DNA from: Octopus vulgaris
Taxonomy: Eukaryota
Assembly: GCA_951406725.2 (NCBI GenBank)
Contig: OX597817.1
Coordinates: 96,844,001-96,908,000, forward strand
DNA length: 64,000 nt
Reading direction: 5' to 3'
The notes under the pieces were generated by a model that saw only the letters and a program-made list of their open reading frames with translations, did no database searches and had not been told where the DNA came from. Positions 1 through 64,000 of this stretch are shown here, piece after piece. A program made the position numbers and the translations under genes. How positions within the stretch are numbered: position 1 is the stretch's first letter; each line of letters starts with the position of its first letter.

Positions 1-1298
1 ATGCTGGGGCACCGCCCTTGTTGCTACCCTCTCTAAGTCCAGTTTGCCGTGGCTGGCCACTGATCTAAGTGAGAGTTTGTAGCTGCTGCCCTTAGGTTAC
101 CTTTGTACCCTTTGCAGTGGCCCTCATCTGGGATCTCGGAAAGCAGCTTGTCTAGATGTTTTTTGAAAATGTCCACATCCGCATCATGTAGATCTCTTAG
201 TTTTCTTGGCAGTTTGTTGAAAAGCTGAGGGCCCCTGAACCCCAGGCTATTACAGTATCTGCTCCTTACCCTGGATGTGGAAGACGGGACCTTTGGCACC
301 ACACAGTGACGTCCTGTACGGTGATTGGAACAGCTCTCAATTCCAAAATTTGGTGCTAGTCCCTCCAAGATTTTCCATATGTATATCACTGCATATCTCT
401 CTCGTCTTCGTTCCAAGGAGTACAAATTGAGTTCCCTAAGCCTCTCCCAATAGTTCTTTTCTTTCATGGTGGAAATCCTCTTGGTGAAATGTCTTTGGAT
501 TGTCTCAAGCTCTGTGGTTAGTTTGACACTATGCAGTGACCACAGTTGGGAGCAGTAGTCCAGGCGGCTTAGGACAAATGTCCTCCATAGTATCAACATG
601 GTCTCGCAGTCTCTTGTCCGGAATGTCCTCAGGATCCAGCCAGTGAGTCGTCTGCACATTGTCGCCACCTTCGCGATGTGTGAAGAAAAAGATGCATCGT
701 CACTCATGTCTATCCCCAGGTCCCGTATTGATTTCGATACTGGGATTTCGATCCCTCCTGGACCAGTATAGTTGTGTTGTAATGTATATGTGTTTACAGC
801 TTGATATTGTAAGGCTTGAAATTTACCAGCATTAAATTGCATGTTGTTGTCTTCAGCCCATTTGTATATGGCATCCAGATCTTGTTGTAAAAGGTCAGCA
901 TCAGCTGGGTTTTTGATTGCCTGTGCTACCTTTGTGTCATCAGCATAGCTAGTGAGGGATGTTGTTTGTGCTACCAAGGGCATGTCAGAGAGCGCCACCA
1001 AAAACAGCAAGGGTCCCAAGACTGTGCCCTGTGGCACCCCGCTTGCTATTGGTGTCTTTCCCGAGAGGGCTCCATTGGCTGCAACCATCTGGCTTCTGTC
1101 CTTCAGGAAGTCATGTATCCACTCACCTACTTTTCCTGTTATGCCGAGTCTGAGTAATTTGTGACATATCATTCCGTGGTCGACTTTGTCAAAGGCCTTC
1201 GCAAAGTCGAGATATACCACATCCACCTGTGAGCGATCCAGTAGTTGTTTCAGTACCCAGTCGTAGTGTTGTAACAGCTGCGTAAGGCATTTCTTCAT
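1..1298 (-). mobile_element. CR1-group LINE, 3' part of ORF2 (reverse transcriptase) plus 3' tail
   Basis: ORF 33-1298 has [31 protein letters not shown] and [11 protein letters not shown] motifs. The 3' UTR motif GGCGGTGCCCCAGCAT lies at 1-16 (- strand). Confidence 0.93.
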
Positions 1299-3660
1299 GG
1301 TGGAAATCCTCTGGTGAAATGTCTTTGGATTGTCTCAAGCTTCTGTGGCTAGTTTGACACTATGCGGTGACCACAGTTGGGAGCAGTAGTCCAGGCGGCT
1401 TAGGACAAATGTCCTCCATAGTGTCAACATGGTCTCGCAGTCTCTGTCCGGAATGTCCTCGTGATCCAGCCAGTGAGTCGTCTGCACATTGTCACCACCT
1501 TCAAGTATGTGAAGAAAAAGATGCATCGTCACTCATGTCTATCCCTGTCCCGTATTGATTTCGATACTGGGATTTCGATCCCTCCTGGACCAGTATAGTT
1601 GTGTTGTAATGTATATGTGTTTACAGCTTGAAATTTACCACATTAAATGCATGTTGTTGTCTTCAGCCCATTTTTATATGGCATCCAGATCTTGTTGTAA
1701 AAGGTCAGCATCAGCTGGGTTTTTGATTGCCTTGTGTCAATGCATAGCTAGTGAGGGATGTTGTTTGTGCTACCAAGGGCATGTCAGAGAGCGCCACCAA
1801 AAACAGCAAGGGTCTCAAGACTGTGCCCTGTGGCACCCCGCTGCTATTGGTGTCTTTCCCGAGAGGGCTCCATTGGATGCAACCATCTGGCTTCTGTCCT
1901 TCAGGAAGTCATATATCCACTCACCTCATTTTTCTGTTATGCCGAGTCTGAGTAATTTGTGACATATCACTTCTCCGTGGTCGACTTTGTCAAAGGCCTT
2001 CGCAAAGTCGAGATATACCACATCCACCTGTGAGCGATCCAGTTGTTTCAGTACCCAGTCGTAGTGTTGTAACAGCTGCGTAAGGCAGCTTCTTCTGGCG
2101 AAAGCTGCTGTGTCGTGAGACGGTTAGTTTTCTTCGAGGAACGTGACTGCTTTTTTCTGATGATTCGTTCGATGACTCATTTATGTGTGACGTCAGGGAG
2201 ACTGGCCTGTAGTTTTTACCTGCTCTACCCCTCCTTTGTGGATAGGGCATATGGTGCCTCTTTTTAGCGCCCTGGGCAGTTTACCGCAGCCATGAACCAC
2301 TCGAAAGAGCTTCTCAGTGGTCCCGCTAGGGCATGCCTGGATGCTTAGAGGACTGCTGGGAATCCATCTGGTCCAGCAGCTGGAGTTTGCCTTCATTTCT
2401 TCTATGGCAGATATTGGCATCCCTCTGTTATGTCTATGTGGTCGATGGTTGTTGCTCTGGTTTTGGAGGTTGTGGCATCAAAGAAAACTTGGGTTTGTGA
2501 TTTGCATGTGCCCAGAGGGGATGTGAACACACTTTTATACTGTTCCTTTAGTATTTCACTTATCCCTTGGGGGGTCCTCAGTTAGAGAGCCTATTTTATC
2601 AAACGTGCAGTGTACCGGTGGTTTCTTTCACAAATTTAAAGAAGGCTGTAGGGTTTGTTTTAATATTCTCTATGGCCCTGGTTTCTCTCTCTGCCCTCTC
2701 CTTCATAGAAAGTTTGAGTGCAGTTTCCGTTTCAAAAAGTTTCAGGTGGAGTCCCTCATTGTTTCTCTGCCGTGCATTCAGTTGTACGAGAGCTTAGCTC
2801 TTCGCCTCATAAGTATTTCGTTCTGGCTTTTTCTCCGGGACAAAACTTATGGCATATGTTCTGTATTGTTGTCATGAAATGTTGGAAATGTGTGTTGGTG
2901 TCTTGTGGTGATGAAGTCACTCCAGTCATGTTTTCGGATCTCTTTGTTGATCTTCAGGTTGCCTTATGGAAGTTTAGACTGATAGGCCTGTGCATTTTCT
3001 AATGGCTGCGTCTGCCACTCTCTCATACCATATCATTCTTACCAAGTTGTAATCTGAGAGAATTGTTGGTGTTGCCATTATGTTGTGGATGAGCATCAAG
3101 CTGTTTTTGTGGAAACAGAGGTCCAAGACATTCTCACTTCCTGTTGGCCGAAGCACTGCTTGCTCCATGAAAACTTTGCGTGTGAGAGCCAACAAGGACT
3201 CTGTCTGTCTCTGTTCAAGTGATGTCATTCCAGGGAGGAGATGGCCATCTGGCCATTTGACTTTCGGAAGGTTAAACTTCCCAGCAGTAGAATGGTGTTA
3301 CCCTGGTCCAGTTGTCCAGGACTTCTATTCTTCTGAGGCTATCTTCAAACACTCCTTCATGACTAGGGGTGTCTGGTGGCCGATATGTGACACATATTAC
3401 TATTTTCGGTTGTTTCCATGTGCACTATCAGTGTGTCAGCAGACTGAGTTTGAGTGTGTCAACAGTACTATGGGTGCATTTTCACGGACGTGTTAGGCAA
3501 CCCCACCATGAGTTCTTTCCTTCCTGTCTGACCGAAAAACAGTTTACTTTGGTATGTGTATTTCTGCATCTGCTATACTGCTTGACAGGTGCGTTTCAGT
3601 CAGCGCTATGCATATTGCATGGTTGCTTGTGTTTAAGTCCCAAAGGTAAGGAATTTTACT
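1290..3660 (-). mobile_element. Frameshifted copy/continuation of the same LINE (RT back to the endonuclease region)
   Basis: 1290-2090 repeats ~461-1289 with many indels. Further on are KNYRPVSLTSHI and VLRPT..NVLDLCF fragments homologous to the 9742-12846 ORF. Confidence 0.85.
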
Positions 3661-3678
3661 CATATTAGTGGGTTTCAC

Positions 3679-6340
<2,662 letters not shown>

Positions 6341-6344
<4 letters not shown>

Positions 6345-7883
6345 TGATTGATTGATTGATTGATTCTAGTTTCAGCTTATGAGCTGTGGCCATGCTGGGG
6401 CACCGCCATTTGGTGTTGCTACTTGGTTTCACTTCATGGAGGCTTTCTAGCAACTGCTATTTGGTGCATGAGAGATATATGCAGCTGCCCTCATCTGCCC
6501 CTCCTGCCGTGAAGTTGGTTCATCTGGGACACCTGACAGGAAGAGATCCAGCTTCATTTTAAAGACATCTGTATCCACCCCATGCAGGTCTCTCAGGTTC
6601 TTCGGGAGGATATTGAAGAGCTGTGGGCCTCGGAAGCCCAGGCTATCACAGAATCTTGTCCTACATCTTGATGGCAGGTTTGGAGTCCTAGGCACCACGC
6701 AGTGGCGCCCAGTTCTGGCATTTGCGTAACTCTCGATGCCAAAGTTCAGGACACTTCCCTCCAGGATCTTCCAGATGTATATTATGGCATATCTTTCCCG
6801 CCTACGCTCCAGGGAATATAATTTTAATCTCTTGAGTCTTTCCCAGTAGCTTACATTCTGCATAGAGGCTATCTTCTTTGTGTAGCTTCGTTGGATCGCC
6901 TCAAGTTCTGTGATCAACTTGACACTGGATGGTGACCATAGCTGAGAGCAATAGTCAAAGTGGCTTAGGACAAGTGTCTTCCAGAGGACCATCATGGTTT
7001 CTTGTTCTCTGTTCTAAAGGTTCTAAGAATCCATCCAGCCAGCCGTCTACATTTCATTGTCAGTTTAGCAACATGTACATGAAAGGTCGCGTCATCACTC
7101 ATGTGAATACCCAGGTCACGCACTGATTGTGCCTCTGGGATTGCAATCCCTCCGGGTCCAGTGTATTCATTGGGTATTGCATTCAGTTTTGCATGCTGAT
7201 AGTATAAAGCTTGAAACTTTCCAGCATTGAACTGCATGCTATTCTTTTCAGCCCACTTGTATATTTCGTCCAGCTCACATTGCAGGTGTTTAGTGTCCTC
7301 AGGGTTCTGTATTGCCTGTGAAACTTTTGTATCATCTGCATAACTTGTGATCGTGGCTCTCTGCGTGGCTGAGGGCATGTCTGAGAGGGCCATTATGAAC
7401 AGTAGTGGTCCCAGAACAGTGCCCTGCGGAACACCGCTCACTATTTGTGTGTTAATGGAGGTGGCCCCATTGGCTACTACCACCTGACTTCTATCCTTCA
7501 GAAAGTCATGAAGCCATTCTCCCAGTTTTCCAACTATGTTGAGATCACGCAGTTTGTGACATATCATTCCATGATCGACTTTATCAAAGGCCTTTGCAAA
7601 GTCGAGATATATCACTTCCACATTTGAGTGGTTGAGCAGCCGTTTCAGCACCCAGTCATAGTGTTGTAGGAGCTGAGTTAAACAGCTTCTCCTGGTCGGA
7701 AACCATGTTGGGTGTCGGGCAGCAAGTCATTCTCTTCAAGGAAGGTGATCAGCTTCCTTCTGACTATTCGTTCCATGACCTTGCTGATGTGTGAGGTCAG
7801 AGAGATAGGTCTATAGTTCTTGGCTTCCGCTCTGCTACCTCCTTTATGAATGGGGCATATTTTACCTTCCTTCAGTTTTCCTG
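6341..7883 (-). mobile_element. 5'-truncated CR1-group LINE, near-identical inverted copy of 11393-12935, with (ATCA)n tail
   Basis: The ORF-track peptides match the C-terminal half of the 1034-aa ORF apart from single-base indels. (TGAT)n at 6341-6365. Flanked by (AT)n on both sides. Confidence 0.96.
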
Positions 7884-7885
7884 AA

Positions 7886-9683
<1,798 letters not shown>

Positions 9684-12600
9684 CACAAACAGCCAACATG
9701 ATGTTGTCGAAAGAGCAGTTGCTGAGCAACAATCTTTTTTTGTGCATGGCACAAAAGATTGTACAGCAGCTGACCTGGCTTCATCAAACCCAAGCCCGCA
9801 TGTGGGACTACCCACTATATACCAGACCACCACAGCAAACAGACACAGGATGGACACCGCCGGCAACAACATACACCTCACCTCGATACTCCTACTGAAC
9901 ATCAGAGGACTGCAAACACTCAGTAACAGGACAAAGATCCCGTTCCTGAGAGACTTTGTTGCATGCAATCAAGCCTTATGCATAGCACTTACAGAAACGC
10001 ACCTGAATCCGGACATAGCAGATGCGGAGTTACACATACCACAGTATGCTGTACTACGGACCGACAGGAAAGAAAGGAGTCATGGAGGTGTTGCTATGTA
10101 CATCCGTGAGGACCTCACACCCCAGGTCCTCTTGTCATACTCAAACTCGGTGTGTGACACACTAATTGTACATATTAGGCAACTTGATGTAGTTGTGTGT
10201 GCTACATATCGCCCTCCAGATGCCCCAAGCCATGTGGGCAAGTTTGAAGACTGCCTTATAAAAATAGAAGAAATTCTAACCACATTAGAACAACACATAG
10301 GTGTGCTTCTTATGGGAGACTTCAATCTGCCCAATGTCAGATGGCCCGAGGGCCTTTCTCTCCCAGGAATGACAAGATGTGAACGAGGACAGGCGAGGTC
10401 CCTCCTGAACCTCATCAACACCCTGTACATGGAGCAGGTAATACTCCAACCAACCAGGGCAGGTAACACACTGGATCTCTGCTTCACAAATGACATGGAT
10501 CTCATCCATAATGTGAAAGTGACACCGACACTACTCTCGGATCACAACATGATAGAGCTGACCATGTACGGGCCAAAAGAGAGCACGGACATGCAGCCTA
10601 CAAGAAACCCTCAAAATCTTTCCAGCTTGAACTACCATAAGGCAAACTGGAAACAAATTGAGAAAGAGATCCTCAAACAAAACTGGCCTAAATGTCTCTC
10701 CTCGCCAGACATCGACGTGAAACTTCAACAATTCATGTCTGTAATGCAAGCCATATGCTACAAATGTGTCCCAGAGAGAAAGGCCACTGTACACAAGAAC
10801 AAAATCCCCAGAGAGAGGAAAATTTTAATGAGACGGCGTACGAAATTTTCAAATCGCCTAAACAAACAGATTGAAAGCAGTGAAAAGTCCCGCCTAAAAA
10901 TAAAACTGTTGGAAATCGAAAAATGTCTGCAACTCTCCCATGAAAAAGAAAGAGCAGACAAAGAAGCCTGGGCTATAGAAAACATAAAATCTAACCCCAG
11001 AGCTTTCTACAGGTATGCCAAAGAAACAGCTACAGTGCACTGTAGAATAGGGCCACTCCTCGAAAAGGATGGCACACTTACAGGAAAACCAATGAGGGTA
11101 AGTGAAATACTGAATGAGCAATTCAAGAGTGTTTTCACTCCACCCCTTGGGCATCTCCAAATCACCAATCCAACTGACTTTTTTACCACTGCAGATATAA
11201 AATCAGAGGCGGCGACGATAGATTACATCGATATAAAGGAAGACGATGTAACCAAGGCTATAGATGAAATGAAAACAGACTCAGCTACTGGCCCCGATGG
11301 ATTCCCGGCAATCCTCCTAAAAGCATGTAAGAGAGTCCTAGCAAGACCACTGCAGTTCCTCTTTCAGAGCTTCCTTGCAGCTGGCAAACTTCCAGGAAAA
11401 CTGAAGGAAGGTAAAATATGCCCCATTCATAAAGGAGGTAGCAGAGCGGAAGCCAAGAACTATAGACCTATCTCTCTGACCTCACACATCAGCAAGGTCA
11501 TGGAACGAATAGTCAGAAGGAAGCTGATCACCTTCCTTGAAGAGAATGACTTGCTGCCCGACACCCAACATGGTTTCCGACCAGGGAGAAGCTGTTTAAC
11601 TCAGCTCCTACAACACTATGACTGGGTGCTGAAACGGCTGCTCAACCACTCAAATGTGGAAGTGATATATCTCGACTTTGCAAAGGCCTTTGATAAAGTC
11701 GATCATGGAATGATATGTCACAAACTGCGTGATCTCAACATAGTTGGAAAACTGGGAGAATGGCTTCATGACTTTCTGAAGGATAGAAGTCAGGTGGTAG
11801 TAGCCAATGGGGCCACCTCCATTAACACACAAATAGTGAGCGGTGTTCCGCAGGGCACTGTTCTGGGACCACTACTGTTCATAATGGCCCTCTCAGACAT
11901 GCCCTCAGCCACGCAGAGAGCCACGATCACAAGTTATGCAGATGATACAAAAGTTTCACAGGCAATACAGAACCCTGAGGACACTAAACACCTGCAATGT
12001 GAGCTGGACGAAATATACAAGTGGGCTGAAAAGAATAGCATGCAGTTCAATGCTGGAAAGTTTCAAGCTTTATACTATCAGCATGCAAAACTGAATGCAA
12101 TACCCAATGAATACACTGGACCCGGAGGGATTGCAATCCCAGAGGCACAATCAGTGCGTGACCTGGGTATTCACATGAGTGATGACGCGACCTTTCATGT
12201 ACATGTTGCTAAACTGACAATGAAATGTAGACGGCTGGCTGGATGGATTCTTAGAACCTTTAGAACAAGAGAACAAGAAACCATGATGGTCCTCTGGAAG
12301 ACACTTGTCCTAAGCCACTTTGACTATTGCTCTCAGCTATGGTCACCATCCAGTGTCAAGTTGATCACAGAACTTGAGGCGATCCAACGAAGCTACACAA
12401 AGAAGATAGCCTCTATGCAGAATGTAAGCTACTGGGAAAGACTCAAGAGATTAAAATTATATTCCCTGGAGCGTAGGCGGGAAAGATATGCCATAATATA
12501 CATCTGGAAGATCCTGGAGGGAAGTGTCCTGAACTTTGGCATCGAGAGTTACGCAAATGCCAGAACTGGGCGCCACTGCGTGGTGCCTAGGACTCCAAAC

Positions 12601-12935
12601 CTGCCATCAAGATGTAGGACAAGATTCTGTGATAGCCTGGGCTTCCGAGGCCCACAGCTCTTCAATATCCTCCCGAAGAACCTGAGAGACCTGCATGGGG
12701 TGGATACAGATGTCTTTAAAATGAAGCTGGATCTCTTCCTGTCAGGTGTCCCAGATGAACCAACTTCACGGCAGGAGGGGCAGATGAGGGCAGCTGCATC
12801 GAACTCTCTCATGCACCAAATAGCAGTTGCTAGAAAGCCTCCATGAAGTGAAACCAAGTAGCAACACCAAATGGCGGTGCCCCAGCATGGCCACAGCTCA
12901 TAAGCTGAAACTAGAATCAATCAATCAATCAATCA
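9684..12935 (+). mobile_element. CR1-group non-LTR retrotransposon with intact ORF2, embedded in (AT)n
   Basis: Single long ORF, ~65-nt 3' UTR and (ATCA)n tail. (AT)n on both sides. No ORF1 visible, so probably 5'-truncated. Confidence 0.95.
9742..12846 (+). CDS. LINE ORF2: APE endonuclease + reverse transcriptase (first in-frame ATG at 9850)
   Basis: APE motifs LLNIRGL, ALTETHL, YRPP, MGDFN, TLDL, SDH. RT motifs [37 protein letters not shown]. No stops in 1034 codons. Confidence 0.96.
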
Positions 12936-14554
<1,619 letters not shown>

Positions 14555-14574
14555 GCATGTTGCTTTTCTATAGA

Positions 14575-14795
14575 GGCGCAATGGCCTAGTGGTTAGGGCA
14601 GCGGACCCGCGGTCGCAGGATCGCGGTTTCGATTCTCAGACCGGGCGTTTTGTGTGTTTATTGAGCGAAAACACCTAAAAGCCCTACGAGGCTCCGGCAG
14701 GGGGTGGTGATCCCTGCTGTACTCTTTCACCACAATGGCGGTGCCCCAGCATACAGCTCAAGAGCTGAAACTGGAAAAACAAAACAAAAAACAAA
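14575..14795 (+). mobile_element. tRNA-derived SINE with LINE-like 3' tail (copy 1)
   Basis: A box TGGCCTAGTGG and B box GGTTTCGATTC. The 3' end AATGGCGGTGCCCCAGCAT..ACAGCTCA..AGCTGAAACT matches the LINE 3' UTR. A-rich tail. Confidence 0.88.
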
Positions 14796-15965
<1,170 letters not shown>

Positions 15966-16034
15966 TCCTCGGTAGTATAGTGGTGGCATCCCCGCCTGTC
16001 ACGCGGAGACCGGGGTACGATTCCCGCCGGGGAG
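15966..16034 (+). tRNA. tRNA-Asp(GTC) gene or recent retrocopy (a few single-base deletions, possibly read error)
   Basis: TCCTCGGTAGTATAGTGGTGGCATCCCCGCCTGTCACGCGGAGACCGGGGTACGATTCCCGCCGGGGAG. Acceptor stem TCCTCGG/CCGGGGA, GTC anticodon, T5 run ~9 nt downstream. Confidence 0.75.
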
Positions 16035-16054
16035 GCATGTTATTTTTCTATAGA

Positions 16055-17063
<1,009 letters not shown>

Positions 17064-17213
17064 CATTTATATATAATGATAACTAACTGTATATAACTAA
17101 CTCTGATATTTATCATTGTTTTATTTCACTTTTTCAATATCAGCGACAGTGGACGCTGGAAAAAGTATAAGTATTTGTGAAGGAAATTCATTCTCGGCGA
17201 CAACTATGATTGT

Positions 17214-17258
17214 CACACGCTGACGAGAGGTCAATACCTCGAAACTCGAGTCCGTGTG
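17214..17258 (+). ncRNA. Type I hammerhead ribozyme, canonical core
   Basis: CACACG-CTGACGA-GAGGT-CAAT-ACCTC-GAA-ACTCGAGT-C-CGTGTG. Perfect stems I and II, palindromic stem III, GUC site at 17250-17252. Confidence 0.92.
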
Positions 17259-17566
17259 TATCATAAGTTGAAGACGGGAGGGATGACTTCCTTTGCAAAT
17301 ACTGACAGGACACAGAAAGTGTGTCTATGGCCAGCTGGAGGAGTGTGTCCTCCTGGGGCTTAAAACTACAGTAGCATCCACCCTTAGGGGTTAGCCATAT
17401 TGAAATGGCAAAAATACGTCATGATGTGTTACCGCTACTGTATATAACTAACTCTGATATTTATCATTGTTTGATTTCACTTTTTTCAATATCAGCGACA
17501 GTGGACGCTGGAAAAAGTATAAGTATTTGTGAAGGAAATCTAACTCTCGGCGACAACTATGATTGT

Positions 17567-17611
17567 CACACGCTGACGAGAGGTCAATACCTCGAAACTC
17601 GAGTCCGTGTG
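17567..17611 (+). ncRNA. Type I hammerhead ribozyme, canonical core (second copy)
   Basis: Identical to 17214-17258. Predicted cleavage after 17605. Confidence 0.92.
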
Positions 17612-17772
17612 TATCATAAGTTGAAGACGGGAAGGATGACTTCCTTTGCAAATACTGACAGGACACAGAAAGTGTGTCTATGGCCAGCTGGAGGAGTGTG
17701 TCCTCCTGGGGCTAAAAACTCACAGTAGCATCCACCCTTAGGGGTTAGCCATATTGAAATGGCAAAAATACG

Positions 17773-18026
<254 letters not shown>

Positions 18027-18038
18027 ATATATATATAT

Positions 18039-18233
18039 GTGAATTTCCGAGCGCGAGCAAGATAGGTGTTTGAACTGCTATTTTGAATTCTTTACTGACC
18101 ATTCATAATTTTATCAAATTTCTCTATCTGTCTATCTTATCTAATCTTATTCATTTCATTTCTCCTCGTATATAATCAACATTCGTATCTTCGCGCCATC
18201 TTGAAGCCTTTCCTCTCTAATACACATGTGCTA

Positions 18234-18267
<34 letters not shown>

Positions 18268-19136
18268 ATCTACAAGCTGTGAATTTCCGAGCGCGAGCAA
18301 GATAGGTGTTTGAACTGCTATTTTGAATTCTTTACTGACCATTCATAATTTTATCAAATTTCTCTATCTGTCTATCTTATCTAATCTTATTCATTTCATT
18401 TCTCCTCGTATATAATCAACATTCGTATCTTCGCACCATCTTGAAGCCTTTCCTCTCTAATACATATGTGCTATCTCTCTCTCTCTCTCTTTCTCTCTCA
18501 TCTGCAAGCTGTGAATTTCCCGAGCGTGAGCAAGATAGGTGTTTGAACTGCTATTTTGAATTCTTTACTGACCATTCATAATTTTATCAAATTTCTCTAT
18601 CTGTCTATCTTATCTAATCTTATTCATTTCATTTCTCCTCGTATATAATCAACATTCGTATCTTCGCTCCATCTTGAAGCCTTTCCTCTCTAATACATAT
18701 GTGCTATCTCTCTCTCTCTCTCTTTCTCTCTCTCATCTGCAAGCTGTGAATTTCCGAGCGCGAGCAAGATAGGTGTTTGAACTGCTATTTTGAATTCTTT
18801 ACTGACCATTCATAATTTTATCAAATCTCTCTATCTGTCTATCTTATCTAATCTTATTCATTTCATTTCATTTCTCCTCGTATATAATCAACATTCGTAT
18901 CTTCGCGCCATCTTGAAGCCTTTCCTCTCTAATACACATGTGCTATCTCTCTCTCTCTCTCTCTTTCTCTCTCATCTACAAGCTGTGAATTTCCGAGCGC
19001 GAGCAAGATAGGTGTTTGAACTGCTATTTAAATTCTTTACTGACCATTCATAATTTTATCAAATTTCTCTATCTGTCTATCTTATCTAATCTTATTTCAT
19101 TTCTCCTCGTATATAATCAACATTCGTATCTTCGCG
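18039..19136. repeat. Tandem satellite, ~236-bp unit x4.6, with internal (CT)n
   Basis: Units begin GTGAATTTCCGAGCGCGAGC at 18039, 18279, 18511, 18746 and 18985. Confidence 0.96.
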
Positions 19137-19394
19137 GTGCACCCGCCCTACCCACCCACCCCCACCCCCAATACCGGATATCTATATTTTTGCTCCATCT
19201 ATACCGGATGTCGCTTCTCCCCCCACCATTATAGGTGTCTACTCTTCGAACCCCCACCCCTCTTCAATACGCTATTTCACCATGCATTACCCCTCTCTCA
19301 ATATCCTACGTTCTACTTGCCTAGAACCTGTCATCATTTCTCTGAACCACCCCTCCCCACTGGTGCTCCCCTATATTTCTGCACCCCCCCCCCC

Positions 19395-21610
<2,216 letters not shown>

Positions 21611-21694
21611 TAGTTAATCCAAACATGAAAGCACAAAAAAATGTGAGGACGTGGAACAAATATAGTATTATTGGACGCTCAGGAAAGAAGGACG

Positions 21695-21729
21695 GTTTAA
21701 TGTTTCGAGCGGAGCTCTTCTTCGGAAAC
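21695..21729 (-). ncRNA. Minimal type I hammerhead-like motif (U4C, degenerate stem III)
   Basis: Minus strand: GTTT-CCGAAGA-AGAGC-TCC-GCTC-GAA-ACAT-T-AAAC. Stem I GTTT/AAAC. Confidence 0.55.
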
Positions 21730-21875
21730 ATAGGAAAAGGAAAGATCCAGAGAAGGGAAGACAGAGGTAAAAATCTCCAACGGTACACACGCGGTCACAT
21801 TTTGAATGCGAATATATATATATATAAATAAATACATATTTATATATGTAAATAAATACATATATATATATAAAT

Positions 21876-21906
<31 letters not shown>

Positions 21907-21909
21907 AAT

Positions 21910-21942
<33 letters not shown>

Positions 21943-22206
21943 AATACATACATATATATATATATATACATATAAATACATATATATATATATACATATA
22001 CTTATATATATGTATATATACGTACATATATGTATATATACGTACATATATATATATATATATACTTATATATATGTATATATACGTACATATATTCATA
22101 TATATATACATACATATATATATATACACATACATATATTTATATATGAATATATATATATGTGTTTGTGTGTGTGTGTATATATATATATATATACACA
22201 CACATA

Positions 22207-22246
<40 letters not shown>

Positions 22247-22251
22247 CATAT

Positions 22252-22877
22252 ACGCGTATGTAGCTGCCGGTCAAGTAGTGTGGAGCGACTGACCTCCCTT
22301 GTTCGAAGGTTATATGGATACAGTTTGTGTATCAAATAGCTAACTTAAGGCGATGGCCTCATGGAGCTAATAAGCGGACAGCTTTTTTCTTATTTTTATA
22401 AGAATGCCATATTAGTATGGCGATAACTATTATTTTCCGGGAACGCTGCCGCTGTTCTCTTTTAGAGAGACTTAGTTATTTTAATATTTCTATTATTGAA
22501 AACAAGTGGATGTATTCCACCGAAACTAGGTAAATAAAACCATCGAACAGAGATTGTCGGAAGCGACACCTACTGGCTGGCTACGCTGCATTGAAAAGGG
22601 GCAATACCCCGAAACGCATCTGTAGCTGCCGGTCAAGTAGTGTGGAGCGACTGACCTCCCTTGTTCGAAGGTTATATGGATACAGTTTGTGTATCAAATA
22701 GCTAACTTAAGGCGATGGCCTCATGGAGCTAATAAGCGGACAGCTTTTTTCTTATTTTTTCTTATTTTTCTTATTTTTATAAGAATGCCATATTAGTATG
22801 GCGATAACTATTATTTTCCGGGAACGCTGCCGCTGTTCTCTTTTAGAGAGACTTAGTTATTTTAATATTTCTATTAT
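22252..22877 (+). repeat. Tandem 362-bp unit x1.7 containing a hammerhead
   Basis: TGTAGCTGCCGGTCAAGTAGTG at 22259 and 22621. Flanked by (AT)/(AC) microsatellite. Confidence 0.93.
22585..22626 (+). ncRNA. Type I hammerhead ribozyme, U3-A8 variant
   Basis: GCTGCA-TTGAAAA-GGGG-CAATA-CCCC-GAA-ACGCAT-C-TGTAGC. Stem I GCTGCA/TGTAGC (one G-U), stem II GGGG/CCCC. Confidence 0.8.
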
Positions 22878-22979
22878 ATATATATACACATACATATATT
22901 TATATATATATATATATATATATATAAACACATACATATATTTATATATAAATATATATATTTATATATATAAATATAT

Positions 22980-23050
<71 letters not shown>

Positions 23051-23084
23051 CATACATGCATAACTTAGAATAACTTTAAAAGAT

Positions 23085-24765
23085 TTTTGCCAGTACTGGC
23101 CCAGGCCATGTCTGACTTAACACCACCACCTGGCGAAGTCTTTCAATTCAGGATTTGGGCACCAAGGCCCATTCGAGCAGAGAGTTATTGTTTGCGGTGA
23201 CATATCCGGGTGTGGGTGGTTTGTCCGGGACTGTTTGAAGGAATTTGTCCAAAGACTTCTTGAATTTTGTGTGGTGAGTTTCTGTTTTGACGTGTCCTGC
23301 TGTAATGTTGAAGAGAGCGGGTCCAATTCAGGTGAAATAATTGTGCCGTATTGTTGTTATGTGATGCGATTTAGATTTTTTTTGTGGACGGATGGCATGT
23401 GGTCCAAGCCTTGGATGTATTTTGAAGGTGATGCCAACATCATTCGGACAGTGCTGATGGAATATTTTCCACATCATACAGATAATGTAGCGTTCACGGC
23501 GTCGTTGGAGTGAATACAGTTTCAGCTTCTCTAATCTACCCCAGTAGTCGAGGTCTGACATGCCATCTATCTTTTTTGTGATTGACTTTTGGGGAGCTTC
23601 AATTCTCATAATATTTTGTTTTGTGTAGGGAGACCACAGTGGACAGCAGTATTCAAGGTGGGGTCGGGCCAAATTGGAGAAGAGAAGGATAATGGTGTGG
23701 GAATCTCTCGACTGGAAGGTTCTGAGAATCCAGGAACACATTCTGCGGGCCATGTCAACTTTGCTGCTTATATGTGTAGCCCAGCTTATGTTGTTGTCCA
23801 ATGTTACTCCCAAGTCTCTGATGTTGTTAGATGCCATGAGAATTTCTCCAGAAGGAAGGGAGTTTCAGAGCGTCCTCCCTTCCAAAGTGGATCAGTTCGA
23901 ATTTGTCTTCGTTTAGCAACATGTTGTTCCTTTCCGCCCATTGGACAACATCCAGTAGGTCTGACTGAAGGCTTATTCAGTCATCCATGCCATTGATGAC
24001 CTTCTGGAGCTTGGAATCATCAGCGAAGGTTCTGATGTTACTGTGTTTGATGGTGTCAGTAATATCATTTATGTAGATGATGAAAAGAAGTGGGCCCAAC
24101 ACAGTGTCTTGTGGGACACCACTGCTGACTTTGGGTGGGCTGGATTTGACTCCTTCGACTACAACATGTTGGGTTCTATTAGACAGGAAGCACTTGATCC
24201 ACTGCAGCAGCTTTCCCGTGACACCAATATTGGACAGTTTTCTCAAAAGGAATTTATGATCAACCCTGTCAAAGGCCTTGCTGAAATCAAGGTAGATGAC
24301 ATCAGTGTTGGAACCCTCTCCCAAGGCTCTCAAAATGTCATCAAAATGATGCAGTAGCTGCGTCAGGCAATCTCTTCCATTACGGAATCCATGCTGGTTG
24401 GAATTCAGCATATTATGACTCTCAAGGAAGTGAGTTATACGCGATCTCAGCACTCTCTCAAATACCTTAATGATGTGAGAGGTGAGTGAGATTGGACGGT
24501 AATTCACGGCAAGCGATTTGTTTCCTTTTTTGAAAACTGGGACAACAGACTGGGATAGAAGGTCTTCTGGTATATATCCAGCATCCAGTGAGTTCCGCCA
24601 CAGATTGGCTAGAGGGGGTGCAAGTTGGTGTTGACACATCTTCAAGACACAAGCAGGGAACCTATCGGGACCTACTGCTGAATTATGCTTCATTTCCTTT
24701 ATTGCTGCTAAGACATCAGGAGCGCCAAAGGTTATGTCCGATAAAGTATATTGGGGAGTATTTAC
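23085..24765 (-). mobile_element. Second CR1-group LINE family, 5'-truncated and frameshifted RT
   Basis: ORFs 23977-24810 ([24 protein letters not shown]) and 23328-23837 (LEYC..WSP, LYSLQRRRERY). Confidence 0.92.
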
Positions 24766-24784
24766 ATATATATATATAAGTAAA

Positions 24785-25330
24785 TAAATGGCTGACCAGT
24801 TCCCAGACATCTGTGGAGGTCTATTTCGTGATGATTGTCTGCTTTACCTCGAAAACATTTCAAATCAAAAAATACAGAAGGTTAAGAATAGATTAGTTAG
24901 GTTTTTTCATAGAATGGGCTTTCACATCGTTTTTGACGATGAGTTAACTAAAGCTAACTTCTTAGATATTACTCTTAATTGACAAAATAACTCGTACTTC
25001 CCATACCACAAACCTTCTACAAATCTCAAGTATATTAGTTCTTCCAGTAATCACACTAGGGCACTTACTAAGAATTTAGTTAAAAACATTTCAGTTAGAT
25101 TGTCTAAACTATCCGCCAATGTTGACATTTTTAACGACCAGGCAGAATTTTATAACTCTCTTGGTTAAAGCTGGGTATAAAGAAAAAGTTACATACATTG
25201 ATTCTGCTCAATCTCGTCCTTCATCTACTGTTCAAGTAAAAAAATTTAGTTGTAATAATAAGAGTGATTTTAATTCTAATATTGTAAACAACACAAAAAA
25301 TAATAAAATTCCTTTACGGGGTAAGGGAGG
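24785..25330 (+). mobile_element. Penelope-like RT fragment (left part, interrupted)
   Basis: GGLFRDDCL, NFLDITLN and Y.PYHKP motifs of PLE RT, with stops. Confidence 0.7.
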
Positions 25331-25339
25331 CAAGCGTTA

Positions 25340-26378
25340 TAATAATAATAATAATAATAATAATGAAATTATTGTATACAGTGCTCAGGTGCACCACAAC
25401 TTGTCAGAAAGTGCATATAAAGTATATGCAGTAATGTACAAATGTCTGGAAAGAGAACAATGTATGAGTCAGATACATGCTTGTGTGTGTATGGAGGGGA
25501 GGAAATCAGGTGTAGAGTTGGCGAATCTCAGAAAGCAAGGAAGTTTTGAAGGATGCAGTGCTCCGACAACTAACAACTGATGCTGGCAGTTTGTTCCATG
25601 CTTCAGCAACTCTCAGCGTGAAAAAATGTTTCCGAAAGTCATGGGAGCTGTGCTGTTTTCTGATTTTGTAAATATGTCCACGGGTGTTAGACTGGTGGAG
25701 TTTGAAAAGGTGCTCTGAGTTATTGTTTGTAAGATGGTTGATAATTTTATGGGTGTCTGCCAAGTCAGCTGCCAGACATCGAAGTTTCAATGTGGCCATG
25801 CCCAGGGAAGTAAGTTGTTCAGAATATGGCAAATGCCTGATGGAGGGTATTCTTTTGGTTGCACGTCGCTGAACGACTTCCAGACGATTGATATCCTGGG
25901 CAAGATAGGGGTTCCAGACCGGTGATGCAAATTCCAGGTAAGGTCTTACCATAGCTATATAAAACCGCAGATAGATAGTCGGAGAGCAGCTCACAAAGGA
26001 TTTGGTGAGTGATGCCAAGACACCCTCAGCCTTCTTGACAATTTTAGCGATGTGTTTTGTCCAACGCAAATCACTGTTGACAATAACACCCAGGTCACGT
26101 TCACACAAAGACTTTTTGAGATTAGTCTTGTGGAGGGAATAGGTGGACGCTGGGTTTCTCCTCCCAAAATGCATGGTGGTACATTTGTCCACAGCCAGCT
26201 TGAGTTGCCAGTCTATGATCCACTGCTGCATTGTGTCCAGGTCTGCTTGCAATAGAGATCTATAGTGTACAGGATCTGACCTCTTTATTTCAAGGTACAG
26301 CTTGATGTCATCTGCATATTTCAGCACTGTGGCATTCTTTAAGTTGGCATCTATGTCATTAACATATGCAACAAAAGC
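25340..26378 (-). mobile_element. CR1-group LINE 3' fragment with (ATT)n tail, nested in the Penelope fragment
   Basis: ORF 25506-26327 has YADD, ERDLGV, VRPYLEFASPVWNP and TRGH..K motifs. (AAT)n at 25340-25363. Confidence 0.9.
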
Positions 26379-26379
26379 C

Positions 26380-26850
26380 CATTTTTTTCACTCTAGAGGT
26401 ATTTCACCGTCCTATTGAATGTTAATAGGAAAACTATCTGGTTTGTAATTCTGTATGGAAAACAAATTAAATCTAATCTTCCTTTACAATTCCGTGAAGT
26501 GGTTGGTAAGAACTTTCCAAAAAATTCTAAATATTATTCAATTATTAATTCTCATATAATTAGGGTTGCCTTCTCCAACACAAAGAATCTTTCACAAATT
26601 ATATCTTCTCATAATACCAGTCTGCTAAATAAAAATTCATTTTCTGGGAGTTCCAACATTAATTTTGTTTAGTCCAGCCCCTCACATAATAATAATAATA
26701 ACAACAACAGCAGCAGCAGCAGCAACACTAAAAACATGGTTTTGGTCTCTGAAGACAACCCCAACAGAATTAAATTCATGTCTAATAATTCTAAGATCAA
26801 GAATTCTATATACCAATGTAAAATTTCTTGCGGTACCGATGTCTAATCTC
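26380..26850 (+). mobile_element. Penelope-like fragment (right part; linker before GIY-YIG)
   Basis: IWF..VGKNFPKNSKYYSIINSHIIRVAFSNTKNLSQIISSHN resembles the PLE RT-EN linker. Confidence 0.55.
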
Positions 26851-27050
26851 ACTCTTATCGTTGGAACAGATACAGAGACATCAGAAAAGGATTTGCTGAT
26901 TGTTGTTGGATCTGTTTGGATAGATGATCAATGCTGATCAATGTTGCATTTCTAAATAAAATAATTAATTTGTTAAAAAAATGGTATTTTTCATATTTTG
27001 ATTCATTTTCTCGTGATAAGACAGAAAACATATTTCTTTTTTGTTATTAG

Positions 27051-27140
27051 GTGCCTTAATTAATTTAAGGAACAATGAAAATCAACTTGCATTTGATTTA
27101 GCAAAAGAACCGAAAATCGCTGCCCTTCTACAGTGTTCTG
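27051..27140 (+). CDS. OSTF1: Osteoclast-stimulating factor 1, penultimate exon (end of last ankyrin repeat)
   Basis: ttattag|..|gtaaga splice sites, 90 nt, phase 1/1. Encodes GALINLRNNENQLAFDLAKEPKIAALLQCS, similar to vertebrate OSTF1 as recalled (GARTDLRN..KLAFDMA..ASLL). Confidence 0.8.
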
Positions 27141-27559
27141 GTAAGAACTGTACTACTGTTTTTTTTTTTAATTAAACAAGTTAAATCAGGTGTTTTTGAT
27201 GATTCTAAAAAATTTCATAATCTATTTCAGTTGAATGAGGTAGTCTTTATTCTGTATTTTTGATTTTTCTGTTATTTTAGATTTTAAAGTTAAATAAATA
27301 AAAATTACCCCATTGTATTGTTTTTTATAAAGATATTGATAAATACAAAATGATGGTGCAATATATTGCTCCAGCTCAATCATCCACTTGTATAGATGTT
27401 AAGATAAGTAAATAAGATAGAAGTCTCTTCTCTTGAAGTAGGGATATAAAATATTTGCAAATTCTTAATTTATCTTTTGTAAAATATTCCTTATATTTTG
27501 AAGAATATCAAGAAGATGAAAAAGAAACTACATCCTATCTCTTAACCTCATTATTATAG

Positions 27560-27766
27560 TTTTCTTTTACTTGTTTCAAGTCATTTGACTGTGGCCATGC
27601 TTTAGCACCACCTTTAGTCGAACAAATCGACCCCAGGACTTATTCTTTGTAAGCCTAGTACTTATTCTATCGGTCTCTTTTTGCTGAACTGCTAAGTTAT
27701 GGGGACATAAACACACCAGCATCGGTTGTCAAACGATGTTGGGGGGACAAACACACATACAGAAAC

Positions 27767-27801
<35 letters not shown>

Positions 27802-27987
27802 CACATATACATATACACATACATACATACGACAGGCTTCTTTCAGTTTCTGTCTACCAAATCCACTCACAAGGCTTTGGTTGGCCCGAGGCTATAGAAG
27901 AAGACACTTGCTCAAGGTTCCATGCAGTGGGACTGAACCCAGAACCATGTGGTTAGTAAGCAAGCTACTTACCACACAGCCACTCCT
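27560..27987 (-). mobile_element. Octopus OR2-like CORE-type tRNA-derived SINE
   Basis: Minus strand: AGGAGTGGCTGTGTGGTAAG..GGTTCAGTCCC head, ACCTTGAGCAAGTG core, internal (CA)/(TA), tail GCATGGCCACAGTCAAATGACTTGAAACAAG. Confidence 0.8.
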
Positions 27988-28007
27988 ACCAATACTCTTC
28001 ATATATA

Positions 28008-28354
28008 CTCTTTTACTCTTTTACTTGTTTCAGTCATTTGACTGCGGCCATGCTGGAGCACCGCCAGTACTTATTCTATCGGTCTCTTTTGCCGAACCGC
28101 TAAGTGACGGGGACGTAAACACACCAACATCGGTTGTCAAGCAATGCTAGGGGGACAAACACATACACACACATATATATATACATATATACGACGGGCT
28201 TCTTTCAGTTTCCGTCTACCAAATCCACTCACATGGCATTGGTCGGCCCGAGGCTATAGCAGAAGACACTTGCCCAAGATGCCATGCAGTGGGACTGAAC
28301 CCGGAACCATGTGGTTGATTAGCAAGCTACTTACCACACAGCCACTCCTGCGCC

Positions 28355-28355
<1 letters not shown>
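28008..28355 (-). mobile_element. OR2-like SINE, second adjacent copy
   Basis: Same head, core and tail as 27560-27987. Confidence 0.8.
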
Positions 28356-28371
<16 letters not shown>

Positions 28372-28385
<14 letters not shown>

Positions 28386-29113
28386 AATTTTATTTAGTTT
28401 CAGCTCACAAGCTGTGGCCATGCTGGGGCACCGCCATTTGGTGTTGCTACATGATTTTACTTCACGAATGCTTTTTAGCAAATGCCATCTGGTGCATGAG
28501 AGAGTTTGATGCAGCTTCCCTCATCTGCACCTCCTGCCGTGAAGTTGGTTCATCTGGGACACCTGACAAGAAGAGATCCAGTTTCATTTTAAAGACATCT
28601 GCATCCACCCCATGCAGGTCTCTTAGGTTCTTCGGGAGGATATTGAAGAGCTGTGGGCCTCGGAAGCCCAGGCTATCACAGTATCTTGTCCTACATCTTG
28701 ATGGCAAATTTGGAGTCCTTGGCACTATGCAGTGGCGCCCAGTTCTGGCATTTGTGTAACTCTCGATGCCAAAGTTTGGGACAAGTCCTTCTAGGATCTT
28801 CCAGATGTATATTATGGCATATCTTTCTCGCCTACACTCCAAGGAATAGAGTTTTAATCTCTTGAGTCTTTCCCAGTAGCTTATATTCTGCACAGAGGCT
28901 ATCTTCTTCGTGTAGCTACGTTGGATCGCCTCAAGTTCTGTGATCAACTTGACACTGGATGGTGACCATAGCTGAGAGCAATAGTCAAAGTGGCTTAGGA
29001 CAAGTGTCCGCCAGAGGACCATCATGGTTTCCTGGTCTCTTGTTCTAAAGGTTCTAAGAATCCATCCGGTCAGCCGCCTACATTTCATTGCCAATTTAGC
29101 AACATGCACATGA
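28372..29113 (-). mobile_element. 3' fragment of the 9.7-kb LINE family (related subfamily, A-rich tail)
   Basis: ORF 28462-29109 is highly similar to the C-terminus of 9742-12846 and has the same 3' UTR motif. (TA)n on both flanks. Confidence 0.93.
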
Positions 29114-29788
29114 ATATATATATATATTGTAACTTTTGAGAGTATTTTACATCATTTTACAGAAATGTGTGTTCTGTTCTAATTCCAACCAATATTTATG
29201 GTTTAATTCTTAATATTTTTTTGTACCTATAGGGACAGGTATGAGTTTAGTTAGGAAGTTTGCTTCATAACTTCATGGTTAAAAATTTAATCCCACTATG
29301 CAACAACTTGAGCAACTGTCTGATGCTAAAGCCTGTGCTAACCAATGCCATATGAGTGAAATTAATAGACAGAAACTGCTTGGTAGACCATTATGTTTGT
29401 GCATAAGCGCTCAAATGTTGACATTCCATGGTTTCATTTTTTATTGTCAAAGCTAAATGGTGAGAGGATGTTTACATTGCTCCTTCACATTACAGCTAGT
29501 CATTCTATACTTATTAAGAGCTGTTGAAAACAAAGTCCCTTATTTGAAAGACATGCAATGGTTGACTGTAAATTGTCTCAATTAAGTCCCTCTCTATGGA
29601 ATAATGTGTTAAACACACCTACTAAAAGTATAAACTGTTCCATTTCATCTCTTTTCTTTAGTTCTTCAAATTTTCTTGACATTTCTGAAAGTTTGTTTTT
29701 ATTTTTATTTTCTACGATTAAATGATAATTGGAAAATATTTCTTCATAAAATACTAATAATTGAATATTTTCTTTAAAGATATTTCAG

Positions 29789-29838
29789 AAAATGGTGATG
29801 ACTATTTGGATGATACAGATGGATCAGAATCTGATTAA
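29789..29838 (+). CDS. OSTF1: OSTF1 terminal coding exon (acidic tail); alternative in-frame acceptor at 29780
   Basis: tttcag acceptor, phase 1. Encodes ENGDDYLDDTDGSESD-stop, resembling the OSTF1 C-terminus (..EDYLDDEDSD). AATAAA at ~29960. Confidence 0.78.
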
Positions 29839-30974
29839 CCTCAATGCTGTTTTTTTTTGATAGTTTTTATATAAAAATTTGGATAAAGAAAATTTGAGGG
29901 ATGAAACCTCAGCATTTGTAATTATATACATAAGTTATTCTTGAAGATAAAACAATACAAATAAATGCCAATATGGAAAATAGACCAACCAAGTAAATAG
30001 CAGAACTTCCTAATTCGATTTTAGATCACTTCTTACTCAGATGCATGCATTTCTAAAGAAAAAAATATATATATGGACCTGAAAACTAAACTTATTTTAG
30101 ATTTTTCCAGTTAATAACTTAAGCCTTCATTATTTTTCTAATCTTTTTCTAAATGACTTACTTTTTACATATATATATATTTTGTACTCAGAGCTACAGA
30201 ATTTCAATTTTTTTTAACCACTATGCTACCTACATTAAACATTCCAATGCACAAGATTTATGAGTATTCATACTCTATTTGCTTATTTTACTATTTTGTT
30301 CCTTCTTTGTTTTTGTATTTTGTTTTTCTGTTCCATGAAACTACAATTTTTATCTTTTGCTTTTGAAATTTATTTTTACATTAATCTACAAATTTCATAT
30401 TGGCTATGCAATGGAAATAAATATAAAAAGAGAATCCATTTTTTGAAACTTTTTCTAGTTCATCCTTTGAATTTGCTTTCTTAACCCTTTCATTACTATC
30501 CTGCCAGTATTCGCCCCAAGAGAATATCTTTCATATAATATAATGCAATATGTATCTCATTGATTATTCTGGGTAAAGAAGAGTAAAACAACATATGGAG
30601 TGGGAGTGAGTGATAGTCAGAGATGCTGACACTTGTTGGTGTCTCCATTGGTGCTGCTACAACCTTTGTCGTTGTTGGAGCTGTTATTGGCAGTACAGTG
30701 GTGGTTGATGTCATTATTATTAGCAATATCATTAGCGAAGGTGCTATTTCTGCTAAAGTTGCTGCTGTTGCTATTATTACTACCATTCCTACTATTGCCA
30801 TAGCTGCTGCTGCTATTAATGTCAGATACCACCTCAGCCTCATATATGACCCCTATGGTTTTGCATTGGACTTCCATTGGGCATCTGCTGAGCATCCCAC
30901 TTCTGCTCATTACCTAGGGGTATTAACTAAAATACTCTGAATATTGGAGGCCCACACATTTATAGATACATACA

Positions 30975-31029
<55 letters not shown>

Positions 31030-31172
31030 AAACAACTTATAAACAAGAGCAAAAGAAAACATTATTATGCCAAATATGCCGAAAATAGATAAATTGTCAA
31101 TAACCATATAATTTATCACTATTAAAATGCATCTCGAAGTAAGCTGACAGAAATTTCTAAAAAATTCCGTTA

Positions 31173-31233
31173 TTACCGTATTGGTCCCAATTTCAGAGTT
31201 AATTCATAAGAATTTTCTCCTCATCAGCGATAA
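31173..31233 (-). ncRNA. Type I hammerhead ribozyme (inverted copy)
   Basis: Reverse complement of 31874-31934. Confidence 0.88.
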
Positions 31234-31873
31234 ATACGTAAGACATAAATGAAATACTTGCTCATACCCATGGAAAAAGCAAGCACTAAAATAGGAAATC
31301 TTCAGCACATCTCGAGACACATGCGATTCAAACTAGAAACTCTCACAGAGTGAGAGAGTCTGGAAGTGAACGCTATTAAATTTACATCTAATATAGGATA
31401 ATATTTTTCTAAAAAAATTTTATAAATGGTCAGCATATTAAAATATGTTATTACTGTATTGGGACCAATACGGTAATAACGGAATTTTTTAGAAATTTCT
31501 GTCGGTTTACTTTGAGATGCATGTTAATAGTGATAAATTATATGGTTATTGATAATTTGTCTATTTTTGGCATATTTGGCATTAGAATTTTTTCTTTTGC
31601 CCTTGTTTATAAATTTAACCTTTAAAGGTATTTTTTAATATACTGGCCATTAATAAAATTTTTTTGAAAAATTTTATCCTATATTAGATGTAAATTTAAT
31701 AGTATTCACTTCCGGACTCTCTCACTCTGTGAGAGTTTCTAGTTCGAATCACACGTATCTCGAGATGTGCTGAAGATTTTCTATGTCGGATATATTTGGG
31801 GTACTTAAGTCTGCTCATGACTTAGTGCTTGCTTTTTCTATGGGTATGAGTAAGTATTTCATGTCTTACGTAT

Positions 31874-31934
31874 TTATCGCTGATGAGGAGAAAATTCTTA
31901 TGAATTAACTCTGAAATTGGGACCAATACGGTAA
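31874..31934 (+). ncRNA. Type I hammerhead ribozyme, canonical core, extended stem II
   Basis: TTATCG-CTGATGA-GGAG(AA-AATTC-TTAT-GAATT-AA)CTCT-GAA-ATTGG-GA-CCAAT-A-CGGTAA. Cleavage predicted after 31928. Confidence 0.88.
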
Positions 31935-32158
31935 TAACGGAATTTTTTAGAAATTTCTGTCGGCTTACTTCGAGATGAATGTTAATAGTGATAAATTATA
32001 TGGTTATTGACAATTTGTTTATTTTCAGCATATTTGGCATTAGAATTTTTTTCTTTTGCCCTTGTTTATAAGTTGTTTATAAATTTAACCTTTAAAGGTA
32101 TTTTTTAATATGCTGGCCATTGATAAAATTTTTTTCGAAAAAGTTTATCCTATATTAG

Positions 32159-32225
<67 letters not shown>

Positions 32226-32958
32226 TGTGTATGTTTATTATACACACACACACACACACACATACATACATAGGTATAATATATATAATGGTTGTCCACT
32301 CATGACCGAGGAAGACCATCACTGACCATTGCCCATGCAAAATACCTACAATTTTCGTGCATGATGCTTCACCCAGGTTAACATCCGGAGCACCCTCCCA
32401 TTTGACTGAGCAGCAGAAAGTTACCTTGCCAATGATTACACAACCTAGAATTTTAGGTTCAATAAGACTTGCACATTACCTCACAGACCCTCTCCACCCT
32501 ACTAACATGATCCAGAGATAAGCCAGGCAAGATATCAATACCAATATGGGTCACAGGTTCAGGAATGTGGGAGTGCCATGATCAAAGTGCAAGTAAAAGA
32601 TCCCCAAAATGTACAATGCCATTCCCTGCATATCTCATTTTATAACAGGGTGACCTTTTCCTAGCATGCCAGAGACCAACCCATTTTTGCTAGATGGTCA
32701 TTGAACCTATGCTAAGTTCATCTATCCTTTGAGCAGATAACTTGTGAGGTCTCTCATGAGTACTACTGTAACATGGAATCCAGTACAATCTGTTGCATGG
32801 TCAGGTCATCATCAACTCAACTGGTACCTTCACTAAGCTTGCCTGGTGAGGAGAGTTGTTAGAACCCCGTATAATATATACACATACACATATATGACAA
32901 GCTTTCAGTTTCCATTGACCAAATCTATTCACAAGTGTTTGTTTGACCCAGGACTATA

Positions 32959-33481
32959 TCTGTATATATAAAAGGCCGGATGTGTGTGTGTACGTGAATG
33001 TAATTTATGTACATCCACAAATTAGCACACATGTCGCTCCAATTTTAGGACATTCATCATGACCCTAGCTGTATTTTCGTTAACTTATTTTTACCAGAGG
33101 CACCAGCGAATAGCAGTAAAAATTAATTTTCAACCAAAACTTTTAACAATTTTCAAGTCGGAGAAATCATCATTGTTTGCAAACAGGAGTTAAGTCCCCT
33201 TCTAGCGATGAGTAAGTTTTTGTTAAGACTTTTGTTGTTTATTTTCCATCGAAGAAAAAAGTGTTTTGTTGATATACGGGCAGCACACACACAAACATGT
33301 ATGCAATAGGTGTATGTACATACGTGTGTGTTGCCCATATATATATATATATTTATAAACCAATTTCAACGGATTTCACCCAAATTTGACGTTGATGTTA
33401 CTTAGTTTGGTTTGAAATAAAGAACTTTATTAGCTTAATAATCCTAACTTGATCCCAGGCAAAGCCAGGTTATACTGCTAG
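32959..33481 (+). mobile_element. Non-autonomous Helitron
   Basis: A|TC start followed by TATATAAAA, subterminal GC-rich hairpin, CTAG|T end. Homologous to 37915-38326. Confidence 0.75.
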
Positions 33482-33777
33482 TGTATTATATATTTTCAAA
33501 GACTGGAATATGTGATACCATTTTAATTCTGTGTTACACAAGTTTCATCACAATATGGGATATACATTTCACCAGGAATCTTAACTTATAGTATGATATT
33601 CTCATTTAAAATAAGACATCTTCATACATATATTTGATTATAGGAATACACAAATGTGCTTCATGGGGACACAGCTTGGCTTATACCCTTTTATATATTA
33701 TATATTTACATGTGTATGTATGTATGTGTGTGTGTGTATATATATATACACACTCACGGAGACTGCACTCACAGACA

Positions 33778-34480
33778 CTACACTCACGGAGTGGTTGGCG
33801 TTAGGAAGGGCATCCAGCCATAGAAACATTGCCAGATCAGACTGGGCATGGTGCAGCCTTCTGGCTTCCGAGACCCCAGTTGAACCGTCCACCCATACTA
33901 AATGATGATGATGATATATAATCATCATTTAACATTCCCTTTTCTACACTTGCATAGGTGGGATTTGTTGAGGTAGATTTTTTACAGCCAAATGTGTTCT
34001 TCCACACAAGACTGGAAATAAACAACATTGCTTACATGATGGTGATGGATGCTTTTTTTACAGCCATCACATAATGTCAAAACAACTCTACACACACATA
34101 CACACAGTAGCGGCCATAATGCAAGGGTCAGTAAGAACGAGTGTATTGAAATATTTATTATAGAAGATTAATAACATGTTGAGACGAGATATTTTACACA
34201 TATTGTTGCCAGTGCCGCTGGACTGGCTCCTGTGCAGGTAGCAAGTAAAAACACCTTTTGAGCGTGGTCGTTGCCAGAACTGTGTGACTGGCCCTCATAC
34301 CGGTGGCACGTAAAAAGCACCCACTACACTCTCAGAGTGGTTGGTGTTAAGAAGGGCATCCAGCTGTAGAAACTCTGCCAGATCAGATTGAACCTGGTGC
34401 CGCCTCTGGCGTGCCAGTCCTCAGTCAAACCGTCCAACCCATGTCAGCATGGAAAGCAGATGTTAAACGATGATGATGAT
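33778..34480 (+). mobile_element. Two RTE-type 3' end fragments with (GAT)n tails (~33778-33915 and ~34205-34480)
   Basis: Same GAAGGGCATCCAGC..CCAACCCATG..GATGATGAT module. Confidence 0.75.
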
Positions 34481-34499
34481 ATATATATAAAGTTAGAAA

Positions 34500-35900
34500 T
34501 AGTTTAGGAAGATACAGAAAGAACGAGACAAAAGAAAAAAAATAAGATATTAGTTTAACATTTGAATGGAGAAAGGAGCATCCTGGACGTTTCAGACGTT
34601 AGCCCTTTTCTGAAAGAAAAGGAGATGAAGGAGAAATATCTAGAGGGAGGAGGAGAAGAAAGATAGATGGAGAGAGAAAGTATGTGTGAAGGAGGTAAGG
34701 TGAAGATGAAAGGAAGGGGAATGCTACCTATGAGTTGGCATCAGGAAGAGAAATGGAGGTAAGTGTATTTGGTTGAATGTATATGTGTGTAAGGGGTGTG
34801 TTATTGTATAAATTGTGTGACATATATAAATGTTTAGATGGTGGGTTATGTGAATAAGTGTATCTGGGAGTAGTAGTGTTGGAAAGAAAAGGGCAAGTTT
34901 GACAGCAGTGATAGGAAATTGGGGTGGATCTTTGGTGGGGACAGGAAATGGGAGAGTAGGGGTTATGGATGAAAAAATTATTGAGATTGCAGGCATGCTT
35001 AAAAGAAGGAGAGGCAAAAAACTGGAGGTGACAGGGTCACATTGGAAGTCAATGGTCTGCTGGAGGAGTAAGGTTGAGAGGTGTTAGGTGAGAGGAAAAT
35101 GTAGGAAGATATAGCTTACTGCATAGGTATGAGGAATGTAAATTTGGATATTCTTTCTGATCATTCTTTGACCTTGAGTCTCAAAATCATGGTTGCTGCA
35201 ACAGGGACAGCAAAGGTGAAGGAATTGAGAGTAGAGGATGGTGTGCTTAGTACAAGTGGAGTCAGAGGAGGAAAAGTTAAGTGGGAGTTGGTTGGTTTAA
35301 AGAAACAGATGTAGGAAGTGAATTATTAAGAAGAAAGAGAAGTTAAGCTCTTCACAAGATAAAGGGGTGGCTCTGATATGATCTTCAATATAGCATCTGT
35401 ATAACTCTAAGGTGGAACTGAGAAAAGATTTGTGATTCAATATAACAGACAAATATTTGGTACAGTTGAAGTCATTTTTGTACCCATGGCCATCCCAGTA
35501 AACTGTTGATAGATCTTGCCCATATTGGGAAAATAGTTGTTGGTAAATACAATTTTAATCAGATGGAGGAAGCTGGAGGTACTAGGATAATGAATGATGC
35601 ATAAATCAAGAAAGTATGAGAAATGACTGTATTTAGAGGTGATGTCTTTAGTGAAAAGAAAGCAGGAGAGCCAAGGAGTTGAGGAAGCAGATTGTATAGT
35701 TGGTGTCATAAATGTGGAAAGGGAGTGTAGCCACCAGGAGTAATAAAAGGATATCAAGGATGGCAGAGGTAGGTCCAGAGGTGCAGTTGCAGGTGGAGAT
35801 GATGGGCAGCCAAGGTTGTCAAATTTCTGGATTTTAGGGAGGAACTAAATGATAGGAGTGCAGAGTATCCAGACAATGAGGTTCAAGGTGGTGGAAGATA
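34500..35900 (-). mobile_element. Degenerate Penelope-like element (RT region)
   Basis: IYQQFTGMAMGTKM (RT motif) in ORF 35437-35757; many stops. Confidence 0.6.
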
Positions 35901-36129
35901 GAAAGGAGGAGGTTAAGTATAAGGAAAAAGGAGAAAGGCCAGAAAATGAGTGAGGGAGAGAAAGGTGAAGTTGACTTACTTTACCTCCTCATGAAGTCAT
36001 AGGGGCACTGCTGTAGCATATGACATGACTTGTGCCTGTTTGGAAGCCTATTCAAGTCAGATTACTGCTGATTTCTTCTAGAAAGGCAGACAGTAAAGAA
36101 AAAGAGAAAAGAAGAATCAATCTTCATTA

Positions 36130-36750
36130 GAGTTCCTGTGTATACTTAGTGTTTATTGCTCCTGCACATCTGCAACAAAATCTATTTTCTCTTAATCTTT
36201 CAGTGATTCTACTGTACCTCTTGTTTGTCCATTTTGCAGTGGTCCACATGATTGGGAAGTAACCTTTATCAGTATTGAAAGAGGCTTTACTGAAATTCAT
36301 CAGTATTGAAAGAGGCTTTACTGAAATTAATAAGGACTTTGGTATTATCATGCATGCCAGAAAAAAACCCGACTGTCAAGGATTTTTTTTACCTTGGTCA
36401 AGTGTACTGACCTGGAAGGCTCTTTCTATGAAACAATGGAAGCATTTGACAATGCTGATGTTTGTGACCTAATAGGCCTTCTTTCTATATATGCTTAGTG
36501 AGAAGTTCCCTTCAACTAGCTTTTGCCTATATAGGGACAAAACCTTGACATTATCAAGGAGGGCAAATGGCCACACATTCATTGGGCTTGGGAAAAAATC
36601 TAACTCATGCCTTTGATTCTGGTGGGATCAAAGTCACAATGGAGACTAACTTAAAAGTGGCTGATTTTCTGGATGTGATAGTGGATCTAGACACAAGTTC
36701 CTATAAACCTTACAGAAACCAAATGAGAGGGTAACATGTATGAATGATAG
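36130..36750 (+). mobile_element. Degenerate Penelope-like RT fragment
   Basis: Manual reading gives IMHARK, LYRD and DFLDV.VDL.TSSYKPYR..NE, typical of PLE RT. Confidence 0.55.
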
Positions 36751-37359
36751 CGTAAATTTTTTTTATTTATTTAGTTTTTATCACATCTTTTTTAGTAAGT
36801 GAGTGTGTGAGTGATTTACTGAGAGAGAGAGGAGAGATAGGTGTTGTCATGTATGTTTAAAATGGATAGGATCTGTTACAAACACACACAAACACAAACG
36901 TCTACCATGTATACATATATGCATAAATACATATGCATACATGTTTCTCAAGTGAATGAGCATTTAAAATTTTTTAAATGGTGCCACACACTTTCTCCCT
37001 CTCTCTCACTCACACACAGAGCAAGACACCTTCTCTCTCTTTGACAACACCTCTCTCTCTTTCAGTCAAACACACAATTAGCAAAAAAAGATGTGAGAAA
37101 AAGTAAATAAATAAAATTCTCTCTCTTTCTCTCACACACACACACTCTTTCTCTCTCTCCCTCTTTCCGACAACATACTCCTCTCTCTCTCTCTCTGTCA
37201 ATTACTCACACTCAAAAAGGATGGGAGGAAAAACAAATAAAAAATGTATGCTGTTCTTTCCCTCACACACACACACGCACGCAAACACACAAACACACAC
37301 ACAACACACATTTTCTGTCTCGCACCCCTCATCAACATACACACGCGTCCCTCACGGAC

Positions 37360-37409
37360 TTTGTCAGTGAACAGGTCGCGGATTTTAGCGACGAAAATAT
37401 TTTGACAAA
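37360..37409 (+). ncRNA. Type I hammerhead ribozyme, G3-C8 variant
   Basis: TTTGTCA-GTGAACA-G-GTCGC-GGATTTTA-GCGAC-GAA-AATATT-T-TGACAAA. Perfect 7-bp stem I, 5-bp stem II, palindromic stem III. Confidence 0.8.
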
Positions 37410-37914
37410 TTAAACTCGTAAATGTTGAAGTGAATCGAACGGCTTTTGTGTATTTCTTAAATGACTTACAAACACCTTCTACGCTGCAATTATTTTCGTT
37501 CCAGCACACGATCTCAGATCAAATCACTTGCTATGTGAGTACATCTCCGAAATAAATAATGTCTGCAAAGTACTGTTTGAGTTTGTGGATGTTTCTCTAA
37601 GACTGAAGCGATACATACACTCACACACCCACACACACATCTTCTGGTGTAAGGGAGACAATCAATTTCTGACTATTACTTCGCAAAGAGTTACCTCCCT
37701 TCTAACTATAGAAGGTTTTTTTTTTCTGACCTTCTGAACCTGGATGCCCCATTACTCCATAAGTGATAAATCTAAAGATTGTAGAACCTTCTGTGAAACA
37801 TAAGGGATATATTTGCTGAGCATGAACGAAATTGGATGAAAAATATTGATTTTACATGGTATCAAGCTAAAGGTCAGTCTCACACACACATACACCTTAC
37901 GTCTTATATATATG

Positions 37915-38326
37915 TCTGTGTATATATATAAGGCAAGATGTGTGTGCGTGTATGTGTGTGTGTGTACGTGATTGTAGTTTATGTACATCCACAAATTTGC
38001 ACGCATGTCGCTCAAATTTTAGGAGGATATTCGTCAACATTATCTGGGTTTTGTCAACTTATTTTTTTCCTGAGGCACCCGTGGATAGCGTAAAATTCTA
38101 TTTTCAACCATAGCTTTTAGCCATAAAAAATATCAGCCATTGCTTTTTGACGGCGTCTAACAAAAAAAAAAAGATAAAGAAAAGTGGAAGAAAGAGGCAG
38201 AGAGTTTCACGGGAAAGACAAAGTGAGAGAGGGAGAGAGAGATTACTTAGTTTGGTTTGAAATAAAGAACTTGATTAGCTTAATAATCATAACTTAATCC
38301 TGGGCAAGGCCGGGTTATACTGCTAG
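37915..38326 (+). mobile_element. Non-autonomous Helitron (second copy)
   Basis: Shares 5' and 3' ends with 32959-33481. Ends CCTGGGCAAGGCCGGG..CTAG|T. Confidence 0.75.
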
Positions 38327-38335
38327 TATATATAT

Positions 38336-38499
38336 AATCAAAATAAACAACAAGGATATCCAGAGGTAATGCAGTACGATCGTTTCATGCGACTCCATTT
38401 AATTGAACAATGCAAATATTTGCATTGTTCAATTAAATGGAGTCACATGAAATGATTGTACTGCATTACCTCTGGATATCCTTGTTGCTTATTTTGATT
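38336..38499. repeat. Near-perfect loopless 164-bp palindrome
   Basis: Arms AATCAAAATAAACAACAAGGATATCCAGAGG../..CCTCTGGATATCCTTGTTGCTTATTTTGATT, centre GCAAAT|ATTTGC at 38417/38418. Confidence 0.92.
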
Positions 38500-39144
38500 G
38501 TAATCACCCCATTTTGAATTATATGGATAATACCATACTAAATTCTGGTGTCTTTAACTTAAGTACCATATTCAACTGAATCTAAATTTTACTGAACTTA
38601 TATATATATACATATACACACACAAATGCACACACACATACATATATAAACACACATACACACTCAGGCATATTCATATAAATTATTCAAACATTTTTAG
38701 AAATATAACAAAAGCATAGATATGGAATGGCTAAAAAGATGTTTAAGGGTATATATATATATATATATCCGCACACACACAGACACATACACCACACATA
38801 TATATATAATCCATAACCATTAATTATATATATATTTGTTGTGGCAGGAGTACGATACCCCCTGATGAGAATAGACAGGACCCCTCCATATAAATAGCAG
38901 TGGTCTAACATAGTCGGCAGTTAGTAGTGTATGCGTGTCTATATATATATATATGTTTGTATGTTTATATGTAGGTTTGTATATCTATGTGTATATACTA
39001 GTTGTGTACTTTTATATATTTTTCTTGTATGTATATATCTGTGTATCTACGTATATAAATGTAAAAATCTGTGTATAAGTCTATGTACATGTACATGTGT
39101 ATATATATGTATTCATATATGTGTGTGTATGTATGTATATGTAT

Positions 39145-40750
39145 ATCATCATCATCGTTTAGCGTCCGCTTTCCATGCTAGCATGGGTTGGACGGGTCAA
39201 CTGGGGTCTGTGAAGCTGGAAGGCTTCGTCAGGCCCAGTCAGATCTGGCAGTGTTTCTACGGCTGGATGCCCTTCCTAACGCCAACCACTCCGCGAGTGT
39301 AGTGGGTGTTTTTTACGTGCCACCTGCACAGGTGCCAGACAGAGCTGGCGAACGGCCACGAACGGATGGTGCTTTTACGTGTCACCGGCACAGGGCCAGG
39401 CGATGCTGGCAACAGACACGAATGGATGGTGCTTTTACGTGCCACCGACATGGTTGCCAGACAGAGCTGGCAAACGGCCACGCGCGGACGGTGCTTTTAT
39501 GTGTCACCGGCACGGGGGCCAGCCGAGGCTGGCAACGGACACGAACGGATGGTACTTTTACGTGCCACCGACACGGGGCCAGACAGAGCTGGCAAACGGC
39601 CACGAACGGATGGTGCTTTTACGTGCCACCGACACGGGGCCAGACAGAGCTGGCAAACGGCCACGAACGGACGGTGCTTTTACGTGTCACCGGCACGGGG
39701 CCAGGCGAGGCTGGCAACGAACACGAACGGATGGTGCTTTTACGTGCCACCGACACGGGGCCAGGCAGAGCTGGCAAACGGCCACAGCGAATGGTGCTTT
39801 TACGTATCACCGGCACGGGTGCCAGACGAGGCTGACAGCGGACATGAACGGATGGGTCACTTAACCCCTGCTTTCTGATATATGATTTGATTTTGATTGT
39901 TCTCACTGGTTTTGCCGGGTCTTCTCACGCACAGCATACTTCCATAGGTCTCGGTCTCTGGTCATTTCCTTGGTGAGACCTAGAGTTCGAAGGTCATGCT
40001 TCACCACCTCGACCCAGGTTTTCCTTGGTCTACCTCTTCCACAGGTCCCCTCAACTGCCAGGGTGTGGCACTTTTTCACACACCTATCTTCATCCATTCT
40101 CACCACATGACCATACCAGCGCAATCGTCTCTCTTGCACACAACATCTGATTCCTCTTAGGTCCAACTTTTCTCTCAAGGTACTTACACTCTGTCGACTA
40201 TGAACACTGACATTACACATCCAACGGAGCATACTAGCTTCATTTCACGCGAGCTTACGCATGTCCTCAGCAGTCACAGCCCATGTTTCACTGCCATGTA
40301 GCATGGCTGTTCGTACACATGTATCATACAGTCTGCCTTTTACTCTGAGCGAGAGGCCTTTAGTCACCAACAGAAGTAAGAGCTCCCTAAACTTTGCCCA
40401 GGCTATTCTTACTCTAGCCTTACTCTACACTTTCAGCACACCCACCCCCACTACTGACTTGGTCACCAAGATAACGGAAGCTATCAACTACTTCTAGTTT
40501 TCCCCCTGGAAAGTGACGGAAGTTGTTTTCTGCAGATTTTCAGAGGTTAATGCTCCCGAGCATCTGCCACATACAAAAACCATCTTCCTAGTTAGCCTTC
40601 CTATGACATTGCTGCACCTCTTATGTGTCCATAGCTTACACTTGGTGCATCTTATAGAGTTTCTACCTACACCTTTTCTACAGATCGAGCAGGGCCATCT
40701 ACCTGAAGGCATTTGTGATTTGTCTACCTTCCTACTTATTAGGACTTTGG
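39145..40750 (-). mobile_element. RTE-clade LINE 3' portion: ORF2 C-terminus, minisatellite 3' UTR and (GAT)n tail
   Basis: MLRWMC..RRLRWYGHVVRM..RGRPRKTW motifs; Cys/His finger at ~40560-40700. Confidence 0.9.
39307..39855. repeat. ~59-60-bp minisatellite x9 inside the RTE 3' UTR
   Basis: Unit TTTTACGTGCCACCGACACGGGGCCAGACAGAGCTGGCAAACGGCCACGAACGGATGGTGC. Confidence 0.95.
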
Positions 40751-40759
40751 TATATATAT

Positions 40760-40800
<41 letters not shown>

Positions 40801-41859
40801 TATGCGAATATATCTATATATATATATGTGTGTGTGTGAATATATGTATATCTTTAAGTTTTGTCATCTTAATTTTTTAGTGGATTAATTCATAATATTT
40901 TTAACCTTTCTAGTGCAAATCCTTGTAGTTACTGTAAAATACATAATTATATTATTAATTAGTAATCTAACATTAATTACATACTACAAATAAGATGTCT
41001 TCATTATACTAAATAATTATATGTATGAATGCATTAATTTAATTTATTAATTAATTGATGATGATGATAATAAATGAATAGTTTTTTTTTTACATACTAA
41101 CTAAATTTAATAATCACAATAATAATTATTATAGTATAGTACAGTTTATAACTTGTATTCTTATTACAACAATATAATTTTGTTACTCCTGAAAGAATTA
41201 ATAAAATTTGGATATATACTATTTATAGTCTTTATCTAAAACGTAATATTAATTAAATTTATCAAGGATCAGTACTCAATCCTTGCTTTTGTTTATCCTA
41301 CTTTATTTTATTTACTAAGTCCTCCCTTCCATAAAATACGAATATAGGGTCATTTACTTTTTAGTTACTGTGAATAATCCTTATTTAAGTAACTTCAAAT
41401 TTGGTTACTTCTGAAAAACTAGTAATATTTTGATATCCATTATTACAGCCCAACTCTATATCTATGGGGTAATATAGGTTGTAGTTATTGTAGCTCTAAC
41501 TTTATCTTCTTATTTATTATGAAAGTCTTCCTCCAATAAATTAAGTAAATAAAGAACATTTTCGTTAGGTTTCTCTTTATATTTATTACAGAATTCTCCT
41601 TTTGATAAACTAAATAAAGAACATTTTTTTGTTAGTTACCTTAAACAATTTTTTTAATATCAATAACTTTAAATAAGAGTGGTGATGCATTACCAATATA
41701 ATACTGTATTATCATTTATATTTATTTACATGTTTTATTACAGTCTCTAGATTAAGTAAGACCCTGACACTTAATTTATATACCTATATATTGTTGTTGT
41801 ATGTTATTATAATAGCCAAAGATTGTCTTCGATCTAAACAAATTTGGATTAATATTATT

Positions 41860-42085
41860 TGAGCTGGCAGAATCATTAGCACACGGGGTGAAATGCTTAA
41901 TGGTATTTCGTCTGCCATTATGATCTGAGTTCAAATTCTGCTGAGGTTGGCTTTGCCTTTCATCCTTTCAGGGTCGATTAAATAAGTACAAGTTGCACAC
42001 TGGAGTCATGTAATTGATTTACTCCCCTTGATTGTCCTTGTTTGTCCCCTCTGTGTTTAGCCCCTTGTGGGCAATAAAGAAATAA
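41860..42085 (+). mobile_element. tRNA-derived SINE with a Meta-domain-like centre (octopus OR1-like)
   Basis: GAGCTGGCAGAAT head, GAGTTCAAATTC B box, GCCTTTCATCCTTTCAGGGTCGATTAAATAAGTAC centre. Family name from memory. Confidence 0.65.
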
Positions 42086-43239
42086 ATATTATTTGAGATA
42101 TATAGAAATATATTTTGATAGTTATGGATTCTGTAGAACGACCGTGCGAAAGGGAGAGGTGACGAATGAATGACTCCTTTAAACACCACACGGTCGCCTT
42201 ACAATAAAAGCCAAAATGGAATAAATGAATAAGAGTGCCAGAAAGGAAAAGAGAAAGATGACACAACGGTTAGAAAGTTTAAGAGAAAGGTTTTATTTAG
42301 ATGCTAGCAGAGTGTGTGTCCATGTGTGCGTCATAAATACATAAGAACAATAATAGACAGGATGTCAAGCATACATAATGTGTATGTGTGTTAGCAGAGT
42401 GTATCTGTGTGTGCGCCAGTAAGTACATATATGATAAGAATGATAATAATAGACAGACCGTCAAGCATACAATAATGTGTATGTGTGTACAAACAGGGGT
42501 GTATGTGTTTGAGATAAAATACAGAGCATAGAAAGATGTCTATAACAGGACACTAGAAATAGTTCAGACACAATGAAGATAAATATCAGTTCATAGTAAT
42601 GAACGCAATAGTAGACGTTCTGTAACAAAGAAGCTGAGGCGACAATTGCAGAGCCGGTTGAACACATGTCGTGTAGCGGTTGTGGCTTCTATGCTGTGCT
42701 GGGTTACGTTGCACAGAAAGTACTCACAGGTTGAGCTTACTGTTAACCATGGTGAAATATTCACAAAAAGTGAGAAGTTAAACCTAGACAAAGTTGCTGT
42801 TGGTGTCTTTAAGATGATGGAGATGGAGGCATCGTTAAGATGAAGGCAACAGAGATGGAGGTGATGTTAAGATGAAGGCGATGTAGGTGGAGGTCCGGAA
42901 ATACTGCTCGTGTTAGTGTAGTCGCTGTCTGTTGCTGGAACTGGTTGTCTGTCGCTGGGTGCTCTGTGGTCAGAGGTTAGTCCTTAGAAGCACTAGAACC
43001 AAAGATGCTTGATTTGATCAATCGCTGTGTCTTATAGCAAATTATAGGCTCCAGCAGAGAATTTAGAAGACTGTGTCACGGGACCTTATCAGAAGGTTGT
43101 GATTGGTTGGGTTGCACAGTGGCGCATAATACAGCAAGAAACAAATTGCGCCAATACCAACAAATCAGAGGAGTGGACATAACAGGGCCAAAGCAGCTGA
43201 AGGTTAGCTGTTATCTGCTATGTCCGTATTTATGCTATA

Positions 43240-43560
43240 TTACCAAACACAGATGTTAGTGGGGGAATGGTTGGCCAAGTGGAAGTGACAAGCGACGGAA
43301 GAGTTGGAATGTAGCCGAACATCCCCTAGATGTTCGGTGAACCGGTTGGCCAGTCGGCGGCCCGTCTGACCTACATAAAGCATCCCACAGAGGTTGCATT
43401 TAATGCAGTAAATGAGTACAGTTTGTTGGTTGGAACCAGTGATGGAAGTGGTGTTGGTGGCAACAGGATATATATTCAGTTGAATTAGGTTGAGGTACCA
43501 AGTCAGTCCAGTAAGTATTGTCTGCACAACTCGAAGTTAGGTGAATAAAGAGCAAGTAAG
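43240..43560 (-). mobile_element. Penelope-like GIY-YIG endonuclease fragment
   Basis: LIYCIKCNLCGMLYVGQTGRRLANRFTEH..VACHF. Confidence 0.8.
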
Positions 43561-43836
43561 TGACGAGGATGTCCAGGTATCAGTGGCTCCATTTAATCGA
43601 TCAATACAAACATTACATCAAGCTAATTATAAAATAAATAAAATAAGATAAAGATACCATTGAGAATGGTTTTATAAGCTTGAAATCCCCTGACTTGAAG
43701 TAGCTTAAAAAAAGATAGATTTCTGAAAACAAATTGAGAAATCATAAAACCATATTTTTGTTGAAGTCAAATTTTAAAATGAAGAATGTAAAATAAAGCT
43801 GCAAAAATATTTTATTATTTTCTTTTCACTAGTAAA

Positions 43837-44162
43837 TCATGCTCTAGAAATAATTTTTTGAAGAGACCTGATAAGTTTGTCTGTTACTATCTGCCGTTGA
43901 CCTTTGATTGATGGTTGCATACATTCTTTGATAAGATCACCTAAAAACCACTTTTGCTCAATGTTCCAAGGTATGTGATGTAAGAGACCATATGTAGTAG
44001 CACCAGAGTATGCATACTTAGATAGCAGGCTGCGACAAACACCATAATAATTGTGGTCTGCATCTAAATGCAAACATAACTGTTTGTCAGAGAAACTAAT
44101 GCAATCTGAATCACATTCATCATAGACACTCTCTGCTGGTTGGTTCCATCCAGGGGGTTTCA
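43837..44162 (-). CDS. DIPK2A: Divergent protein kinase domain 2A (C3orf58/DIA1), last coding exon
   Basis: ttccag acceptor, phase 1. KPPGW..ES.YDEC..DCISFS...LC....DHNYYGVCRSLLS..GLLH.IP..EC..P matches the DIPK2A C-terminus as recalled. TGA at 43837-43839. Confidence 0.9.
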
Positions 44163-45217
44163 CTGGAACAACAGAAATATCAAAATCACAAAAAGTACGA
44201 ATCACTAGTTTTGAAGATGAGGAACAATAATTATTTGGAAATTCAAATGGAGAAATAGCAGAATAACTGGTTGTGCCAGACCCTTGAGAACTATCATAAA
44301 TACAGATGACAAGAATTTAATGATTCAGAGACATAGGGCATTTTGCATCTTAATGATATTGTTTTTAATTACAGAATCTTTTGAAGTTTAAAGGTAATAA
44401 GAATGAGTCACAAAGGCTAAGGTAGCAGGCACATCTAAAGAGAAAATTAGTTCACTATGCAGGAAAGGCACTAAGAATGTGAAATCAGTGAAAATGAGAT
44501 ACTGTAGCTTCTAGTAGATTTAAGCTCTTATATGTGAGATAAGAGAAAGCTGTCAAAGCAAAGTGGATAATATGTAGGTAAATGTCTAAAATCCAAGAAA
44601 CCTGATGAGGGTCTACATTAGTAATAATGGTAATGGTTAATCCAAGCAAGTTTGTTGGGTGTCAATAAATTTGGTTTACATGACAAATGAAAAAAAGAGA
44701 AAAACTTTTGCTTTGAGCTATAATGCTCCATTGGAATGTAATGTTGAAGTAATACAAGATGGAAGTCCAAAAGGAATGTGAATAAATTATATAGAAAGAA
44801 AGAGGAGGAAAAAGTAATCACTATAAATTAGAGATGTGTGAAATAAGGGTAATAAAATGGGGTAAGGGATAAGGGAAAGAGCAAAGTGATTTGTGTTAGA
44901 GCTATTAGCCAGACTATCAAGCCATTGATGTAGACATTGTAAGCTGACTGAGAGTCTTCAGAACTTGGTGTTGGAAAACTCTAAAGATAGAGAAAGAGGA
45001 GGAGGTGAGGAAGTAAAATAGCAAGCTACAGGTTTCAGAAAATTCTGGATTTTATTTTAGATACAAAGGTGATGTTTCTGGAACCAATTACTCAGGTAGC
45101 AAGTGGTTTCACCTCTATACAAAGCATTACAGTAAAAGCATGTGATATAGCATGCTAAATTAGCAGAGATGCAATAAAAGTAGCCAGAACAGAGAACCCC
45201 TTGATTAGGAGGATATA

Positions 45218-45606
45218 CTCTTTACTCTCTTACTTGTTTCAGTTATTTGACTGCAGCCATGCTGGAGTGCCACCTTTAGTTGAATAAATCGACCCCCAGG
45301 ACTTATTCTTTGTAAGCCTAGTACTTATTCTATCGGTCTCTTTTGCTGAACTACTAAGTTACTAGGATGTAAACATACCAACATTGGTTGTCAAGCAATG
45401 GTGGGGGGACAAACACAAACACACAAATACACAAACACACACACACACACATGAAGAGCTTCTTTCAGTTTCTGTCTACTGAATCCACTCACAAGGCTTT
45501 GTTCAGTCCAAGGCTATAGAAGACACTTGCCTAAGGTGCCATGCAGTGGGACTGAACCTGGAACCATGTGGTTAGGAAGCAAGCTTCTTACCACACAGCC
45601 ACTCCT
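45218..45606 (-). mobile_element. OR2-like SINE
   Basis: Same head, core and tail as 27560-27987. Confidence 0.8.
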
Positions 45607-46480
45607 GTAGGTTTTTGTTACATTTAAAGGAGAGATGTGGAAGTTGATGGAAAAGAGTGGAAGGTAGTGGCAGAGTTGAAGTGTGAAAGGTGATATAGTA
45701 GAGCAGAAGGGTAATGGAGTGGAAGATGAAAGGACTATTTTTCATGGGTAGACATGTATGGGGAAGAAGGTCAGTGATATGGTTGAAAGCTTGGACTTGA
45801 CTGCAGGATTAGGATACACCCAAGCAAGCAGAAAGTGGTGCCTTTTGATTTGATTTTAAAATCATAGTCACTGAAAGAAGGGGATGGTTTGTATAAAAAG
45901 GCAGAGAGTTAAGGTTGGTGATAGAAACAGATATCTGAGAAATTGCTGGAGGTATCCAAGATGTTGAAAGTGAATTCCAGTGTAGAGTGGAGGACATTTG
46001 CAAAGGAAACAAAGGTGTGCAAGTCCTTGGTGAGTAAAATGGCATGAATATAAAGACTGAATAGATTAATAGTTGGTCCAGTTACTGAGCAAAAATTAGA
46101 GCATCAAGATAGGTTAGTTTAATTAGAAGTTATCTTTGTGCTGATGAGCATTTCAGCAACCTGATGACAGAACTCTCTTGTAAAAAAGAAGCAGTTTAAT
46201 GTAAGAATGAGTTTAGTGAGGCAAGAACTTAAGGATTAAGATGACTGACTTGTCTTTACCATTATACAATATGTATATGTATCAGTTTTACTATGGCAAT
46301 CAAACTTTCCTAGATAAGGTGTAGGTTGCTTGGCTAAAGAGGAGAGAATGCAAATTAACTCATTAGTGTTGTGCTCATAATTTTTCTACTACTTCCAGAA
46401 AGAGAAGTGGGATGGAGAGAGTTCAGAATCAAAACGACAATTTATGTTATTGAAAAAATACTTGAATTTATAGAACTTAC

Positions 46481-46658
46481 ATTTTGCTAGCTCTAGTCTG
46501 TCAACCACAATGATATTCTCAACATCCACAATTTTCACCTGACCTTTTGAGTTTACAGCTAAGTTGTCCATTTTTATATCAGTCCAATAAAGAGACCAAC
46601 CATCAGAGCTGTTGGATAGTTTCACTGCCATCATTAAAATTTGTAATGTTAGGTTAGC
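46481..46658 (-). CDS. DIPK2A: DIPK2A penultimate coding exon (kinase-like core)
   Basis: ttttcag|..|gtaagt. Encodes ANLTLQILMMAVKLSN..WSLYWTDIKMDNLAV..GQVKIVDVENIIVVDR. The phase-1 donor joins in frame to 44162. Confidence 0.9.
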
Positions 46659-48479
46659 CTGAAAAATATGGGGATACAAAATAAAATGGAATACAGAAAT
46701 GAAATTAATTTGAATGAACAAATATTATATATTCACATTGACAATTCTTGTAGGAAATTTTGGAATCAAATTTACCTAGATTTAAAGATATCAAGTTACA
46801 GAAAATTTCGAAATAATAAAGATGGCAAATAAGAAAAAAGACAAAAGCAAGATATCATCATGTTCATCATTTTGCATCCATTTTCCATACTGGGATAGGC
46901 TGGTCTGAGTTGGTTCTTATTTGGAGTTAAGTCATACACCATGTCTCACTCACATATTTTACTCACATAGTGGAAGGAACAGAGTGATATGAGAAAGAGG
47001 GTGGTAGAGAAGGGAATAATAGAAGAGAAATGGCATGTATATGTCTGCTGGTAAGACTGAACAGAAACACAGCATGAACGGAATGGTGAAGGATGAGAGA
47101 ATGAGAGGGTAGGATATGGAAGATGGAGTGAGAGAGATAGGTGAAGAAAGAGAATAATGTATGTTGTAAGCTGGAAATATGTAGTGATGTACTTGTTTAG
47201 AACTGTGCAACTAATAAGTTTTTCAAAAAGAAGGGCTATGTTACCAATAATATTTTAACTGAACAAACCTGATTGACTGCTGATAGTAAATGCCAATATG
47301 TTTATACAAGAAAGATAGAGACAGGAAAAGTATGGGCTGGAACTCTGCATCAGCCAAAGATTTGGTTTGTAGCCCTCAGCAGAGTGTATCATAGGAACTT
47401 CCAATTGCCCTCTATGCTATACTTCTCTATCTCCTTCTTCTTTGCCAAATGCCTTAAATAATATTTCTCTCTTTCTCTCTCTATCCTTGCACACGTATGT
47501 TGTGTCTCTTGTCCCTCCAAAACCAGAGTGACTGGTGTTTCATAAAAAATGTGGTGGATTAACAAGTGTGTGGTGGGGCTGAAGGGGTTAATATGTGTGT
47601 GTGTGTGGGGGAGGATTTGGCAGGTGCTCATATCTTTAACCCCATGGGTGAGTGCATATTAGTATGTGTATGGGTCCTCAGGATATGATAGAGGAAGGAC
47701 CAATAGTGGAGGTCCTAGCATTTATAATTATACTAGAGTTTGTAAGTAAGCCATCACATATTTTCTCTCATGACGTTTCAGTCCAGATGTTTAGACAGGT
47801 ATTTAAGAGTTTTTTAATGAAATATTTTTCTCAGCTATACATAGCCTGCACTTTCTGCTACTGTTAAAATAAAGCATACCATACACTCCTCCAGGATTCT
47901 CAATTTCATGTTGTAATTTCCTTCAATGACTGTATAGGCCTAGCCAGGGCTGTAACATTGAGTCTCACCTGGGTATTAGAAAGGGACTAATGGTAATTAC
48001 TCCAATTTCACAGATGATTAACATCTCTCTGAGCTTCTTCGTTGTCAATGGCATTTCTGACTATCTATGACCTCTCAGATAACTATTCAGTCCCACTGCA
48101 GATCTACATGATTTGAAATATAGGTGACTGACTATGGATTGATTGAATCACTTTGTAAGATAAGACCTATGTGAATCACCATATCAGTCATGAAATCAAC
48201 TTGCAAACCCTTTCATACACTATACATGTTGAATCAATTAGTCAAAAAGGAAGAATGTTGCATATAATTGATCTTTCATCAGACTTTAGATGGTTGACAT
48301 ATTCAACCTTGGAAAGGAGTACATGGCCACATGATCAACATTTTATGTTCTCATTGGGGTTTCTGAAGACAGTCTCTCTGAAGTCAGTATTTTAGGGTTT
48401 TGCATACAAGGCAACCTTCTTCAAAAGTTTTACAAACTTTCCTTATATGCTTCTTCCACTCAACTTTTCTGAAGCTAGT

Positions 48480-49990
48480 TCTTCCCGTCCAGTTCTTTAT
48501 ATTGATCTGCAGGTCCTTCAGGTTGCCTTTTATGTAGTCTTTGTATCATTTTGTGGTCTGTGCTGAGGATACTTTCCAGAGCACAGCTCACCATAGAATA
48601 GCTGCTTTGGAATTTTATTATCTTCTATACACATGGTCTGCCCAATGTATCTGAATAGATATGATGAGTGACTAGATGCTTACAAATTCTATCTTTGCAA
48701 GGACTTCTGTGTCAGGTGTTTTAGTTTGCCCCTTAATATTAAGTATGTGTCTCAAACATTTTTGGTGCATGTTCAAGCAACTTCAGATGCCAAGGGTGTA
48801 CTGTTGATGTTTCAGAAGAATACAACTGAAATATTGATAGGCATGTTTTGTAAATGCTCTGCTTAGTCTCTTTGGTAATGCTGTAATTTGCCCAGACTCT
48901 CTTTTCAAGTTTCACAAATGCTACAGATGCTTTCTGAATGTGTAGATGTATTTTTGCATCTAGGGAGTCAACTCTTGACAACATGCTACCAGCATAAACT
49001 ACATCTAATCTTGTACCATATAATAAAATACCTGGCTCAATGTATAGTTCACCTGGTTCATGTGTGAACATTACCTTGGTTTTTTTTTTTCAGAATTATT
49101 TTAAATCCAAAGATGAAGTATCAAAACAATCCATATTGTGAGCCATGAAGTCAACACTATCTTTGTAAAGCTCTTCCAGTAGTTCTGAACTGCAAGAAGA
49201 CACCCTTATCACAGTCATGGAATGCATGTGTAAGCAGGACAGCAAAGAATACCAAAAAGTGTGTGAGAGCAAGAATATCACCTTGCTTTACTCCATTGTC
49301 AATCAGTTTCATGAAACAGTTTTCTGATAAAGGCAGTCCAAGCCTTTGTGTCTTTGTGCAACTGCTTAAACATACTGACAATCATTCCCAGGATTGTCCA
49401 CAGTGCACCTCTGTTAACTGCATCAAATGCTTTCATTAAGTAAAGACTTGATATAAAGACACCTGCATTTCTCTTGTATGTTTCTTGCAGAAAATATCAT
49501 GTCAATTGTTCCTCTACCTGATCTAAAGCCACTTTATGATTCAGGGACGACTATAGGACAAATATCTTCCATCTGTCTATTCAACAAAAGTCTGGCAAGC
49601 ACTTTGCCAACAGCTTCCGGGAGTGTGATGCCACAGTGCTGGTCACAAATTCCTTTTTCCCTTGAACAAAAACACTAAAATGTCATCACTCTAATCTTTT
49701 GGTATAAGGGTTCCAGTTCAGCACTTGGTAATGAGATTAAATACTACATGAGTAACCTTTTTGCTTCCAGCCTTCAGCAGTTCAACAGCAAAATTATCTC
49801 AGTTAGGTACTCTACCAGTATTTAACTTTTTGAGAACCATTTTCACCTCATCATAAGATGGTAATTGATTCACAGTCAAATAAATTAATGAAGTGTTCTT
49901 GCCATTGCTGCAGAGCTTTTGCTAGTTCTTTGATGATAGTAGTGTTATCCTTGGACTCCAGAAGAACAAAAGTAGAGGTTACCAGACCAA
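48480..49990 (-). mobile_element. Degenerate RTE-type LINE RT
   Basis: NGVKQGDILA, YAGSMLS and RIQKAS.AF-like fragments across frameshifts. Confidence 0.7.
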
Positions 49991-50049
49991 ACACTTCATG
50001 TAGAAGACTTTAAAACATACTTACTTTCTTACATACATACATACATACA

Positions 50050-51560
50050 GATCTTGCTTCAGGTGTTTGCTGTAACTCAGCTTCAATAACTGAGTGCATT
50101 TTGAATGCAGTTATATCCATCAACAAGTGGTTCAGTAGCATATGCTCTCGCTGACCAATGAATTTTTGACAATGACTTCAAGGTTAGTTCTCTTTTATTT
50201 CCTTCTAAAAATTTTATTAAATCTGCCCATCAATGCATTAACACAGAAAAAAGTGTATAGCTTTTGTATGAAGCCAAAATAGCTAACAGCTTCAACACAG
50301 CAAGAAGCAGTAGCATTATCCAACATGAATTAACAAATGAGCTGCACAAGGAACGAAAACTGTAGCCAAGTTCTTTTTCTTAAATCTGGTTCACATTCCT
50401 CTGCAGTGATTGGATATATTACTGGTGCTGTTATAGGACTGTCCTTGGAGTCTTCAAAACTTATACCCTATTTTCTAAGAAATCCTAACTCAGATATAGC
50501 CACTGTTTCTGCTTTATGAGAACCAGTCTGAATGAAATTTGAAAACCTTTCTATCAGCATTCTGGAAACAGTGTATCACACAATAACTGTTAGTTGATCA
50601 ACATGAGCACAGTCTGACAAATACTTAGAAGTTTTAAGTTCTGCTACAATATTATTTATATATTTTACATTTAACAGAATAATTTTTTCATAGATGGTAG
50701 CAGAGATAAGTATGACTGCTTACCATTTCTGGGATTTCCAAACTCTTTCAAGTGACTCACTAGAAATGGATTAAATTGTGCAATAAGTTCTGTAATTTCT
50801 CCAAATTTCCATTGTGCTTAGATTCTATGATCTCTTCACTAACCCTAAATGCCAGGCCTCTCTCAGCTAGAAATATTGCCATATCCACAACACAGCATGA
50901 TATTTCAGTCCAGTATTTATTTACCTGCACTTGTTTTTCCAACTCCTTACAAATATGAGAACACTCCTTACACAAAATATTGAGCTGCAACACAAAATCC
51001 CTGTGACTTTGACTTTGATCATGTGTTTTTATATTCTCTTCTGCTATTTTTCCAATAACTAGAGCTATCCTTGTCAGAAAACCTGTCATGGCAGCTTGAT
51101 ATCAAAGTTCAGTAAAAGCAATAAACTGCACTTCTTGATGGGCTGTACTGGATCCACTTTTTCAAATGCTGATCACCATCGTCACAAATAGTATAAAACA
51201 GAATTTTAAAAATAATGATAGTGCCCATCCAGCTTGCCTTCACCTTTGTTTATAATGGTGTGAAGATTCTGGTTTCATGGACACATACTTTTCTCTGACA
51301 GAAAACTACTTGGTTTGGTCTAGATCCTAAGATGGCACTTAGCTATCCCTATCAGTAGGATGCAGTGATTCTTCATCTTCAGTTTCTTGAGTTGATGTCT
51401 TTCTCCTATTTTTGCAGATGCACATGGGATTGCAGCTAGTTTTTCAAAAGAGAAACTGATTTGTTTATTAAGCTTAGTTTCTAAGTTTACCTTTTTAGGA
51501 GCAAAGAAAAGTTCTGCAAGGTGCTGAGTCTTTGCTAATACTGTAGCATTTTTTTCACTT
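50050..51560 (-). mobile_element. Degenerate hAT transposase (ZMYM1-like type)
   Basis: FLAERGLAFR..E....NGN in ORF 50760-51089; CAAH.L and LSK..WSAR-like motifs further 3'. Confidence 0.7.
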
Positions 51561-52914
51561 CCTTCTTTGGAAATGTTTTTGGAGACAGCTGAATATTCTG
51601 TGTGAAAATATCTGAATAAAAGCAAAGAGAAAATAGTCTCAAAAACAAAACAGGAACCTACAACAGCCATGTAAACCCATTTCATTTAATCAAGCCACAG
51701 GCATAACCAAAGCCAGACTGTTTACACATACTCCTGTAATTCTTACATCTGGTACAAGTAAGTAGGTCTGCAACCAAAGTAAATGAAATGTTAACAGAAA
51801 AGGGTTCAAGTGATTAACAGCAAACTGAGGATTTAAGATTAAAGGTTTTGTTTCCATTTCATTACTTCAAAATTACATTTCAGTTCTGTGAGGCTATAGA
51901 AACAAAGTGCCATTAAATGCTTCAGAAAAATGATAGATTTGAAAAGGGATTGTGTATTTCATGGATCTCTCTGAACTTCAAACAACCAGGTAGTGATATT
52001 TGAGCTTACAATTCTGACGATGATGAAAATATAAAAAAAGAAAAAAAAGGGAGAGATTAGGTTAAATAGAAAACAAAAATGTGAACAAGTCATATTCTAC
52101 AGTAATGTTACATGAAACAGAAAATTATATAATTAAAACATTAAAATTTCAGAAGCCAAACAGTCTCACCTATTTTTGGCAAATATGACCAGTGTACCAA
52201 ATGACTACCAACAACCAAATGAACAGAAAGATAACTTTAGAGAGCAGCAATATGTGTCAGTGCATGTTTGCTTGTGTATGCATACCTGTGCATGTGTATG
52301 TTTCAATTGCAAGTACAAAAGCCTGAAATTGATGGGTCATTGTAGGGTCAAACAACATTCATCCATCTATCTGTGTGCTAGTTGTAGTGTTCTCACCTTA
52401 AGTTTGAGGAAGAGATTTTTCTTGTGAAGTTGATTGTAGCATGTTTTCTCTACCACAAGTGGTTAGTATTCCCATACACTAAACATTTAGGATTTTCCCC
52501 TCTATAAACAGTGACATCTGCTTGCATTCCTAGAAACAGAGAATTTTCAGGAATGTGATTTATTTCTTCAGGAGACGTTTATATCTGGAATACCATAAGA
52601 ATTTCAGTCTTGTTCAGTTGTGAGGTGGACTTTATGTACACAATCTCCTCTTTCTCTTCTTGGCCAGATTTCAAGTCTACCTTTTACCCATATAATGGGG
52701 AATAATTATAAAGTTTGGGATATGCAAGTGATTGTAGACATTCTTCTGGCTTCTTGCTCACTGCTATATATAGCAGCTAACAACTCATATGTCTTTCCTT
52801 TATATATGTATAATACAAAGGACCACACATCTTGGAGGCATTTTTCTGTGTTTGCCAGAGTAGGAAATTTAAGTTTTCCCTCCTTGTAAGAAGCACATTT
52901 ACACAATGGTTTTG

Positions 52915-53050
52915 CATATGCAGGCTGTGTGGTTAGGAAGCTACATGGCTTCTGGTACAGTTCCACTGCATGGTACCTTGAGCAAGTGTCTTCTGCTATA
53001 GCCTTGGGCTGACCAAAGCCGTTTGGTTGAATTTGGTAGGTGGAAGATTC
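52915..53050 (+). mobile_element. OR2-like SINE 5' fragment
   Basis: GGCTGTGTGGTTAGGAAG..ACCTTGAGCAAGTGTCTTCTGCTATAGCC. Confidence 0.7.
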
Positions 53051-54428
53051 CTGTTATGTGTGTAAAAGTGCTTGTGCTTCCTAAGAGAGAGGAGGAAAAA
53101 TTAGTTTTTTCTGTCTCACTAAGGGACATAACACCTGGTTTTACACCTCATTTTTGTACTGGAAGACTTTATTTTTCAGATCTTGCACTGAATGCATAAT
53201 CTACTGGCTAACTGCCCTTGAAAAAAATAAAGTTATTGTTGTGTGTTTTTTTATGTTGTTATTTTTCATACAGTTTTTGTTGTTATTACTACTGCAACAA
53301 TTGTTTTCACTATTGTTGTTGTTGCTGTTGCTATTGTTGTCACTATCGTTGCTGCTACATGTATCTTTGCAGGTCATAGAAACAAGATGAAATTCCATTG
53401 CTTTGTGCCAATAAGTTTATTTTAATTCAGACCTTTCTGCTATTGGTGTAATTTTCAAATTGGGAAAATATACGTAACTTTTGTTTCCACACAAATGTAA
53501 AATAAATATCCATGAGTTACACCCATAAAAGGAAAAACATTCCCTTCAGAATACCCTATCTAGATATGATCTTGATGACCTTATGCATTTTGACCAGCTC
53601 CACATTGGCATGTCAAGGAAATCCAGTGGATACCTGTCAGACAGTTGGAATCATCTGAGAAGTTTTGCAATGTTTTTACACTCTCCACCCCTGTCTGCTA
53701 AATCCACACAATTCCAGCATGTGTCTAAGATTCCAATCCAGTCTACCATTAACACTAGAGAATGAGATACTCCCAGAAAAGTTTCCAGATGCCTGAAGAA
53801 ATCTGGTTGCCATATTATGGAGATAAGAAGTAAAACTTACTTGGTTTGTGTGAAGGGGCAGTTTGTCTAGCTCTCTGGTTTGAATGGGGTGTTTCCACCA
53901 CCAGATCACTACATATTTGCTTGGTGATGTTCCCTCAAAGTCACTGATTTCATGTGGAAATTTAGCTTTTAGGTTTGTGTATGTGTCTTGTAGTGTTCAA
54001 ATGATTTGTATGTGTGTAGGTAGCATGATAGTGGGTGTTGTAAAATTTGTCTGTGTTATGCTGGTGTGAGTTTTCTTGTAATTCATTAAATTTTGTAATG
54101 TAGTTTGTAATGCTACTTTCTTTACTTTGTGTTTGCTTTTGTTGTTGTTGTTGTGTATTTGGGATGAGTTGTGTTTGTGATATTGGTGGTTGTGGTGGTG
54201 TTTTAAGTGTTTGTGGCTGCAGTGTGGATGTAGTGCTTGTTTCATGTGTTTTTTTGTCTTGCAGCTTTTATTTGTTTTCCTCACCACTTTTTGTGGGGAT
54301 GAGGTTTTCTTTTTGTTTTGTCTTTTTTCCTTTGTTTAGTTTCTGTCTTCCACTAATCAGACCCGCTACATGTCATGTATGATTACTTGGACTGAGACAT
54401 GGAATCTTGTCCTGAAGTTGAGAAGTGA

Positions 54429-55150
54429 CTAGGGGAATCTATCGTTGCTATGGTTGGAATTGGTGTTACAGTGGCTGTTGTTGTGGCTGAATTTTTGCTG
54501 CTGTTGTTGATATGACAACTTGTACTGTTGGTAATGGTGTTCATGTTGCTTTATGGGCTTTGGTGGCTGTTGTTGGTAGATTCCTTGGTGTTGGGAGAAG
54601 AGAGAGTTTCTTATCTTTTTCTTCATTTTAGGACAGAAGGCTCTTAGGTGTGTTGCTGAAAGGCAGATGTGACACCTAGCCTTCCTTCCTTCTACACTAA
54701 CCAGTATGTATGTGGTCTGGGATGGATGGCATCCACATTTTTCTGAATAGTTTGGATGAGAAGTCCTACTCCCATTCTCAACCACTTCTCTTTTTGGGTC
54801 TGGTAGACTTTGAAGATTTTTGTGTTTTCCTTAATGTCTACCATGGCCACAGCAATTAGCCAAGGAATGGCTGTTTCTGGCAGCACCTACTGGACATGAT
54901 TCTTACTAGTTTCTGTAGTAGTAAGAAATTAACAAGAGATCCCCACTTTTCGGAAAATTTAGAGAGTAAGTTTTCACTTCCTACTGTTTGAAATCTCACT
55001 TCCACTGTTCCGTAGCCCTTCCCCTTTGTTTATATTCTTTTGGGTTTCAAATGGAACCTAATGTCTTTTAGATTTGAATCACAGTGCTCTTTTCACTCTT
55101 CTTGACTTCATTCCAATTGTACAGTATGTCACTATGTGATGTATTATATT
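54429..55150 (-). mobile_element. Degenerate gag-like ORF1 with CCHC zinc knuckle (L1/Tx1-like LINE remnant)
   Basis: CHICLSATHLRAFCP (C-x2-C-x4-H-x4-C); frameshifted. Confidence 0.5.
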
Positions 55151-55549
55151 TCGGATGGCGTCAACTGGACTGTTGAGTCAGACATTTTGTCTATCTCATT
55201 TGACTAATTGCTTGACATTTTTGATTTCTGCCTCAGAAATTTACTCTTTGCAGAGAGGACTTGGTGGCACTAGCAAAAGAGAGACTGATGTTTTTAATTA
55301 CCATTGTACTGGCTTGTTTGTCTGTTCTTTAATCATTGCTACTTTGTTGTTGTTGCTGCAGTTCTTGGTATTGACAGAATGGGTTTTCAAGAGTTCTTTC
55401 TTGAAACAGTCTGCTTTATCAGCAATTTCAACTTCATTTGTGTTAAAAAGAAACTTGTCATTTTTTCACATAGGGCAAAATAGAATATCATGCTCACACC
55501 CTCTTGGTTTTAGCTAGGTTGACTACACACACAAACACACACACATATA

Positions 55550-55835
55550 CAGGGGTTGGACAAAATAATGAAATCACCTAGTATCATAGCATCATAATTT
55601 TGAAATATCTATAAAACTGCTTGCTTATTTTTATGGTTTTTGATTTATTATTAGTGTTGCTTAATATGTTTTGCTAAAATTGCTGTTTCTTTTCAGATAC
55701 CATCAGAAAAAGGTAATTAAAATTCATAAAAATAACAGATCTATCAGACTTTCAAAGAGGTCAAATTGTTGGTGTTAGTATGGCAGGCACTAGCGTAATG
55801 AAAACAGCCAAAACGTTTGGTGTATCAAGAAGTAA
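55550..55835 (+). mobile_element. Tc1/mariner 5' end fragment
   Basis: TA|CAGGGGTTGGACAAAATAATG TIR-like start; LSDFQRGQIVG..AGTSV.KTAKTFGVSR HTH peptide. Confidence 0.8.
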
Positions 55836-56544
55836 TGGCAACTCTAATTCAATGAAAATCCTTAACTGCATATTCAGGGTTAACACCCAGCATGCTAATG
55901 CTGCATATGGTAGTGGAGAGGTCAGGAGAAAACATCTGGCCATGTGCAAGAACCCATTGAATGTCATCAAGTGATTATACATTTCCTTTAAAGTGAAGAA
56001 AAGGGACCACAAGCATCAGCCCTCCTACCACAGGTTATTCTCTTATCAGGTAAAAATTTGCGATGCATCTATTAATGATAGTACAGTGAAAGGTAGATAT
56101 AGTGCGATTGTAGAGATGTTAGAGCAGAGGCAGAGGATGATGATTTCAAAGAGTATGTTGGACAGTACCAAGATGGCTACTTAAAAGTACATGACAACTG
56201 GTTTCTTGAGCTCTGTGAAATAAACTGTCTGCAATATAAATTTCAGGAAACCAATGAGCCAACTGATACCTTTGAATCAGGTGAATATGCAAGTCAGATA
56301 GACTTCATTCTCTCTAGAAAATGAGACGTGCTGATGATTGTAAATACCAAGTATTTCCTTCTGAAGAATATACCACCTAACATAGGCTAGGGATTAATGA
56401 TTTTAGAATAAAATTTAGACAGGCAGAAAGACAAGAGACAATCCAGGGAAAGAAGATGAGGAAACTGAAAGATTGTTCTCGTATGGTGAGGCAAAGAACA
56501 ATCAGGTGATGGCATTACTTGAAATTAAGTTGCAACTATCTGGG

Positions 56545-57025
56545 GCAAGTGAAATCGAAATTGAACCAAATTCAATGACTGGCACTTGTGCCAGTGGAGC
56601 GCTAACAGCTCCATCTGAGTATGATCACTGCCAGAGCAGCTGTCTGGCTTCCATGCCAGTGGCACGTAAAAAGCACCATTTGAACGCAATCGTTACCAGC
56701 GTCGCCTTACTGGCACGTGAACAAAACATTCGAGTGAGGTCGTTGCCAATGCCACTGGACTGACTCCTGTGCAGGTGGCATGTAAAAAAACACCATTTCG
56801 AGTGTGACCGTTGCCAGTACTGCCAGACTGGCCCTTCTGCCGGTGGAACGTAAAAGCACCCACTACACTCTCGGAGTGGTCAGCGTTAGGAAGGGCATCC
56901 AGCTGTAGAAACTCTGCCAGATCAGATTGGAGCCAGGCACAGCCATCTGGTTTGCCAGTCCTCAGTCAAATCGTCCAACCCATGCTAGCATGGAAAGCGG
57001 ACATTAAGCGATGATGATGATGATA
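56545..57025 (+). mobile_element. RTE 3' UTR fragment with internal repeats and (GAT)n tail
   Basis: GGCACGTAAAAAGCACC repeats and the GAAGGGCATCCAGCTGTAG module. Confidence 0.8.
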
Positions 57026-57148
57026 CATACATACATATATACAAGTTAAGGCACCAGAATATGGTACTTAAGTTGAGGCACCTTGTTGCTTATTTTGATT
57101 ATATATATATATATATTTTATTATAAAAGGTGCAAAATATTCACACAA

Positions 57149-57186
57149 CTCTTACTCAGAGATTCACATTCCCATTTGTCAGACAG
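57149..57186 (-). ncRNA. Decayed hammerhead motif, same family as 61180-61217
   Basis: Minus strand CTGT-CTGACAA-ATGGGAATGT-GAATCTCTGAGT-A-AGAG aligns without gaps to the 61.2-kb motif. Confidence 0.45.
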
Positions 57187-58604
57187 TTATGATGAATACT
57201 GAAATTTAGATTATAATTGTGCAAGTAATATATTTAGTTTGTTGTATAACGAACAAGCCTTTAATTTGATTGGTTAATTTTTCAAAAACAGAATGCTATT
57301 CAAGTACTATTTTTTACATATTGTTTTACAGTTATGTGCCAACCTGTGTGTGTATAAGCATATACAAGGAGGGAAAGTGTCACCGAAGAGGTCACAAATG
57401 TGTGGTGAAAGATTTCTGAACAATGGACGAGTTAAGATAAAAACAGTAATAAAGAAGTGAAGAATGAATATATAGTGTCTGTGTTTATTTGGCAAAAAGA
57501 AAATGACCATCCCATACTATAACAATACACACACACACACATATATATATATAGTCTATTTTACTGTTAAGATAAGATCAACAAAAAAAGTACTCCATCT
57601 GGTGAGAGATAAATATTGTTTAATGTACACAGTATACAGTTATGAAAAAAATAATCAAGGCAAATTTTAAAACATGACTAGTGTTTTCTAGTAAACTTTA
57701 GGATCTGGGCAAAATCTGGACAAAAAAACAAGATGAAGGTGGAACGATGAAAGAAAAATGGAAAGAGAAACAGGTATTAAAGTTATGTCCCCTTTGACCA
57801 TAAAGCTAGATGGTGTGACCTTAAAGGAAGATTACTTGGTGACACAAAGCGTGTTTCAAAACCTGCCTAAATGACTTCTTGAATGTATGAAACTATTAGT
57901 AGCTCTAACTATATACTATTGTACTATTGTGTACAGTAAACAATACGTATATGTGTGTGTGTATTGCTCTAAAATATGCTGAATTTCTATCTTTCTCTCT
58001 CTCTCTCTCTTTCATGTATATATGATCGTCTTCTTTGAAGAGATAGAGGTGAACTGTGTGTAAAATCATGTTGGTATGCAGTTTGAACTCACACATCCCC
58101 AAGCTGAAATTCCATAATTCCTCTTTCTCATTTCAGCACAAACTCCATTTTGACTTATGACTACTAAAAAACTCTGACTCTCCTTACTCTTTTCTGATAA
58201 AACTAAAAACCTATATAGGGTTTTAGAAGGTAACATAACATAGTCTAGGTATAACCAACAGAGTAGAAGTATCATAAACCAGACTTTGCCTCTAACCTTT
58301 TTTAAACTCCAGGAAAGAAGTATCCAATCATTGACCTCATCTAAAATGTTTCCTACTTCAGACTTGGGATTCCTCATTCATTGAATAGTCCTACAAAAGT
58401 TCCTTCGAATATCACCATGGCTGGAACCAAAGTAAGGGGATAACTCCATCCCACCTGCAGCCCAAAACCAAATATGCACTTTCAGCCATTTGAATCTGAT
58501 GAGTTGCCTATACTGCTAAGTGCTTTATAAGTGTGAAACCAATGGTCACTCTATGACTGGCCATAACTTTTAAGTTTCCAATATACATATATATATATAT
58601 ATAT

Positions 58605-60264
58605 CATCATCATCATCATTTAACTTCCATTTTCCATGCTAGCATGGGTTGGATGATTTTGACTGAGGGCTGGCAACCAGTCTTGATCTGGCAGAGTTTC
58701 TACAGCTGGATGCCCTTCCTAACGCCAACCACTCTGAGAGTGTGGTGGGTGCTTATACGTGCCACCTGCACGGGGGCCAGTCAGGCGGTACTGGCAATGA
58801 CCTCGCTCGAATCTTGTTACACGTGCCACTGACACAGGTGCCAGTGAAGCGACATTGGTAATGATCACACTTGAATGGTGCCCTTTTACGTGCCACGGGT
58901 ATGGAAACCAGTTGGCTGCTCTGGCAACAATCATGCTTGGATGGTGTTCTTGGCACCCTACTAGCACAGGCATAAGTACCAGTAAGGCGACGCTGGTAAC
59001 GATCATACTCGAATAGCCGCTCTGTCAACTATCACACTCGTATGGTGCTCTTTGCACCCCGCTAGCACAGATGCCAGTCATCGAAGTGATTTTGATTTTG
59101 ATTTGATTTCACTTGCCTCAACAGGTCTTCGCAAGCAGAGTTTAGTGACCAAAGAAGGAAAAGCTACACATAAGAGGGCGTGTTATGCTCCTGGCATAGG
59201 CCACGGGTTATGGTTTCATCTGGTTTGCCGGGTCTTCTCGAGCACAGCATATTTCCAAAGGTCTCGGTCGCTAGTCATTTCCTTGGTGAGGCCCAATGTT
59301 CGAAGGTTGTGCTTCACCACTTCATCCCAGGTCTTCCTGGGTCTACCTCTTCCACAGGTTCCATCAACAGCTAGGGTGTGGCACTTTTTCACACAGCTAT
59401 CCTCATCCATTCTCGCCACATGACCATACCAGCGCAGTTGTCTCTCTTGCACACCACATCTAATGCTTCTTAGGTCCAACTTTTCTCTCAAGGTACTTAC
59501 ACTCTGTTGAGTATGCACACTGACATTACACATCCATCGGATCATACTGGCTTCATTCTTTGCGAGCTTACGCATATCCTCAGCAGTCACAGCCCATGTT
59601 TCACTGCCATGTAGCATGGCTGTTCGTACACATGCATCATACAGTCTACCTTTTACTCTGAGCAAGAGACCCTTTGTCACCAACAGAGGTAAGAGCTCTC
59701 TGAACTTTGCCCAAGCTATTCTTATTCTAGCAGCTACACTTTCAGTGCACCCTCCTCTGCTACTGATTTGGTCACCTAGATAACGGAAGCTATCAACTAC
59801 TTCTAGTTTTTCTCCCTGGAATGTGGCAGAAGTTGGTCTCTGCGCATTTTCAGTGTTTATCGCCCCCGAGAATCTGCCACATACAAAAACTATCTTCCCA
59901 GTTAGCCTTCCTTTGATATTACTGCACCTCTTATACACTGGGTACATCTTATAGAGTTTCTACCTACACCTCTACTACAGATCGAGTAGGGCCATCTACC
60001 TGAAGGAATTTGTGGTTTGCCTGCCTTCCTACTTATTAGGACTGGTTTTAGCTAGGTTGATTCTAAGGCCCTTCGATTCTAATCCTTGTTTCCACACTTG
60101 AAACTTCTCCTCTAGTTCTGATAGCGACTCAGCGATTAGAGCAAGGTCATCAGCATAGAGGAGCTCTCAGGGGCATCCTGTCTGGAATTCCTCCGTTATT
60201 GCCTGGAGGACTATGATAAACAGGAGGGACCTGAGGACTGAACCCTGGTGGACCACAACCTCTA

Positions 60265-60268
<4 letters not shown>
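58605..60268 (-). mobile_element. RTE-clade LINE 3' portion (RT C-terminus, 3' UTR, (GAT)n tail)
   Basis: ORF 59216-59947 has FRYLG, GSETW, LRWYGHVARM and GRGRPRKTW. LLYADDL lies at ~60145-60165 and V.QGS.LSP upstream. Confidence 0.92.
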
Positions 60269-60314
<46 letters not shown>

Positions 60315-61102
60315 TGTGTGTATTTTCCCCTTGTTCACAATTAAAACGGAAAAATAGATAAATAGTTACCAGGGTAGCAAAAAATCACACATGTGTCAGA
60401 AGTAAAAGTAGTTGAATTACACCTGCGTTAAACTCCATTTATCTATATATCTATAAAACAGTCCTTGGACGAAAATTGTATGCACATTTTGTTTTGACGG
60501 TAAATGGCAGCCAAACCGAGGCTAGGATCGAGCTGAAAATTGGCAGGGATACTAAATGCATGGTGAGGATGAGACCTGCGATGGTTAAAATTCGCAAGCT
60601 AGAAAGATGTGGTTGCTATGGCAAAAAGAGTGAAAATTCATTGTCTTTAAACGGACTTTGACAAGTGTTTGTTGTTTCTCTATTACGGTTATCACCCTTT
60701 CTTTTTCCATCTCTCTCTTTCCCTCTTCCCTCCTCTTTATTTCTATAATGGCTTTTGACAGCTTCTACTCACTCTCTTTCCCTCTTTTTATTCGCTGTCT
60801 CTCTGTTGCTCTTTCTCCCCAGCCTCTCTCTCTCTCTTTACGTCTTTCTGTATCTATAGAGAGAAAGCGTTGACAGCTGCAAGTGTGATTAATGGAGAGG
60901 AATAAAATAGTAAATAATTATATTGTGTCGGAAATATATTTCACTCTCTTGAAGTTTAAATATTACCGCTACAGGGCTTTTACAATGGTGAATTATTATC
61001 GTCCACCACCACCGCACAGTAATGATAACAGAAATTTTTAATCAGATATTTATTATGTTAATTTATATATACGTATATGTGTGTGTATAAATATATATAT
61101 GA

Positions 61103-61249
61103 TTTATTTAAAGTAGCAGAAAATTCAACAAAACCTGTTACTCTGAGTTTCACGTTCCCGTTCCGAAGCTGAAGCCAAACTGTCCAACGAACGGGAACGT
61201 GAAACTCAGAGTAACAGGTTTTGTTGAATTTTCTGCTGCTTTAAATAAA
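61103..61249. repeat. Inverted repeat (61-bp arms, 25-nt spacer) overlapping a hammerhead motif
   Basis: 61103-61163 is the reverse complement of 61189-61249. Confidence 0.9.
61180..61217 (+). ncRNA. Minimal type I hammerhead motif, core mutated (CCAACGA)
   Basis: CTGT-CCAACGA-ACG-GGAA-CGT-GAA-ACTCAGAGT-A-ACAG. All three stems are intact; G5->A is consistent with CpG decay. Confidence 0.6.
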
Positions 61250-61365
61250 GCATATTACTCTACCACTGGTATTTGAGTACTCTTTTTTCCACCTTGTTTC
61301 ACATTTATGTGTTTACTCCGGTATATATGATTTATATATATATATATATATGTATACATAATGCG

Positions 61366-61402
<37 letters not shown>

Positions 61403-62084
61403 ATAATGCATATATATGTGCATATATATTTAATGTGTATGTATATATATGTGTGCATATGTGGTTGGATTGAGCTGAGAATTTGCACACTTATGTTAAA
61501 AGTGCTGGCGAGTTTGCATAGCAATTTTGAGTTTGCTCATTTGAAACGCGTGGCCTACAGAGCAACATTCTTCATCTTTTAAAATGTGGCTTGTGTAGAC
61601 CCAAATGAAATAGGGTTATAATACTGAAACAAGTAAAACAATAATAAACTATTTTAATCCCGAGTTTATTTATATGTGTGTGTGTGTGTGTACAGATTTA
61701 AGTATATGTATGTGTTTGTGGTTTCTTGCTCCTTTTCAGTATTTTCCCTGCCTTGTCTAAATTTAAATCAGTAATGGTTTCCTGATCATAATTTTTTTTT
61801 CTCCAGTAAATATGGGTAACACATAACTTTTAAATTAATCAGTCATATTCTTTAATCATATATTTATATAAATAATGATGTTTTATGCAACTGAAACAGT
61901 TGTCATACACAATTAAAGTATGTAAAATTTATGCTTTTCTGCTATTTATTCTATATGTGCTGCTTTCAATGATCATTTTATCCAATTTTGTTCCACATGG
62001 ATTTAATGCATTGTAACATGTTATTAATTGAGTTCTTAATTACAGTGAAATTTTTGTGATTGTTTATACATCAATTCTATATAT

Positions 62085-62830
62085 AGATAGGGGAAATGAA
62101 GTTCAGATTTGCATTACAGCAAAATGCTCTCTACATTAGTGAGACAACCACAAGAGAAACTTTTAGATAAAAGTAAGCCAGGTAAAGAGTAGGCTACGTA
62201 GAGACATAGCTTTTGTTGATCTGGAAAAGCTAGGAGTAGATACATGGCTTGTGAAAGCGAAGCAAGCTTTGTACTAAGAAGCAGTCAGCAAAATGAATTA
62301 GAGAAATTTAGGGTGCATGTAGCTGTCCATCAAGGCTTAGTTCTCAACCACCCACTATGTATTAGTTCTCCAAGTCATAATGGAAGTGCTTAAAACCAGT
62401 TACTCATGGGAGCTCTAATCTTTATAAGAGAAACTGTGGAGGATTTTGATAAAATATGTGCAAACAAAAGAATTAAGAGGCCATGAAGTAATTGTCATAA
62501 AAACTAAAATTTTAGTAGTAATTTCTTTCCTACTAAATTAAATTTAATAGGAAAAAGACAAGACTGATGCCATTAGGAAAAGGGCAAGAAGAAATTCGAT
62601 TCAGTGCACTCTATGGATACACAAGAGTTGCAGTTGAGTCAAAAGCAAGCTGAGAGTGAATAAAAACTTTGCTTGTGATAGATGTACAAGAGTAGTTAGC
62701 AGTCAGTATACTAGTAAAATAAATTCCTTGTAATACTCAAATGGCTCTATTGAAGTAGTTGATTGCTTTTTGGCTGTGATGGAGAACTTTGAAAGCCTAG
62801 CAGCTAGAACTATATGGTTAAGAAAAAATT
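62085..62830 (+). mobile_element. Highly degenerate RTE RT
   Basis: AFVDLEKA and VHQGLVL remnants, with stops and frameshifts. Confidence 0.55.
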
Positions 62831-63556
62831 TTCCCTTGCATTTCTCTTTCCTTTAATAACCCTTTACCCAAAATTTTCTTATTTCTTTTTCCTTCATGTT
62901 CCCTCCCCCTCATATTTACCCTTACAATGTAGGATAATACTAGGCACCCTACACAACTGACCTCATCACTCTTTCTATTCCATACTTCTCATTCTCACTA
63001 ACCCTAAATACTAATTTCTTTCATTTTCTCCAGTCTCTTTCATGCCTTCTCTGTTACTCTTACCACTATCACTTCTCACAACAATAAATTTATTCCTCTT
63101 ATCACTTCACCTAAAGTCAACAATCTCTCTTCTATTCTCCTTTTAGTTATAGGGCTCTTTAGTGTTGCAAGCTACAAAGTGAGCTCACAAGTGTTGGTAC
63201 ATATAAAAAGCTCCCAGTAAGGTCTGTAAAGTGGTTGGCATTAAGAAAGGGCATCCAGTCATAAGAACCATCAAAAAATTCAGTCCTCCAGTTGGTCAAA
63301 TATTGTAAAACTGTCTAATTCCTGCCAATATGGAAAGCGGACATAAAATGAAGATGATTGTATGTATATGTGTGTGTGTATGTGTGCCCCACCCATATAT
63401 ATATATACATATATTTAGAGTAAAAATAGAAAAGCATAAATTTCAGGCATAGTTCATATTGTAATTGAGTTCTCTATTTGTTTCATTAGAATGAGCATCA
63501 TTAAATGTATAATTAAATAATTGTGATACATAATTAATTCAGTTAAATTAAATTAG

Positions 63557-63691
63557 TTTAAAGGCTGTGTTTATCCAAATCATCAGGAATATTGTGCTAT
63601 GTTAATCGGAAAATTGTTACTCAGTAAGAGTGGTTTTCTGATTAACATCCCATAATATTCCTGATGATTTTTGGTAAACACAGCCTTTAAC
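63557..63691. repeat. MITE-like imperfect palindrome
   Basis: TTAAAGGCTGTGTTTA..ATCATCAGGAATATT / AATATTCCTGATGAT..TAAACACAGCCTTTAA. Confidence 0.75.
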
Positions 63692-63982
63692 CTTAATTAC
63701 TTAATTTTGTATTGTAATAAATAATTATAAATACTTCATTTTTGAATTTGGTTAGGAAGATTCTTGATGTAAATTCATATGTTGAAACAAATCTTGTGTA
63801 TTGGGAGGGCCATTACACCAATAATAGTAATAATACATATACTGGTTCATTATCATTTCTTTTATTTTTAGTCAGTTGGTTAAATATGTAACCAACTAAT
63901 GTTTGTTTAATGTACTGGTTAAGCAATCAGTTGTTTATTAGTCAAAGTTCATTCATTGCTGTTTGCCTTCTCAGTGACTTAC

Positions 63983-64000
63983 CTTTCTTTCCAAGGTCTG
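63983..64000 (-). CDS. DIPK2A: 3' end of the upstream DIPK2A exon (cut by the window edge)
   Basis: Minus strand CAGACCTTGGAAAGAAAG|GTAAGT, a consensus donor. The peptide fits the segment expected before ANLTLQ. Only 18 nt are visible. Confidence 0.55.

Follow-up and report, generated by a model that had tools for sequence, protein, structure and literature searches.

Introduction

The closest described systems are the non-LTR retrozymes of metazoans, tandem arrays of 150–450 bp units with a 1-bp helix III and a palindromic tetraloop in the hammerhead, cleavage as dimers and long target-site duplications (TSDs). In the model drawn for them the cleaved monomers are circularized, and Penelope-like elements (PLEs) are proposed as the mobilizers (Cervera and de la Pena 2020, PMC7229834). 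For one PLE, the purified protein was found to nick AT-rich DNA and to prime internally at fixed sites, with hammerhead cleavage dispensable in vitro (PMC11167929), and what the hammerhead does in Penelope-type retrotransposition is described as unclear (PMC8557442, PMC11167929). In a preprint on Xenopus, only one of nine predicted retrozyme dimers cleaved in vitro (bioRxiv 10.64898/2026.07.22.740005). That self-cleavage can define the 5′ junction of an element has a precedent in the R2 retrotransposons, which carry HDV-like ribozymes (PMC3774820).

The replacement of the C3-G8 pair of the hammerhead core by U3-A8 is a natural covariation that was active in vitro in earlier work (PMC3088659; Przybilski and Hammann 2007 cited through it), and about 1,300 minimal motifs of this type are reported from S. 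mansoni (Cervera and de la Pena 2014, PMC4209133). Literature searches found U3-A8 in PMC4209133 only. In the openly readable literature we found neither a canonical U3-A8 retrozyme nor a retrozyme from a cephalopod, and supplements may list some; literature listings contained no survey of retrozyme 5′ ends, and the word "ribozyme" has no occurrence in PMC13282606. Here we analyze an insert in a 64,000-nt stretch of Octopus vulgaris DNA (hereafter, the window) that carries such a core.

Results

Anatomy of the Insert

The locus contains a 625-base non-coding insert that consists of 1.7 copies of a 362-base unit and carries a hammerhead RNA motif (Table 1). TGTAGC opens both copies, at 22259 and 22621, with a period of 362, and the 238 unit positions of the second copy all agree with the first save for a 19-nt expansion of a T-rich motif. 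The complete unit folds to −126.9 kcal/mol (z = −8.6), and none of 100 shuffles was equally stable. The longest methionine-started stretch in the insert is 38 aa, and no LTR-like arrangement was seen in its sequence. Tracts of TA/CA flank the insert on both sides, and (TA)n tracts and fragments of LINEs abound in the window as a whole. That the insert is a non-LTR retrozyme is highly probable. Li et al. 2026 regard as active those arrays in which two consecutive units have complete hammerheads; the present locus carries one complete hammerhead and a 5′ stub of the substrate side, which lowers the case for this copy as an active source, not that for its family membership.

Table 1. Coordinates of the insert, its parts and related elements in the window
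Feature	Coordinates	Strand	Basis or remark
Penelope-like 3′ fragment: Cys-rich linker and GIY-YIG-like domain followed by the 3′ region up to (TA)n	8241..9119	−	ORF 8586-9086
Related two-unit array, 353-bp unit, canonical C3-G8 hammerheads, in TA microsatellite	17061..17773	+	cores at 17220, 17573
Candidate TSD, left copy, ~63 bp, low-complexity TA/CA tract	22190..22252	+	reciprocal best match with 22880-22940
5′ stub: palindromic ACGCGT (first A shared with flank), then A at the cleavage-nucleotide position (C in family)	22252..22258	+	family stem III
Complete retrozyme unit, cut to cut, 362 nt	22259..22620	+	41% G+C, non-coding, highly self-paired
Stem I 5′ strand, TAC internal loop six pairs from core	22570..22590	+	fold
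Catalytic core 5′ strand TTGAAAA, U3 = 22591, A8 = 22596	22591..22597	+	descriptor; no core-pair variant at ≥3% depth
Stem II, 4 bp, GGGG/CCCC, loop CAATA	22598..22610	+	sequence and fold
GAAA (22611-14), 1-bp stem III with tetraloop, U16.1, C17 = 22620	22611..22620	+	predicted cut 22620/22621
Second unit, 3′-incomplete: 238 unit positions plus 19-nt expansion	22621..22877	+	starts with stem I 3′ strand
Candidate TSD, right copy	22880..22940	+	reciprocal best match with left flank

The Hammerhead and Its U3-A8 Core

A strict type I descriptor matched three times in the window, at this motif and twice in a neighboring array, and had no match on either strand of 200 block-wise dinucleotide shuffles. 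Rfam overlooked all three window hammerheads: the family was absent from the matches at gathering score and also from the 28 matches at E ≤ 10. Two loose hammerhead-like matches, at 31880 (+) and 31227 (−), lie in an inverted repeat and did not pass the strict descriptor.

Stem I of the motif pairs GCTGCA with TGTAGC and continues beyond a TAC/T internal loop (fold z = −5.05; 0 of 200 shuffles equally stable). Helices I and II have 6 and 4 bp, respectively, and helix III is short. The core elements are all present, namely a Watson-Crick 3-8 pair (U3-A8), the GAAA element, the A15.1-U16.1 pair and an H17 nucleotide (C17). The TAC internal loop and the CAATA loop presumably resemble the Schistosoma motif, and we take the internal loop of stem I to have the tertiary role that type I architecture suggests.

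On these points our analysis agrees with the earlier note, which had described a 362-bp unit with its first copy starting at 22259, had read the core as TTGAAAA with C3 and G8 both changed and the 3-8 pair kept, and had predicted a cut after 22620; the motif layout, with C17 at that position, places the cut there as well. The note had also named an outcome that would turn the core into simple decay of one copy, a family consensus of CTGANGA. No such consensus is present, as seen from sequencing runs. At least half of the sampled sequence words of the unit occur in 20 of 24 listed runs (11 studies, 7 organism labels), and contigs of four of them (X1, X3, X4 and X11) were aligned at 80% likeness to one permuted unit, 22385–22746. 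Coverage at the core was deep in X3 and X4, thin just upstream of it in X1 and limited to one contig in X11. Differences were counted from 3% of depth, which gave 29 variant rows over 362 nt. Because neither U3 nor A8 has a variant row at or above this depth in any of the four runs, the aligned sequences identify U3-A8 as a compensatory, family-wide core and not as decay of this copy. C17 is likewise without variant at ≥3% depth in all four runs. The invariance of the 13 core positions as a group is not significant, about one variant being expected from 29 rows over 362 nt. The family ribozyme is probably active; since only one of nine predicted retrozyme dimers cleaved in the Xenopus preprint, activity is not to be assumed.

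Variation within the Family

The unit belongs to a dispersed multi-copy family. In three DNA-like runs 2,416, 1,195 and 1,872 contigs aligned to it, with many variants (these are contig counts, not copy numbers), and the U3-A8 family is young, with many copies. At the internal junction of our copy stem III reads ACGCAT (22614–22619), with tetraloop CGCA, compared with CGCG in the family. G occupies position 22618 in 97.6% (X1), 99.7% (X3) and 99.8% (X4) of the depth and in the one contig of X11. Stem III of the family is thus the palindrome ACGCGT, and the internal ACGCAT is a rare change at a CpG that has lost the palindrome of the family majority; among the 362 nt compared it is the only private change. 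The calculated self-duplex energy of ACGCGT is −7.5 kcal/mol vs. −2.3 kcal/mol for ACGCAT. Given the stronger self-pairing of the palindrome, we predict cleavage as dimers for the family and poor cleavage at the internal site for this copy.

The three commonest helix variants, at 22608 (C>T), 22629 and 22633, all preserve pairing. Among 11 variants checked, the pair is kept in five and broken in four and the position is unpaired in two; three of the four pair-breaking variants come mainly from one divergent contig. In X1, five contigs run on after 22576 with a stem I that diverges and with a core-like stretch off the hammerhead consensus, possibly a degenerate subfamily.

Contigs span the unit all round, cut included: one X4 contig does so, and a 392-nt contig of X11 (362 + 30) forms a closed 362-nt unit, its one difference from the window being at 22618. 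This closed contig is as compatible with tandem DNA as with a circle and is not evidence of expression; X11 is only presumed to be RNA, and none of the listed runs is on record as such. Joints "going back 360–362" were rejected as proof of tandem arrays, as they cross the seam of the permuted unit and any intact copy yields them. Family-specific patterns had no match in metagenome contigs, GTDB genomes or viral contigs. A general U3-A8 pattern matched six viral loci, none of which folds as a hammerhead; its at least 120 metagenome matches are attributed to chance, with none listed that combines a 4-bp stem II with a stem I of at least 4 bp.

A Related C3-G8 Array and a Penelope-like Fragment

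In the neighboring two-unit array both type I hammerheads are complete, with cuts at 17252/53 and 17605/06 and a palindromic stem III. Its unit shares 53.5% global identity with the U3-A8 unit (z = 7.7), and the ribozyme-free body alone gives z = 5.8 (500 shuffles each). By this sequence comparison the C3-G8 array is homologous to the U3-A8 unit. The 5′ end of the array lies 167 nt upstream of its cut, and about 25 nt at that end are outside the assigned parts. A hairpin, GCCATATT...ATGGC, is common to the array and the U3-A8 unit.

The window also contains one Penelope-like fragment, located between TA tracts, which we regard as a candidate for the type of mobilizer. Its Pfam GIY-YIG match has E = 0.0073 and 17 bits, below the 22.6 cut-off, and the reverse transcriptase part is absent; its Atlas look-alike is a GIY-YIG cluster at 0.95. 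A likeness between the 3′ ends of this fragment and of the U3-A8 unit was rejected, being AT-rich and not significant. By eye, the 3′ region of the fragment contains a hammerhead-like stretch at approximately 8335–8397; its core reads CCGAAGA (U4C-type), its stem II is long, and one additional base precedes GAAA.

Termini of the Insert

The 3′ end is recurrent. In X3, 14 contigs pass into (AT)n after 22496, which is the same unit position (238) as 22877, the last base of the insert. Such a recurrent 3′ end before (AT)n would match, as expected, Penelope-type priming.

At the 5′ end, the hexamer at 22252–22257 equals the family-majority stem III upstream of the cut. Both ACGCGT and CGCG are found just once in the window's 9,951 bases of alternating microsatellite sequence, in each case at this site, and a perfect 10-bp palindrome occupies 22250–22259. 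With a gap of 2 nt permitted, the candidate TSD flanks match each other better than anything else on either strand of the window (cost 3.0 vs. 5.25 and 4.75 for the next best); an ungapped test does not single them out, the tract being of low complexity with local higher-order repeats. Beyond the candidate TSD, the right flank reads TTTA where the left reads CGCG. By the candidate TSD, the 5′ end of the insert falls at 22252/53, 6–7 nt upstream of the cut. Because the ACGCGT stub matches the family stem III, is unique in the microsatellite and lies inside the candidate TSD boundaries, it is best read as insert sequence. A boundary set by cleavage is then not supported, because a cleaved 5′ end starts with TGTAGC and lacks stem III. 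In addition, the insert reads through the second, internal cut site. Retention of stem III together with this internal read-through indicates that at both junctions the template either was uncut, had been re-joined or was jumped across.

These data change the reading of the 5′ boundary given in the earlier note. The ACGCGT-A that it had seen before 22259 is there. Its statement that the unit begins exactly at the cleavage site applies to the tandem register, while the insert itself starts at 22252/22253; similarly, the 5′ boundary of the array does adjoin the self-cleavage site, as it had proposed, but that cleavage set it is not supported, given the retained stem III stub. The further step, from this boundary to an active ribozyme, is not borne out: the stub is element sequence that cleavage would remove, and the edge of the insert does not show that its RNA cuts itself. 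A 5′ end of this kind is not of the R2 type, as 6–7 nt of element sequence are retained upstream of the cut. In R2 the cut removes the upstream RNA (PMC3774820), whereas here upstream element sequence is kept and an internal cut site is read through.

The contigs of other copies, a weak material for such tests, show no loose ends at 22614–22621 among the 18 of 297 rows listed, and no pile-up of contig ends was reported. From 22629 to 22618 the depth falls by 9% in X4, 21% in X3 and 58% in X1, as it would if the 5′ ends of some copies lay close to the cut; contig depth was rejected as boundary evidence, as it shows no step even at the known 3′ end. Two findings count against ordinary truncation. 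Of truncations at random, about 4% (15 of 362 positions) would end no more than 7 nt from the cut, and the sole mismatch of the stub is at position 17 (A for the family C).

Discussion

Collectively, the data place the insert in a new family of metazoan non-LTR retrozymes, the U3-A8 core itself being a published natural variant. Like the retrozymes of mussel (350–390 bp units) and axolotl (Rtz_331), it is a tandem, non-coding unit, here of 362 bp, with G+C below 50%; it has a type I hammerhead at the junction, with a 1-bp helix III and palindromic tetraloop as in HHR_Amex1, and it shares with them a strongly self-paired unit, a long candidate TSD and a candidate Penelope-like element nearby (PMC7229834). 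It differs from the retrozymes in the accessible text of that report by its U3-A8 instead of C3-G8 pair, by the single complete hammerhead at the locus and by being known from sequence alone. The same compensatory 3-8 change is found in the hammerheads of the Schistosoma Cercyon PLEs (PMC4209133) and in natural U3-A8 cores (PMC3088659). The Schistosoma motifs, however, are minimal, have a long helix II and reside in PLE terminal repeats (PMC4209133), whereas here a 6-bp helix I and a 4-bp helix II occur in a non-autonomous unit. With PLEs and their pseudo-LTRs the insert shares a partial-tandem structure, a fixed 3′ end, a (TA)n target, a candidate TSD of the kind that varies in length and a type I hammerhead (PMC8557442, PMC11167929, bioRxiv 10.64898/2026.07.22.740005); unlike them it has no ORF, and beyond AT-rich matches no homology to the one PLE fragment of the window was detected.

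How the insert arose is best accounted for, in our view, by copying of a non-LTR retrozyme by a Penelope-like reverse transcriptase from uncut or re-joined RNA, with the 5′ end a truncation past the junction; we consider this account as a whole rather probable. In this model, multimeric transcripts would self-cleave, probably as double hammerheads that pair via ACGCGT, and the monomers may circularize. A GIY-YIG endonuclease of the Penelope type would nick AT-rich DNA, and copying would begin at a fixed internal position of the unit, position 238. Copying would run through one junction and break off 6–7 nt beyond the second, close to the base of the G+C-rich stem II, which amounts to an ordinary truncation of the 5′ end; a staggered second nick would then yield the ~63-bp duplication. 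The two private changes, at 22618 (CpG) and at 22258 (which completes the 10-bp palindrome with the flank), may date from the insertion itself or from later. The read-through and the fixed 3′ end match the cleavage independence and the fixed internal start of the PLE enzyme (PMC11167929), and the homologous C3-G8 array, with its 5′ end 167 nt away from its cut, also speaks for this account.

The position of the 5′ end within 7 nt of the cut leaves room for a different origin, in which the template had already been cut here: the reverse transcriptase would have crossed the nick, or a re-ligated junction, to the neighboring 3′ end kept in place by stems I and III, inserted a wrong nucleotide at position 17, gone on for six bases and stopped. 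The lone mismatch of the stub does fall on the cleavage nucleotide (C17 to A), which is otherwise without variant at ≥3% depth in the four runs, and both private changes of the locus lie at most 3 nt from a cut site. Yet this is one case only, and C17 is intact at the internal junction; the A also completes the 10-bp palindrome and restores purine-pyrimidine alternation, so that a templated change at the DNA level explains it equally, and in vitro a PLE worked on RNA that had not been processed (PMC11167929). We regard such an event at the junction as unlikely; were it true, the boundary would indirectly record an active U3-A8 ribozyme. Far less credible is that the insert starts exactly at the cut, at 22259, and that ACGCGTA is target DNA or untemplated filler. 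Perfect identity with the second copy does start there, ACGCGTA alternates purine and pyrimidine as the tract does, and R2 elements have 5′ junctions at the ribozyme cut (PMC3774820); against this stand the six stub bases that equal the family stem III, the single occurrence of CGCG and of ACGCGT in 9,951 alternating bases and the right duplication copy, which continues TTTA where the left has CGCG.

The family could also be a derivative of Penelope terminal repeats that is copied without any self-cleavage, with U3-A8 fixed in a founder by chance or by earlier selection. PLE priming in vitro does not need cleavage (PMC11167929), eight of nine Xenopus dimers remained uncleaved (bioRxiv 10.64898/2026.07.22.740005), and in a young family the invariance of the core lacks statistical significance. 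We nevertheless think a relic of this sort quite improbable, as two coordinated core changes preserve the 3-8 pair, the stems, loop II and palindrome are intact, and the existence of a sister family at 53.5% identity with the same ribozyme architecture implies long selection on it.

With many copies in this young family, 5′ ends and changes at position 17 could show whether cut or circular RNAs serve as templates. If an error left at a crossed junction were the true origin of the stub, genomic retrozyme copies would record ribozyme cleavage in vivo and would provide the first sequence-level test of cut or circularized RNAs as retrotransposition templates, with U3-A8 beside its C3-G8 sister. 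The homologous C3-G8 family only 5 kb away makes a natural pair for the effects of a 3-8 swap on cleavage and on dimer dependence. A canonical hammerhead with a fixed U3-A8 pair, in an animal group for which we found no retrozyme report, is in itself a modest addition; searches that require CUGANGA would miss U3-A8 families.

Other Features of the Window

At 18038–19136 a 240-bp unit that includes a (CT)n tract is repeated 4.7 times; this array abuts TA microsatellite and may be another Penelope-mobilized tandem, and neither descriptor found a hammerhead in it. The element at 31027–32160, located between TA tracts, contains one long inverted repeat together with partial direct repeats and is the source of the false loose hammerhead match. 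At 39311–39855 lies a G+C-rich minisatellite with nine copies of a 61-bp unit. An open frame of 1,085 aa at 9589–12846 (+) has, by eye, endonuclease- and reverse-transcriptase-like motifs of the LINE type. Related fragments are found at 33–1334, 6447–8331, 23328–24843, 25506–26387 and 28462–29151 (−), and many of them adjoin TA tracts.
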